From contig CAVSHF010000005.1 of NCBI GenBank assembly GCA_963727805.1, positions 96,001-160,000 on the forward strand: a stretch of 64,000 nt of DNA, given 5' to 3'. The stretch is from an uncultured Nitrospiraceae bacterium (GTDB lineage: Bacteria; Nitrospirota; Thermodesulfovibrionia; Thermodesulfovibrionales; Dissulfurispiraceae). This document shows, one piece after another, positions 1-64,000 of the stretch. The notes under the pieces are model-generated. The model saw only the letters and a program-made list of their open reading frames with translations. It ran no database searches and was not told the DNA's origin. A program made the translations under genes and the position numbers. Position 1 is the stretch's first letter; every line of letters begins with the position of its first letter.

Positions 1-1297
1 TGAACATAATTGGCTTAATCCACTCACGACGCTCGCCATCCGACAGCGTGAGGCCGAATGAGCGTGTGAAGCCCTGTATCAGGGGTTCGCCGAACTTGTT
101 GCCATAATCAGAGGCACCGTTGCTGGCATCGATCTCTATCTGGAGGGGCGAAGCGAGGTTGGCTGGATATACATAATCATTGCTCTCCCAGGGAAGCTCA
201 TAGCCGGGTATCCTTAGATTTCCGACACAATAGGCCGCGGTTCCGGCGATTACATAACTGCCCCTACCTGTAGCGTGACCATCGCGTATGCGTCCGCCCG
301 TCCCGGTTTCAGCGCCGGGGAATGGCGCCACTCCCGAAGGGAAGTTGTGCGTCTCAGCTGTAAAAATTATATGTTCCGTCAATTCCCGCTCGCGCATAGC
401 CGAGGGCATACCGGGCTTTTCAGGCATGAGCATGGTGATCGAATAGCCCCTTATAGCGCTCGAATTGTCTTTGAATGCAATAACGCTGTTGTTCGGATTG
501 AGCTGCCAAGGCTGCTTAACAATCTGCATGAGCGTCTTTGGCATCTCGGCGCCGTCGATAACGAGACGGCCGCCGAAGAACCAGTGGCGAGAATGCTCGC
601 TGTTAGACTGGCTCAGGTCGAAGCACTCTACATTAGTAGGATTTCGTTTGATATCGTCGACAAAAAGGTTGTAATAATAGTCGATATCCCAGTCGTCGAG
701 TCCCAGACCCATGGAGCGGTTGATCTCGACGAGGGCCGTCTTGCCCTCCTCGATGAGTGGCACTATAGTGGGCGGGTGAGGAACAATGCCAGTTTCGAAA
801 CTGGCAAGCGGCGCGGGATAAGCACACTCGGTCATGCGGTCATGGACAAGATCGAGAAAGGACTTAACCCGAACTTTATCCGAAAATGCTTTTCCAGCAC
901 CCATGAGAAGGTAGCGCCTTGAACGTTCAATACGCAGGATTTTTGTGAGGCCACATGCGTGGCAGATCGAGACAGCATTCGTGGACCAGGCCGTCGAAAA
1001 GTTCATCCGTGGCCCGACTTCGAAGAGCACTGCATCCGGCATATCTTTTTTCAGACCATCGAAAAAACTGGAAACGGAAAATAAGTGGGGTTCGAAGGTC
1101 TCAGCCATGAGCCACCGAAGGATACTTGCTTCATTTTCGTTCAAGGGCGCCGACGTCTCAATATTGAAACAAAACTCTGTCTTCATTTCTTTTATCGCGG
1201 TATCTACACTCCGCGAGATTTTGCCGAGCAATACGTTTTTCTTAAAATCGGAAAGTGCCGGAGTCCGGTAGAGGTGCATCAACTTGTCCCGTGGCAT
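1..1297 (-). CDS. purL: Phosphoribosylformylglycinamidine synthase, large single-chain type (5' part; runs off window start)
   Basis: Not in ORF track (no stop in window). Manual minus-strand translation from ATG 1297 (AAGGAGAG upstream) is in frame with ...IDASNGASDYGNKFGEPLIQGFTRSFG...REWIKPIMF at the window edge, a hallmark large-PurL motif. Confidence 0.93.
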   Translation of the reverse strand, partial: MPRDKLMHLYRTPALSDFKKNVLLGKISRSVDTAIKEMKTEFCFNIETSAPLNENEASILRWLMAETFEPHLFSVSSFFDGLKKDMPDAVLFEVGPRMNFSTAWSTNAVSICHACGLTKILRIERSRRYLLMGAGKAFSDKVRVKSFLDLVHDRMTECAYPAPLASFETGIVPHPPTIVPLIEEGKTALVEINRSMGLGLDDWDIDYYYNLFVDDIKRNPTNVECFDLSQSNSEHSRHWFFGGRLVIDGAEMPKTLMQIVKQPWQLNPNNSVIAFKDNSSAIRGYSITMLMPEKPGMPSAMRERELTEHIIFTAETHNFPSGVAPFPGAETGTGGRIRDGHATGRGSYVIAGTAAYCVGNLRIPGYELPWESNDYVYPANLASPLQIEIDASNGASDYGNKFGEPLIQGFTRSFGLTLSDGERREWIKPIMF

Positions 1298-1371
1298 AAG
1301 CTCTCCTTTGCACGTAATAGTGTTTCATTTTAGCATATCCATCTGTCCTTAGATGAAATGTATGGTAAAAT

Positions 1372-3360
1372 ATGCCGATAGATTTATTTATTGAATCTTT
1401 GGAAGGAGAGATCTGCGCTGCGCAGCCTCATAATACGATGGAATTAAGATTAACCTCAAACGAAGTCATCGCCCTGAATAGTGATGAAAGTATCCTCTCC
1501 GCACTCAAACGAGCCGGAATCTATCTGGTAGCATCTTGCGGCGGCAAGGGCGCCTGCGGCAAATGCAAGGTCAACGTCATCGAGGGCGATTTCAAAGCCA
1601 TTGTCTACGGAAAGCTCACCGCTGCGGAAAAAGAAGCTGGTACCGTTCTTGCCTGCCAGACCTTTCCATTGGGCGATTTACTCCTAGCAATACCCAAGGA
1701 ATCGCGTCTGGTCATAGGCGACCAAATCGCCGTATCGAAGACTAAGGACCTTGTTCATTACCTTAGATCATATGGCTTCGATATCAATCCTTTTGTGAAA
1801 ACAATATCCGTTGACCTTCCACCACCAACCATCACCGATAACATAAGCGATTTGGAAAGATTAAGGAGGGCACTGGCGGAGAAGGGAATTGATTCAATGG
1901 TGTTCCGCCACGGCTTCGTTTTACCCATGGGTAAGACCTTGAGACAAGCGGATTGGAACGTTCAACTCTCCTATATAGAAGACCAGGATGCCGGACGCGA
2001 GGCAATAGCCCTTTACCCCCGTTCAAGCGGAAGCTACGGATTGGCGGTAGATATCGGTACAACCACCGTCGTTGTCTACCTCACCAACCTGAAGACGGGT
2101 GAAGTGATCGACATCGGGTCAACCTACAATTCGCAGATAAAATACGGTGACGATGTTATCACAAGGATCGTCCACGCAACTGAAGGCAGCGGACTACAGG
2201 AACTGAAAGATGCCGTCCTTTCAGATATCAACACAATCGTCGACTCGATCACCGAGAGACACACCATCGACCGCATGCTGATTCACTCTGCATCAATTGC
2301 TGGAAATACGACGATGTCGCATATATTCTGGGGCCTTAACCCAGGCTCAATTCGTGAAGAACCGTATATCCCCCTCCTAAACAGTTTCCCGCTATGGAGG
2401 GCTTCAATGGCCGGACTTTCGATACATCCCGAGGCCAGAGTCTATACGGCACCTTCCATAGCCAGTTATGTCGGGGGAGACATTGTTGCCGGAGTTCTTG
2501 CCTCAAAAATGCACCGCAATGAAGAATTGGCGCTCTTCATGGATATCGGCACGAACGGCGAAATCGCTATTGGCAATAACGAGTGGATTATGACGGCTGC
2601 TTGTTCCGCGGGCCCCTGCTTCGAGGGGAGCGGAATTCGGTGCGGCATGAGGGCCACACCGGGGGCAATCGAGTCGGTCAGTATCGACCCCACCACTCTC
2701 GAACCAGCCATATCAGTTATTGGAGGGGGAAGCCCTCTCGGAATTTGCGGTTCGGGTATGATCGATGCCATTTCAGAGATGTTCCTTGCCGGCCTAATCG
2801 ACCAGAAGGGGAAATATCTCGAAGGGAAATCGTACCGGATACGCCGCGGCGAAGACGGACTTGAGTATGTGATACACAGCGACAAGAGGCTCAAAAAGGA
2901 TATAGTGCTCACCGAGGTGGATATCGAGAATCTTATCAGGGCGAAGGCTGCCGTCTATTCGGGTATTTCGACACTGATTACCGAGGCAGGTCTCACTATG
3001 GATGCGATCGAAAGGGTATATATCGCCGGCGGATTCGGCAACTACCTCGATGTGGATAAGGCAGTGCTCCTTGGCATGATCCCCGATCTTCCCGCAGAGA
3101 GGTTCACGTTCATGGGCAATACCTCGATTACGGGCTCTTATCTATGCCTGCTATCAGAGGACTTACGGAAAGAGGCCGAAGATATAGCAAGAAAGATGAC
3201 CTATATAGAACTCTCCGTTTCGAGAATGTTCATGGACGAATATATCTCGGCCCTCTTTCTGCCTCATACCAACATAAACCTCTTCCCGACGGTAGCATCC
3301 CGTCTTATGAAGGCAATGACCCCCATGAAGTTCTGGCTTATGACCAATCCTGATGAGTAG
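1372..3360 (+). CDS. ASKHA-family ATPase with N-terminal 2Fe-2S domain (RACo/AcsV-like reductive activator of corrinoid proteins)
   Basis: CGGKGACGKC...LAC ferredoxin motif; DIGTTT, DIGTNGE, AGPCFEG, AGGFG motifs; true start may be ATG 1438. Confidence 0.88.
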   Translation: MPIDLFIESLEGEICAAQPHNTMELRLTSNEVIALNSDESILSALKRAGIYLVASCGGKGACGKCKVNVIEGDFKAIVYGKLTAAEKEAGTVLACQTFPLGDLLLAIPKESRLVIGDQIAVSKTKDLVHYLRSYGFDINPFVKTISVDLPPPTITDNISDLERLRRALAEKGIDSMVFRHGFVLPMGKTLRQADWNVQLSYIEDQDAGREAIALYPRSSGSYGLAVDIGTTTVVVYLTNLKTGEVIDIGSTYNSQIKYGDDVITRIVHATEGSGLQELKDAVLSDINTIVDSITERHTIDRMLIHSASIAGNTTMSHIFWGLNPGSIREEPYIPLLNSFPLWRASMAGLSIHPEARVYTAPSIASYVGGDIVAGVLASKMHRNEELALFMDIGTNGEIAIGNNEWIMTAACSAGPCFEGSGIRCGMRATPGAIESVSIDPTTLEPAISVIGGGSPLGICGSGMIDAISEMFLAGLIDQKGKYLEGKSYRIRRGEDGLEYVIHSDKRLKKDIVLTEVDIENLIRAKAAVYSGISTLITEAGLTMDAIERVYIAGGFGNYLDVDKAVLLGMIPDLPAERFTFMGNTSITGSYLCLLSEDLRKEAEDIARKMTYIELSVSRMFMDEYISALFLPHTNINLFPTVASRLMKAMTPMKFWLMTNPDE

Positions 3361-3465
3361 CACGCTGAGAGCATCGCACATCCATGCCCAATTTTTTATT
3401 GCACACTTTCGGAATTTGCTTTATACTTATTACAGAAATTCAAGATCAATAGGAGGGACCACGTT

Positions 3466-3735
3466 ATGAAAAAGGCACTCATCATTATAGCGACAGTTTT
3501 GTTGGTATTTACTGCTACTCTCTCTTTCGCCGCAACAGATAACCAGGACGCAGCAATGATCGGTGACATTCTTATTCTAAGACCTGTGGGACTCTTGGCA
3601 ACCGTACTGGGCGCTCTTGTCCAAGGAATCGGCTTGCCCGTGTCGCTGGCGGGCGGAAATGCAAAAGAGGCTGGCGATGCACTCGTTGTTGCCCCCGCGA
3701 AGTTCACCTTTGCAAGGCCCGTGGGAGATTTTTGA
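3466..3735 (+). CDS. Small exported/membrane hypothetical protein
   Basis: Signal peptide (MKK...SFAA), hydrophobic segment, GGAGG RBS, C-terminal FTFARPVG. Confidence 0.75.
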   Translation: MKKALIIIATVLLVFTATLSFAATDNQDAAMIGDILILRPVGLLATVLGALVQGIGLPVSLAGGNAKEAGDALVVAPAKFTFARPVGDF

Positions 3736-3764
3736 CTCGACAGTTATAATTAATCCCTAACTAA

Positions 3765-3800
3765 AACGGGCGGCAGGTAATTATTACCTGGCCGCCCGTT
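3765..3800. terminator. Hairpin between convergent genes (probable bidirectional terminator)
   Basis: AACGGGCGGCAGGTAA-tta-TTACCTGGCCGCCCGTT inverted repeat. Confidence 0.7.
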
Positions 3801-3822
3801 CAAACTGTTATTGCTTGATAGT

Positions 3823-4191
3823 TTAGTTCACGCCCAGTTCTTTTTTGAGCCACGCCTCGACCGTTTTGTTGATAGGATACATCCCGAAGTAATGTTTCTC
3901 CTTGTTCTCTTCAATAGCCTCGCGCAACAATTCCTTCGGTATTTCTTCGATCTGCGCCACCGTTTCTCCATATTCCTTGGCAGTATGGCGCATTAAAAAG
4001 AGAATGGGCTCGTCGCCCATCGTTTCGATATAACAAATATACCCCTTTATTTCGCCCCTTGCCTCGGTAGTCTCTCCCATTTTTTTGAATCTCGATTCCA
4101 TAACGCTCTGCGGCTCGAGGTCCCATCGAATATTCTCAATTACATAAGGCTCTTTCTTGATATCTTCTAATGTCGAAAGCTGTTCAAACAT
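3823..4191 (-). CDS. Conserved hypothetical protein (resembles DVU0772 family)
   Basis: 122 aa with I-x-W-D-x-x-P and GMYPIN motifs; last gene of the FTR/Grx cluster; family call from memory. Confidence 0.65.
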   Translation of the reverse strand: MFEQLSTLEDIKKEPYVIENIRWDLEPQSVMESRFKKMGETTEARGEIKGYICYIETMGDEPILFLMRHTAKEYGETVAQIEEIPKELLREAIEENKEKHYFGMYPINKTVEAWLKKELGVN

Positions 4192-4210
4192 GTGGTTTCA
4201 ATCTCCTTTG

Positions 4211-4540
4211 TTATGCCTGTCTTTCCGGCGGCCTTCTTTCGGACACGATACGGCGTTCTATAATGCCCTCATTCCAATCTTTTGAAACATAGAGCCCGCA
4301 ATAGCAGCTTCCGTAATCCTTCACGTCCGGATCTTTGTATACACAAGGACAGATAATATCCTGATCCTTTTCCTTTATCCCCAATGCAAGTCGGCACGGA
4401 CAGGACCGGTAGCCATATCTTTCTTCATTTTTGAGAAGACCGGTGAGAATACCGATTACAAATTCCCTGTCTCTGTTGAGCTGCTGACCTTTCGATTCAG
4501 CATATTTCGAGAGGATTTCGTACAAACGTTCCGGTGTCAT
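4211..4540 (-). CDS. Ferredoxin:thioredoxin reductase catalytic subunit
   Basis: YGYRSCPCR, ICPC and CYCGLYV motifs. Confidence 0.92.
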   Translation of the reverse strand: MTPERLYEILSKYAESKGQQLNRDREFVIGILTGLLKNEERYGYRSCPCRLALGIKEKDQDIICPCVYKDPDVKDYGSCYCGLYVSKDWNEGIIERRIVSERRPPERQA

Positions 4541-4797
4541 TCTATACCTAACGTCTGTTTGAGAAGGGGCTCGTCAAAGCCCGTAACAACCTCCTCGATT
4601 ACGACTGTCGGATATGAGCCTGACAGGTTGTATTTCTTAAGCTCTTTTGATGTAAGCCACTGTTCCCCACTATCGAGCGTATCTACCACGATGTACTGAT
4701 AGTCAATCTTATGATCGTCAAGGAACTGCTTGACCTGTTTGCACGCGGCACAAGTACTGAGGGAATAGAGTCGTACCTTTTTCTTCTGCCCTTCCAT
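4537..4797 (-). CDS. Glutaredoxin/NrdH-like redoxin
   Basis: LYSLSTCAAC, cis-Pro motif SYPTVVI, GFD; overlaps FTR start by 4 nt. Confidence 0.88.
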   Translation of the reverse strand: MEGQKKKVRLYSLSTCAACKQVKQFLDDHKIDYQYIVVDTLDSGEQWLTSKELKKYNLSGSYPTVVIEEVVTGFDEPLLKQTLGIE

Positions 4798-4799
4798 AC

Positions 4800-5153
4800 C
4801 TATGCATTACCTGCCGGACCGTTAGGAGTACTCTTCCGGTTAAGCTCAGCAGCTGCGACTCCCGCATCCTCAAGCATTTCCAGGCTTGCAACGCTCACCT
4901 TGCCCACCGGGATATTCAACACTCTGGCAACCTCACCGAGGGAGACCCCCTTGCCGTAATGCATTTCAGCTATCATGATCTTCAGTGCGTCGTCGAGAAT
5001 ACATTTCTTTAGTTCCTCGTCTTCGAGCTTGATCGTATCACACGCCTTGTCAAAAGCGAGTCCGTTTTTCATCTCTTCTCTGATCGCAGCTATTGATTCA
5101 AAATAGATCTTGTCTTCCTCAGGACTGTATTGTTTGTATTTAACATTTCCCAT
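4800..5153 (-). CDS. Hypothetical protein, possible C-terminal HTH
   Basis: 117 aa, RBS present, 2 nt from the Grx gene; SLGEVARVLNIP resembles an HTH. Confidence 0.7.
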   Translation of the reverse strand: MGNVKYKQYSPEEDKIYFESIAAIREEMKNGLAFDKACDTIKLEDEELKKCILDDALKIMIAEMHYGKGVSLGEVARVLNIPVGKVSVASLEMLEDAGVAAAELNRKSTPNGPAGNA

Positions 5154-5209
5154 GAAAACTCCCCTTTAAAGTGCTTTATATTAAATTACCACATACCATG
5201 GAGTTTTAT

Positions 5210-7828
5210 CTATTTATGAAAAAAAGAGACCACCCTCTCCCTAAGCTCGTCCGCAAAGAATTGATATTGATCTACAGTCGTCGGCTTTGCCTTCATATCG
5301 ATATTGTTGATGCCGAACGGCTTACCGAAAATAACCCTGATCTTGGCGGGCCTGAGAAATTTCGCTCCTCTCGGCAGGGCCTTCGCAGAGCCCTCGATAT
5401 AGACAGGGACCACAGGTATCTTTTTTTCCAGAGCGATGATCCCCACTCCCTTTTTGAAGGGTAGCACTTCTCCACCAAACGACCGGCCTCCTTCGGGAAA
5501 GATGCATAGAGACTTCCCCTGACTCAGCACATAGGATGACATCTGGAGCGCTCTGTTCAGGTATGTTTCGGCATCGATAGGAATTACATGGCTCATTCTC
5601 GCTAAATTTCCCTTAATGGTTCCTGTGAAGAACCTGCTGATACCCAAGAAACAGAGGTTCTCAAAAGTCGAAAAAGGGATTGCGGCGGTAACCACAAAAG
5701 CGTCTATATAGCTTGCGTGGTTGGCCGCTAGCATATATGGCCCTCTTCGGGGAATGTTATCCCTGCCCTGTATCGACATCCGGGAAAAAAGACTGAAAAA
5801 CAATTTCAATGCCATGACCATCAAATAAATAGTAACCTTTTCTGTTGGACCGTGGCTGAAACCCACCTTTCGCAGGTCTTCCTCAGGGGGCTCTTTTTCG
5901 AGTATATCTTTCCAGGTAACGGGTCCGGCATGCTCTCCTTCTTTTCCCTCAGCATATTGTTTCAGCAGCGAAACTACATCGCTGACTGTCTGTGCGTCGG
6001 AGATAAAGGTCTCGGGAAGGCTTACTGAGAAAGCTTCCTCAAGGGATGAGATAAATTCTATCCTCTTCAGCGAATCGAATCCGAGGTCGATTTCGAGGTT
6101 GTCATCCGCCTGAATAGCCGTCATTTCTTCCATGACTGAGTTGATGCAGCCCACAACCTCACGACCGACCTCGTCCTCAAGAAGCGCTTTATCACTGACC
6201 TCGCCCCCTTTTTTCGCCGACACGGCTCCGGCCACTATGTCCTTGAGCATGAACCGCCTCAGCTTGCCCAAAGGAGTGCGCGGCAGCGGCTCGGGATACA
6301 GCATGGACCCTCGAATTCTCATATACTCGGGCAGCCGAGAAGTGACCTCGTTGAGCTCCCATTTCAAAGTCTCCGCAATATTTCCGATATTGCAGTGCCT
6401 CGCATAATCGAGATCAGGTACGATAATCGCCTGTATGGACTCGACAATGCCATTCTTATCAATACCGGTAATGCCAATCTCCTTAATGAGTGGGATATGC
6501 AGGTATGCGTTTTCGACATCCTCAGGATAGATGTTCTTGCCGGAGCTAAGAACAATAACCTCTTTCCTGCGGCCGGTGATAAAGAGATATCCCTCCTTAT
6601 CGATCCATCCCAGATCACCGGTATAAAACCAGCCATTCTTGATTACCTCTGCCGTGGTCGTACTATTTTTGTAATAGCCCGCCATAACCATATCCCCCCG
6701 CACGGTGATCTCTCCATTGTCGATTCGGAGTTCTGCTCCCGGCAAAGCTTTTCCGGCCGAATTCGGTTTTCTTTTCGCAAGCGGATTAAAAGTGATCACA
6801 GGAGAAGTTTCGGTCAGTCCATATCCTTCTAGCACCGTAAAGCCAAGGCCTTCCAGGTCCTCCATTACTGCTGGATCCAAGTGCGCTCCGCCGCTGGCGA
6901 AGAACCGCACTTGCCTGAAATTCTGATGGACGGCCCGAAATATGATTTTCCCCAGGTTGACATCGACAGTGCGCCTGATAGCCGAACACATTTTCAGCAT
7001 TCTCATCAAGAGCGATGCAAGAAATCTCTTCTCTTTCATCTTGCTTACAATTCCGTTACGTATCATCTCGAAGAGCCGAGGCACGCCTAAAACGATTGTG
7101 ACTCCCCCTTCCTTGATGGCCAATATGAGTTCTGCAGCCTTCAGGCCTGGTCCAAAGGTTATGGAAGCGCCAAGCAAGACCGGCACGATAAAGGTACACA
7201 TAAAAGGATACGTGTGGTGCATGGGAAGTATCGACAGTACATTGTCACTGCCCGAAACAAGACCAGCCTGGCTGACAGCGCCGGCGTCGGAGCAGAAATT
7301 TCTGTGCGTAAGCATGACTCCCTTCGGACTTCCCGTTGTGCCCGATGTATAGATGATCGAGGCAACGTCATCGGGAACCGCATCAACGGCGACTTCAACA
7401 GACTTCGTGCCAGGCTGCCGCTGACTCATGGAATCGAAATTGATGCCAGTGACCGGACTGCCTTCGATGGCCTTTAAAACATCGGCGCCGGTTTTCGAAC
7501 TGTAATAGACGATTTTCACTTGGGCATCGGAGAATATGTTATGTATCTCTGCCGGTCCGAGTTGCATGTCGACAGGGACAGCGATCCCCCGACAAAAAAG
7601 TATGGACATATATGCAGCGCACCATTCCGGCCTGTTTTCTGACACAATAGCGATCCTGTCTCCAGAAATAACTCCCAATTCGACAAGATCCGCTGAGAGG
7701 GCTTTTGCACGCGAAAGGAATTCTCCATAAGTTACCGTTTTCCAGGACATCTCAAAATAACGAAAGGCTATGGCGTCCTGGTTCTTTTGAGCTGATGCTA
7801 CAAATAGCGACGGTATATTCTCAGGCAT
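5210..7828 (-). CDS. Acyl-CoA/ACP synthetase - ACP - PlsC acyltransferase fusion
   Basis: YTSGTTGSPKG, EGYGLTE, TGDLG (AMP-binding); LGFDSL (phosphopantetheine site); NHASYID and FPEGGRS (PlsC). Confidence 0.92.
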   Translation of the reverse strand: MPENIPSLFVASAQKNQDAIAFRYFEMSWKTVTYGEFLSRAKALSADLVELGVISGDRIAIVSENRPEWCAAYMSILFCRGIAVPVDMQLGPAEIHNIFSDAQVKIVYYSSKTGADVLKAIEGSPVTGINFDSMSQRQPGTKSVEVAVDAVPDDVASIIYTSGTTGSPKGVMLTHRNFCSDAGAVSQAGLVSGSDNVLSILPMHHTYPFMCTFIVPVLLGASITFGPGLKAAELILAIKEGGVTIVLGVPRLFEMIRNGIVSKMKEKRFLASLLMRMLKMCSAIRRTVDVNLGKIIFRAVHQNFRQVRFFASGGAHLDPAVMEDLEGLGFTVLEGYGLTETSPVITFNPLAKRKPNSAGKALPGAELRIDNGEITVRGDMVMAGYYKNSTTTAEVIKNGWFYTGDLGWIDKEGYLFITGRRKEVIVLSSGKNIYPEDVENAYLHIPLIKEIGITGIDKNGIVESIQAIIVPDLDYARHCNIGNIAETLKWELNEVTSRLPEYMRIRGSMLYPEPLPRTPLGKLRRFMLKDIVAGAVSAKKGGEVSDKALLEDEVGREVVGCINSVMEEMTAIQADDNLEIDLGFDSLKRIEFISSLEEAFSVSLPETFISDAQTVSDVVSLLKQYAEGKEGEHAGPVTWKDILEKEPPEEDLRKVGFSHGPTEKVTIYLMVMALKLFFSLFSRMSIQGRDNIPRRGPYMLAANHASYIDAFVVTAAIPFSTFENLCFLGISRFFTGTIKGNLARMSHVIPIDAETYLNRALQMSSYVLSQGKSLCIFPEGGRSFGGEVLPFKKGVGIIALEKKIPVVPVYIEGSAKALPRGAKFLRPAKIRVIFGKPFGINNIDMKAKPTTVDQYQFFADELRERVVSFFHK

Positions 7829-8630
7829 TGAGCAGTTTCAGGGCCGCATCGTGAAGCCGCTTATTCCCTGAAGCAAGAAGCGGTGCGCGAGTATTTAACC
7901 CGACGATGGTCTTATCAAGACTCTTTCCTGCGGTGTCGGTAATGATGCCACCCGCCTCCTTTACCATAAGATAGCCTGCGGCAAAATCGAAGCTTCGTGA
8001 TGGCGCTGGCGTCACAAAGACGCTAATGGCACCATAGGCGAGAAGCGCAAGATCGAGGGCTGTAGCCCCGAAACAGCGCGTCCGCCTCCCTTCCGAGAGA
8101 AGCCTCACGATCTTCTGAACGTCCCGCCCTGGGACTTGTGCTTCGTAAGCTATGAGATAGAAAAGGTCATCGGCCTGGCTAAATATGCGATCGCCATTAA
8201 AAAATGCTCCCATCCCCTTCTCTGCCCAGAATTCATCCCCTGTCAGAAGATTGATGACATAGGCAAGGGAAATATCTCCAAACGTCGTTCCGTTGCCCAT
8301 GGCTATCGACGTGCAATAAAAAGGGATACCGTTCACGGCGTTCCTGCTTCCGTCAATCGGATCGATAATAACCTGATACCCGCCACCAAGGACCTCCTTA
8401 AGCCCGTATTCTTCCGATACGATATTAAGCGGCTCTTTGAGGTCCTCAAGGCTGCCAATGATGATGTCCTCGGCTTTCTTGTCAATTCGATAGGTCTTGT
8501 CGCCGCCCGCGCCTCTGCCAATAGTCTCTGATGCGAAGGGCCTCAGCCGTGTCGTTCCCAATTCCGAAAAAAGTAACTTCCCGATATTTCTGAGTTTTTG
8601 AATATTCATTGCACCTGTTATACCTCGCAA
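7821..8630 (-). CDS. Inositol monophosphatase / FBPase-IMPase family protein
   Basis: SEE, IDPIDGS, FDFAAG motifs. Confidence 0.88.
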   Translation of the reverse strand: MRGITGAMNIQKLRNIGKLLFSELGTTRLRPFASETIGRGAGGDKTYRIDKKAEDIIIGSLEDLKEPLNIVSEEYGLKEVLGGGYQVIIDPIDGSRNAVNGIPFYCTSIAMGNGTTFGDISLAYVINLLTGDEFWAEKGMGAFFNGDRIFSQADDLFYLIAYEAQVPGRDVQKIVRLLSEGRRTRCFGATALDLALLAYGAISVFVTPAPSRSFDFAAGYLMVKEAGGIITDTAGKSLDKTIVGLNTRAPLLASGNKRLHDAALKLLNA

Positions 8631-8672
8631 TCAAAGCATTGACAATGGTTTATAGTCGATATATTATAATCA

Positions 8673-9752
8673 ATGATGAAAAAAGGCAATTTATCAAAAT
8701 TGATACGCCCGAGCGTCCTAGCACTCAAAGCGTATGAGGCAAGGGAGATTCCCTGCGCGGTAAAACTCGACGCCAACGAGAGCCCATACTCCCCACTACC
8801 GCTGGAGAAGGTCTTTTCGAAAAAAGATATCCTTGGTTCGTTGAACCGGTATCCCGACCCTGAAGCCAAGGCTTTGAAAAAGGCCCTTGCCAAAGACCTT
8901 AAAGTTACCGAAAAGAACATCCTTTTCGGCAACGGTTCCGATGAATTAATTTATTATCTCATCACAACTCTTGGTGGTCCGGTGCTTTTTCCGGTGCCGA
9001 CTTTCATCATGTATGGCGTTATAGCACAGGCCCTCGGTGAAAAGGCGATCTCCATTCCGCTTGACGATGACTTCGATCTAGATATTGACAGGATGCTCGC
9101 CATTATTAAAAAGGATAAGCCCAGGCTCGTATTCCTCAGCTCACCAAATAATCCTACGGGTAACTGCTTTTCGACAGACCGAATAATGAAGATCATCGAG
9201 GCGTCAAAGGGGATAGTCGCGGTGGATGAAGCGTACGCGCCCTTTTCGAGCAGCCGAGGATTCCTGCCGTTGCTCAGGGATTATCCTAATCTCATCATTC
9301 TCCGGACCATGAGCAAGATCGGCTTTGCCTCGCTGCGTGTCGGCTATATGATCGCCGACGAAGGGCTGATTCAGGAGGTCAATAAGGTAAGGCTTCCGTA
9401 TAACCTTAACTCCCTCTCTCAGTCGGTAGCGCTCGAAGGCATAAAGAATAAAAAGATTGTCAATGCCCAGATCAGGATTATTACCAGTGAACGAGACCGG
9501 TTATTCGATGAACTGTCAGCCATCGAGGGTATAAGCCCCTTTCCTTCCGAGGCAAACTTCATACTCGTTAAAGTACCTGATGCGGGTAAGATATCCCAGG
9601 GACTGCTGAAACAAGGTATTCTTGTTAAAAATATGGACAAGATGGTACCCAATGCCATCAGGGTAACCGTCGGCTTGCCTCGCGAAAATACCCTATTTAT
9701 AGGTGCGTTGAAAAAGATCCTGCCAAAAATGATCATCAACCCGGAGATATAA
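8673..9752 (+). CDS. hisC: Histidinol-phosphate aminotransferase
   Basis: KLDANESP, NGSDE, SPNNPTG, DEAY, RTMSK. Confidence 0.95.
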   Translation: MMKKGNLSKLIRPSVLALKAYEAREIPCAVKLDANESPYSPLPLEKVFSKKDILGSLNRYPDPEAKALKKALAKDLKVTEKNILFGNGSDELIYYLITTLGGPVLFPVPTFIMYGVIAQALGEKAISIPLDDDFDLDIDRMLAIIKKDKPRLVFLSSPNNPTGNCFSTDRIMKIIEASKGIVAVDEAYAPFSSSRGFLPLLRDYPNLIILRTMSKIGFASLRVGYMIADEGLIQEVNKVRLPYNLNSLSQSVALEGIKNKKIVNAQIRIITSERDRLFDELSAIEGISPFPSEANFILVKVPDAGKISQGLLKQGILVKNMDKMVPNAIRVTVGLPRENTLFIGALKKILPKMIINPEI

Positions 9753-9762
9753 AGGAGGCATC

Positions 9763-10347
9763 ATGCGGACCGCCAAGGTTCAGAGAAAAACAAACGAAAC
9801 AGACATTACCATCCAGATAAATCTCGACGGTAAGGGTGAATATGACATCAACACGTCGATCCCTTTTCTCGACCACATGCTCAATCTCTTTTCTTTCCAT
9901 GGCATGATAGACCTGAAGATCAAGGCCACGGGTGATATCGAAGTGGATTACCATCACCTCATGGAAGACCTCGGGATCACTCTGGGAGAGGTGATCAAAA
10001 AAACCCTGGGCGATAAAAAGGGAATCAGGCGCTACGGTCTCGCCACCATCCCTATGGACGAAAGCCTCGCAACGGTCGTCATCGATATAAGCGGGAGACC
10101 ATATCTGGTGTATAACGTAAAGCCACCAAAAGGCTCGCTCAAGGATTTGGAGATTTCACTCTTCGAAGACTTCTTCAGGGCATTGACGACTCACGCCATG
10201 ATCACGCTCCATGTAAACATGGAATATGGCCGTGACCTGCACCATATTATCGAGGCCATATTCAAGGCTTTTGGTCGGGCACTCAGGGAAGCGGTTACTA
10301 TCGATAAGGGAGCTAAGATTCTTCCTTCGACAAAAGGGAAGCTCTGA
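9763..10347 (+). CDS. hisB: Imidazoleglycerol-phosphate dehydratase
   Basis: FLDHML, DYHHLMED, PMDE, HHIIEAIFK, PSTKG. Confidence 0.97.
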   Translation: MRTAKVQRKTNETDITIQINLDGKGEYDINTSIPFLDHMLNLFSFHGMIDLKIKATGDIEVDYHHLMEDLGITLGEVIKKTLGDKKGIRRYGLATIPMDESLATVVIDISGRPYLVYNVKPPKGSLKDLEISLFEDFFRALTTHAMITLHVNMEYGRDLHHIIEAIFKAFGRALREAVTIDKGAKILPSTKGKL

Positions 10348-10350
10348 TTC

Positions 10351-10398
10351 AAGCAAGAAGCGGCCGGCCACATCACCTGTCCTGCCGCTTCTTGTTTT
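10351..10398. terminator. Hairpin between convergent hisB and thyX
   Basis: AAGCAAGAAGCGGC...GCCGCTTCTTGTTTT inverted repeat. Confidence 0.65.
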
Positions 10399-10416
10399 AC
10401 TTCTCTATCTGCTATT

Positions 10417-11157
10417 TCAGTCAGCGTAACTTTCAACTCCTCTGAAAAAATCCCTGACTTCCTTCATCTTTCCGCAAGAATATTTTCCCTCCGGACACTT
10501 TCCTTTCAGACAATCCGGTCCGGCCTTGCAGAATATTGTCGGAGCGATTCTTTTAACGACCTTGAGCATCTCTATCGCCATGGCCCTAATCTCCCACTGT
10601 GCTCTGTTGCAGCACCTCTGTCTGAAGAAGTGGATAAGTTCCCTCGCATTCATCGTCAAGATTATCTTCGTTTCACAAGCATTAGGAAGGATAAACCGGG
10701 CGTCCTGATTGGCCTCTTCATCTTTCAGACCTTGCTCCTTCAGTCTCTTGACCAGGTGGTTGTAAGCCTCCTGGGCCTTACCCATAAACTCCTCGAAATA
10801 GAGCGCAAGCTCATGGTCTTTTTTCATGGAAGGAGGAAGCACATAATCGAAGCCGGATTCCTCGCTCACGTACCTCTGGCTCTGTTGGGAATATGAGGCA
10901 AGTCTGTGTCTCACAAGCTGGTGTGAACACGCACGAGATATTCCCTCTACGGCAAAGGTAAAAGAAGCATGCTCGATGGGCGACATGTGACCCATCTCCA
11001 TAAGCTTTTCAACGAATTTCTTCTGATCCTTTGCAGCTATCTTTTCTTTCAGTGCTTCGATGTGCGAAGGGCTGTAGCAAAGTTTTGCAGCCATAGCAAC
11101 CGTCGCTTCAGGGTCAGGCGTGTGCTTCAGTAAGATAACTTTTAATTTTGATTCCAT
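10417..11157 (-). CDS. thyX: FAD-dependent thymidylate synthase
   Basis: GHMSPIEH, HQLVRHRLASYSQQSQRY signature, RAQWEIR. Confidence 0.97.
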   Translation of the reverse strand: MESKLKVILLKHTPDPEATVAMAAKLCYSPSHIEALKEKIAAKDQKKFVEKLMEMGHMSPIEHASFTFAVEGISRACSHQLVRHRLASYSQQSQRYVSEESGFDYVLPPSMKKDHELALYFEEFMGKAQEAYNHLVKRLKEQGLKDEEANQDARFILPNACETKIILTMNARELIHFFRQRCCNRAQWEIRAMAIEMLKVVKRIAPTIFCKAGPDCLKGKCPEGKYSCGKMKEVRDFFRGVESYAD

Positions 11158-11238
11158 GTGAAAATCCCTCTCGCGTTGTAATGTGTCTCATGCAAATTAT
11201 TCACCTTATTATAAACGCCCTGTTTCATTTGTGATTGG

Positions 11239-12072
11239 TTATCTTTGGCCTTTCATCGTTCGTATCCGGGCAAAATCTTCCTGGTACCCATAGATGTGAG
11301 CCCCGGCAGAGTAAGCATACATATAGCCGGATTTCAATCCTGCCTCCTGGGCGACAAGCTGCTTGAACAGTTCAAGACCGGCGAGATTTGAAGGGAAGCC
11401 AGCCCATAGGTCCCAACTTCTGAAATATACTGTTTCCGTAAGAATGTTCTCAACTGGATTACAAGGTGCATCGTTATCTCCGAACACCCTCCCGCATGAA
11501 CAAACCTTACCGATACCCGCTTTATGCACCCACTGGTGACGAACCGGGATTACTTTGAAGTCGATAAGGCGCAAACAGGGAGGATCCAACTTTTGATCTT
11601 TCCCATAGCACAAATCATGGTCTTGCGGGGATCCAACCTCGATCACCGCCTGATTCGTATAAGGTGATTTTCTAAGCATTGCTACTACCCTGTCGAATTG
11701 TGTGCCGAGTGGAGGTATTCCCATATCGACGTTACCAGGCATGGGGTTATGGATCCTACTCGAGTAGCGGTACGTCTCGTTTTCGGACACTGTTGGGTCC
11801 ATTATGTAATCTGCAAAGTAGCTTTCGACGTATTCCATCGAGGTCGGTGACGGTATCCCAAGCGTAGGAGGAATTATCGGAATCATGTCAAGATTAGGAT
11901 GCTCAATGAATACTGCAATCCCCGGATATTGCAATCGGTATTGCTCATTCTCGAAGGAGCCGGCCTGAATGTTCTGCGTATAACAATTATCAAAAATATT
12001 CCAGATCAATTGAAACCATGCGTCCGAAATGGTCTTGGCATTTATTGATACGATCGGGGCCGAATTATTCAT
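11239..12072 (-). CDS. ThyA-fold thymidylate synthase-like protein (archaeal-like type)
   Basis: Y-x-Y-x-x-R, PPCL catalytic Cys, FRSWDL...N, HIY. Confidence 0.85.
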   Translation of the reverse strand: MNNSAPIVSINAKTISDAWFQLIWNIFDNCYTQNIQAGSFENEQYRLQYPGIAVFIEHPNLDMIPIIPPTLGIPSPTSMEYVESYFADYIMDPTVSENETYRYSSRIHNPMPGNVDMGIPPLGTQFDRVVAMLRKSPYTNQAVIEVGSPQDHDLCYGKDQKLDPPCLRLIDFKVIPVRHQWVHKAGIGKVCSCGRVFGDNDAPCNPVENILTETVYFRSWDLWAGFPSNLAGLELFKQLVAQEAGLKSGYMYAYSAGAHIYGYQEDFARIRTMKGQR

Positions 12073-12312
12073 GTTATTCCTCCGATAAGTCAGCTAAGGA
12101 AGCGATCACATTCCCTTAGTCTGAGTCAATCTTGAATCACCGCATCACGAGAGTCGACATGGAGCACCCCACTTATGAGACTCGTCTTTGCACCCCTATT
12201 TATCCAGCACTTCTCTCACTCTTCGCAACAGGTCGCTGCGGGCTGGCGGCTTGCTAGGCAAATTAATATTCCCTGTACGCAGAAGATCATCAACACCGCC
12301 CCTTTGAAAAGA

Positions 12313-13098
12313 TCACGGTTTACGGTCCAACACTTCCACTACCGCATCGACCATGAGTTGCACAGCCTTTTCCCCTTTCTCGCGCGAAGCTTTGCCCGGA
12401 TTGCCCCAGACACCCCCCTTCCAATACTTCATTTTGTCTTTCACGATGAAAGGCTTCGGTATCTGGGGATATTCCAGGGGCGCCCTTGCCTTGACCAGAT
12501 CAGGCGCCAAGTAGAGCATGATCGACGTTTCTATCTCTCCGGCGTGGGAATCGTTGGGTGTTTCGGCGAGTTCAGCAAGCTCCTTCCAGAGCAGATCATA
12601 GGGTGAAAAAACAGCGATCTGAATGCTCTTCAGCTCACCAACCAGCAATTCAGCGCTCTCCTTGAGGGCAGACATGTGAAGGCTGCCGCCGTGACCGGAG
12701 ATGAGAAGAAAGTTTCTGAGCCCTTTGCGATATGCGTCTTTGACAAGGTCTGCAGACAACCGTCTGAGCGTTGCCGGGGTAATGCCGATGGTACCCGGAT
12801 GATCTCCCGTTGTTGTACATACACCATAGTAGACAAGGGGGGCCAAAAAGAACTCCCTTGTTTTTGCTGCCTTTTTCAACACCTCCTGTATGATGAGCGC
12901 ATCGGTGTTCAGAGGCAAATGGCTTCCATGCTCTTCGATAGTACCAAAAGGGAAAACGATGGTCTTTGTCTGCTTCAAATACCGTTTGAACGCAGACATA
13001 GTGAGATATTGCATTTCAATCATATTCTTCTCCTCAGATGGTTTCCTCCATTTTACAGGGAGAAGACTATAAATGGAAATATGCGTCATCGAGGTCAA
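12313..13098 (-). CDS. Creatininase-family amidohydrolase
   Basis: GTIEEHGSHLPLNTD, GHGG, HAGEIETS. Confidence 0.92.
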   Translation of the reverse strand: MTSMTHISIYSLLPVKWRKPSEEKNMIEMQYLTMSAFKRYLKQTKTIVFPFGTIEEHGSHLPLNTDALIIQEVLKKAAKTREFFLAPLVYYGVCTTTGDHPGTIGITPATLRRLSADLVKDAYRKGLRNFLLISGHGGSLHMSALKESAELLVGELKSIQIAVFSPYDLLWKELAELAETPNDSHAGEIETSIMLYLAPDLVKARAPLEYPQIPKPFIVKDKMKYWKGGVWGNPGKASREKGEKAVQLMVDAVVEVLDRKP

Positions 13099-13180
13099 AC
13101 AATAACATTACTTGATAACAAAGCCATCGTTCATTCGCAAAATTTGATATAATGATGGAAAGTGCAATGGTGAATAACTT

Positions 13181-14536
13181 ATGTTAACTTTAGACCATAT
13201 AGTAGAGCGCATCGAAAAGAAGAAAGCTGACTATCAGCACTATAACTTTTCGGACACAGAAAACAGTGCCCTCAAGACATTCTTCGATCTCGCACAGGAA
13301 TTTGACTCGCTTGATGCCTTTTATCTGCTCTCCGTGGCTATCCCGAAAAGCTTCTACGGCCTGAACGCTCGGCTATATATCATCAGTCCTAAGACCAATG
13401 CTCTTTCCCTTGCCGCAACTACCGTTGAAAACGATGTCCCTCTGCATACGCCTCTTCCGGTGCATATGCAACCCGGTGATAACCCGTTCATCACCGGGGA
13501 ATATGTTCTTACTCTGACCATCAGGGGTAAGAGGTCTCTTATAGACCAGCTCCCCTTCAAGACAAGCAGGAATGTCATAGGCTTACTTGAGATTTTCCCC
13601 TTCAAGGACAAGACCGTCAGTGAAGAGTTCTTTTTCGAGAAATATGCCAACCGGGTGGGATATAACGTCCACAACCGCTTTATCGCGCAAAAGAATATCG
13701 AACATCTCAAGTTTATCCGCTCTCTCGTTGCCGATATTGAGCATAACATCATCGTGCCGAATATCATCTACAAGCTCTATCTTAGAAATCTGAAAAATAA
13801 TATTAATAAGAATATCGTCATCGAACAGATTTTGAGGGATTGCCTAAAAGAGATGCGCATTGAAGACCCAGTCATGATTAGCACCCTCTCTGAACTCATG
13901 GACGTAAACCGGGGTCTGGTGGGCGAATACGATAATATAGAAAAGCATTACAAGAACATGAGCCTATTTCTGGAAACACTGCTCAGGAGGAGCCATTTCG
14001 ATCAGGGCAGGCTTACGCTTCGGACCAGACAGTGCAATATCAACAAGGAGATCGTACAGCCCCAGCTTGAGCGCTTTATCGAGAGGTTTCAGGAGATGGA
14101 AATTGAGATCAACGACCGTTTCAGCGGTATCCCCGACGAAGATGTCATCAGCGTCGTGGATATAGGCCTGATGTCTCAGGTCTATGCAAACCTTTTCTCT
14201 AATGCACTTAAATATACTCAGGAAGTAGTGACCTATACAGGGGAGACCAAAAAGTACATGTCATACGGCAGGCAGCTTATCCCTAATTTCTTCGGGGAAG
14301 GTCGGGATGGAATCAAATATAACGTCTTTACCACCGGCCCGCATATACCACCCGGAGAAAAAGAGAAGATATTTGAAGACGAGTACCGCGGCTCAAACGC
14401 GGAGTTGAAACCAGGGACAGGCCATGGACTCTCATTCTTAAAGAACGTTATAGAGATTCACGGCGGAGTGGTGGGCTACGAGGAAACTCATAACGGAAAC
14501 AACTTCTATTTCATCCTACCAAAATCAACGAAGTAG
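13181..14536 (+). CDS. Sensor histidine kinase (HATPase_c), atypical H-box
   Basis: NLFSNALKY (N box), TGPHIP, GTGHGL (G2 box). Confidence 0.8.
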   Translation: MLTLDHIVERIEKKKADYQHYNFSDTENSALKTFFDLAQEFDSLDAFYLLSVAIPKSFYGLNARLYIISPKTNALSLAATTVENDVPLHTPLPVHMQPGDNPFITGEYVLTLTIRGKRSLIDQLPFKTSRNVIGLLEIFPFKDKTVSEEFFFEKYANRVGYNVHNRFIAQKNIEHLKFIRSLVADIEHNIIVPNIIYKLYLRNLKNNINKNIVIEQILRDCLKEMRIEDPVMISTLSELMDVNRGLVGEYDNIEKHYKNMSLFLETLLRRSHFDQGRLTLRTRQCNINKEIVQPQLERFIERFQEMEIEINDRFSGIPDEDVISVVDIGLMSQVYANLFSNALKYTQEVVTYTGETKKYMSYGRQLIPNFFGEGRDGIKYNVFTTGPHIPPGEKEKIFEDEYRGSNAELKPGTGHGLSFLKNVIEIHGGVVGYEETHNGNNFYFILPKSTK

Positions 14537-14559
14537 CGATAAGGCCACCCTACGTACTG

Positions 14560-15744
14560 CTATTGCCGATGCTTGCGCGCTAACTCATCGAGAGCTGATT
14601 CGAGCTTAGTCGACTCTTCTACAATGATTCGAACATATTGCCACTCGTCGGAAGCGGGATCAAGCGTTTTTTCCAGTTTTCTTGCGAAACCGCCTATCGA
14701 GGTGAGGGGATTTCTTATTTCGTGGACAACAGCCTGAACGGCTTCATTGACCGGAGTGTGCTTTGCGCTAAGCCCGGCAAAAGTGGGCAGTGCAAATTTC
14801 GAATCTGCCTCATTCATCTGGATCATTCTTTCGGAGAGCACGCTTAAGGCCTTATTGGCCTTCTCCATGAGACCTAAAAGGTCCTGCTTTCTGTTCATCT
14901 CGATCTTGAGACTGGCAGCAATTTCCTGCACTTCATCGAAAGTAGACACAAGGATATCGGCCAGAATGTCGTGGTCAAGCTGGTAGGCCGTTTCTGCTTT
15001 GTCGAATAAGGGTTGCCATTCCATCGATTTCTCACAGATAAGCGCGGAAAATTCCCTTGCCATGTTGCAGACAGAAACAAGTTCAGGGGCACCCGATTTT
15101 TTAGGTTCAATGAAGTAATGACTTTGGCAGTCGATTATTGACTGAGGGAATTTCCAGTATCTGAGTGTGGCTTCTCCAATCTGACGGTGATTTATGCCGT
15201 AACGTTCCTCTTCCCAGTGGAGGAGCGGGACAAGCGGCTGCAACTTTATACTATCCACCTCACGATCCTTCTTTATATACAGGTCGAAAAAAATTGGGAG
15301 CCCGATTTCAAGGATAAGTCCCCCCACAAAAGCTTCATCCGGTTTGCAGGTCCCAAGCCTTTCGGCGAAGGATTTAGCCAATAAGGCCTGATATAGGGAA
15401 ATCTTCCAGAATTCCTCGTAATCGAGCGCCCCGACACGACCCATTGGGAAGGTATCCCTCAGTGATAGCGAAAGGGCCATGATTCTCAACCGATTCAGTC
15501 CAACCATCTGGATGGCCTGGCCGATGGTGGTGATAGGACTGCCGGTCCGAAAAAAAGCGCTGTTGGCCAGCCTGAGAAGGCGTATAGCAAGAGAAGGATC
15601 TTTTTCGATCACCGAGGAAAGGTCAGCAACGGAGATGTCATCAATGGAAGCCAGTCTTATGAGCTTCATTGCAATAGGAGACATAGCCGGCAGGGAGTAT
15701 CCGGAGGTTATTTTATCAAGGATTTCAGCCTGTTGTTTCTCCAT
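14560..15744 (-). CDS. HDOD domain protein with C-terminal HisKA-like helix pair
   Basis: DPSLAIRLLRLANSAFF (HDOD); HEIRNPLTSIGG (HisKA); no HATPase domain. Confidence 0.88.
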   Translation of the reverse strand: MEKQQAEILDKITSGYSLPAMSPIAMKLIRLASIDDISVADLSSVIEKDPSLAIRLLRLANSAFFRTGSPITTIGQAIQMVGLNRLRIMALSLSLRDTFPMGRVGALDYEEFWKISLYQALLAKSFAERLGTCKPDEAFVGGLILEIGLPIFFDLYIKKDREVDSIKLQPLVPLLHWEEERYGINHRQIGEATLRYWKFPQSIIDCQSHYFIEPKKSGAPELVSVCNMAREFSALICEKSMEWQPLFDKAETAYQLDHDILADILVSTFDEVQEIAASLKIEMNRKQDLLGLMEKANKALSVLSERMIQMNEADSKFALPTFAGLSAKHTPVNEAVQAVVHEIRNPLTSIGGFARKLEKTLDPASDEWQYVRIIVEESTKLESALDELARKHRQ

Positions 15745-15774
15745 ACTTCAAATTAACAGAAACGGCAGTCTCTG

Positions 15775-16230
15775 TCAATGTGTACGACTGCCGAAGGCTG
15801 CTGTAAAGAAAAGTAAAGCTATCCCGACTGTCAGAGCTGAGTCAGCAATATTGAAAGCGGGCCAGTGGTATTTCCCGACATATACGTCGAGGAAATCTAT
15901 GACATGCCCGTAAAAAAGCCTGTCGAGCAGATTCCCGGCTGCGCCACCCAGCAGAAGTGAGTACGCGATCCTGTTACTCACATCCTTGACCACAAGAACC
16001 GAAAGTACAATGATTGCAACCATAGAAACAACGATGAAAAAGGTGCTGCCGAGCGCCTTGAACATCCCGAAGGCAGAGCCTGTATTTTCAGTATAGACGA
16101 TATTAAAGAAGGGCAAAACACGGATAATATCAAAGGGGCCAATAAACGTTTTGATATAATACTTGGTCGCATAATCGAGGGCAAGGATGATCAGGGATAG
16201 ACAGAAAAAAGAAACAAGCTTTTTTTTCAT
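15775..16230 (-). CDS. lspA: Lipoprotein signal peptidase II
   Basis: NTGSAFG, GNLLDR, VIDF, FNIAD. Confidence 0.97.
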   Translation of the reverse strand: MKKKLVSFFCLSLIILALDYATKYYIKTFIGPFDIIRVLPFFNIVYTENTGSAFGMFKALGSTFFIVVSMVAIIVLSVLVVKDVSNRIAYSLLLGGAAGNLLDRLFYGHVIDFLDVYVGKYHWPAFNIADSALTVGIALLFFTAAFGSRTH

Positions 16231-19043
16231 TTGAGTACGTTATGGCACCTTTCGCAGATGCCGGGACGGTCGCTGAAAGAGCCGACTAGTGGGCTACGGT
16301 TCCAGCAGCGCTCACACTTGTCCCCAGGGGCTTTCCCGACTTTGATGAAGAGCCCCTTGACCTCTGGACTTTCATAGGCATCGGCTATCATCGCTACTTT
16401 GGGTTGTATTTCGACCTTCGAGACTATGAAGAGGGCCGGTAAAAAGTCCTGGTATTCAGAGAGCAGTATGAAATCCTCCTGCTCAAGAAAAAAAGTAAGC
16501 TCAGCCTCGAGGGCGTTGCCCAAGAACTTATCCTTTCTCTTTATCTCCAAGGCCTTATTTGCCTCGTCCCTTATCTTGATAAGCCTCTCCCACTTCCCTT
16601 CGAGGGCGGTGTCAATGTACTTTTCTTCAGCTTCGGGGAATCCAGCCAAGAATATGCTTTCAGCCTTTGCTTCAGATTCCTGACTGCCGACTCCTGACTT
16701 CTCTTTATCCGGCAGGTATTTCCAGATCTCCTCGGCTGTGAAAGAAAGTATAGGAGCAATAAGCCGCGCCATATCGGAAACTATCCGATACAACACCCAC
16801 TGAGCCGCACGTCTCTCTAGAGAATCAGTCTTGAAGGTATAGAGTCGGTCTTTCAGGATATCGAGGTAGAAGGAGCTCATATCAACGACACAGAAGTTGT
16901 AGACGGAATGAAAGATCTCATGAAAATCGAATCGTTCATAGGCGGCCGTGGTCCTCTTGATCAGGCCATTGAGCCTCGACATCGCCCAGCGATCTATCTC
17001 AAGAAGTCTCACGCTATAATCCTTTCCGTCAAAATCAGATATATTTCCGAGAAGAAACCGCCCTGTATTCCTGATCTTTCGGTATGCCTCGGTAAGCCTG
17101 CTGATGATCTCCTTTGAAAGCTTGATATCGTCACGATAATCTTCTGCAGACACCCACAGCCTGATAATCTCAGCCCCATTGGCTTTAATAACTTCCTGAG
17201 GAGCAATGACGTTGCCGAGGGATTTGGACATTTTTTTCCCCTGCCCATCAACAGTAAACCCATGAGTAAGGACTGTTTCATATGGGGCTTTCCCCCTCGT
17301 TCCGACGGAGGTGAGCAGTGAACTCTGAAACCATCCCCGGTGCTGGTCGCTACCCTCGAGATAAAGTGCCGCAGGCCACGACAACCTCTCGTCTCGTTCG
17401 AGAACCGCCGCGTGGCTCACCCCGGAATCGAACCATACATCGAGGATGTCCATCTCTTTCTTGAGCGAAAAGCCTCCGCATTTAGCGCAGGCCCGACCCT
17501 CACCAAGAAAATCCTTGACCTCCATCTCGAACCAGATGTCGGCACCTTTCTGCTCCGTAAGCGCTACGATCTTATCGAAGAGCGCATCGTCCCGGATAAA
17601 TTCTCCGCAGTCGGCGCAGGAAATGAGCATGATGGGCACTCCCCACGACCTCTGGCGCGATATGCACCAGTCAGGCCTACCGGCAACCATGCCCTGTATC
17701 CTCTCCCTGCCCCAAGCAGGTACCCAAGACACCCTTTCGATCTCTTCCAGCGCCTTTTCTCTGAGGCCACCGTCGTCCATGGAGATAAACCACTGGGCCG
17801 TAGCCCTGAAGATCACCGGCTTCTTGCACCTCCAGCAATGGGGATAGGAATGCCTGATCTTTTCAACCTTGACAAGAGCGCCCTTCTCTTTCAGCAGTTC
17901 GATTATACCCTCATTAGCCTTGAACACGAACTGTCCCTCGAACTCTGGGACGAGTCTCGTGAATTTCCCGTGATCGTCGACGGGTGCGTAGATATCGAGA
18001 CCGTATTTCAGTCCCACCTCATAGTCATCCTCACCGTGCCCGGGTGCTATATGGACAATACCGCTACCTTCTCCCACGGTTACGAAATCGCCGGGGATGA
18101 CTATTGACTCCCGGTCAATGAAGGGATGCCTTGCCCTCAAGCCTTGGAGTGCACTTCCCACCATCTCGGCGACGACCTGTCCACTAATATCAAGCTTTTC
18201 CCTAAGGCCTTCAAGGTTCTCCTTTGCTACTATGAGATATTCGCCATCCTTTTCAACAGCCGTGTAATCCAGTTCCGGATGTACTGCAAGAGCAAGGTTT
18301 GCCGGCAAAGTCCAAGGGGTCGTAGTCCAGATGAGAATCGAGACACTCTTGCCTGCGAGTTTCCCAATAAATTTTACAACATCTTCATCAAGCACCCTGA
18401 ATTTGACGAAGACCGAAGGAGACTCCTTGTCGTTATACTCGACTTCTGCCTCAGCAAGAGCGGTGACGCACGAAGAACACCAGTGCACCGGCTTTTTCCC
18501 TTTGTACACCATGCCATTGTTCACAAATCTGAAGAATTCCCTTACAATCGATGATTCGTACCCATGGGACAGCGTCAGATATGGCTTCATCCAGTCGCCG
18601 AACACACCAAGTCTCATGAATTCATCTCTCTGAATACCGACGAATCTTTCCGCATATTCGCGGCAAAGTTGACGCTTCTCAAAAACGCTCACATTGTCCT
18701 TTTTCTGTCCAAGGTTCTTGTCCACCTGGAGTTCTATCGGCAGACCATGGCAGTCCCATCCCGGTACGTAAGGCGAATAGTAGCCCTGCATCGACCGGTA
18801 TTTTACGATGATGTCCTTAAGGATTTTGTTCAGGGCGTGACCGATATGGATGTTGCCGTTCGCATAGGGTGGACCATCATGGAGTATATAGCGCTTGTCG
18901 CCTCTGTTCTTCTCCTGAAGACGGTCATAGACCTTCGTTTCTTCCCAGAACTTAAGCATCTCTGGCTCTTTTTGACCGAGGTTCGCCTTCATCGGGAAGT
19001 CCGTTTGTGGTAAATTAAGGGTATCTTTATAATCTATTGCCAT
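16227..19043 (-). CDS. ileS: Isoleucine-tRNA ligase
   Basis: HDGPPYANG..HIGH, KMSKS, C-terminal Zn finger; start refined to MAIDYKDTL (19043). Confidence 0.98.
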   Translation of the reverse strand: MAIDYKDTLNLPQTDFPMKANLGQKEPEMLKFWEETKVYDRLQEKNRGDKRYILHDGPPYANGNIHIGHALNKILKDIIVKYRSMQGYYSPYVPGWDCHGLPIELQVDKNLGQKKDNVSVFEKRQLCREYAERFVGIQRDEFMRLGVFGDWMKPYLTLSHGYESSIVREFFRFVNNGMVYKGKKPVHWCSSCVTALAEAEVEYNDKESPSVFVKFRVLDEDVVKFIGKLAGKSVSILIWTTTPWTLPANLALAVHPELDYTAVEKDGEYLIVAKENLEGLREKLDISGQVVAEMVGSALQGLRARHPFIDRESIVIPGDFVTVGEGSGIVHIAPGHGEDDYEVGLKYGLDIYAPVDDHGKFTRLVPEFEGQFVFKANEGIIELLKEKGALVKVEKIRHSYPHCWRCKKPVIFRATAQWFISMDDGGLREKALEEIERVSWVPAWGRERIQGMVAGRPDWCISRQRSWGVPIMLISCADCGEFIRDDALFDKIVALTEQKGADIWFEMEVKDFLGEGRACAKCGGFSLKKEMDILDVWFDSGVSHAAVLERDERLSWPAALYLEGSDQHRGWFQSSLLTSVGTRGKAPYETVLTHGFTVDGQGKKMSKSLGNVIAPQEVIKANGAEIIRLWVSAEDYRDDIKLSKEIISRLTEAYRKIRNTGRFLLGNISDFDGKDYSVRLLEIDRWAMSRLNGLIKRTTAAYERFDFHEIFHSVYNFCVVDMSSFYLDILKDRLYTFKTDSLERRAAQWVLYRIVSDMARLIAPILSFTAEEIWKYLPDKEKSGVGSQESEAKAESIFLAGFPEAEEKYIDTALEGKWERLIKIRDEANKALEIKRKDKFLGNALEAELTFFLEQEDFILLSEYQDFLPALFIVSKVEIQPKVAMIADAYESPEVKGLFIKVGKAPGDKCERCWNRSPLVGSFSDRPGICERCHNVLK

Positions 19044-19098
19044 AGAAGAAAAAATTAACACTAAAAGCTTTCTCAAGTCAAGAAAGTCACGAAAAAGT

Positions 19099-19983
19099 AT
19101 GGTCAAAAAAGACAAATTAACAACTCAATCGCCCAGACGACTTGGGATTCATACCTCTATTGCGGGAGGCGCTCACCTATCACTCGAGCGGGCCAAAGAC
19201 CTTGGTTGCAACACGATGCAGATATTTTCCCATAACCCCAGGCAATGGGCGGTCTTCGATATCCCAGTTGAATCAGCGGCAGCATTCAGGAAATTGCGGA
19301 GGACCTATAATGTACAACCTGTCTTTATCCATACCTCCTACCTCATTAATCTGGCTGCCGGGGAGCCAGGCATCTTAAACAAATCGATTGAACTCTTAAA
19401 GCGGGAGCTTGACCTCGCCGATATCCTGGAGGCGGAGTATGTCATTGTCCATACGGGAAGCGCTTCAGGAGACAGTGCCATAGAGGCGCGGCGGAGGGCT
19501 GTTGAAGCCCTCAGAATAATTAGCGGGGAGCAAAGATGGAAAGCGGGGATTCTCCTCGAAAATACAGCAGGTGAAAGAGGTGACATCACCTCTCGGATAA
19601 CCGACCTCGCTGAAATCATCGAAAAGGCCCGGAGCCCCCTTATAGCCGGCATTACCGTGGACACCTGTCATGCCTTTGCTGCTGGCTACGATATTCAGCA
19701 TACTGAGGGATTATCTGCACTCATCGATGAAACTCAATCGCGTATTGGACTTAACAAAGTGAAACTTATTCACTTGAATGATGCAAAAAAAGGCCTCAAC
19801 TCAAGGGTCGATAGACATTGGCACATCGGACAGGGAGAGATCGGCCTTAAAGGTCTTCGCGAATTCATCAACCATCCCGCGTTCGAAAATGTCCCACTCA
19901 TTCTCGAAACGCCCAAGAAGAGCGAAGAAGATGACCCGAGGAATCTAAATATCGCAAGAAGACTTCTCAAAATTAAACCATAA
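19099..19983 (+). CDS. nfo: Endonuclease IV
   Basis: GIHTSIAGG, HTSYLINL, LENTAG, DTCH, HLND, DRH, ILETP. Confidence 0.96.
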   Translation: MVKKDKLTTQSPRRLGIHTSIAGGAHLSLERAKDLGCNTMQIFSHNPRQWAVFDIPVESAAAFRKLRRTYNVQPVFIHTSYLINLAAGEPGILNKSIELLKRELDLADILEAEYVIVHTGSASGDSAIEARRRAVEALRIISGEQRWKAGILLENTAGERGDITSRITDLAEIIEKARSPLIAGITVDTCHAFAAGYDIQHTEGLSALIDETQSRIGLNKVKLIHLNDAKKGLNSRVDRHWHIGQGEIGLKGLREFINHPAFENVPLILETPKKSEEDDPRNLNIARRLLKIKP

Positions 19984-20189
19984 CGGCAGCTGTATTTTGA
20001 AAGTATCTTCAATTGTATGTTGTTGTCTGCCGTGTGCTCATATGGGCAGCGGTTGCCCATGCTGCGGATGATTTGTGCATGAATGCGGAAGCTCTACTCC
20101 TGCCGCATTCCGATTACTTTACATACCTGCAAAAAGGGGCTATTATTGTATTCAACAAGCTGCATCAGCTAAATTTTAGGAGAAAGATC

Positions 20190-20759
20190 ATGAATGAAGT
20201 GATTGAGGTCATAAAAAAAAGGCGGTCCGTTCGGTCATATGATGATAGGCCTGTCCCCAAATCCATTATGAACGCAATAATAGAGGCCGGCAATGAAGCG
20301 CCCTCTGCCATGAACAGCCAACCCTGGCGATTTGTCGTAGTGGAAAATCAGGATACCAAGCTGAAACTCCTGCATGCCGCAAAACCGAATGCTAATAAGA
20401 TCATCGACATGATTAAAGATGTCGACCCCGAAAGATATGAGGCGATCAAGCAGCGTTTTGCCCAATTGCCTGATCCTGTGTACTACTCTGCTCCGGCGGT
20501 TGTCTTTGTAATAGGTTCCGGGCGGTATGCAAGTCACTCATGCCCCTTAGCTTGCGAGAATATGATGCTTGCCGCTTATTCGTTGGGACTCGGAAGCTGC
20601 TGGGTCGGATTCGGAGCCATGGTAACCGATGATGCAGGAGTGAGATCAATCCTTGAATTAAAAGAAGATGAAACTATTTTCGGGCCTTTGCTTATCGGGT
20701 ATCCCAAGGAGCATCCGGACAGACCGATTAAAAAAGAACCGCAGATAAAGTGGCTTTGA
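20190..20759 (+). CDS. Nitroreductase family protein
   Basis: RRSVRSY, APSAMNSQPW, GLGSCWVG; start refined to ATG 20190 after AGGAGA. Confidence 0.92.
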   Translation: MNEVIEVIKKRRSVRSYDDRPVPKSIMNAIIEAGNEAPSAMNSQPWRFVVVENQDTKLKLLHAAKPNANKIIDMIKDVDPERYEAIKQRFAQLPDPVYYSAPAVVFVIGSGRYASHSCPLACENMMLAAYSLGLGSCWVGFGAMVTDDAGVRSILELKEDETIFGPLLIGYPKEHPDRPIKKEPQIKWL

Positions 20760-21024
20760 TCCCCCACTTAAGCCGTGTCTGAGATCTGTAATCCGAAGAG
20801 GGGAAAATAGTAGTATCAGACATAAGCAATCGCCATAAAAAAGATGATTAGATTATGTCCGGTATTATCATACATGTCTGCGGGGGAAAAAGCATATTCC
20901 GAAGATGATTCGAAGTTCTTTAAAGACATCAAATCCAGCGATGGAACCTTGATGGATTGCCTTGAGAAAAGGCAAAGAAGTCCCTGCGATGCGCATTCGA
21001 TATTCAATGCATTATGATAAAGAG

Positions 21025-22188
21025 ATGGAAAAGACCAAAATACTCATAACGTGCCCTAAAGGGCTTCCACCCTATCTGAATACGGAATTATCAGTCCTTG
21101 GCTTTCCTGTACTAGACGAAACCATTGCCGGGATTGAGACGGAAGGCACCCTCGATGATACGATGATGCTGAATCTTTCACTGAGAACAGGGCACAGGGT
21201 TCTCTTGCATCTTATGAGCTTTATCGCGGACGATGCCTATGATCTCTACCTGAACGTATCTCAAATCGAATGGGAACGCTTCATACACGAAAATGAATAC
21301 CTGTCGGTCCACTCTTCAGTCGATAATCCGACAATTACTAATCCCCTTTTTGCTAACGTCAAATGCAAGGATGCGATTGTCGACAGAATAAAGGAAAAGT
21401 GCGGGCGGCGACCCGACTCGGGTCCTGAGATGACCGGTGTTGTAGTTTTCCTCTACTGGAAGGGCAACAGGTGCAGTGTCTATCTCGATACCTCCGGTGA
21501 ACCTCTTGCAAAGCGCGGCTACAGGAAGATTCCTTTAAAGGCGCCGATGCAGGAAACGCTCGCTGCCGCGGTGATTATGGCGACCGGGTGGGTCGGGAAT
21601 GGAAACTTCATAAACCCCATGTGCGGTAGTGGCACACTTGCTATTGAAGCCGCCCTAATCGGCCTCAATCGGGCACCCGGCATCCTGCGCAGCAACTTTG
21701 GGTTCATGCACCTCAAAGGTTTTGACAAGGCAAAGTGGGAAGACATGCGAACGAGTTCCAAGGCTACTGCGCGAAAATCACTGAATGGTAAAATAGTGGC
21801 TACCGACAACAACCCTGCTGCAATCCAGGCCGCCAAGAACAATGCAGCTACGGCTGGCGTCGAACATATCATCGACTTTCAAGTATCCGAGTTCCATGGA
21901 ACACCTATCCCCGAAGGCGGCGGGGTTGTCATTCTCAATCCTGAATACGGCGAAAGGCTCGGCAAAATCACATACCTTGAAGACACTTACAAAGGGATAG
22001 GCGATTTCTTTAAACAGAAATGCAGTGGCTATAAGGGATATATCTTTACGGGAAACTTTGAACTGGCAAAGAAGGTTGGCCTGCGCACAAGACGTAAGAT
22101 TCAATTTTTCAATAGCAATATAGAATGTAGATTGCTGGAATATGAGCTTTATGCGGGGAGCAAGAAATTAAAATCAGGAAGCGTGTAG
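21025..22188 (+). CDS. THUMP-domain class I SAM RNA methyltransferase (RlmL-like)
   Basis: DTSGEPLAKRGYR, APMQETLAA, PMCGSGT, NPEYGER. Confidence 0.9.
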   Translation: MEKTKILITCPKGLPPYLNTELSVLGFPVLDETIAGIETEGTLDDTMMLNLSLRTGHRVLLHLMSFIADDAYDLYLNVSQIEWERFIHENEYLSVHSSVDNPTITNPLFANVKCKDAIVDRIKEKCGRRPDSGPEMTGVVVFLYWKGNRCSVYLDTSGEPLAKRGYRKIPLKAPMQETLAAAVIMATGWVGNGNFINPMCGSGTLAIEAALIGLNRAPGILRSNFGFMHLKGFDKAKWEDMRTSSKATARKSLNGKIVATDNNPAAIQAAKNNAATAGVEHIIDFQVSEFHGTPIPEGGGVVILNPEYGERLGKITYLEDTYKGIGDFFKQKCSGYKGYIFTGNFELAKKVGLRTRRKIQFFNSNIECRLLEYELYAGSKKLKSGSV

Positions 22189-22247
22189 TCGAAATAATAG
22201 ACGAAGAGACGCTTGTCGAGGGGATAATAGAAGGCCACTAATTTAAT

Positions 22248-23225
22248 ATGAACAACCTCGCGTTTCAAGAAAGAGACAGAGTACTTGTCCTTGGCGCTAC
22301 CGGTTTTATAGGAGGCCGGCTTATACCCGAACTCCTGAAAAAAAACATCAAACTACGCTTGCTTGTCAGAAGTCCGGAAAAGCTCTCACATGTTATACAC
22401 GATAATACTGCGATTGAAGTCTATCAGGGCGATCTCCTAACAACGCAAGGGCCGAATGCGGCCCTCGGGGGAATTCATTCTGCTTACTATCTTGTACATT
22501 CCATGGGCGGGAAAAGTATCTTCAAGAATACTGAATTTGCAGAAAAAGACAAAGAGGCAGCAAGAAACTTTATCACTGCTGCCGGCAGTGCAGGGCTGAA
22601 AAGGGTCATTTATCTTGGCGGTCTTGGGGAAGCAGAAGATCGCCTCTCGGAGCACCTGAAAAGTCGTGCAGAGGTTGCCAAGATATTATCATCTGGTACG
22701 CCAGCAGCAACTACCCTGCGTGCTGCGATAATCATAGGAGCAGGTGGTGCATCGTTTGAGATGCTCAGGCACCTGGTTGAGCGCCTTCCTGTCATGGCAT
22801 GTCCGAGGTGGATAGACACCCGAATCCAGCCAATTGCCCTCAGAGATGTCTTGTCCTATCTCATTGGATGCCTAATGAACCCTGAAACGGCAGGCGAGTC
22901 CTTTGACATCGGAGGCCCGGAAATACTCACCTACAGGGAAATGATGCAGCAGTATGCGGAAGCTCGGGGGCTCGCCCGAAGGATAATAATTGGCGTGCCC
23001 TTTCTGACGCCGACCCTCTCAGCTTACTGGGTAGACCTCGTCACGCCTGTGCCTTCAGGCATTGCCCATCCTCTTATCGAAGGAATGATAAATGAGGTCA
23101 TATGCAGAGATAATCGCATTGATAATATTGTCCAGATAGAGAAGACCCATTTTAAGGAAGCTGTGAAAATGGCCTTTTCAGAAGAAAAGAGCGGGCCAGG
23201 AATCCATGGACGGGAAAATAAGTAG
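22248..23225 (+). CDS. NAD(P)H-binding atypical SDR (YbjT-like)
   Basis: GATGFIGG, YYLVHSM, YLGGLG, SFEMLR. Confidence 0.88.
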   Translation: MNNLAFQERDRVLVLGATGFIGGRLIPELLKKNIKLRLLVRSPEKLSHVIHDNTAIEVYQGDLLTTQGPNAALGGIHSAYYLVHSMGGKSIFKNTEFAEKDKEAARNFITAAGSAGLKRVIYLGGLGEAEDRLSEHLKSRAEVAKILSSGTPAATTLRAAIIIGAGGASFEMLRHLVERLPVMACPRWIDTRIQPIALRDVLSYLIGCLMNPETAGESFDIGGPEILTYREMMQQYAEARGLARRIIIGVPFLTPTLSAYWVDLVTPVPSGIAHPLIEGMINEVICRDNRIDNIVQIEKTHFKEAVKMAFSEEKSGPGIHGRENK

Positions 23226-23452
23226 ATTAGCATAAATCTACCGTACCAGCGATCGTGACCGTCAGACCACTGATGATATTGGACTGTCCTTGTTCTTTGA
23301 AAGAGATTCTTTTGGCGCCATTATGGGGTTGAATAACATGAAAAGCAGCATTAAGCAAGACGTAATTAAGCTTCCTTCTTGAGCGGAAGTCTATCTCATT
23401 ATAGCTTTTTCATATACCATAGTCTTTTCACAGAGAAGAGCATGGAAAAATA

Positions 23453-23617
23453 ATGGCAAGCAAAATTGCATCAAACTCAATTTCTGAACCGCAATGGATG
23501 ATTCAATGCGACGTCATTAGGTATAATCTGCAGATCCGTCAGGATTCAAAGGAGCAACTCAAGAAGGAAGCTTTAGAACGAGAGATAGATGTGAGTTCTT
23601 ACATTTGCGATCTTTGA
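23453..23617 (+). CDS. Possible small ribbon-helix-helix-like protein or remnant (54 aa)
   Basis: Manual translation MASKIASNSISEPQWMIQCDVIRYNLQIRQDSKEQLKKEALEREIDVSSYICDL*; below the ORF-track cutoff. Confidence 0.35.
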   Translation: MASKIASNSISEPQWMIQCDVIRYNLQIRQDSKEQLKKEALEREIDVSSYICDL

Positions 23618-23633
23618 AAATTCCAGTCAGGTT

Positions 23634-25761
23634 TCCGGGTAGGAGCAGCGATTGCTCGCCACTCCCCCCACAGACCCGGACGAGCCCGATTAAGGCATCC
23701 GGTTCGTCAGTAACAAGAGGCATACAGCCTCTGGCTAACTAAACGGATTCGACCCGTTTAGCGCATAACTTTGCTGACCTGCATGGTTTAGATATCATGG
23801 ACTATTCGGGGCGACGGCAGTGGGAACAGCCGCTCCAGCTTTGGGAATTCATCCTCCCAATTCATCGATCCCTTATTGCTGCGACGACTCAGCCAGTAGT
23901 GCCACGCCTTCCGTACATGCCTGTAGACAAGCAGCAACTTACGGTAATTGCCTCTGATGCCGTAATATTGGTAGTGACCTTTTAACTTAAGGGTTAGAAC
24001 ACGACATTGTTCCTTAAGCGGCTCATGTCGGTGTTCCCGACACCACTCCCAAGCGCGCTTCATGGCCCGGCGCAGCCTTTTCTTGGCTGTTTGCCGCTTT
24101 ACTATCCAGTACCCCCGCCGCGTCTTCGCCCAGTAGTGCGTAAAACCCAAAAAGTCAATGCTCCCATTTTCCTCAGGGTCGCTCTTGCCTTTTGGCCTTC
24201 CGAACCTAACCAGCTTCGTCTTTGTCGGGTGTATCGTTAGCCCGTACTGTTGAAGTCTCTCAGTCAGAACGGGCAATATCCATTGTGCATCAGATTCGTG
24301 TTCGCATCCGATTAGAAAGTCATCGGCAAAACGAATCAGAAAGCTCTGTCCCTTAATGCTGGGCTTCACTTCCTTGACATACCACTCATCCAGCACATGG
24401 TGTAGGAATATATTGGCCAGAATCGGCGATATGACTCCGCCCTGCGGCGTGCCCTTCTCTGGGTATGTCAGAGTTTCCCCTTCTATTACCCCGGCATTCA
24501 GCCATTTGCCGATTAGCCGTATTATTCCTCCATCGTTGACCCTTTGCCTGATTATTTCCAACAGCCTGCCGTGATCGATATTATCGAAATAGCCTTTGAC
24601 ATCCGCATCCACTATCCAGCCGATGTTCCCTTTCACGCATTTCTGTTGAAGCTCGCTTAACGCCTGATGCTGGCTATGGCCGCGTCTGAAGCCGTGAGAG
24701 AAGGCGAAAAAGTCGCTCTCATACACTGCCTCAAGGAGCATCGCTACCGCACGTTGAACTACTTTGTCTTCAAACGTCGGAAGTCCTAACGGCCTTTCCC
24801 CTCCGTCATCCTTAGGTATCCACACCCGGTTTACAGGCGGAGCATGATACCGTCCTCCCTTGAGTCGTGTGTGCAGCTCCCGTAGATTTTCTTCGAGGTT
24901 TGATGCGTATTCTTCTGCTGTGACCCGGTCTATACCGGGCGCAGCGTCTTTTCGGGTCAGCCTGTAGGCTTCCCGCAAGAATTCCACATCTACGTGGTGC
25001 GCCAGCGTAGTGAACACCATCTCCGGATACCGGATGGCCTGCGCTGCAATCCACCGAAGTTTCGTTGATACGGTTTGTGAGTTCGAAGCCTCTCCCATAT
25101 TTCCTCTCGGTGAAACGTTATACCCGGCCTCGCCTTCCCTTCAGTGGGTCCCTTGGTCCTCGGTTCCCCACCTTCCCGGCCCGCTGGGGCCTTCGGTACT
25201 ATGCTCGGCTAAGACTGCCTCATGTCCATCCCTAGTCTCTTCGTTTGTCACTCGATTCCCGGTACCACGTTTGCTCTCTGTCTTCGTTCGTCGATGTGCG
25301 AGAGCCCTCACCGACGCCTGGGGCTTTTGTTCTTCCGGTCGCCCTCTTCCCTTCCGGTTCTCAACGTGGAGACATGCGGCCCTCCCAAGTTCCCGATCTA
25401 TCCCTTTGAATGTATGCCCTGCTCTCAGACCCCGGTGGTGTTCTGATGCTCGCCATTGCGCATTCAGAACTGCTGTCTTCCAGTTGTCCGAGACTGTCGA
25501 CTTTCCCTCCAATGCCCTGAAGGTTATCTTACTGACCACAATGTCAACGATTTCGGGGCTCACTAACACGGCCTACATTCTCGCTACACCCAGCTCCGCA
25601 CCTCCCCTCGCGAGGACGCACGCGGGTTCGCTTCCGACCTGTTGGCTAAGCTTTGGCCGGATGGGACTTGAGGTTTTCCGCCTCTCACCCATTGGATAGC
25701 AACAGCAAATTTCATCTCCTTTTCGCGAGATTCCCGATGCCTTGGATTTACCTTGGCGCGA
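23634..25761 (-). mobile_element. Group II intron (ribozyme plus En-minus RT); boundaries approximate
   Basis: Domain V GAACCGGATGCCTTAATCGGGCTCGTCCGGGTC (23705-23673, minus), then a DVI hairpin ending CTACCCGGA; ~660 nt of non-coding sequence 5' of the RT ORF. Confidence 0.9.
23788..25098 (-). CDS. ltrA: Group II intron reverse transcriptase/maturase
   Basis: APGID, RPLGLP, SHGFR, GTPQGG..SP, RFADD, FLGF, domain X; no HNH endonuclease domain. Confidence 0.95.
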   Translation of the reverse strand: MGEASNSQTVSTKLRWIAAQAIRYPEMVFTTLAHHVDVEFLREAYRLTRKDAAPGIDRVTAEEYASNLEENLRELHTRLKGGRYHAPPVNRVWIPKDDGGERPLGLPTFEDKVVQRAVAMLLEAVYESDFFAFSHGFRRGHSQHQALSELQQKCVKGNIGWIVDADVKGYFDNIDHGRLLEIIRQRVNDGGIIRLIGKWLNAGVIEGETLTYPEKGTPQGGVISPILANIFLHHVLDEWYVKEVKPSIKGQSFLIRFADDFLIGCEHESDAQWILPVLTERLQQYGLTIHPTKTKLVRFGRPKGKSDPEENGSIDFLGFTHYWAKTRRGYWIVKRQTAKKRLRRAMKRAWEWCREHRHEPLKEQCRVLTLKLKGHYQYYGIRGNYRKLLLVYRHVRKAWHYWLSRRSNKGSMNWEDEFPKLERLFPLPSPRIVHDI

Positions 25762-25975
25762 CGGCCACTTATTCCAATTTAGTTCGGATGCCGGACAGAC
25801 TTATTTAATATGGCGATCATATTGCGCCCCAGAGAATGCGCCATCTCAGGTCTCCAGTACACTTTATAACCATGCATACGGAAACTTCTCGACAATCAAT
25901 GACTAGCTGATATGTATTAAACCTGTCAAGTGCCGATAGTCGGTGTTTTCTTATCATGACCTCCTTACTGGATCA

Positions 25976-26162
25976 TGCATTTGGGTCAGAACAGCAGCGA
26001 TAAACGACGGTAGATCACTCTGATATACGCGGGTTGGATACCGCATGACTTGTCTTCGTCGTGGAGTTGCCTCTCTCTACTTTCGTGGGTTTGCCTGTAA
26101 AAAGGCTCCTCATGCAGTCACCGAGGGTTCTCCCAACCGGCTGCTATCCTGGCCGAAATGCA
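25976..26162 (-). ncRNA. Predicted bridge/seek RNA of the IS110 element
   Basis: 23-bp closing stem enclosing two stem-loops whose internal-loop segments match the target and donor sequences (see findings). Confidence 0.8.
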
Positions 26163-26252
26163 CTCCTGTCGGATTAATGTGCATAGAAGCAAATTCATGC
26201 TTCCGGAGCACTGATAAATAACAACTGTTCTATTATTGTAAGCATCATTATG

Positions 26253-27377
26253 TTATGCGACCGTCACTGCAGTGTTGCTCTTTCCCATAATCTCACGACC
26301 AATAGCCCAAATGAATCCTGCCAACTCCCTTGCCACCGCAGTGCATGCTTGCACCTTTAGTTTCCCTTTTTGCATCAGATGCCAGTATCGGCTACATAAC
26401 CGTTTTTGGGCTTTCCATGCAATCGCTTGTACAGCTTCACTGGTCTTTTCTGCCTTTCGCTGGAGGTGAGCTGTTTTTCGCGCCGGCAAACGATAGCTCC
26501 AAGACGCCTCTACAAGTAACCTGCGGACATGTCCATTGCCTGTTTTGGTAATCCCTCCTCTTTTTTGGCGATTGCCGCTTGAATCCTCGCTCGGTACTAA
26601 TCCAAGATACGCCATCAATTGTCGGGGACTCTCAAAACGGCTTATATCTCCTATTTCTGCTACTATAGTCATAGCCGTTACAATGCTCACTCCCCTTAAT
26701 GCCATCAGGGCTTCCACTACAAGCCTCATCGACCAGCTCTCAAGCGCTTTCATTATCTCTTGTTCCACAGCTGTCACTCGTCCCTGAAGGTGTCTTACTA
26801 CATCCACATACTCTTGAAACACGATCTGCTGGATTGGACTTTCAAAGCGGACCTCTTCCATCCAGCGGAAATGTGCTTGGGTCCATTTGCTGTCACCGGC
26901 ATAGACCTTCTTGTTCCGCAATAAAAAACCGCTTAACCGTTGCCGTGCGCGTCGTTCCATGGTCTTCATATCCTCACGCATCCTGGTTAGGTCCCGCATA
27001 GCCTCTTGTTGTTCATCCGGTACCCACACTGCCGTCAGTTCATTCGCCCGGAGCAAACGAACCAAAGACACTGCATCGCGTCGATCTGTCTTCACTCGAT
27101 CTCCCGCTTTCTTCGGGATCAATGAAGGGGCTACCACATCGCACCGATGCCCCATGTCGGTTATTTGCCGATAGATGCCATATCCGCAAGGCCCAGCTTC
27201 ATAACAAAAAACAGCCTTACTTCTCGCTGGCACTACTTTCTTTACCAGCTTCGTTATAGCTTCGGTTGTATTGGCAATCTCCCCATAGTATAGGGGTGTC
27301 CCATGCTTCTCGGCGGTTGCAACTGCTATTGTTTCCTTATGTACGTCCATGCCGATAAATGTGCTAAAATTCTTCAT
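26253..27377 (-). CDS. IS110-family DEDD transposase/recombinase
   Basis: GMDVHK, CYEAGP, KTDRRDA (DEDD); GLVPSEDSSG (catalytic Ser region); ITKTGN. Confidence 0.96.
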   Translation of the reverse strand: MKNFSTFIGMDVHKETIAVATAEKHGTPLYYGEIANTTEAITKLVKKVVPARSKAVFCYEAGPCGYGIYRQITDMGHRCDVVAPSLIPKKAGDRVKTDRRDAVSLVRLLRANELTAVWVPDEQQEAMRDLTRMREDMKTMERRARQRLSGFLLRNKKVYAGDSKWTQAHFRWMEEVRFESPIQQIVFQEYVDVVRHLQGRVTAVEQEIMKALESWSMRLVVEALMALRGVSIVTAMTIVAEIGDISRFESPRQLMAYLGLVPSEDSSGNRQKRGGITKTGNGHVRRLLVEASWSYRLPARKTAHLQRKAEKTSEAVQAIAWKAQKRLCSRYWHLMQKGKLKVQACTAVARELAGFIWAIGREIMGKSNTAVTVA

Positions 27378-27473
27378 AACCTGTCCTCCTTAATTGTGGC
27401 TCTGGGCCTTTGGTTTCCTACCTTAAAGCTTAACCCACGTTCTTTAAGGTTGGACAGGTTTAATACATCATGT

Positions 27474-27539
27474 CTACTTAAAGTCATCGCCACAGAGACA
27501 CGGCATATCATACAAGCTTTCTTCCAGAAATCCAGACCA
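27474..27539 (+). repeat. ~66-bp dispersed repeat, copy 1
   Basis: Differs from 36789-36855 by 3 substitutions and 1 indel. Confidence 0.9.
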
Positions 27540-28013
27540 ACGATCTTGTTCCAAAATCTTACGTGCACCTGAACCCCATCGATTTTACGAGTGTCATGAA
27601 TTTGGTGATTAGTCAAAAAAAAAACAACATTAGGATCTCTACATTTACTTACAAATCGCCGATCGCTCCAACACGATTAAGACGCTCCATTGCAATCGGC
27701 AATGCTAAGTGTTTGGTTCTTAGTGCTGCCTGTTCTTAATCGCTGAGCCGGCCAGAGTCTAAATTACCGACAGCTCATGCATTTAAATAAAACGCTGGAT
27801 CGAATAGGAAGATATGCAAGACCGTCACCTTTGATTCTTTTCAACATGCATTAGATTAACCACGCACAGTTATGTATCTTTTTTTACTGTTTGATTTGAA
27901 CCTGTTATAATGTGTGAAGCGATTATTAAACAGGCTAAGATGCTGGAGGAAGAAACTGTAACTAAGTTTAAGCATTAAGTCGAGAACCATTTTGAAGCAC
28001 TCAGAGAACCGCT

Positions 28014-30206
28014 ATGGCTGCGAACAAGAAATCAGTTAAGAAAAACTCCAATACGGAGACGGGGAAAGACAGGAGATTGGAAGCCAAGAGGCCGGATGTT
28101 TCTTCAGACCTGCGCCAGCGAGCTGATGAAATGCTAGTGAAACGACGCGAAGAACTCCACCAAGTGCCATCTGCTGATTTGCAGCGCATATTACACGAGT
28201 TGCAGGTGCACCAGGTCGAATTGGAGATGCAGAACGATGAGCTGCGCCGGACGCAGACGGAACTGGATGACGCAAGGGCTCGTTACTTCGACCTCTACGA
28301 CCTGGCACCGATCGGCTATTGCACCATCTCTGAAGAGGGGTTGATTCTGGAGGCCAATTTTACTGTCGCCACTCTGCTGGGTGTCCCCAAAAAGGCGCTT
28401 TTACGGCAACCAATCACCCGGTTCATTTACAGGGAAGACCAGGACATCTACTACTTGCATCGCAAGAAACTCGTTGAGACCGGTGGGGCGCAGTCGTGCG
28501 AACTACGGATGCTTAAGACCGACGGAGCACCATTCTGGGCATATCTGGAGGCCACCGCCACGCGGGGCGACGGCGATGCCCCCGTGTGCCGCGTCGTGTT
28601 GAACGACATCAGCGAGCGCAAGCAGGCGGAGGCAACCCACCTGTTCCTGTCACAGTACAGCTGGGCAATATCAGATGATGATTTTTTCAAAGCACTGGCA
28701 GAACACTTGGCTGCGAATCTTGGGACGGATTTTGTCTGTATCGACCGGCTGGTCGGTGACGGACTCCGTGCGCGTACACTCGCTGTGTACTTCGACGGCA
28801 AGTTTGAGGACAATATAGAATACGCGCTGAAAGATACTCCGTGCGGTGCAGTGGTTGATCAGAAAATCTGTTGCTTTCCCCAAAAAGTACGTCACCTCTT
28901 CCCCAATGATGAAGTGCTGCAGGAAATGATTGCCGAAAGCTATGTCGGAGTTACACTTTTCAGCTCTGAGGGCAAACCGATAGGGCTGATAGCCCTCATC
29001 GGAAGAACCCCGCTCACAAGTCCCGACCGCGCAGAGCAAGTGTTAAAGCTGGTGGCTGACCGGGCGGCAAGTGAACTGGAGCGTAAAGATATCGAAGAAT
29101 CTCTAAAGCAAAGCGAGGCTTTCAACCAAAGCATCATTGATAGCAACTCTGACTGTATAAAGGTTCTCGATTTGCAGGGAAGATTGCAGTACATGAGCCC
29201 AAACGGACGCAAGATTCTCGGCATAGTTGATATGCAGCCCTTTGTTGGAATGCATTATGCAGATTTTTGGAAGGACCCTGTAAAGGATGATGTGTATCAG
29301 GCCATTGAGCGGGCAAAGGCCGGAGGTCACGGAAATTTCACTGGCTATTGCCCCACATTGGATGGTACACCAAAGTGGTGGGATGTCAGTGTCACACCAA
29401 TATTAAATACGCAACAGGATGTACAAAGCATACTCGTTATTTCGCGGGATATCACCGACCGCAAGTGGGCAGAGGAGCAAATCGAAAGACTGAACGATGA
29501 CCTTCTTGAAAGAAACGATAAGCTGGAGTTGGTGAACAAAGAACTCGAAGCGTTTAGTTACTCGGTTTCGCACGACCTTCGGGCACCCTTGCGGCATATG
29601 GCCGGTTTCGCAAAAATGCTCCAGAAGAAACTAGTCGACGACCCTGACGAAAAAACTCATCAATACATGGTTTCGATAATAGCGGCTTCAAAAAAGATGG
29701 AGAGGCTCATTGACGATCTGCTCTCGTTTTCTCACATCGGGCGTGCCGAGCTACAAATGAGAAAGGTGAGTTTTAACTCCCTCGTGAACGAGGTGGTCGG
29801 CGAAATTAAGGACGAACTGAAGGAACGACAGGTTAGGTGGGAAATCGATGAACTGCCTGACTTACTCGGTGATCGATCACTATTAAAACTTGTGATTGTC
29901 AACCTTGTCTCAAATGCAGTTAAATTCACAAGCCCTCGTTCACAGGCTGAAATCAAGATTGGATGCACTGAAGAGGCTGATAGATTCACCTGTTCAATCT
30001 CGGATAATGGAGTAGGGTTTGACATGAAATATGCGGACAGACTCTTCGGCGTATTCCAGCGTCTTCACACCCAAGAGGAATTTGAAGGTACAGGCATTGG
30101 CCTTGCGAATGTGCAGCGCATTCTATCGCGCCATGGCGGAACAATCTGGGCCGAAGGTGCTGTGGGACAAGGCGCAACGTTTTACTTTACATTGCCAAAA
30201 ATTTAA
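28014..30206 (+). CDS. PAS/GAF sensor histidine kinase
   Basis: HELQVHQVELEMQN coiled coil, PAS-GAF-PAS, SHDLRAPL, NAVKF, DNGVG, GTGIGL. Confidence 0.93.
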   Translation: MAANKKSVKKNSNTETGKDRRLEAKRPDVSSDLRQRADEMLVKRREELHQVPSADLQRILHELQVHQVELEMQNDELRRTQTELDDARARYFDLYDLAPIGYCTISEEGLILEANFTVATLLGVPKKALLRQPITRFIYREDQDIYYLHRKKLVETGGAQSCELRMLKTDGAPFWAYLEATATRGDGDAPVCRVVLNDISERKQAEATHLFLSQYSWAISDDDFFKALAEHLAANLGTDFVCIDRLVGDGLRARTLAVYFDGKFEDNIEYALKDTPCGAVVDQKICCFPQKVRHLFPNDEVLQEMIAESYVGVTLFSSEGKPIGLIALIGRTPLTSPDRAEQVLKLVADRAASELERKDIEESLKQSEAFNQSIIDSNSDCIKVLDLQGRLQYMSPNGRKILGIVDMQPFVGMHYADFWKDPVKDDVYQAIERAKAGGHGNFTGYCPTLDGTPKWWDVSVTPILNTQQDVQSILVISRDITDRKWAEEQIERLNDDLLERNDKLELVNKELEAFSYSVSHDLRAPLRHMAGFAKMLQKKLVDDPDEKTHQYMVSIIAASKKMERLIDDLLSFSHIGRAELQMRKVSFNSLVNEVVGEIKDELKERQVRWEIDELPDLLGDRSLLKLVIVNLVSNAVKFTSPRSQAEIKIGCTEEADRFTCSISDNGVGFDMKYADRLFGVFQRLHTQEEFEGTGIGLANVQRILSRHGGTIWAEGAVGQGATFYFTLPKI

Positions 30207-30232
30207 GAGCTTCGACCTTAAACAGAATAAAA

Positions 30233-33200
30233 ATGGATGAGAATGTGATAAAGAAAATAAAGGTAAAACCCCCTAAACCGACTACCGCGGTGAAGAAGTC
30301 TTCATCTAAAACATCCAAACCAAAATCTCAAAGATCTCTTGTTGGGGAACATGCCTCTTCAACGCTGCAATCCAAGAAGGCAGCGAATCGCTCACAGCAA
30401 TCTGAAACAGAAGTCGTCGGCGTGTTAGCCTCCGCCGGCAATATCACTTCGCGCAAGCGCATGGAGATGGCGTTGCAAGAAAGCGAAGAGGCATTTCGGA
30501 CTTTGGCTGAAACTGTGCCGCAGATTGTCTGGGCTACCAGGGCCGACGGCTGGAACGTCTTTTTCAATAAACGGTGGGTGGAATACACGGGGTTGACGCT
30601 GGAGGAGAGTTACGGCCACGGCTGGAATATTCCCTTTCATCCTGATGATAAGAAGAGAGCGTGGGATACCTGGCAGCAGGCCACGAAACATGGTGCCACT
30701 TATTCTCTTGAAGTACGCCTGCGACGAGCGGATGGCGTCTATCGCTGGTGGTTGGTTCGCGGCATGCCATTGCTCGACACGACAGGGAAAATTATCAAGT
30801 GGTTTGGCACCTGCACCGATATTGATGATCTGAAGCAGGCGGAACGTCGTCAGACTCTTTCGACTGATATCCTGGGCATTCTTAATAATCCACCTGCACT
30901 GGATGACGCAATCAGCAAAATTATCACAACACTTAAACGGGAAACGGGGTTCGATGCTATAGGGATTCGCCTGCAACGTGGTGATGACTTCCCGTATATT
31001 GCTCAAGACGGTTTTTCTAAGGAATTTATACTCGCCGAAAATACACTGGCTGTTCGTACCCAGGATGGAGGAGTTTGCGTAGATAAGGACGGCAACGTTT
31101 GCCTGGAATGCACATGCGGCATGGTAATTTCCGGAAAGACTGATCCGGCAAATCCCATTTTTACTCCAAAGGGAAGTTGCTGGACCAATGAGTCATGTGC
31201 AAGACCAGACCGCCCTATTGAAGACAAGAGACTTCATCCTCGCGATCGCTGCACACATGAAGGCTTCCATTCCGTTGCGCTTATCCCACTGAGGGCCGGA
31301 AAACGAATTATAGGCATACTGCAACTTAACGACCGCAGGCCCAATCAGTTCACACTCGAAATGATCTCTTTCCTGGAAGATTTGGGCGCACTTATTGGTA
31401 TCGCGGTTGCCCGCAAACGAGCAGAGGATGAGATGCACAAAGCAAGGAAACGGGCCGATACTCTGAACTTAGAGCTCGAAGCCACCAATCGGGAATTGGA
31501 GGAACGGGTAGCCGCTCGTACCGCCGATCTCAGCAGGACCAATGAACAACTCACGCAAGAGATCGGTGAACGGAAACGGGCCGAGGAACAATTGACTCAT
31601 GCATTGAAGGAAGCCAAGCAGCGCGCCGGCGAAACCGAGGCAGTACTAACGGCGATCAACGACGCAGTTCTAGTATATGACGCCGACATGAACGTCGTAC
31701 GTACAGATCGCGGATTTATTCCTGTGTACGGGTTTGATCCCGTTGGGATGAACGTCCGCGAGATCATCGAGCAAACCCAGTGTCGCTACCTCGATGACCG
31801 TCCGTTTCTCTTTGAAGATCAACCAATACCGCGCACCCTGCGCGGTGAAAAGGTTCTCAATCGACAGTTCCGGATTACGCGGCTCGACGGCCAAGAGCGC
31901 ATACTTGAAACCTCATCCACCCCCTTACTCATTGGCGACCGCCTTGTCGGCACTGTTACCGTCTGGCACGATATCACAGAGCGCAAGAAAGCAGAAGAGG
32001 CGCTGCGGGCGAACGATGAACAGTTTCGTGCTCTAGCTGATTCCATCCCGAACCTTGCGTGGTGGGCAAACGGTGATGGCTACATCACATGGTACAACCG
32101 GCGTTGGTATGAGTACACTGGCACTACGCCGGAGCAGATGGAAGGCTGGGGGTGGCAGCGCGTACATGACCCCGAAGTGTTGCCCGCAGTCATGGAGCGA
32201 TGGAAGGAGTCGATTGCCACCGGTGAACCGTTTGATATGGAATTTCCGCTGCTTGGAGCTGATGGGCTATTCCGCCCCTTTCTCACGCGTGTCTTGCCAT
32301 TGAAGAATTCGGCAGGCCAGGTGCTCCGGTGGTTCGGCACTAATACTGACATATACGAGCTTAAGAAGGCAGAAGAGGCGCTAAGAAGGAGTGAAGAGCG
32401 ACTAAAACTGGCTCTGGATGCAGCGGAATTGGCAACCTGGGACTGGCACGTGCCGAGCGGCGAGGTCATCTGGAACGAGCTACATTACAGAATGTTAGGC
32501 TATCAACCAGGAGAGGTAAAGCCAAGCTACCAAGCGTGGAGCAGCCGAGTTTATCATGAGGACCTCGCTGCCACAGAGGAAGAGATCCGCAGATGCATGG
32601 ACGAAGGTTGCGATTATATGACTGAGTTTCGAGTGCAGGCTCCTAATGGGACTGTGCGGTGGATTGAGGCGCGTGGCAGATTCGAACAGGACTCGTCCGG
32701 AAGAGCCGTTCGTTCATATGGCGCTATGATGGACATCACAGAGCGCAAACTGATCCAGGAAGAAATCAAGAGACTGAATGATGACCTGCTTGCAAGGAAC
32801 GAACAGTTAGAGTTCGCTAACAAAGAACTCGAGTCGTTCGTGTACTCCATAGCTCATGATCTGCGCGGGTCGCTTCGACACATATCCGGGTTTACTGACA
32901 TCCTGATGAAGAACATTGCAGAGAAGCTGGACGAGAAAGACAAACGATATTTTTTCAAAATCCGTAATGCTACCGAAAAGATGAGTCGTCTTATCGACGA
33001 TCTTCTAACCCTTTCCACGATCTCACGACAGGAGCTTCAGCGAACAGAGGTTAATGTGAGCGAAATAGCAGCATCTCTCGTTGCTGGACTACGCGAAGCG
33101 CATCCAGGCAGGAGCGTCGAGGTTGCCATTAAGGGAGGCCTAAACACCTTTGCCGACCGTCGATTGATAGAGGTCGTCCTCGCGAACCTGCTAGGGAATG

Positions 33201-33484
33201 CCTGGAAATTCACCATGATGACCGCGCATGCCCGCATAGAATTGGGAACTGTCGAGCGGGATGATAAAATCGTTTATTATGTTAAAGATAATGGTGCAGG
33301 ATTCGACCAGAAATATGCTGGAAAGATGTTTTGGCCTTTCCACCGACTCCATTCGGAGGAAGCGTTTCAGGGTACAGGGATAGGCCTTGCTATTGTCGAG
33401 CGAATCATCCGCAGTCATAGAGGAAAAGTTTGGGCAGAGGGTGCAGAGGGAAAAGGTGCTACGATCTATTTCAGTTTAGCCTGA
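30233..33484 (+). CDS. Multi-PAS/GAF sensor histidine kinase
   Basis: Several PAS/PAC repeats (WFGTCTDI, WFGTNTDI), Cys-rich GAF, AHDLRG, NAWKF, GTGIGL. Confidence 0.93.
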   Translation: MDENVIKKIKVKPPKPTTAVKKSSSKTSKPKSQRSLVGEHASSTLQSKKAANRSQQSETEVVGVLASAGNITSRKRMEMALQESEEAFRTLAETVPQIVWATRADGWNVFFNKRWVEYTGLTLEESYGHGWNIPFHPDDKKRAWDTWQQATKHGATYSLEVRLRRADGVYRWWLVRGMPLLDTTGKIIKWFGTCTDIDDLKQAERRQTLSTDILGILNNPPALDDAISKIITTLKRETGFDAIGIRLQRGDDFPYIAQDGFSKEFILAENTLAVRTQDGGVCVDKDGNVCLECTCGMVISGKTDPANPIFTPKGSCWTNESCARPDRPIEDKRLHPRDRCTHEGFHSVALIPLRAGKRIIGILQLNDRRPNQFTLEMISFLEDLGALIGIAVARKRAEDEMHKARKRADTLNLELEATNRELEERVAARTADLSRTNEQLTQEIGERKRAEEQLTHALKEAKQRAGETEAVLTAINDAVLVYDADMNVVRTDRGFIPVYGFDPVGMNVREIIEQTQCRYLDDRPFLFEDQPIPRTLRGEKVLNRQFRITRLDGQERILETSSTPLLIGDRLVGTVTVWHDITERKKAEEALRANDEQFRALADSIPNLAWWANGDGYITWYNRRWYEYTGTTPEQMEGWGWQRVHDPEVLPAVMERWKESIATGEPFDMEFPLLGADGLFRPFLTRVLPLKNSAGQVLRWFGTNTDIYELKKAEEALRRSEERLKLALDAAELATWDWHVPSGEVIWNELHYRMLGYQPGEVKPSYQAWSSRVYHEDLAATEEEIRRCMDEGCDYMTEFRVQAPNGTVRWIEARGRFEQDSSGRAVRSYGAMMDITERKLIQEEIKRLNDDLLARNEQLEFANKELESFVYSIAHDLRGSLRHISGFTDILMKNIAEKLDEKDKRYFFKIRNATEKMSRLIDDLLTLSTISRQELQRTEVNVSEIAASLVAGLREAHPGRSVEVAIKGGLNTFADRRLIEVVLANLLGNAWKFTMMTAHARIELGTVERDDKIVYYVKDNGAGFDQKYAGKMFWPFHRLHSEEAFQGTGIGLAIVERIIRSHRGKVWAEGAEGKGATIYFSLA

Positions 33485-33539
33485 ATATGGCGATAATTAA
33501 ATAAGTACATGGGATAGTGTATTTCTGGCTATTCCGATA

Positions 33540-33953
33540 TTGTTACGCAATTCGGGGATAAAGAAGACAATGATATATATTGTTGACGATAGTCCGACTG
33601 ACATAGAGCTTACGACAATTGCGCTAGAGGCGACTGGACGAGAAATAGTTGTCCGCTCTGCAACTGACGGCAAGTCCGCGCTTGCAATGCTCAGAAATGG
33701 ACTTGGGGTGCCAGCCCTAATATTGCTCGATCTGAAGATGCCTGGCATGAGCGGCATCGAAGTGCTCCATGAAATACGTGCCGACGATCGTCTTAGAGGT
33801 CTCCCCGTTGTGGTAGTCACGTCTTCAGCACTGGACTCAGACAAGATGGAAGCAATTGCTGCCGGAGCCAGCGACTATATTCAGAAGCCTTTGGCGTTAG
33901 CCCAGTTCAGCAAAGATTTGGATTCTATTCTGCGTCGCTTGTTACCGAATTAG
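33540..33953 (+). CDS. Single-domain response regulator
   Basis: IVDD, LLDLKMP, TSS, KP; start may be ATG 33570. Confidence 0.9.
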   Translation: MLRNSGIKKTMIYIVDDSPTDIELTTIALEATGREIVVRSATDGKSALAMLRNGLGVPALILLDLKMPGMSGIEVLHEIRADDRLRGLPVVVVTSSALDSDKMEAIAAGASDYIQKPLALAQFSKDLDSILRRLLPN

Positions 33954-34320
33954 TTTTTGGTGCCCTCCTTCAAATTCCTTCACCGATGATTTTCGCTGGA
34001 AATATTCTACGCGATCAAGCGTATCAATTTTAGAGATTTCTCTGAGAAGAGCGTGCATATCGAAATTTCTAGATGCATGATTATTAATTAATCTTCCCCC
34101 CGCATTCAACGACAGAATGTGTGAATAATTTTGGTACCTGACTATGCCAGATGCACATGGCAGTCCATAAGGGCCGGAATGATAGTGCAGTCTGACTAAT
34201 CATAAAAGTTATTTAATGAAGGTGCTTAATCTCAAATTTCTTTTATCCTGCCGTTCGCTATATAGATAAACAGGTTTCTCTTTGCTTTATCTCCTGTCCC
34301 GCCTGTCAGCCATCCGCATT

Positions 34321-35419
34321 TACTAAGTAGTGCATAAGTAAGGCCTCATTATGGTATACTAGTATGCATGAATACCACTGATGGCAGGAAACTCAGACAT
34401 GAGGTTTTAGAGGCGATTCGAATTAGGGCAGTCAAACAGGTTGAGGCAGGGGAGAGCCCTGAGGTGGTAATTAGGGCCTTGGGGATGAACCGACGCTGCA
34501 TCTACAAATGGATAGCGAAATATCGAGAAGGTGGCGTAGAGGCGCTGAGGGCGAGGGTTCTTTCGGGGAGACCGTTAAGGCTAACGGGAAGTCAACTGCG
34601 CTGGATATTCAGGACTGTTACGACAAAGAACCCTCTGCAATTGCAGTTTCCTTATGCCTTGTGGACGCGGGAAATGGTCAAAGAGTTGATTAAGAGAAAA
34701 TACAGGATCAAGCTAAGTATCACCTCTGTCGGGAGACTCTTGAAGAAACTGGGGTTAAGCTGTCAGAAGCCTTTGATGAGGGCTTTTCAGCAAGACGGGG
34801 TTCTTGTGCAACAATGGGTTGAGCAGGATTATCCGAAGATCAGGGCAAAGGCAAAGAAGATTAAGGCAGAAATATATTTCGGAGACGAGGCAGGGATGCG
34901 GTCTGATTACCACCGTGGCACAACGTGGGGATTACGCGGAGATACCCCGATCATTGCAACGACAGGAGCCCGTTTTTCAATGAATATGCTGTCCGCCATT
35001 ACAGCGAAAGGCAAAATACGGTTCATGACTCATACGGGAAAGATAAACGCAACGGTATTCTGTGAGTTTCTCAAGCGTCTGATGCACAATGTTGATAATA
35101 GCGTATTTCTGATTCTAGACAGTCATCCGGTGCACAGATCATCAATGGTTAAGAAGTTTGTGGAGACACTAAAGGGAAAATTGCAGCTGTTCTTTTTGCC
35201 ACCGTACTCACCGGAACTCAACCCTGATGAGCTAGTATGGAATAGTGTTAAGCGGAGAGTGAGTCGTTCTTCGGTGAAAGGCCCAGATGATCTTGGGATG
35301 AAAGTGCGCGGCCACCTCCGGCTTCTGCAACGGAATCCAGAGAAAGTCTGTGCATTCTTTAAGGAGCCGAATGTTCGATATGCAGCTTAAACGGGGCTTT
35401 ACTTATGGCCTCCTTAGTA
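34321..35419 (+). mobile_element. IS630-family insertion sequence
   Basis: Imperfect terminal IRs TACTAAGtagtgCATAAGTAA / TTACTTATGgcctcCTTAGTA with flanking TA dinucleotides. Confidence 0.92.
34368..35390 (+). CDS. IS630 transposase (single intact ORF)
   Basis: N-terminal HTH; FGDEAG, ILDSHPVH, LPPYSPELNPDE (DDE). Confidence 0.96.
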   Translation: MNTTDGRKLRHEVLEAIRIRAVKQVEAGESPEVVIRALGMNRRCIYKWIAKYREGGVEALRARVLSGRPLRLTGSQLRWIFRTVTTKNPLQLQFPYALWTREMVKELIKRKYRIKLSITSVGRLLKKLGLSCQKPLMRAFQQDGVLVQQWVEQDYPKIRAKAKKIKAEIYFGDEAGMRSDYHRGTTWGLRGDTPIIATTGARFSMNMLSAITAKGKIRFMTHTGKINATVFCEFLKRLMHNVDNSVFLILDSHPVHRSSMVKKFVETLKGKLQLFFLPPYSPELNPDELVWNSVKRRVSRSSVKGPDDLGMKVRGHLRLLQRNPEKVCAFFKEPNVRYAA

Positions 35420-35425
35420 AGTATG

Positions 35426-36700
35426 TCAGTCATTATCTAAAATTCCCTTAAGTTCTCTTCTTAATATCTCCAGCGACATCATTGCAAACCAGCGTTTAAT
35501 TCTCATTCTGGTTTCCTGAGATGATCCAAGCTGACGGTTTGCTGTTTTTCTGCGTTTTGTAATTGTTTTTTCCGGGGTTGCAAGCCCAATGCATACTGTA
35601 CCAACAGGTTTTTCGTCTGTGCCGCCATCAGGGCCTGCAATGCCGCTTGTTGCCAGTGCATAATCTGCTCCGGAAATTCTGCGTGCTCCTTCTGCCATTT
35701 CGCGTACAGTTTCTTCGCTTACAGCTCCGAATTTTTCTAGCGTTTCCTGCCTTACTCCAAGCACCTTCATCTTTGCATTATTGGAATAGGTTACCCCTGA
35801 GAACAGGAAATATTCCGAGCTGCCCGGAACATTTGTTATTAAATCAGATATCAGACCGCCTGTGCAGCTTTCCGCAAGAGCAAGAGTAGCATTTCTGGAT
35901 AATAGTATGTCACCTATGACTTTTTCGATTGGAAGACCGTCCATCGAAAAAACATATTTCCCTAACTGTTCCTTTATCCATGCAGATGCTTCTGAAAGTA
36001 CTGAGTCCAGTTCATTGCTGTTGCTGCCCTGTGCATACAGCTTTACCTGTACTTCGGGAAATGTTGCGCGCAGTCCGAGTTTAACATTAAACTTATCAGT
36101 CACGGCTGCTGTTTTCTCTCCGACTGTTGACTCTCCAAGTCCAAACGTGCTAATAGTTTTTACTGTAATTATCTGCTTATTATCCTGCAGTTTGGCAATA
36201 TCCGGAAGGACATAATCTTCCAGCATTCTTTTCATTTCAAAAGGAACACCGGGAACAAAATAGAATCTGCATTTTCCAATTTTCATGCTGAAGCCAGGAG
36301 CCGTGCCTGAGGAATTTTTTAATATACTGGCTCCAACAGGAAACATTGCCTGCTTCCTGTTGGATGAGCTCATCTCCCAGCCGGCTTTTTCAAAAATTGC
36401 TTTAATATCCTCCAGGGCTGATTCATTTAATTCAAGTTTTACTCGGGCTGTTTCTGCCGCAGCCTCAGCTGTTATATCATCAGTAGTGGGGCCGAGTCCG
36501 CCTGTAACGACCGCAATATCAGCGCGGGAACCGATCTCTCTAAGAGTATCAGTCAGTATTGTCATTTCATCGCCAACGCATTGATGACGCAGCACTTCAA
36601 TACCTGCTTCCTCAAGTTTTTGTGAAATATATGCTGAGTTGGTATCAACCAGCGTTCCTGATCTGATCTCGTCGCCTGTTGCTAATATTTCGGCAAACAT
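35426..36700 (-). CDS. cinA: CinA-family competence/damage-inducible protein (MocF + PncC NMN deamidase)
   Basis: TGDE...DTN, GGLGPTTDD, GVPFEM, AESCTGG, GIAGPDGG. Confidence 0.94.
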   Translation of the reverse strand: MFAEILATGDEIRSGTLVDTNSAYISQKLEEAGIEVLRHQCVGDEMTILTDTLREIGSRADIAVVTGGLGPTTDDITAEAAAETARVKLELNESALEDIKAIFEKAGWEMSSSNRKQAMFPVGASILKNSSGTAPGFSMKIGKCRFYFVPGVPFEMKRMLEDYVLPDIAKLQDNKQIITVKTISTFGLGESTVGEKTAAVTDKFNVKLGLRATFPEVQVKLYAQGSNSNELDSVLSEASAWIKEQLGKYVFSMDGLPIEKVIGDILLSRNATLALAESCTGGLISDLITNVPGSSEYFLFSGVTYSNNAKMKVLGVRQETLEKFGAVSEETVREMAEGARRISGADYALATSGIAGPDGGTDEKPVGTVCIGLATPEKTITKRRKTANRQLGSSQETRMRIKRWFAMMSLEILRRELKGILDND

Positions 36701-36788
36701 GATGTTCTCCTGATGAGTATATATTTAGTTTTTTAATGTTATTTTATATCCTTTACGTGGGGCATCAAGGACATACCACTGGATGTTG

Positions 36789-36855
36789 CTACTTAAAAGT
36801 CATCGCCACAGAGATACGGCATATCATACAAGTTTTCTTCCAGAAATCGAGACCA
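36789..36855 (+). repeat. ~66-bp dispersed repeat, copy 2
   Basis: Direct repeat of 27474-27539. Confidence 0.9.
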
Positions 36856-37208
36856 GCGCCCATCGATGGAGAATATCGCTATCGAGTTAAGAGGGAAGTG
36901 CTTACAGTTCCGCATTACCGGTGCGCCGCTCTTGTGCGCGTCAGTGATGCGGGGGGTAGGCGGTTCACAGTTCCAGTCGGTTCTGCGACGTCCACACCGG
37001 GCTTGTCCGATCATCTCTCAGGTGATATTAAAACAAAGAGGGCGAACAATTAATCAAGGCTTTTCTGCTTATTTATTCCACGCAGCGTTTCAACGCTACT
37101 CTCAAAACATTGAGTTGCCCATAAATGAGTCAAGACAATGAGGCATCCGTTCCTTGGACAGGATCCTGCCAGGCAACTCATAAGGCGCAGCAAGAACTGG
37201 AGATCATA

Positions 37209-37706
37209 TCAGCCTCTTGACACCATTAGTTCCAGGTCCTCGAGGAGTGACTGTAGATCCTCTTCATGCTCGATCTCCTGACTGAGTATCGTCAACGCCA
37301 TATTGTAGGTGATGATATCGGTATCTTTCGTCTTTTTGAGCAGATCGTTGTAATAGCTAATTGCACAGCGCTCACCTTTTATGTTCTGACTGAGAATAAC
37401 TTTGACGTATTCATCATCAGGCGGTTCATACCCGCACCCCGTCACCTCGTACCACTTCTTCGGCTCGGTAATCGGCTTGCCGCCCAGTTGGATAATGCGC
37501 ATCGCAACCATATCCGCGTGCAGGAGCTCCTCGGTCGCATGCTGAAGAAGTTCTGCTGCCACAGCATCCTTCATAGGGCCTCGGACAACTTTGGCGCCAA
37601 GCCAGTACTGGTAATAGGCAAACCACTCATCCGCAAATGCCTTTTTAAGCAACCCGAGCAACTCCTGTACGTCCATACCGACAATTTCAGTTCCTCGTTT
37701 TCCCAT
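37209..37706 (-). CDS. Ferritin-like protein (DPSL/bacterioferritin-related)
   Basis: ADEWFAYYQY, EELLHA, GERCA, EIEHEED di-iron motifs; start refined to MGKRG. Confidence 0.9.
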   Translation of the reverse strand: MGKRGTEIVGMDVQELLGLLKKAFADEWFAYYQYWLGAKVVRGPMKDAVAAELLQHATEELLHADMVAMRIIQLGGKPITEPKKWYEVTGCGYEPPDDEYVKVILSQNIKGERCAISYYNDLLKKTKDTDIITYNMALTILSQEIEHEEDLQSLLEDLELMVSRG

Positions 37707-37758
37707 AGTTGAAACATCCTTTCTAACTATTGTTAAAGACTGCAAAAGCAGTATTAAT

Positions 37759-37795
37759 TTAGAAAGATTATAGTAATGAATAAGGCGCTTGTCAA
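37759..37795 (-). promoter_or_regulatory. Consensus sigma70 promoter with overlapping PerR/Fur-like box
   Basis: TTGACA (37795-37790)-17 nt-TATAAT (37772-37767); TTAGAAAGATTATAG (37759-37773) resembles TTATAATnATTATAA. Confidence 0.7.
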
Positions 37796-37853
37796 GAATT
37801 AGCAGCCAACAGAATTAGCAGCCAAAATAACGGCATGCTCACTACATTTTCGT

Positions 37854-38558
37854 CTATTTCACTGCCTTCTTTAATGCGGCCCTGAGCTCGTTAGATCCGT
37901 CATTACTTACTTCATTTCTAATAAGGATATCGACCGGTGTCACCTGTTTGCCATAATAAGCACCATTAAGGCTATCCCTCACATTTACAATCGATCCTTC
38001 GAGATTGATACCAGCATAAAGACCCTTTGATTTTGCAAAAGAGACGAAATCAGCGATTATATTTTGTTTAGCACCGAAGCCGACCGGGCCGAGAGCAACC
38101 GAGGTATCTCCTCCAAACTTAAAAGACGATGTCAACAGCGAATCGACGGCTTTCTGGCTCATTACCATCACAATTATCTGTGACGCCTCACCCCCGATCT
38201 GAAGGCCAACGGTCGCCGAGCCGATAGAATAAAACGCGGGTTGACTCCAATCGCCGGTTTTCTCATCTCTCACAACGAGAACGCCGGTCCCGCCTGAGCC
38301 ACCAAAAATAAAGCCCCCCTTGATCACCTGCGGATACATAAGTAAGCCTTTTGTTCCCTTCAGATTTTCGTGAAACCATGCAAATTGCGTATCGCCCATA
38401 AATTCGTTAAACGTGATCCGCGCCCTATCTACAAGCATCTCGGCATCGGCCATATCCGTCGCGCCGGCAGGCATTACCATTGCCATACATAACACGACAG
38501 AGATGAGAGTTGCTATGGCTGCCTTTACAATGCGGGATATACTGTCACTTATTCTCAT
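37854..38558 (-). CDS. SYLF/Ysc84 lipid-binding domain protein, exported
   Basis: KGGFIFGGSGGTG, GLQIG, SKGLYAGINLEG; signal peptide. Confidence 0.9.
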   Translation of the reverse strand: MRISDSISRIVKAAIATLISVVLCMAMVMPAGATDMADAEMLVDRARITFNEFMGDTQFAWFHENLKGTKGLLMYPQVIKGGFIFGGSGGTGVLVVRDEKTGDWSQPAFYSIGSATVGLQIGGEASQIIVMVMSQKAVDSLLTSSFKFGGDTSVALGPVGFGAKQNIIADFVSFAKSKGLYAGINLEGSIVNVRDSLNGAYYGKQVTPVDILIRNEVSNDGSNELRAALKKAVK

Positions 38559-38722
38559 TTCAGTTCCTCCTTGATAACAAAATCTTTTCCATGCCCGCAA
38601 AAATCTTCATCTGGCGACTGCAACACAGAATACTTCTTCTTCCACTATATCAATTTCACGACAGATGTCTATCTAATGTTGAGATGGGGCTTGCCTCTGA
38701 TATGTTTCGGGTCTTTAGTGCC

Positions 38723-39598
38723 TTAGGCGATGATTTCCGTGCCAATGCCTTCGTTCGTGAATATTTCTAAAAGGAGACTGTGCGGGACCCTGCCGTCCAC
38801 AATATGCGTCTTCCTGACACCGCTCTCAATAGCACGCATACAGGCCTGGACCTTGGGAAGCATCCCCCCCCCGATTATGCCCTCATTGATGAGTTCTAGG
38901 ATTTCGAGTTTGTTGAGCGTTGACATCACGTTGCCATCTTCATCCTTTATACCCGGCACATCGGTGATGAGCAGGAGCTTTTCGGCCTTGAGTGAGGCAG
39001 CAATAGCAGAGGCGACATAGTCGGCATTTATGTTAAGCGCCTCGCCGGTGCGCCGTACGCCGATGGGCGAAATAACCGGTATGAAGCCATCCCTCTCAAG
39101 CGTATTCAATATTGCAGGATTTATTTCCTGCACCTCACCGACAAGCCCGATATCAATCACCTCTTGGTCCACGTTCGAGGATTTCTTCAGCAGTTTCTTT
39201 TTTGCCTTGATAAGTCCGCCGTCCTTGCCGCTCAATCCGACAGCCTTGCCGCCATGGCTGTTGATGAGGGACACGATTTCTTTATTGATAAGTCCGCCAA
39301 GGACCATCTCGACGATATCCATCGTTTCTTTGTCGGTGACCCTCTGACCCTGAACAAAGGCAGGCTCCTTGCCCATTTTTTTCATCGTCTCGCTGATCTT
39401 TGGTCCGCCGCCGTGGACGATGACTGTCCTAATGCCGATGAAGTTAAACAGAACCACATCCTGGGCAAAACACTTTTTCAGTCCGTCATCGACTTGCGCA
39501 GCACCTCCATATTTGATGACAAAGGTCTTGCCGAAAAAGTTGCGGATGTACGGCAACGATTCGATGAGTATGCTCGCCTTTTCGAGTAATTTTTTCAT
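38723..39598 (-). CDS. argB: Acetylglutamate kinase
   Basis: VIKYGG, VHGGGP, NINAD, GGMLPK, GIGT. Confidence 0.97.
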   Translation of the reverse strand: MKKLLEKASILIESLPYIRNFFGKTFVIKYGGAAQVDDGLKKCFAQDVVLFNFIGIRTVIVHGGGPKISETMKKMGKEPAFVQGQRVTDKETMDIVEMVLGGLINKEIVSLINSHGGKAVGLSGKDGGLIKAKKKLLKKSSNVDQEVIDIGLVGEVQEINPAILNTLERDGFIPVISPIGVRRTGEALNINADYVASAIAASLKAEKLLLITDVPGIKDEDGNVMSTLNKLEILELINEGIIGGGMLPKVQACMRAIESGVRKTHIVDGRVPHSLLLEIFTNEGIGTEIIA

Positions 39599-39617
39599 CC
39601 CCTCTCCCCGACAGCCA

Positions 39618-40430
39618 TTATATCTGCTGCTCGTATTTAGTGATAAGGACGCTATACCCTTCATGCGCAAGCGTATTGGCTAGCTCGAGAGCATCTCCGC
39701 TGTCTTTAAATTTCCCTATTCTCACGCGGTGATACTTGTCCTTGCCGATGTTTGCCTGCATGATATAGATATCTTTATAATGCAGTTCGAGTCCCCTTTT
39801 GAGCCTTTTTGCATTTGACTCTTCCCTGAACGAGGCAATCTGGATTGTAACCATTGATCCCATCACATTGCTATATTTAACCTCCTTCACATACCTCGTG
39901 TACCTACCAAGGGGTTCGACGTCAACCAGTGCAACGCCTGGCCCGATAAGACCTATCCTCTTGGCCGCGGCATAGGAGAGGTCTATGTCCCGTCCACTGA
40001 CAAAAGGTCCGCGGTCATTAACGATACACTCGACCTGCTGGCTGTTGGAGGGATTGGTAACCTTTACCTTCGTGCCAAGAGGATAATCCCTGTGCGCGCA
40101 CGTCAGAGCGAACATATTGAAGTTTTCACCTGAAGCCGTGGGCTTCCCATGGAATTCCCGTCCATACCAAGAAGCAGTGCATGACTTCTTATCGCCCCTG
40201 ATCTCCTCATACTCCGATAGGCGTTCGGCCTGGCTGATTTCAGGTGGACCGACCTTGGTTGACGGCAGAGAAGAAGAAGCAACGCCTGGCGTTGAAGGCT
40301 TCGTTGTGGCGCATGCGGAAAGCAAAAACAAAGTCAGGACGCAGGCAAAAAAACCGCATCCACTTTTTCTGTAATATAATACTCCTGATTCGAGGTATCC
40401 TTTACAGTATATATCTACTGAGATCTTCAT
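39618..40430 (-). CDS. rlpA: Septal ring lytic transglycosylase RlpA lipoprotein with SPOR domain
   Basis: LSAC lipobox, ASWYG, TASGE, NDRGP, IDLS; true start probably downstream of the ORF start. Confidence 0.92.
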
Positions 40431-41742
40431 CTTTCACCACATCTGCCAGCTTTTGTTTAACATAGGCCCTGTTGATAATAATAGTCTGGTCTCTCATCTC
40501 CGGCGCATTGAAGGAGACATCCTCGAGCAGCTTTTCGAGCACGGTATGAAGCCTTCTTGCCCCAATGTTCTCGGTCTTTTCGTTGACCGTTGCAGCGATA
40601 CCAGCCAGTTCATCGACTGAGTCCTCTTCAAAAATCAGTCTTACCCCTTCAGTTTCGAGGAGGGCGACATACTGCTTGATGAGGGCGTTATGCGGCTCCG
40701 TAAGGATCCTCACAAAATCGCTCTTCCCAAGAGATTCGAGTTCGACCCTGATCGGAAACCTTCCCTGAAGCTCTGGAATAAGATCCGAAGGCTTTGAGAT
40801 ATGAAATGCACCCGCGGCGATGAAGAGTATGTGTTCAGTCTTGACCACTCCATGTTTTGTCGTGACGGTGGATCCCTCGACAATCGGCAGAAGGTCTCTC
40901 TGAACCCCCTCTCGTGAAACATCCGGGCCTTGGCCATGCCCCCTGCTGGCGATCTTGTCGATTTCATCGACAAAGACAATCCCCGATTGTTCAGTCCTTT
41001 CGATCGCTTCCTTCGTAACCTTCTCCACATCTATTAATTTGTTCGCCTCTTCCTGAGTAAGAAGAGCGAGGGCCTCGGGGACCTTGACTTTCTTTCGCTT
41101 GGACTTCTCGGGCAGAAAGCTCCCCATCATCTCTTTCAGATTGATTTCAAGCTCTTCAAGTGCGACGTTTGAGATTACACCGAAAGGCATCGACTTTTCC
41201 TTCACCTCGATATCGACGTATCGGGAATCGAGTTTGCCCTCCCTCAATTGCACCCTTAGTCTCTCCCGTGTGTCCTTGTAGCTTTCCTTATCTTCGGTCT
41301 CTTCGGCACTCCTTGCCGATTTCGTCATGGGCAAAAGGAGGTCAAGAACACGATCCTCAGCAAGAGTCTTCGCCTTCTCTCGGACCATTGCCATCTGCTC
41401 GTTCTTGACCATATTCATGGCAAGTTCGGTGAGGTCCCTAATGATGGATTCGACATCCCTTCCGACATAGCCGACTTCGGTGAATTTAGAAGCCTCCACT
41501 TTGATAAATGGAGCATTGTCAAGCTTCGCGAGCCGCCGTGCTATTTCGGTCTTGCCTATGCCGGTGCTTCCGATCATGATGATGTTCTTGGGCAGGACTT
41601 CATCTTTAAGGTCAGCAGAGAGCATCTGTCGCCGCCAGCGGTTCCGCATGGCGATGGCAACAGCCTTTTTGGCTCTCTCCTGCCCGATGATATACTTGTC
41701 CAGTTCTTCGACGATTCTTTTGGGAGTTAAGTTATCCATCAA
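40402..41742 (-). CDS. hslU: ATP-dependent protease ATPase subunit
   Basis: [33 protein letters not shown]. Confidence 0.98.
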
Positions 41743-42265
41743 GTTCCTCGAGCGTGATATTTTTATTGGTATAGATACATATGTCCGCAGCTATTTCCAT
41801 GGCCTTGCCGACAATGTCGGTGGCTTTGAGATCCGTACTTTCGATCAGCGCACGCGCTGCGGCCTGGGCGTAGGGACCGCCCGATCCGATGGCAGCAATG
41901 CCACTTTCGGGCTCAATCACATCGCCCGTGCCGGAGAGTATGAGGGTATGTTCTGCATCGGCAACGATGAGGAGCGCTTCGAGTCTTCTCAATATCTTGT
42001 CGGTCCGCCAATCCTTGGCAAGCTCCACCGCGGCCCTGGTAAGGTTTCCTTTATAAGCCTCGAGTTTTGTCTCAAACTTTTCGAAGAGCGTAAAGGCATC
42101 AGCAGTCGCGCCTGCAAAGCCTCCGAGGACTTTGTCATTATACATCCTCCTAATCTTCTTTGCGTTATGCTTTAATACCGTATTACCCAAGGTCACCTGA
42201 CCATCGCTGGCCATCGCTACCTTATTGTCGCGCCTCACACATAAAATCGTCGTACTGTGGAACAT
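41732..42265 (-). CDS. hslV: ATP-dependent protease peptidase subunit
   Basis: [17 protein letters not shown]. Confidence 0.98.
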
Positions 42266-43195
42266 CTATTTCTTACCTCCTCGTTCTCCCTCTGAAAAGG
42301 GATGAGCCTTGTCGTATACGTCGATGAGATGCCCTATGTCGAGATGGGTATATTTCTGGGTGGTCGAAAGGGAAGAATGGCCCAGGAGTTCCTGAATGAC
42401 TCTCAGGTCAGCGCCGCCGATGAGGAGGTGCGTCGCGAAGGTGTGCCTAAGCGTATGGGGGCCGATCTGCCCGTCGATGCCCGTAAGCCTCGCGTATTTC
42501 ACTACTATACGCCTTATTTGCCTGTCGGTCAACCGTTCTCCGCTTTTGTTGAGAAAAAGGGCCGCATCACTGTCGGCAATGGCTTTCCTCTTTTTAAACA
42601 ATACCCGCTCTATCAAATATGACTTCAGCGCATCGATCGCTTTACCACCGACCGGTACAATGCGTTCCTTCTTCCCTTTCCCTCTGACCTTCACAAGCCC
42701 TTCCCTGATATTGAGATCGTCAGTATTCAGTCCCGCAACCTCGCTCACTCTGAGGCCACTTGAGTACAGCAGTTCGAGGATGGCCCTATCGCGCACCGGA
42801 AGAAGCCCAATCCCCTCGGGTGCTTTAACAAGTCCAAAGGCGTCATCCACATCGAGAAAAGAAGGAAGATGCTTAGGCACCTTTGGTGACGGTACCAGCT
42901 TCGCGTAGTTGATTTTTACATACCCTTCCTCGTAAAGATACTTGAAAAAAGACCTAAGCGTTGCAAGCTCCCTCGCAACCGATGATTTCGCCTTGCCCGC
43001 TATCATCTGGTTTGAAAGAAATCCCCTGATGTCGACCATCTCGATATCACCAGGATCAGACGGACAATACATCGCAAAATCCTTGAGGTCCTTCGCATAA
43101 GATCTGAGGGTATGTACAGAGACATCCCTCTCAACCTCAAGGTATTTAAGGAATTTCTTTATGTATGGGTCTAACCCGTTACCGGTATCTGGCAT
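42266..43195 (-). CDS. xerC: Tyrosine recombinase XerC
   Basis: GLRVSE, GKGKKER, HTLRH, LGH, TQKY; trmFO-xerC-hslVU context. Confidence 0.92.
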   Translation of the reverse strand: MPDTGNGLDPYIKKFLKYLEVERDVSVHTLRSYAKDLKDFAMYCPSDPGDIEMVDIRGFLSNQMIAGKAKSSVARELATLRSFFKYLYEEGYVKINYAKLVPSPKVPKHLPSFLDVDDAFGLVKAPEGIGLLPVRDRAILELLYSSGLRVSEVAGLNTDDLNIREGLVKVRGKGKKERIVPVGGKAIDALKSYLIERVLFKKRKAIADSDAALFLNKSGERLTDRQIRRIVVKYARLTGIDGQIGPHTLRHTFATHLLIGGADLRVIQELLGHSSLSTTQKYTHLDIGHLIDVYDKAHPFSEGERGGKK

Positions 43196-43235
43196 GTCAC
43201 CTCTTTTTTAAAGCCAGGGAACACCGCCCCTGCGA

Positions 43236-44591
43236 TCATCCTCCGAAATTATACTCTCTTTTGAGCATCTGAATATACTCTGTCCAGTTTTTCAGCGCGG
43301 TCTCAGCGATTTTTTGTCTACGCAGTTTTTTATCCCTGACACGGGGCGTTCCATCATCTGCAGGTAAAAGTCCAAAGTTTATATTGCTCGGCACGAAATG
43401 ATTTGGGTCCGATTCGGTGAGATGAGCCAGAAGAGAACCGTGGGCCGATGAGCGTGGAGGGGGCGGAAAGTCCTTTCCGACTGACCTCAAAGCAGCGCTC
43501 GTTCCAGCGAGAAGCCCGATGGCCGTTGACTCAATATATCCTTCCACGCCTGTAATCTGTCCCGCAAAATAAAGCGATGGGGCTTCCTTAAGAGACATGT
43601 CCCAGTTGAGATGCCGCGGTGAATTTATATAGGTATTGCGATGAATGCTGCCGAACCTGAAAAACTCAGCATGCTCAAGTCCCGGGATGAGACGAAACAC
43701 CCTCTTTTGCTCAGGCCATTTCAGCCTTGTCTGGAAACCCACCATGTTATAGGCCGTCTGTTCCCTGTTTTCAAGTCGCAACTGGACAACCGCATAGGGA
43801 ATTTTGCCAGTCGCCGGAGTCGGAAGCCCTACGGGCTTAAGTGGGCCGAACCTAAGTGTGTCCTTTCCCCGAAGGGCCATCACCTCCACAGGCATGCATC
43901 CCTCGAATACCTTAGCGTCCTCGAAGTCCCTCGCAGTAACGGAATCAGCCTCCAGCAATGCCTCGAAAAAGGCCTCATACTCCTCTCTATTCATAGGACA
44001 ATTAACGTAGTCCTCTCCGCCCTTGCCGTACCGCGACATGCGATATACTTTGGCTTCGTCGATGCTCTCCGCGTCGATAATCGGGGCGATGGCGTCATAG
44101 AAATGCAGGTGCTCCTCTCCGACGACCGCCTTGATAGCATTGGCCATGGGACCTGAGGTGAGAGGACCTGTTGCAACAATGGTAATCGGGCCTGCCGGAC
44201 TTGACAGTTCTAAGGGGAAAGAGATCACTTCTCCCCTGACAATCTCGATGAGAGGATGTTTTTCGATAGCATCGGTCATATATGCTGAAAAGAGCCCGCG
44301 ATCGACTGCTAGAGCAGATCCTGCGGCGACTCGGGAACTATATGCTGCCTCCATGACCAGCGAGTCCGCGATTTCGAGCTCTCTCTTCAGCAATCCAGGT
44401 CCGGTAGATAATTCCCACGATCGTAACGAATTGGAACAGACGAGTTCAGCAAACCCGGCCGTTTTATGGGCCTCAGTCATCTTGACCGGTCTCATTTCAT
44501 GAAGCCTGACTTTTACCCCAAGCCGTGTTGCCTGCCAGGCCGCCTCGCACCCCGCAAGCCCGCCACCGATAATGGTAATTTCTTTCGTCAT
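43236..44591 (-). CDS. trmFO: Folate/FAD-dependent tRNA m5U54 methyltransferase
   Basis: GGGLAGCEAA, ELVCSNS, FEGCMP, HRNTY, GVEGY. Confidence 0.97.
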   Translation of the reverse strand: MTKEITIIGGGLAGCEAAWQATRLGVKVRLHEMRPVKMTEAHKTAGFAELVCSNSLRSWELSTGPGLLKRELEIADSLVMEAAYSSRVAAGSALAVDRGLFSAYMTDAIEKHPLIEIVRGEVISFPLELSSPAGPITIVATGPLTSGPMANAIKAVVGEEHLHFYDAIAPIIDAESIDEAKVYRMSRYGKGGEDYVNCPMNREEYEAFFEALLEADSVTARDFEDAKVFEGCMPVEVMALRGKDTLRFGPLKPVGLPTPATGKIPYAVVQLRLENREQTAYNMVGFQTRLKWPEQKRVFRLIPGLEHAEFFRFGSIHRNTYINSPRHLNWDMSLKEAPSLYFAGQITGVEGYIESTAIGLLAGTSAALRSVGKDFPPPPRSSAHGSLLAHLTESDPNHFVPSNINFGLLPADDGTPRVRDKKLRRQKIAETALKNWTEYIQMLKREYNFGG

Positions 44592-44688
44592 GCCTTATTG
44601 ATGGCCTTTCTTGAAAAAGAGGGAAGCTCTCCTTTTTCGTCATTGATAATTGACAGCGTCGATAGACTATTGGTATAAATAATAACTT

Positions 44689-45603
44689 ATGGACAACAAA
44701 ACTGAAAAGATTTGGATGGACGGCAAGCTGGTTCCCTGGGACAAAGCAAGCGTCCACGTGCTGACGCATACCCTGCATTACGGCCTCGGGGCCTTTGAGG
44801 GTATCCGTTGTTATAATACCCTGAAGGGTCCGGCCATCTTCCGACTTGACGAGCATGTGTCTCGTCTTTTCCAGACTGCTCACATCTTTCTCATAGATAT
44901 CCCCTATTCGCAGGAAGAAATCAGAAACGCCATTATCAAGACTGTGAAGGTGAACAAGCTTAAAGAGTGTTATATTCGGCCGCTTGTATATATCGGCTAT
45001 GGCGCAATGGGGCTCTATCCGAACGACAATCCAATTAAAGTTTCTATCGCCGCATGGCCGTGGGGCGCCTATCTCGGAGAGGAAGGACTCGAAAAAGGCA
45101 TAAGTGTGAGGGTTTCGTCCTTCATCCGGCATCACGTCAATTCAAATATGTCACGCGGCAAGGTCTGCGGCTACTATGTGACTTCTCAACTCTCCAAGAA
45201 AGAAGCAATCTCGGGAGGTTTCGACGAAGGCTTGCTCCTCGATACCGAAGGCTATGTCTCAGAAGGCAGCGGTGAAAATATTTTTATCGTACGCAACGGA
45301 GCGATAAAAACAACCCCTCTCACTTCCATTCTCGAAGGCATCACCAGAGACAGCATTCTCGCCCTTGCGCGAGATTTTGGCATCCCTACTGAAGAGCAGC
45401 GCTTCACCCGCGATGAAATATATATCTGCGATGAAGCCTTCTTCACCGGCACTGCGGCAGAAGTGACGCCTATTCGTGAACTCGACAATCGCATGATCGG
45501 TAAAGGCACTGCAGGTCCTATCACAAAAAAACTTCAGGCTGCATTCTTCGATATCGTCAAAGGGAATAACAAGAAATTTGAATCCTGGCTCACTTACGTT
45601 TAA
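44689..45603 (+). CDS. ilvE: Branched-chain amino acid aminotransferase
   Basis: LHYG..FEGIR, EGSGEN, LEGITR, TGTAAE. Confidence 0.96.
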
Positions 45604-45623
45604 GCTCCTTTAATTCAGCCATT

Positions 45624-45667
45624 AAAAAAAGGGGTGAACGATCTGATTCGCTCACCCCTTATCTTTT
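45624..45667. terminator. Bidirectional intrinsic terminator
   Basis: A-run, GGGGTGAACG...CGCTCACCCC stem, T-rich tail, between convergent genes. Confidence 0.8.
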
Positions 45668-45678
45668 GTATATAGAGT

Positions 45679-45936
45679 CTACTTCAGTTTCAGCGCTGCT
45701 GCTGCGCCCTTCAGGTCTTCGTCGGTAAGCGGTTTGTGCATACCCTTCTTCGGACCGTCCCTCAAAGTCTTTGTGAGATCGGCGGCCGTGACAACCTTCG
45801 CCCTCTCTATCATTTTGTCCACGGTCTTGTCGCCCTTGTGGCATTTCTCACACTTCTCAATACCTGCCGCAAAACCAAAAGAAGCAAGACCCAGAACAAA
45901 AATCACTGCTACAACTATGGTTACTATCTTCTTCAT
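45679..45936 (-). CDS. Small periplasmic monoheme c-type cytochrome
   Basis: Signal peptide, CEKCH heme motif, AGGAGG RBS. Confidence 0.8.
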   Translation of the reverse strand: MKKIVTIVVAVIFVLGLASFGFAAGIEKCEKCHKGDKTVDKMIERAKVVTAADLTKTLRDGPKKGMHKPLTDEDLKGAAAALKLK

Positions 45937-46019
45937 CCTTTTCACCTCCTTTCAGAATCAGAATTTTTAGCAGATGTTTGACTCTGCGTTTATTAATATT
46001 ATTCTGTTATTAATGTTAT

Positions 46020-46035
46020 AGCAACTATCGTACCA
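46020..46035 (-). promoter_or_regulatory. Putative sigma54 promoter of the cytochrome gene
   Basis: TGGTAC-GATAG-TTGCT fits the -24/-12 consensus TGGCAC-N5-TTGC. Confidence 0.6.
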
Positions 46036-46126
46036 ATAATTTAACCATATTATTCATAGTTTTTGCTACTAAAGCTTTTCTAAGTATCCTCTTTTGCGGA
46101 ATTTTCTCCCCATTTAAGAAAGGGAT

Positions 46127-47590
46127 TTATTTACTTAGTTTCTGCTTCAGTAAATCATTGAGCACCTTTGGATTGGCCTTACCCTTAGTCGCTTTCATAA
46201 CCTGCCCGACAAAAAATCCGATCAATTTTTCATCACCGGATTTAAAACGTTCTACCTCTTCAGGATGCTTCGTGATGACTTCATCGACTGCCCTTTGAAT
46301 CTCACCCGTATCACTGATCTGAACAAGTCCTTTTTCCCTCACGATCTCGCCAGCATTTTTGCCGGTCCGGTACATTTCATCAAAAACCATCTTGGCGATC
46401 TTACCGCTTATCGTACCATCTTCAATCAGTTTAAGCATTCCAGCCATCTGCTCAGGCTTAATGAGTATTTCGTCGATTGATTTATTCTCTTCGTTGAGCA
46501 TCCTCATTAGTTCGCCCATCATCCAGTTTGAGACTATCTTAGGATGGCCGCCCGATTGAACAGCCTTTTCGAACCAGTCAGCAACTGCCTTTTCAGAAGT
46601 AATAAGTTCCGCGTCATACTCGGGAAGATTGTGCTGTCCGATAAAACGATTCCTTTTTTCGTCGGGCAATTCCGGCAGCATTGATTTTATTTCATCGATC
46701 CATTGCTGTCCTACTAGGACGGGTGGGAGGTCCGGATCCGGGAAATAGCGGTAATCATGGGCTTCCTCTTTTGAGCGCATGGATTGCGTTATGCCGGCGG
46801 CGGAATCCCAGAGTCTCGTTTCCTGCATAATCTTTCCGCCATCTTCGACAATCCTGGTCTGCCTTTTGATCTCGTATTCAAGGGCCTTTTCGACGAACTT
46901 GAACGAGTTGATATTCTTGAGCTCGGTCCTTGTTCCGAATTCCTCTTGTCCGACGGGCCTGATGGAAATATTGGCGTCACACCGAAGGGAACCCTGTTCC
47001 ATATTACCGTCACAGACCCCGAGATACCTCAGGATGGCCCGCAGCTTTTTCATGTATTCTGCTGCCTCCTTAGGGCTCCTGAGATCAGGTTCCGAGACTA
47101 TCTCCATCAAGGGGATCCCGGTCCGGTTCAGGTCGACAAAACTGTAATCGCCCCGGCCCTCATGAATATTTTTCCCGGCATCCTCTTCCATATGTATCCT
47201 GGTAATACCGATTCTTCTGACTTCGTTATCCACGAGGATCTCGACAAAGCCGCCTTCGCAAAGAGGTAACTCGTACTGACTTATCTGATAATTCTTCGGA
47301 AGGTCGGGATAGAAATAATTCTTCCGCGCAAATCTGCTGTATGAAGCGATTCTACAATTCATCGCCAGTCCTGTCCTGATCGCATACTCGATCGCCTTTC
47401 TGTTCATAACCGGCAGGACACCCGGCATACCGATACAGACCTGGCAGGTTTGTGTGTTCGGCTCGGAGCCAAACTTCGTCGAACACCGGCAGAACATCTT
47501 CGTCTCGGTGAGTAATTGGGCATGGACCTCCAGCCCGATGACTACTTCATATTTCTGAGTTATCTCACTTGTGTCCACCCCGCTGTTCAT
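46127..47590 (-). CDS. gatB: Asp/Glu-tRNA amidotransferase subunit B
   Basis: [30 protein letters not shown]. Confidence 0.98.
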
Positions 47591-49041
47591 AGGGAAGGTC
47601 TCCTCAAGTGCCATTCGGTGCTCTGCTCGTAGGCATATGCCGTTCTCAGGACCGTCTCTTCATCGAAATACTTTCCTATGATCTGGAGCCCAACAGGCAG
47701 ATTGTCCTTCGTGAATCCGCAGGGGACCGAAATGCCGGGCGCCCCAGCGAGGTTCACCGAGATGGTAAAGATATCGGAAAGGTACATCTGGAGTGGATCC
47801 GTCGCCTTTTCCCCAATTTTGAAAGCAGGCGTCGGAGAAGTCGGTGTGACAATCACATCGACCTCTTTAAATGCGTTATCAAAATCACGCCTTATCAGCG
47901 TTCTCACCTGCTGGGCTTTTTTGTAGTAGGCGTCATAATATCCCGAAGAAAGGGCATAGGTGCCTAGCATGATCCGCCTTTTGACCTCTGACCCGAACCC
48001 CTTTGCCCTCGTGTTCATGTACATCTCGATGAGATCCTTTCCTGATTCCCTGAAGCCATACTTCACTCCGTCATAGCGGCCAAGATTAGACGATGCTTCC
48101 GAGGTGGCGAGAATATAATAAGTGGCTATTGCGTAGGCTGTGTGAGGGAGCGACACTTCTATGGCTGTACCGCCGAGGGTTTCTATTTTCCTAATGGCCA
48201 CGTTCACAGCTTCTTGGACATCCTTATCAATGCCTTTAATAAAGAATTCCTTCGGAATGCCGATGCGAAGGCCTTTGATGTCTTTGCCCAAAGCGCCCGC
48301 ATAATCGGGAGTAGCGACGGGTGCCGATGTCGAGTCTAGAGGATCGTGCCCTGCAATAACCGTAAGCATTGCAGCGGCATCCGAGACATTCTTAGTGATC
48401 GGCCCGATCTGGTCGAGAGAGGACGCAAAGGCAACTAGCCCGTATCTCGATACGCGACCATAAGTCGGTTTCAGCCCAACAACCCCGCAAAGCGACGCCG
48501 GCTGTCTTATCGAGCCTCCGGTGTCGGAACCTATAGCCGCGATGCATTCACCTGCAGCCACTGCAGCCGCAGACCCCCCGCTGCTGCCGCCGGGCACGCA
48601 AAGGGGATTCCAAGGGTTTCGAGAAGTATGAAAGCCAGAGTTCTCGGTGGAAGAACCCATGGCGAATTCATCAAGGTTCGTCTTGCCGACGAGGCAGTAT
48701 TTCTGATCTTTCAGTTTGCCAGTAACCGTACTTTCATACGGAGGAACAAAATTATTGAGAATCCTCGACGCACACGTAGTCAGAATTCCTTTGGTGCACA
48801 TATTGTCTTTCACGGCAACAGGAATGCCGGTAAGAAGCGACATTCGGTTTGAAATAATAGCATCCTGGGCCTCTTTAGCCATTTGGCATGCCTCATCCTT
48901 TGTGATGGTTATAAAGGCTTTGACCGTATCTTCGACAGCAGCAATTCGTCTATAGACATCGTCAAGGACTTCCCTAGCGGTAACATCCCGGTTGTCGAGC
49001 AGACGCCTCAATTCCAGGATGGTCATCTCATTGAGTTTCAA
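47587..49041 (-). CDS. gatA: Asp/Glu-tRNA amidotransferase subunit A
   Basis: [20 protein letters not shown] amidase signature. Confidence 0.98.
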
Positions 49042-49355
49042 GCAGTCCTCCTGATGTGAATATAATTACCGTCTTTCTCAAATTGAAATTTTATCACTCT
49101 GCTATACTATTTGTAAATAACGTACCTTATAAATCAATGGGTTACAAATGGCATTTTAAGCCTCAAAACGGGGTTAATTGATTGTTCTATAAGGACAATG
49201 GTGCAACTGTCACCAGATAAGAAAAATACTGGGTTGCGGGGCATAGAAAAAAAGTTCATCTACTGCACAATTAGTGGAATATGTTGAAACACATTTTGAA
49301 GGCGACGTATGTCATTAGAGAACAAGAGAGAAAACGGAGAGCCTATAAGAAAAAA

Positions 49356-49384
49356 AATGGCATTCAAGAGGTCGACGGTTCGAT
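49356..49384 (+). pseudogene. tRNA-Ala(GGC) fragment (anticodon loop to T-loop)
   Basis: AATGGCATTCAAGAGGTCGACGGTTCGAT; 5' half and acceptor end absent. Confidence 0.65.
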
Positions 49385-49413
49385 AGTTAGTACAAAAAAA
49401 GCATACCTCAATG

Positions 49414-49698
49414 CTACCTGATGATACTGAGACCCGCCTTATTGTCTTCGACCCAGACCACTTTTGCCTCTACGGAGGGGCGAATAATGTTCACTGTATT
49501 ACCCGTAGCGAGCGGAACACTCGTAACAACGCTTAAGCCGCTTTCGCTCATATCGACTATTTCGCAGCTCCAGGTGTTTCCCTTAGGATCGGTAAATTCG
49601 GTCACTACGGCGCATCTGCGTCTCGACCTATGTCTTTTCTCGCAATGGGAGTTTGCCGGTTGCTTATTGAAAAAGCGTCTCCACATTGCCATAATCAA
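49414..49698 (-). CDS. Stand-alone PilZ domain protein
   Basis: RHRSR (RxxxR), DMSESG (DxSxxG), VVW. Confidence 0.85.
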   Translation of the reverse strand: MIMAMWRRFFNKQPANSHCEKRHRSRRRCAVVTEFTDPKGNTWSCEIVDMSESGLSVVTSVPLATGNTVNIIRPSVEAKVVWVEDNKAGLSIIR

Positions 49699-50229
49699 AT
49701 CCTAGCATATTTTGCGCCAAAAATACATACTAAGCATGAAATTTATTAATTTGGTGATAACGATCGATAGCGTCAAATATCTCGTCAGCATGCTTTTCTT
49801 GTAATCTTCCAGTCTGGAGAGATCTCAAAATCCGGCTTTAACTCGACTGTAACTGACCTCGAAGTCAGAGCGTTGGAGCACTTTTTTAATTTAGCGACGA
49901 AGACGAAGAAATATGATTTGGAAGAATGTTATAAGAAGTGATGCAGCGCTGAAGTGGACGGCTTCAATAAATGCCTCTGCCGCCATTTCATTATTATGTC
50001 TTATTATCGGGAGTAAATCCTCACGCTTTCTGTGATCGTTATCACCGAATCAATAGATTCCTCACCTTTAGGTCTTTGCAGACGTAAATATGGGATTGAT
50101 TTCAACTATAATTTAGGTATAGAAAAGTCATGGATTGCGATCAAGATGCTTATTTTTATCTCTTCTGTTGATCGCATTATGGCACAGTAATCACTCTCTG
50201 CAGTTAAGGAATAAAAGCTTATAAAAAAG

Positions 50230-50532
50230 GTGAGCATCATGTTTAGAAAATACATCAACAGGCGTAAGGATGCCCGTGTTCATACTCAAAAGGCAACGGA
50301 GTTTGTCTTTTGCAAACGCAGATTCGGTGCTATAATGCTTGACACATCAGCATCCGGTATGAAATTATCCTGCGACATACAACTAGGGGTTGGTTCGATT
50401 ATTCATCTGCCTCACCGCTCAGTTTTCGGAAAAATTGTCTGGCGAGACGGTAAGAAAAATTCTATGGGCATCAAGTTTGTAAAAAATACTCCGGTGCGGA
50501 ACGATTTGCCTCTTATCGTTGGGGGGGAGTGA
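50230..50532 (+). CDS. Stand-alone PilZ domain protein
   Basis: RRKDAR, DTSASG, IVW, GIKF. Confidence 0.85.
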   Translation: MSIMFRKYINRRKDARVHTQKATEFVFCKRRFGAIMLDTSASGMKLSCDIQLGVGSIIHLPHRSVFGKIVWRDGKKNSMGIKFVKNTPVRNDLPLIVGGE

Positions 50533-50534
50533 AC

Positions 50535-50852
50535 ATGAGCAGCAAAAAACGCATATCGGAAGAAAAGAAAAAACCTAACTCTCGTCAGTCGGTTGTCAAA
50601 AAAGAGCGACGCGAAACGCCGCGTGGCGAGCCTCAAAGTCCAACTGAAGCCCAGTTCGACTACAGCGGGAATAAGTACGCTGACCGCATTCTCGAGGTGT
50701 CGCCCGGTGGGTGCAAAATAACAACTGATGCCCCGCTTAGGGTAGGTGATGTCATCAAGTTCAAAGCGCCGGCCGCAATAAGTGGGCGCGTAGTCTGGAG
50801 CCGGATGGGTTCTTTCGGAATCGAGTTCATCGATGAGACCGCGACAGCATAG
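50535..50852 (+). CDS. Stand-alone PilZ domain protein
   Basis: RRETPR, EVSPGG, VVW, GIEF. Confidence 0.82.
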   Translation: MSSKKRISEEKKKPNSRQSVVKKERRETPRGEPQSPTEAQFDYSGNKYADRILEVSPGGCKITTDAPLRVGDVIKFKAPAAISGRVVWSRMGSFGIEFIDETATA

Positions 50853-50865
50853 AGAAATGAGATAA

Positions 50866-50914
50866 TGCCTTGACACGTTAGAGGTCAGGGGTCGGATCCC
50901 CCCATCGCCTACCA
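50866..50914 (+). pseudogene. tRNA-Val(GAC) 3' half, degenerate
   Basis: CCTTGACACGTTAGAGGTCAGGGGTCGGATCCCCCCATCGCCTACCA: anticodon loop, T arm, acceptor strand and CCA; no 5' half. Confidence 0.7.
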
Positions 50915-51318
50915 TTCAAACCCTTAACTATCGATGATGTTCAGAAAGTCGGCGCTGTCACAATGCTTCGGCTTTTTCTTTTGAATTACAACCCTATCCT
51001 ACGGTGATATGCGGTTTTGCGGGGTACGTCAGAAAAGTTCACCTTCGGTTCACCATGGGGTCGTCACCTCAGCCGTCCATAGTCCTAAAATATATTGATA
51101 ATTCCTTTACAGAGGAGCAATATATCTTTAACTGAAGGATAATGCGCAAGTTGAGTCTCAAGGCAATTGGTAAAGTTCAAATGACTCTTCGCATACCTGA
51201 AAATCTAATCAAAAAAAACTAACTCTGTCACCAGACTGTCACTGGAAGAAAATCAGCTCTTAAATTATCCCAATAAAACAACATGATATAAGGTTATGTG
51301 ATATACTATTTGTAAATT

Positions 51319-52269
51319 ATGGGAAAAAGTCCAGCACAGGGAACCAAAGAGATTAAAGTGCTCGCCGTCAGCTTGGATAACAAGGCCAAGAGACTTGATA
51401 TTTTTATAGCCGAAAGTATCGGAATCACCCGGTCTCAGGTGCAGAAGCTAATCAAGGAAAGACTCGTCTCAGTCAATGGAAAATTTGAAGCTCCCGCATA
51501 CCGAGTCCGTCTGTCCGACACGGTAGAAATATCCATTCTCAAACAGTGTGGTGAAGCTCTTATTCCTGAAAAACTTCCCCTGAAAATATTTTTCATGGAC
51601 GATTACCTTGCCGTTGTCGATAAACCGGCTGGCATGGTGGTGTATCCTTCTGCGGGGCATGCCGGCGGCACCCTGATGAATGCGGTGGCGTATTATGCGC
51701 CAAAACTTGCATCGATCGGCGGCGGCCTGCGGCCTGGCGTCGTCCATCGACTTGACAAGGATACCTCCGGCGTGATGGTAGTTGCGCTGGATGACGCCGC
51801 TTACTATGATCTCATCGAACAGTTCAAAAAAAGAACGATACACAGAAAATATGTGGCCCTCGTATCAGGCCGTTTAAAAGATGATTCAGGAGAGATTAAG
51901 CTCAAGATCGGCCGATCAGATACGGACAGGAAAAAGATGTCAACGCGCACAAGGTGCGGAAAGGAAGCAATGACGCGCTGGACGGTGCTCAAAAGACTCC
52001 ACCTGGCAACTTTAATTGAGGCAAGACTCGGAACTGGAAGGACGCACCAGATTCGTGTCCATTTTGCAGCTGTAGGCCATCCCGTGCTCGGAGATCGCAC
52101 GTACGGCAAAATAAACAGTGTCGAATTACGGGCTAAAAAAGTCTTTATCCCCCGTCAGATGCTCCATGCCGAGACGCTTGGATTCACCCATCCTTACACC
52201 CAGCAGTTCCTTGAATTCTCTTCGCCGGTCCCTGATGATATCAAGGAATGCATAGAAATTATGAGTTGA
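51319..52269 (+). CDS. rluD: RluA-family 23S rRNA pseudouridine synthase (RluD-like, S4 domain)
   Basis: RLD S4 motif, KPAGMVV, VHRLDKDTSG, TGRTHQIRVH, QMLHA. Confidence 0.92.
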   Translation: MGKSPAQGTKEIKVLAVSLDNKAKRLDIFIAESIGITRSQVQKLIKERLVSVNGKFEAPAYRVRLSDTVEISILKQCGEALIPEKLPLKIFFMDDYLAVVDKPAGMVVYPSAGHAGGTLMNAVAYYAPKLASIGGGLRPGVVHRLDKDTSGVMVVALDDAAYYDLIEQFKKRTIHRKYVALVSGRLKDDSGEIKLKIGRSDTDRKKMSTRTRCGKEAMTRWTVLKRLHLATLIEARLGTGRTHQIRVHFAAVGHPVLGDRTYGKINSVELRAKKVFIPRQMLHAETLGFTHPYTQQFLEFSSPVPDDIKECIEIMS

Positions 52270-52891
52270 AGGGTGAGGTGTATGTTTCCGCGCCTGTTCA
52301 TACACTTTTCTTCGTCGCCGACATAGACCATTTTTTTTCGACTTTCATTGATCTCCCTCACAGGATGTAACATGGACCCTTGTCTCTCGTGTGTCTCTTT
52401 CTCCACAATCAGCCTTTCGCTGATATTTGTGACTAATATCACCAAAATTGCATATTCCTCATTTTGGGTCTTTTATTGTGGATGATTTTTTGCAATAATA
52501 AAGCTGGAAAGTAAAGTGTATCGCGCTGTGATGGGTTCCTTGAAATTAGCCGTTTGCTAGAGTTACTAATGATGCAAATAACGTGCGGCGAAACAAACTA
52601 TACGTCGCCTTGATCTGGTGGTTAAGATAAGGACAGCGTGCACAATGTTAATCACATACTCAATATGGAGAATGAAAAGCCGGGGTTCAGAGTGTCTGTG
52701 CCCTGCAGGGAATCAAATGCAGATCTTCATTTGATTCCTCAAGTGCCCTGAATTTGATTTTACTTTATCATTAATGTATTTCAGCAAACAAATGTCGGTG
52801 TTCATCCTATAGATGAGTTAGATTTTTTCCTACATAAAAATAGGTATATTGCTGATAAAAAGTTGGACTGCAATCAGTTAAAATTGTACAT

Positions 52892-53341
52892 ATGGAGGTG
52901 AATATGTTTAACGCAAATGCGATTCAGACATCTGAGCAAAGAGTTTCCTTCTTTCTGAACACATCTGAAATAAGCGTGCCCAGAAATAGCAACAACATTC
53001 TCATTGTGGATGATGACTGCGATATACTGGCTAGACTTTCTCAAAGTTTTGCAATGTGCGCAAAACACTATCACATTTTAACCGCAAAAAATGGGAAGGA
53101 AGCATTAGAAGTGCTCCAATCATTTCCGGTGGACATTCTGCTGACAGCTCTTGACATGCCTGTCATGAATGGGTTCTCTCTCACGAGTTATACAAGAATC
53201 TATTATCCTGCCACGCGGACATTTGTCATGTCGAGAGATGAACCCTCTGCAGTAATAAATAAATTACCTGAATCCGGAATTCACGGATATATCAAAAAGC
53301 CATTCGCCATTGAAACGATTTATAGTACTTTACGACTTTAA
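52892..53341 (+). CDS. Receiver-domain protein, phosphoacceptor Asp apparently replaced
   Basis: ILIVDDD, LLTALDMP, KKPF. Confidence 0.8.
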   Translation: MEVNMFNANAIQTSEQRVSFFLNTSEISVPRNSNNILIVDDDCDILARLSQSFAMCAKHYHILTAKNGKEALEVLQSFPVDILLTALDMPVMNGFSLTSYTRIYYPATRTFVMSRDEPSAVINKLPESGIHGYIKKPFAIETIYSTLRL

Positions 53342-53423
53342 GGGTGCTTATTTCGTGTTATGCAGTACCATGCCGATAAGCAGTCCCTACTTTTTCTTCT
53401 CTACAAAAAAGTCGTGGACTTTA

Positions 53424-53972
53424 TTATGCAGCCGTTCCTTTCATTGATGCCTGTATTCCTTTACTGAACTCCGTGGGAACAGTTGTTGCTCTTGCCGCGA
53501 GTTCCCTATCGAGCATCATTAGTCCATTGGGATCATCCCTGATAATCTTTAACTGGGAGATGATTTCATTATCGTTGCTCTCCTCTTCGACTTGCTCGGT
53601 CACATACCATTGCAAAAATATCTGCGATGCATGATCCTTTTCAGCAAGAGCAACTTCCATCAAATCATCAATGGATTTAGTGATAAACTGTTCATGATCG
53701 AGGGTTTTGTTAAATGCATCCAGGGGAGACTCAAATTCTGAGGGTGGCTGTTGCAGCGCTTTTAAAAGGATGCTGCCTCCCTGGAGATTCATGTATTCAT
53801 AAATTTTCATAGCATGCATCATTTCTTCATGATATTGAACCATGAACCAGTTTGCAAAGCCTTTAAGACCGTTATGAGAAAAATGGGCTGACATTGACAT
53901 ATAAAGATACGCCGAATACATTTCTCGATTCATTTGCTCATTCAAGGCGTCTTCCATTTTCTTACCGAGCAT
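53424..53972 (-). CDS. ftnA: Non-heme ferritin
   Basis: EMYSAYLY, EEMMHA, HEQ, EQVEEE ferroxidase motifs. Confidence 0.93.
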   Translation of the reverse strand: MLGKKMEDALNEQMNREMYSAYLYMSMSAHFSHNGLKGFANWFMVQYHEEMMHAMKIYEYMNLQGGSILLKALQQPPSEFESPLDAFNKTLDHEQFITKSIDDLMEVALAEKDHASQIFLQWYVTEQVEEESNDNEIISQLKIIRDDPNGLMMLDRELAARATTVPTEFSKGIQASMKGTAA

Positions 53973-54210
53973 AATTGACCTCCTGATGTTTTGCCGGCTT
54001 TATAGCCGTTATTTCAGACCTTCTCTTTCCCACTTCATGCAAGGGCTTATTAAACAAGACATAATTAGAAAAAATACTTTTTTGCAGCTGCATTTTTTTA
54101 GTATATCATATGTGCTGCGAGCTGTCGTTACAACTTTCTGAAGCACTCCCGATTTAATATGTAACTCTTACGCTTTCATGCTTCCTTATGGTATTATATT
54201 ACTCTTAAAC

Positions 54211-54287
54211 GCGCCCATAGCTCAGCTGGATAGAGCGTCAGACTACGAATCTGTAGGCCGGGGGTTCGAATCCTCCTGGGCGCGCCA
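54211..54287 (+). tRNA. tRNA-Arg(ACG)
   Basis: GCGCCCA...TGGGCGC-GCCA cloverleaf, anticodon loop CTACGAA, TTCGAAT. Confidence 0.96.
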
Positions 54288-54415
54288 TTTTCTCGCCTCC
54301 TTCCATTTCCCTGTTGAAAGCACCAGATTACAAGGACTTTCCTTGACAGCGGCGGTGCTGAATTGGTAAATTACCACACTATTTAAATCTATATATAGAG
54401 AGGGGTGAGTTACGA

Positions 54416-54616
54416 ATGCCCTCTGTTAAAGTCAGGGACAACGAATCGCTCGATTCGGCTCTCAAGCTTTTCAAGAAGCAGTGCGAGCGTGAAGGCATTC
54501 TTTCGGAAGTAAAGAAGCGGGAGTTTTACGACAAACCGAGCGTGAAGAAGAAGAAAAAGATTATTGCCGCCCGGAAGAAGGCTTCCAAAAAACCAAGGTC
54601 TTACGCTGCGAGGTAA
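54416..54616 (+). CDS. rpsU: 30S ribosomal protein S21
   Basis: [21 protein letters not shown]...FYDKPS. Confidence 0.96.
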
Positions 54617-54619
54617 TGG

Positions 54620-55075
54620 TTGGCTTTTCTCGACGATCTTAACGCGGTCTTGAAGGAGGCCTTAAAATCCAGGGATGATCTCAAAGTTTCCGTCATCCGG
54701 ATGATAAAGGCCTCCTTAAAGTATAAAGAGATCGAGAAGATGAGCAGTCTTACAGATGCCGATATCCTATCGGTCCTTTCAACCCTCGCAAAACAGCGAC
54801 GGGAATCTATCGAGCAGTTCTCCGCTGCTGGTAGGACCGACCTTGCCGACAAAGAAACAAAAGAACTCGAAATCATCCGGTCGTATCTTCCCAATCAGCT
54901 TTCACTGTCTGAGCTCGATGATATCATCCGCTCTTCGATCAGTGAGTCTGGGGCAACGACTCTCAACGACCTTGGTAAGGTAATGAAGGTCCTCATGCCG
55001 AAGGTCAAGGGTGTGGCTGACGGAAAGATAGTCAATCTGCGTGTTAAAGAAGTCTTGACAACAATTTCTCAGTAG
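54620..55075 (+). CDS. GatB/YqeY domain protein
   Basis: KQRRESIEQF..AGRTDLA, YLP, GKVM; follows rpsU. Confidence 0.93.
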   Translation: MAFLDDLNAVLKEALKSRDDLKVSVIRMIKASLKYKEIEKMSSLTDADILSVLSTLAKQRRESIEQFSAAGRTDLADKETKELEIIRSYLPNQLSLSELDDIIRSSISESGATTLNDLGKVMKVLMPKVKGVADGKIVNLRVKEVLTTISQ

Positions 55076-55104
55076 CAAATTTCACCATATAAGGAAGACC
55101 CTCT

Positions 55105-56061
55105 ATGAAGCTTTCCGAACTTTACAAGAAAGCGATCTCTACCGGCATCGACAACGATCCCCGCGGCAGGGTCGCCGTCATCAAAGAACTTGAAATTGCA
55201 AATAAAAAATACGAAGATCTCAAGCCGAGGGAAAAGGAAACCTTCGATAGTGAGACCCTCATTAACCCTTACTCCGATTCACGGATACTCTTCGGGAGCG
55301 GTGACGAAGATATAACTAGCATCATGGTCGGGATCGATATCGATGTGGGGGAGATACTTCTGGCAGAAAATCTGCGGGGTAAGAATACAGATATAGATCT
55401 TCTTGTTTCGCATCATCCTGCAGGACGCGCATTCGGAAACCTTTTCTCCGTCATCTACATGCAGGCCGACATTCTTCGGCGCTTCGGCGTTCCTATCAAT
55501 ATCGCCGAGAGCCTGATGGAAGGACGGGCCAAAGAGATTGAACGACGTCTCATGCCGGCAAACCATGCACGATCGGTCGATGCGGCGCGGCTCCTAGAAC
55601 TACCTTTCATGTGCCTTCACACGCCTGCCGACAATATGGTGGCCAACTATCTGCAAAATCTCTTCGCCGATAAAGAACCCAAGCGACTTGAAGATATCAT
55701 CGAACTTTTGCGCGATATTCCCGAATACATGCACGCTGAAAAATATAATGCTGGGCCAAAGGTCCTGCTCGGCTCTGACACAAGAACGGCCGGTAAGATC
55801 TTTGTCGACATGACCGGCGGCACCGAAGGCGCAAGGGATATAATAAAGAGCCTCAGCCAGAGCGGCGTTAATACCATTGTCGGCATGCACATGAGCGAGG
55901 AGCACAGGAAGGAAGCCGAACGTCATCACATTAATGTTGTCATCGCCGGACACATCGCAAGCGATACACTCGGACTGAATCTTCTCTTCGATCGGGTAAT
56001 TGACGACGGGAAGATCAGCGTGGTGGAATGCTCGGGGTTCAAAAGAGTATTGAGAAACTAA
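55105..56061 (+). CDS. NIF3-like metal-binding protein
   Basis: NPYSD, HHP, HTPADN, MH, GHIASD. Confidence 0.85.
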   Translation: MKLSELYKKAISTGIDNDPRGRVAVIKELEIANKKYEDLKPREKETFDSETLINPYSDSRILFGSGDEDITSIMVGIDIDVGEILLAENLRGKNTDIDLLVSHHPAGRAFGNLFSVIYMQADILRRFGVPINIAESLMEGRAKEIERRLMPANHARSVDAARLLELPFMCLHTPADNMVANYLQNLFADKEPKRLEDIIELLRDIPEYMHAEKYNAGPKVLLGSDTRTAGKIFVDMTGGTEGARDIIKSLSQSGVNTIVGMHMSEEHRKEAERHHINVVIAGHIASDTLGLNLLFDRVIDDGKISVVECSGFKRVLRN

Positions 56062-56094
56062 TCCCCAGCCCCGAAACAGAACAGGCAAAAGCAC

Positions 56095-57831
56095 ATGAAA
56101 AATGACGGACAAATCGATGAAATAAAATCGCGGATCGACATTCATGACCTGATCGCGGAATACGTGGATCTCAAACGCTCAGGCCAAAACTATAAAGGCC
56201 TATGCCCGTTCCATTCAGAAAAAACACCCTCTTTCATGGTAAGTCCCTCAAAGCAGATATTCCATTGTTTCGGCTGCAACAAGGGAGGAGATATCTTCTC
56301 TTTCATCATGAATTATGAGAACATGACATTCAGCGAGGCCCTCTCATTCCTCGCTAATAAAGCCGGCGTTCAGATTGAAGTCATGCGCCATGATGACCCC
56401 GACAAGGGCATTAAGGAGGCCCTCTTCGCAATTCATGAGGAGGCCCGGCGCTTCTTTACTGCCAATCTAAAAAGCTCAAAACATGCCCTAGCCTATCTCG
56501 CTGAAAGAGGTATAGAGCCGGAAACCATCGAACAATTCTCCCTTGGATATGCAAAAAACGAAAGGGATTCTCTGCTGCGACATCTCAGGGCTGCGGGTTT
56601 TTCCGACCGACAGCTGAAGTCTTCGGGCCTTGCCTATTTCGGGGAAACAGAAGTGCACGATTTATTCAGAGACCGACTGCTTTTCCCCATCTTTGATCTC
56701 AGGGGCAAAGTAGTGGCCTTTGGCGGAAGGACTCTATCGCCATCGAAGAATATTCCTAAATATCTCAATTCGCCTGAAAATCCTATTTTCAGGAAGGGCG
56801 AATCGTGTTATGCCCTTAACATCGCAAAAAAACATATTGCAAATAAGGGCTACGTCATTATTGTCGAGGGGAACTTTGACGTGATCGTCTGTCACCAATT
56901 CGGGTTTCCGAATACTGTGGCGCCTCTCGGAACTGCCTTGACTGCCGGTCATCTGAAGAAGCTCAAGAAATGCACAAACAAGGTGCTGCTCACCTTCGAT
57001 GCAGACCCCGCAGGGATAGCCGCAGCAAAAAGGGTGATTGAGTTGGTGTACGCCGAGGGTCTGATTTCGAAGATCGTCCTGTTGAGCGAAGGAGAAGACC
57101 CTGATACCTTCCTGAGAAAATACGGTGCTGAACAATTCAAGAATTTTCTTGCAAAGGCGTTATCGCCAGTTCGTTTCTTTCTATCCCGGGCTGGCAAGAG
57201 CAAAATAGACGGGGTACGCCAGTTTCTTACGATACTTTCATCCTGCCATGACCCCCTTCTCAGGGATGATGCACTCAGGGAACTTTCGGACCTGGCAAGT
57301 GAAAAAGTGCTCCGGCAAGAGCTGGCAATTATTGCCCGGAAAACGTCCGAGGCTAACCGCCAGTTCCGTGCTTCTAGTCCGGAACAAAGCGCTCCCTCCT
57401 CAACCGGTGAAATGACCAAGGAAGAGGAGATCTTGCTCAACATCACGTTTTCGCTTCCGAGATTGGCACGCCGCATAGCTGAGCGCGTCGACATCGCGAA
57501 CCTCGAAAATCCGCTCGCAAAGAAGCTCTTCGAGAAGATCCTTGCTTTCCCACAGGATGATACACTATCGATTGATATTTTTTTGACAGACTGCAGCCCA
57601 GAGGAACGGACTCTCATCTCTAAATTATCGATCGACCCCGGAATCGACATGAATGAAATTGCTCAGAACATCGATGATTGCATCAACAAGATCAGACTCA
57701 AGAGTATCAACAAGAGGATTTTCGTCGCAAAAAGCATGGGAGACGCTGACTCCCTGCGCATGCTTCTTCGTGAAAGGACAACGCTCATGCAAAAGCCTGT
57801 TGAACTTTTTCAATCAAAACGCACACAATAG
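56095..57831 (+). CDS. dnaG: DNA primase
   Basis: [11 protein letters not shown]...CFGC zinc finger, KYLNSPE, EG..D TOPRIM, DPD. Confidence 0.97.
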
Positions 57832-57845
57832 ACGAGGAGGTTTCT

Positions 57846-59390
57846 TTGAAGGATCCCTTTGATAGATACACGGAAGACTTTGGCGGCGACGATGACGATG
57901 AGTCCTCTGAGGACCTTCCCCAAAACCTCGCAGAGGTTTCCGGTGAAGATTCGTTCCATGAGAGCGATGCTGTCGAAATTGGCGAACCTGCGGGCGATTC
58001 TGATCAGGAGTTTGATCCGCTCAAGTCCTATCTGAAAGGCATCAGTGCGATTCCCTTGCTCACTAGAGAAGGGGAGGTCGATATTGCCCGCCAGATCGAA
58101 AAAGGAAAGGAGCGGATAGAGAACACCCTGTTCATTATTCCCTTTGTCATACGGAAGCTCATCATGCTTGGCAAACTCGTTGAAAATGGTGAGGCCCCCA
58201 TCATCGACCTGATCCAGGATAGCGAAGATCTCCTAGAAGAAGACCTTTACGAAGAGAAGCAGCGTTTTTCCATAATTACGATGGAAATAGCCGCTCTCGT
58301 AAAGAAACATCAATTATTAGACGATTCAGCTTCTTACAACAAAAAAATCCGAAGTCATCAGGTGGAGAGTCACACGCGGGGAAACAGCACAATAGCGGAG
58401 AGCAAGGCCCGGATCATTGAAAAGATCAAAGAGTTGAACCTCAGGGGTGATGTAGTCCTCGCTTTTTTCGAAGAATTGAGAAAAATGGCAGAACAGGTGG
58501 AAGTTCTCCAGGAAAAAGTCCGATCTCTTAAGAAATCGCGAAGTGATAAAGAGGTGGCTGAATACCTTGCAGAAATTGCCCGGATAGAAGATTCCTTCGG
58601 GGTAAGCAGTCCTGAAATTAGAAAAATCTCACAGGAAGTGCTTGATGCCGACCAAGCGGTCATCATTGCCAAGAGCAAGCTTATCGAAGCCAATCTCAGA
58701 TTGGTTATAAGCGTCGCCAAGAGATATATCGGGAAGGGTCTCATACTGGGGGATCTGATTCAGGAAGGGAATATCGGGCTCATGCGCGCCGTCGACAAGT
58801 TTGAATACCAGAGGGGCTACAAGTTCAGCACCTATGCTACGTGGTGGATACGGCAGGCTATAAGCAGGGCACTTGCCGACCAGTCACGGACAATCAGGAT
58901 TCCAGTCCACATGATCGAGAACATCAATCGAGTCAACAGAACAGCAAAACAGCTTGTGCAGGAGGCAGGCTCGGACCCCGACCCCGAAGAGATCTCGGAG
59001 CGGTCGAAAATCCCCGTCAGCCGTGTGAGAAATATCCTAAAAATAACGAAAGAGCCCATCTCGATTGAAACCCCCATCGGTGACGAAGACGATGCGATGC
59101 TCAAAGACTTCATCGAAGACAAATCCATCCTGTCGCCGCTCGATAACGCAATACAGGACGATCTCAAATCCCAAATCGACAAGGTGCTCTGTACCCTTTC
59201 ACCCAAGGAGCAATTAGTGATACGGAGGAGGTACGGCCTCGGCGAAGACACTCCCCGTACACTTGAAGAAGTGGGGCAGGAGTTCGATGTGACAAGGGAG
59301 CGGATAAGACAAATCGAGGTAAAGGCAATCCGCAAGTTGAAGCATCCATCCCGGAACAAGTGGCTAAGGGATTTCCTGAATAAACCTTGA
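57846..59390 (+). CDS. rpoD: Primary sigma factor
   Basis: [40 protein letters not shown]. Confidence 0.95.
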
Positions 59391-59497
59391 TTCCGGCCTT
59401 GACTTGTGGGACTCTTTGAGTTTATAGTAAACGCTTACAAGCGTAGACACCGCGCCGCTTGCGGCATGGGCGGACCATCGATTCGTCTGCTTAGCGC

Positions 59498-59573
59498 GGG
59501 CCCATAGCTCAGCTGGTAGAGCTACCGGCTCATAACCGGTTGGTCCCAGGTTCGAGTCCTGGTGGGCCCACCA
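59498..59573 (+). tRNA. tRNA with CAT anticodon, probably tRNA-Ile2 (lysidine) rather than Met
   Basis: GGGCCCA...TGGGCCC-ACCA cloverleaf, CTCATAA loop, paired 1:72 so not an initiator; position near rpoD resembles ileX. Confidence 0.9.
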
Positions 59574-59641
59574 AATATTTTCAGTTAGTATCCCGGTAGC
59601 AGGCCGGACAGCCCCAGTTAAGCGGATGGAGAGGAGTATTC

Positions 59642-60382
59642 GTGGAACAAGAGTTGCACCTATTGGTTGATTTGCAGAAGCTTGACTCAAATATCCTTGC
59701 CCTCCGCTACAAGATTGACTCGATGCCTTCCCATATCGCAGCCGAAGAAGCCCCGTATAAAGCAGCGCTTAAGGCCTACGAAGCTACACACCAGCAGCTC
59801 CTTTCACTCGAAAAGAAAAAGAAGGATAAGGAACGTCTGATTGAAGACTTGGCGGATAAGATCAACAAGCTCAGGGCCCGTGCCTCGGAGATCAAGACAA
59901 ACAAGGAGTATCAGGCTCATTTAAAGGAAATTGAGTCGGTCGAGTTAGAGATCCGTTTGGCTGAAGATGAAGTCCTCTCGCTGATGGAGGTCATCGAAAA
60001 CGTATCTAAACAAGCGGAAGCCGAGAATGCCCGCCTCACGGATACAAAGACTAAAGCGGAAGCGCTCAATAAGGAGAGGGACAAGGAAATCGCATTTATT
60101 GAACAGGAGTTGCAGGCCTTAAAAGAAAAGAGACACCTTCTTGCAGATAAAGTCGATCGCGAGTTGTACACTCGCTACATGAACCTCCTCAAGACGGGAA
60201 GGGGTTGTGCCGTGGCTGAAGTAAAGAAAGAGGTTTGCCAGGGCTGTAATATGAACATACCGCCACAGCTTTTCGTCGAGATAAAAAGCAGCGGCACTCT
60301 TTTCCAGTGCCCGCAATGCAGGCGAATATTGTATTACGCCAAGCCCGCTGACGAACCACAGGAAACTGCAGATGGGAATTGA
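59642..60382 (+). CDS. Coiled-coil protein with C4 zinc ribbon (DUF164-like)
   Basis: Long coiled coil, CQGC...CPQCRRIL. Confidence 0.9.
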   Translation: MEQELHLLVDLQKLDSNILALRYKIDSMPSHIAAEEAPYKAALKAYEATHQQLLSLEKKKKDKERLIEDLADKINKLRARASEIKTNKEYQAHLKEIESVELEIRLAEDEVLSLMEVIENVSKQAEAENARLTDTKTKAEALNKERDKEIAFIEQELQALKEKRHLLADKVDRELYTRYMNLLKTGRGCAVAEVKKEVCQGCNMNIPPQLFVEIKSSGTLFQCPQCRRILYYAKPADEPQETADGN

Positions 60383-60488
60383 TACCTGCCGCCCTTAACT
60401 AACCTCATCTCAACGCTTTTGCCCTCCTTCAAAACTCGCTTGCCATGCCTAATTTACTTATAAATAAAGTTTATGCTATATTAAAGCT

Positions 60489-61418
60489 ATGGGAATGGAA
60501 GATCATAAACTCAAAGTTTTCTGTACTGTTGCAGAAACGAAAAGTTTCTCAAAGACGTCCGAGATTATTCATCTGACACAACCCGCGGTAAGCCTTCAGG
60601 TGCAGGCTCTCGAAGATATCTATGAGACAAAACTTTTCGACCGGACGAGCGGTTCTATTCACTTGACCGTGGCAGGTGAGGTTCTGTACAAATACGCCAA
60701 GGACATACTGGCCCTTTACGCCCTTGCCGAAAAGGACATCTCCAAAATCACGGGCCTCGTAAAAGGGAGCATCAAGATCGGCGCCGGTACTACTTTTGGG
60801 AACCATATCCTGCCGAGCGTCATCGTCGATTTCAAAAACTCCCACCCCAAAATCGAAATCGATGTATTTATAGGGAATACGAAGCGGATCATGGATCTCC
60901 TGCATTCGGGCGCCGTCGATGTGGGCATCGTCGGAGAAGTACCCTCGAAGAGCAAGGTCGTCGTGGAACCGATAATGGCTGATGAGCTTTTTATAATCGT
61001 GCCGCCCCAGCATCCGTGGGCAAAGAAGAAGTTCGTCTCCATTGCCGAAATCGTGAAGGAGCCGATTGTTTTCAGAGAGGAAGGCTCAGGCACCAGGCAG
61101 GTGATCGAAAAACATCTGGTTGACAACGGCATCAATCTCTCCGACCTACAGATTGCCGTTATCCTCGGCAGCACAAGCTCAATAAAAGAGGCAGTAGAAA
61201 GGGGCATGGGGATATCAATTGTTTCCAAGTGGGCTGTTAGAAAAGAGGTGTATCGGGGCCATCTTAAGGCAATTTCGCCAAAGGAGGGCAAGATAGCCCG
61301 GGAATTCTCGCTGGTAATTCCAAAAAATACGATCCTTCCCCATGCGGTCGATGAGTTCATCGTCTTTCTTAAGGCGTATTCCTATGATAAGATGCTCAAC
61401 GAATACAAAATGGCTTGA
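60489..61418 (+). CDS. LysR-family regulator (CysL-like / selenium-metabolism-associated type)
   Basis: SFSK...LTQPAVS HTH, REEGSGTR; convergent with selD. Confidence 0.9.
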   Translation: MGMEDHKLKVFCTVAETKSFSKTSEIIHLTQPAVSLQVQALEDIYETKLFDRTSGSIHLTVAGEVLYKYAKDILALYALAEKDISKITGLVKGSIKIGAGTTFGNHILPSVIVDFKNSHPKIEIDVFIGNTKRIMDLLHSGAVDVGIVGEVPSKSKVVVEPIMADELFIIVPPQHPWAKKKFVSIAEIVKEPIVFREEGSGTRQVIEKHLVDNGINLSDLQIAVILGSTSSIKEAVERGMGISIVSKWAVRKEVYRGHLKAISPKEGKIAREFSLVIPKNTILPHAVDEFIVFLKAYSYDKMLNEYKMA

Positions 61419-62429
61419 TTATGCAACGTTCACCTTTCCGGACCCTTTCTCAACTTTTCCGATAACTGCAAAAAATACCGAGGATTTTTCAAAAAAACTC
61501 ACATCGTCACCTTTCATCGTTATCAAGAGTCCCCCCGACGTCTGAGGATCGGAAAGCAGGAGCTTATGCTCTTCGCTCATTCCCGCCCGGAAGGCAACCT
61601 TTCCGTCAAGATAGCGAAGGTTATGATAGGCGCCTTCTGGCACCATACCGGCATCAATCATCTCCTTCACTCTGTTCAAAACAGGAACACGGTCGTTATG
61701 GATGACAAAATCAAGGCCCGTTCCGGTGACCATGTTCAGAGCATGTCCCAAAAGTCCGAATCCCGTGACATCAGTGCACGCAGTCGCCCCGGCACTAACC
61801 GCAACCATCGAAGCCGCTTCATTGAGTGTCAACATCCATTCGACAGCAGGGATTATATCGTCGTCAGACAGCTTGCCACCTTTGAGAGCGGTAGTGAGTA
61901 TGCCGATGCCGAGAGGCTTGGTTAAGATGAGCACGTCGCCTTCGACAGCGCCGCCCACCCTCAAGATATTGTCCTTGTTGACAACGCCCGTGACGGAAAG
62001 ACCGAATTTTATTTCATTGTCTTCAAAGCTGTGTCCGCCTATCAGAACTGCACCCGCATGCTTCAACGAGGCGATAGCTCCTTTAAGGATCTCTTTTAAC
62101 ACGGCCGGCTCATAATCGCAGGAAGGAAAGCCGGCAACGGCCAATGCTGTGAGGGGCCGTCCCCCCATCGCATAGACATCGCTCATGGAATTAGTGGCGC
62201 TGATAGCACCGAAAGTAAAAGGGTCGTTTACAACCGGAGTGATTACGTCGACGGTCTCCACTACTGCCTGGTCTCCGATCAGATAGACCCCGGCATCATC
62301 GCCAGGACCAACAAGCACGTTGGAGGCGCCGTTGCAGCGGATATCGCTGATTATCTCTTCGAGGTCCGACGGACCTATCTTTGCCGCTCAGCCTGCGGCC
62401 TTCACCTTTTCTGTCAACCGATAGTTCAT
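61419..62429 (-). CDS. selD: Selenide, water dikinase (selenoprotein; UGA at codon 14)
   Basis: MNYRLTEKVKAAG-U-AAKIG is in frame with the tracked ORF; DDAG, SDVYAMGG, DVTGFGL, DPQTSGGLL. Confidence 0.95.
62362..62376 (-). promoter_or_regulatory. Bacterial SECIS-like hairpin
   Basis: AGGUC-CGUCG-GACCU begins 11 nt after the UGA (62388-62390). Confidence 0.75.
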
Positions 62430-62574
62430 AATATTATTAGTATACGAGTCTGAAGATAAAGGGTAAAGGGCACACGTTTCAAAAAGGTAGTCCCTTAATT
62501 TTCATATCAAACACACGACAAAAACTGCTATCTGCTGAGCAAAAGGGTTGTCATAGTGTTCCACATCTCTATCA

Positions 62575-62966
62575 TCCGTCGGGTTGGCTATACATACTTT
62601 TCACCCACAAAGTAACAGTGCTGATCAGTGATGAAATGATACCATGGATGTCAGGCGTAAATTTCCTTGCGAGGGTTAGTAGCCGCTTCCCTCCTGTTTG
62701 CAAGCCTGAATGCAGCGATTAAGTCGATTAACAAAGACGAGATCTACCGTCTTTCCGCAGAGCTCTACGACGATTTCGAACTTAGTTTCGCCGTGAAGGC
62801 AGCAATCGAAGAATACAAATTAGAAACAGAGAACCGGAGCCTTCTGACTATCGTGAGGCAGCAAGCCCTCAACCTTCTTAAGTTCTCAAAAAAGAGTATG
62901 CCGGTATCGCGCAAGTCCACTACGATGAAAAAGGTCGGATCATCATTCAGGATATGCCCGATATAG
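62575..62966 (+). pseudogene. Degraded response regulator
   Basis: One frame gives KVTVLISDEMIPWMSGVNFLARVSSRFP; another continues ASLNAAIKSINKDEIYRL...DDFELSFAVKAAIE. Confidence 0.65.
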
Positions 62967-63219
62967 AGATTCAACAAATTGTCGCCGATTTGTAGCAGGA
63001 CACGGGGCATAACCGCCCGTAATTCCGAAACACCCTCATATTGACAAAGGCTGACACATTGTGTATTCTATGAAAGAGTTCACTGATTCCCCCCTTATCA
63101 GGGTTAGATCATAATCAACGTATTTTACCAAAAGACATTCACTATTGAGGAAAAATCCGCAAACACAACTTGCAACGGCTAGCGATACTTTCTATCATCC
63201 ACCCGGAGAGGAAAAACGA

Positions 63220-64000
63220 ATGGAAAATTATATTTCAATTTCAGAATTGAAGCAAAAGAGCGTTGACAGCCTTACCCGCATTGCCAAAGAACTAACTGTC
63301 GACGGCACAGGAGGGATGAGGAAGCAGGAGTTGATTTTCGCCATCCTTCAGGCCCAGTCCGAAAAAGCCGGCAACGTTTATGGGTCGGGCGTCCTGGAAA
63401 TCCTTCCTGATGGCTTTGGCTTTCTCCGTTCGCCTGATTACAGCTATCTCCCCTCCCCTGATGACATATATGTATCTCCGTCACAGATAAGAAGATTTGC
63501 CCTCCGGACCGGAGATTATGTTTCGGGCCAAATACGCCCGCCCAAAGAGAGCGAACGTTATTTCGCGCTGCTTAAGGTCGAGACCATAAACACCGAATCA
63601 CCCGATGAAAACACTAGCCGCCCGCTGTTCGACAACCTTACCCCCTACTATCCAACGGAAAAAATAAACTTGGAGTACAGTCCGACCGATTTTGCGATGA
63701 GGGTCATGGATCTCATTACTCCCATAGGAAAGGGTCAGCGCGGACTTGTCGTTGCCGCGCCGCGGACGGGCAAGACTATGCTCCTGCAGTCGATCGCCAA
63801 GGCGATCAAAAAGAATCACCCCGAGATACACCTGATCATACTCCTGATCGATGAAAGGCCTGAAGAAGTCACCGACTGGAAGAGACAGGTCAGCGGCGCC
63901 GAAATCATCAGCTCGACTTTCGACGAACCGCCGCAGCGTCATTGCCAGGTCTCAGATATGGTCATCGATAGAGCGAAGCGGCTGGTCGAGGAGAAAAGAG
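63220..64000 (+). CDS. rho: Transcription termination factor Rho (runs off window end)
   Basis: Manual translation: [59 protein letters not shown]. Confidence 0.97.

Follow-up and report, generated by a model that had tools for sequence, protein, structure and literature searches.

A predicted two-loop guide RNA at the 3′ end of an IS1111-type IS110-family insertion sequence from an uncultured Nitrospiraceae bacterium

The element, its recombinase and its surroundings

The window analysed here, a stretch of 64,000 nucleotides from an uncultured Nitrospiraceae bacterium, carries an IS110-family insertion sequence of IS1111-type anatomy on the minus strand at 25909-27475, with the left AG counted inside the element and no duplication. 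The ends were set by two siblings in the same genome (~83% identity) and 64 two-ended elements; the element itself is single-copy in its genome. The recombinase gene (26253-27377, minus strand) encodes a protein of 374 aa with PF01548 and PF02371 domains, which passes NF033542 at 268.8 bits (cut-off 140). D11, E60, D98 and D101 are all present, together with S267 in GLxPxxxSSG, and the same combination of D/E/D/D plus a serine is reported as catalytic in IS621 (PMC11208158). The DEDD RuvC domain and the Tnp20 domain with its catalytic serine identify the protein as an IS110-family recombinase, and the IS1111 motif GL-P----S(T)G is found as GLVPSEDSSG at residues 259-268. Its length lies beyond the range of 330-350 aa of the IS1111 recombinases (PMC11187229). 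Named kin stand among the IS1111 entries in the protein list of the Siddiquee source file, apart from IS1111 in matrix order. A sequence search of structures returned three distant entries only, and no solved structure was found for this branch.

Sub-terminal inverted repeats of 16 bp, with 100% identity between the arms, are set in by 7 nt at the left end (27453-27468) and by 3 nt at the right (25912-25927), both on the minus strand. Their length fits the 7-17 bp of the IS1111 group (PMC11208160). The extensions beyond the repeats are AGACATG on the left (7 nt) and ATC on the right (3 nt), and the absence of an extra duplication is IS1111-type. A 3-bp right extension was reportedly described for the IS1111 group by Partridge and Hall in 2003. 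The left extension agrees with the 7-bp rule for this group (PMC11187229). About 345 nt of non-coding DNA lie 3′ of the recombinase gene vs about 100 nt 5′ of it, and the long 3′ region is an IS1111 trait. AG is present at both junctions of the element. The search for left ends demanded AG, so the invariance of the left core among relatives is there by construction and is not a finding. The reading frame, the inverted repeats and the catalytic residues are intact as judged from the sequence.

An outward-facing -35 hexamer TTGACA is located at 25924-25929 (minus strand) near the right end and a predicted -10 hexamer CATGAT at 27467-27472 (minus strand) near the left. Joining of the ends puts the two 18 nt apart, as in a predicted circle-junction promoter. 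The spacing of TTGACA from the left-end hexamer is 17-18 nt in 59/64 elements, and CATNAT is present in 60/64. A linear promoter scan found no promoter for the element, as expected if the promoter is split across its ends. The assembled contigs of sequencing runs X1-X4 and X8, which cannot show absence, contained no empty site and no circle junction.

The left target half, TAAGT, is at the end of a repeat that is dispersed over the genome (27476-27618, minus strand) and gave 43 matches there at E<1e-3 (0.16% of the genome with margins). This repeat hosts every one of the genome's three clade members, with the siblings P1 and P2 inserted some 55 bp upstream of the position used here. The repeat copies shared no consensus fold, their DNA-fold z averaged about 0, and a clear codon pattern was lacking. 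Since neither fold nor codon signal was present, an attC-like or coding reading of the repeat was unsupported.

Several other features were observed around these repeats. Promoter-like TTGACT/TCGACT-16-TATAAT occurs in several copies, and the repeat is also present in same-genus genomes and on the contig of relative L093. A third position in the repeat is interrupted by an element starting with GTGCGCC (G000:C3:2247404-2248047, C5:61350-63436), which is group II intron-like and of which the C3 copy is short, without a long reading frame. Sibling P2 (G000:C3:2255838-2260949) is interrupted by an insert of 3.5 kb, which has short inverted ends and contains three reading frames (185, 161 and 408 aa). 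In the window, a group II intron encoding a 436-aa RT/maturase lies at ~23615-25765 (minus strand), ~140 bp from the right end of the element. Two more copies of this intron are found on C3 (99.4% identity), and a contig of run X4 appears to have its flank without the intron.

Fold and guides of the predicted RNA

The 3′ non-coding region contains a predicted bridge/long seekRNA (25973-26165, minus strand), in which an outer stem surrounds a target loop (loop 1) and a donor loop (loop 2). The arms of the closing stem, 26140-26162 (5′) and 25976-25998 (3′), pair at 21/23 positions (19 Watson-Crick, 83%, and 2 G-U), exactly as read in the first-pass annotation; the six RNA segments quoted there were likewise all located where they had been placed. 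The fold check proposed in that annotation was run, and the region 25970-26170 outperformed all its shuffles (-70.7 kcal/mol, z -4.43, 0/200 shuffles as good). Among the aligned relatives (62 distinct rows), 42 of the 59 consensus pairs showed two-sided change. No Rfam family reached gathering score in the RNA region, where two chance-level matches were returned (E 3-5), and the RNA motifs were not found in the parts covered of the supplements of Durrant et al. 2024 and Siddiquee et al. RNA run X8 yielded only fragments of the conserved donor loop, 35-59 nt long, which any relative could supply and which were not taken as expression.

All four guides are on the minus strand. In loop 1, the top-strand (right) target guide GTGACTG with a core-facing CA (26113-26121) predicts AG-CAGTCAC, and the bottom-strand (left) target guide is AAAGTAG (26077-26083). 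Loop 2 holds the top-strand donor guide (26046-26053) and the bottom-strand donor guide TATATCAG (26020-26027). The match to the top strand lies 5′ of the one to the bottom strand, which is the order of IS1111 seekRNAs. The template of six guide bases followed by ATG, proposed earlier for both loops, is present in this RNA and turned out to be a trait of a sub-lineage, not a general one (66/78 RNAs have CT and 8/78 TT at the core-facing columns). Nine relatives (L086, L089, L095, L099, L105, L106, L110, L111, L113) have an extra segment of ~27 nt in the inner hairpin of loop 1 with the guides unchanged, and this hairpin reads as a place that tolerates insertions.

Covariation of the loop-1 guides with the flanks had been set beforehand as the refutation test, and it was found to be strong, on both strands and in register only. 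The relatives comprised 80 loci taken from 550 confirmed candidates and the 3 clade members of this genome. Of these 83 elements, 80 had downstream DNA, 78 gave RNA matches, 64 were two-ended and 62 had usable flanks, from which one element per distinct guide pair was retained (n=46). Over its six variable bases the top-strand guide matched the right flank at 4.63/6 positions vs 1.80 when shuffled, and over its five the bottom-strand guide matched the left flank at 3.20/5 vs 1.87, with 0/5000 permutations as good in either case across the 46 guide pairs, counts that overstate the significance because the relatives are not independent. Shifted registers were near null (1.13-1.43/5 and 1.59-2.07/6); their scores were reached by 11/5000 permutations for the right flank at +1 and by at least 218 for the others. 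Core position 2 also covaried. A TT guide went with an AA right junction in 6/7 fully read elements, the exception being L016. In L024, L047, L055, L062, L064 and L066, with TT at the guide core, the right junction reads AA and the left AG, which suggests that the left G is donor-derived in TT-guide elements and that the crossover would resolve within or to the left of the core.

Poor matches between guide and flank were found at L009/L010, L013 and L045/L046, with 4/7 at L093. The right flank of L009 and L010 repeats their own RNA-stem sequence AAGGGCTTGCTGTATGGAGA, suggesting that this end is rearranged or misassembled. At L045 and L046 the right flank resembles their own RNA just past the left target guide (ACCAGGGCAGCT), and an insertion into the RNA gene of another copy is possible.

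The siblings offer a contrast that does not rest on permutation counts. P1 (85% protein identity) and P2 (83-85%) have their donor loop in common with the element of the window. Their target guides are GAAATCT and ACTCTAG, and their insertion site, GTCTAG-ATTTC, spells those guides. P1 and P2 thus read as natural retargeting within one genome. The earlier proposal of an intact RNA-guided recombinase with an AG core is supported by this retargeting and by the guide/flank covariation, at the level of predicted function.

At the donor loop, the reported agreement with the element's own ends was reproduced (right end 7/8, left end 5/6). The bottom-strand donor guide equals the right end in 48/64 elements; it differs at the junction's last base in 8/64 and otherwise in 1/64. 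Eight right junctions read ATATCAA, and L015 (ATCTCAG) mismatches its own end. The guide changes with the right end in 7/7 ATACCAG cases, probably one lineage, and in ISPye17 donor guide and right end change together at three positions (ATGAGAG). Covariation of the bottom-strand donor guide with the right end is thus seen in two lineages. It is also the most conserved of the guides, and the stems of loop 2 are near-invariant. The top-strand donor guide (CAAGTC) is mismatched at core position 1 and did not track left-end variation among the 64 elements; its GAC match at the left end is conserved. Donor binding by loop 2 is therefore likely, with a weaker case than target binding, since the bottom guide covaries and the top guide is only conserved.

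Register of the guide and the insertion site of the element

In loop 1, 66/78 RNAs have a top-strand guide of 6 nt followed by CT; this RNA has 7 nt followed by CA. The one-base shift of register is found in only 3/78 aligned RNAs, this one, L001 and L002. A metagenome scan for the same-register pattern gave 33 matches, 16 of which were non-elements and were dropped; one of the 17 elements was without a right end. The right flank was fitted at 6-7/7 in 15/16 of these relatives, from 6 distinct guides. Most of the same-register elements occupy palindromic REP-like sites. Since the same-register relatives fit their flanks, the guide is taken as GTGACTG and the programmed target as AAAGT-AG-CAGTCAC. 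The preferred target had been given as AAAGT-AG-CAGTC. Its register was upheld by these 15/16 relatives and by the flanks of near-identical copies in run X2; its length was revised, the top-strand guide being 7 nt and not 6. The exact loop-1 pattern was found in this genome only, among 401 genomes of the phylum.

The site occupied in the window departs from this target by one base. The left flank matches the bottom-strand guide at 6/7, in agreement with the first-pass annotation. The AG core and right target half (25899-25908, minus strand) read AG-C-TAGTCAT, one base off the guide register, and the right flank matches the 7-nt guide at 1/7 in register. The 1-nt bulge proposed earlier for this side holds: with one DNA base looped out the match is 6/7 (7/7 with an rG:dT wobble), a fit that a random genomic 8-mer achieves at a frequency of 0.0053 (0.0018 with wobble). 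A near-identical element is present in run X2, from another metagenome; the single difference in its RNA contig, at 26067, falls outside the guides. Three more right junctions from this run, AG-CAGTTTT, AG-TAGTGAA (two contigs merged into a consensus) and CG-GAGTCAA, keep AGT in register. These flanks may belong to a sibling whose right end is the same. As the flanks of the X2 copies fit without a bulge, the site in the window is a one-base outlier.

An unoccupied copy of the repeat at C3:779571 ends in AGCTAGTCAC, so the bulged spelling probably predates the insertion; the copy of relative L127 ends in AGCTAGTC. Tolerance of target insertions is suggested by the off-targets of Durrant et al. 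2024 (PMC11208160). One target base was most likely looped out when the imperfect site in the window was used. L145 and L144, both ISPye17-like and with the same target guide, differ by two additional bases that separate core and right flank, which again hints at off-register insertion within the clade.

Proposed working, alternatives and relation to known systems

We consider the locus, with a probability of about 0.93, to be the guide-RNA end of an IS110-family element of IS1111 type whose recombinase frame is intact, the RNA likely being a two-loop bridge RNA. By analogy to ISEc11 and IS621, the element would excise as a circle, and the joined ends would create the promoter TTGACA-18-CATGAT, from which recombinase and RNA may be transcribed. 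The circle junction ATATC-AG-ACATG would be held by loop 2 and the target AAAGT-AG-CAGTCAC by loop 1; strand exchange at the AG core would fall to the composite DEDD/serine site and leave no duplication. Transcription, circle formation, binding and strand exchange are thus proposed by analogy. More tentatively, and at less than even odds, the clade may use two natural top-strand guide registers (6 nt+CT+A; 7 nt+CA/CT+T), the 7-nt form going with palindromic or repeat-end targets and inserting across a one-base bulge, and siblings with the same donor loop being retargeted ~55 bp apart in one repeat.

The alternatives address separate questions, and their likelihoods do not sum to one. A short processed loop-1 RNA could pick the target while the protein reads the ends at the sub-terminal repeats and loop 2 serves as scaffold. 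The short 82-96-nt species is indeed the main bound RNA of IS1111 members (Siddiquee et al., PMC11187229), and the top-strand donor guide shows a core mismatch and no covariation; against this, no guide is more conserved than the bottom-strand donor guide, whose changes follow those of the right end in two lineages, and the loop 2 stems hardly vary, which makes the scaffold role unlikely. Somewhat less doubtful, yet still improbable, is that the bulge was never tolerated: the insertion would have occurred in register and a flank base been added afterwards, the pre-insertion allele not being AG-CTAGTCAT. The three additional X2 junctions keep the register and no empty allele was seen in the contigs of runs X1-X4 and X8, as such a history would have it. 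The bulged spelling is nevertheless found in element-free members of the repeat family (AGCTAGTCAC, AGCTAGTC), and the published off-targets suggest insertion tolerance (PMC11208160).

The remaining alternatives concern the guides themselves. If the core-facing columns of the guide had mutated from CT to GC once the element was in place, the element would be a dead remnant; its single copy, the CT in 66/78 RNAs where this RNA has GC, and the lack of an exact AAGTAGCAGTC site in the genome would agree with this. The shifted register recurs with matched flanks, however, the near-identical X2 element has identical guides and several flanks, and frame, repeats and catalytic residues are intact, so that decay appears very improbable. 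That a terminator-like or end-related hairpin carries accidental short matches has a negligible chance. The matches are of only 6-8 bases, and no Rfam family fits the RNA; the fold statistics, the sibling sites, the donor-guide tracking and the covariation all oppose it, and the register-specific guide/flank covariation refutes it. The bridge-RNA reading is the one retained.

The nearest described relative is ISPye17 (ISfinder; ISCARN28/ISEc45/ISPye17 'YEAGP' clade), compared via L144, a Paracoccus plasmid protein which agrees by eye with the ISPye17 entry in the 45 N-terminal and 25 C-terminal residues compared (Siddiquee source data). Its recombinase is 52% identical, and its 3′ end, in which the loops are laid out alike, fits the profile of this RNA (E 8e-21). 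It differs in its target guides, in its donor end (CATGAG-AG vs CATATC-AG here) and in the shorter outer stem region matched. The ISCARN28-labelled row 954 of Supplementary Table 1 (PMC11208160) is identical by eye in the Tnp-domain segment and has ~12 differences in ~144 residues of the RuvC segment. ISCARN28 itself is one of six elements with a bridge RNA and four guides predicted computationally (Durrant et al. 2024, PMC11208160); its protein is more distant, and the comparison with this cluster covered protein segments. The clade is thus already described, with the same RNA family in ISPye17 and a bridge RNA predicted for ISCARN28 in 2024.

ISEc11, ISPa11, ISKpn4 and ISPst6 (PMC11187229) are alike in having the RNA 3′ of the gene, sub-terminal repeats, a 7-nt left extension, a junction promoter (predicted in the present element), the top-then-bottom guide order and a repeated host target. 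IS621 and ISCro4 (PMC11208160, PMC11208158) share DEDD plus catalytic serine, two programmable loops (by prediction in the present element) and a two-base core, the AG here being the reverse complement of the CT of IS621; they differ in carrying the RNA in the left end, in the opposite guide order and in short repeats, and sequence similarity to them is weak (E 1e-6 and 2e-7). The element is likely an intact and naturally reprogrammed representative of the bridge-RNA recombinases that were described in 2024, not a new type of system. No experiment on the clade was found in the literature covered, which included parts of PMC13626964 and PMC13604230; the orthologue screens of Perry 2025, Pelea 2026 and Na 2026 may include a member.

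Bridge recombinases serve as programmable tools for DNA rearrangement; those engineered in the literature covered, IS621 and IS622/ISCro4, are left-end types. The right-end clade offers dozens of natural guide-target pairs, which indicate where and how to reprogram. If the two-register reading is true, it would supply a ready rule set and a candidate compact AG-core bridge recombinase of IS1111 type. No new principle is involved; the clade extends the toolbox and its rules of register, core and bulge tolerance.
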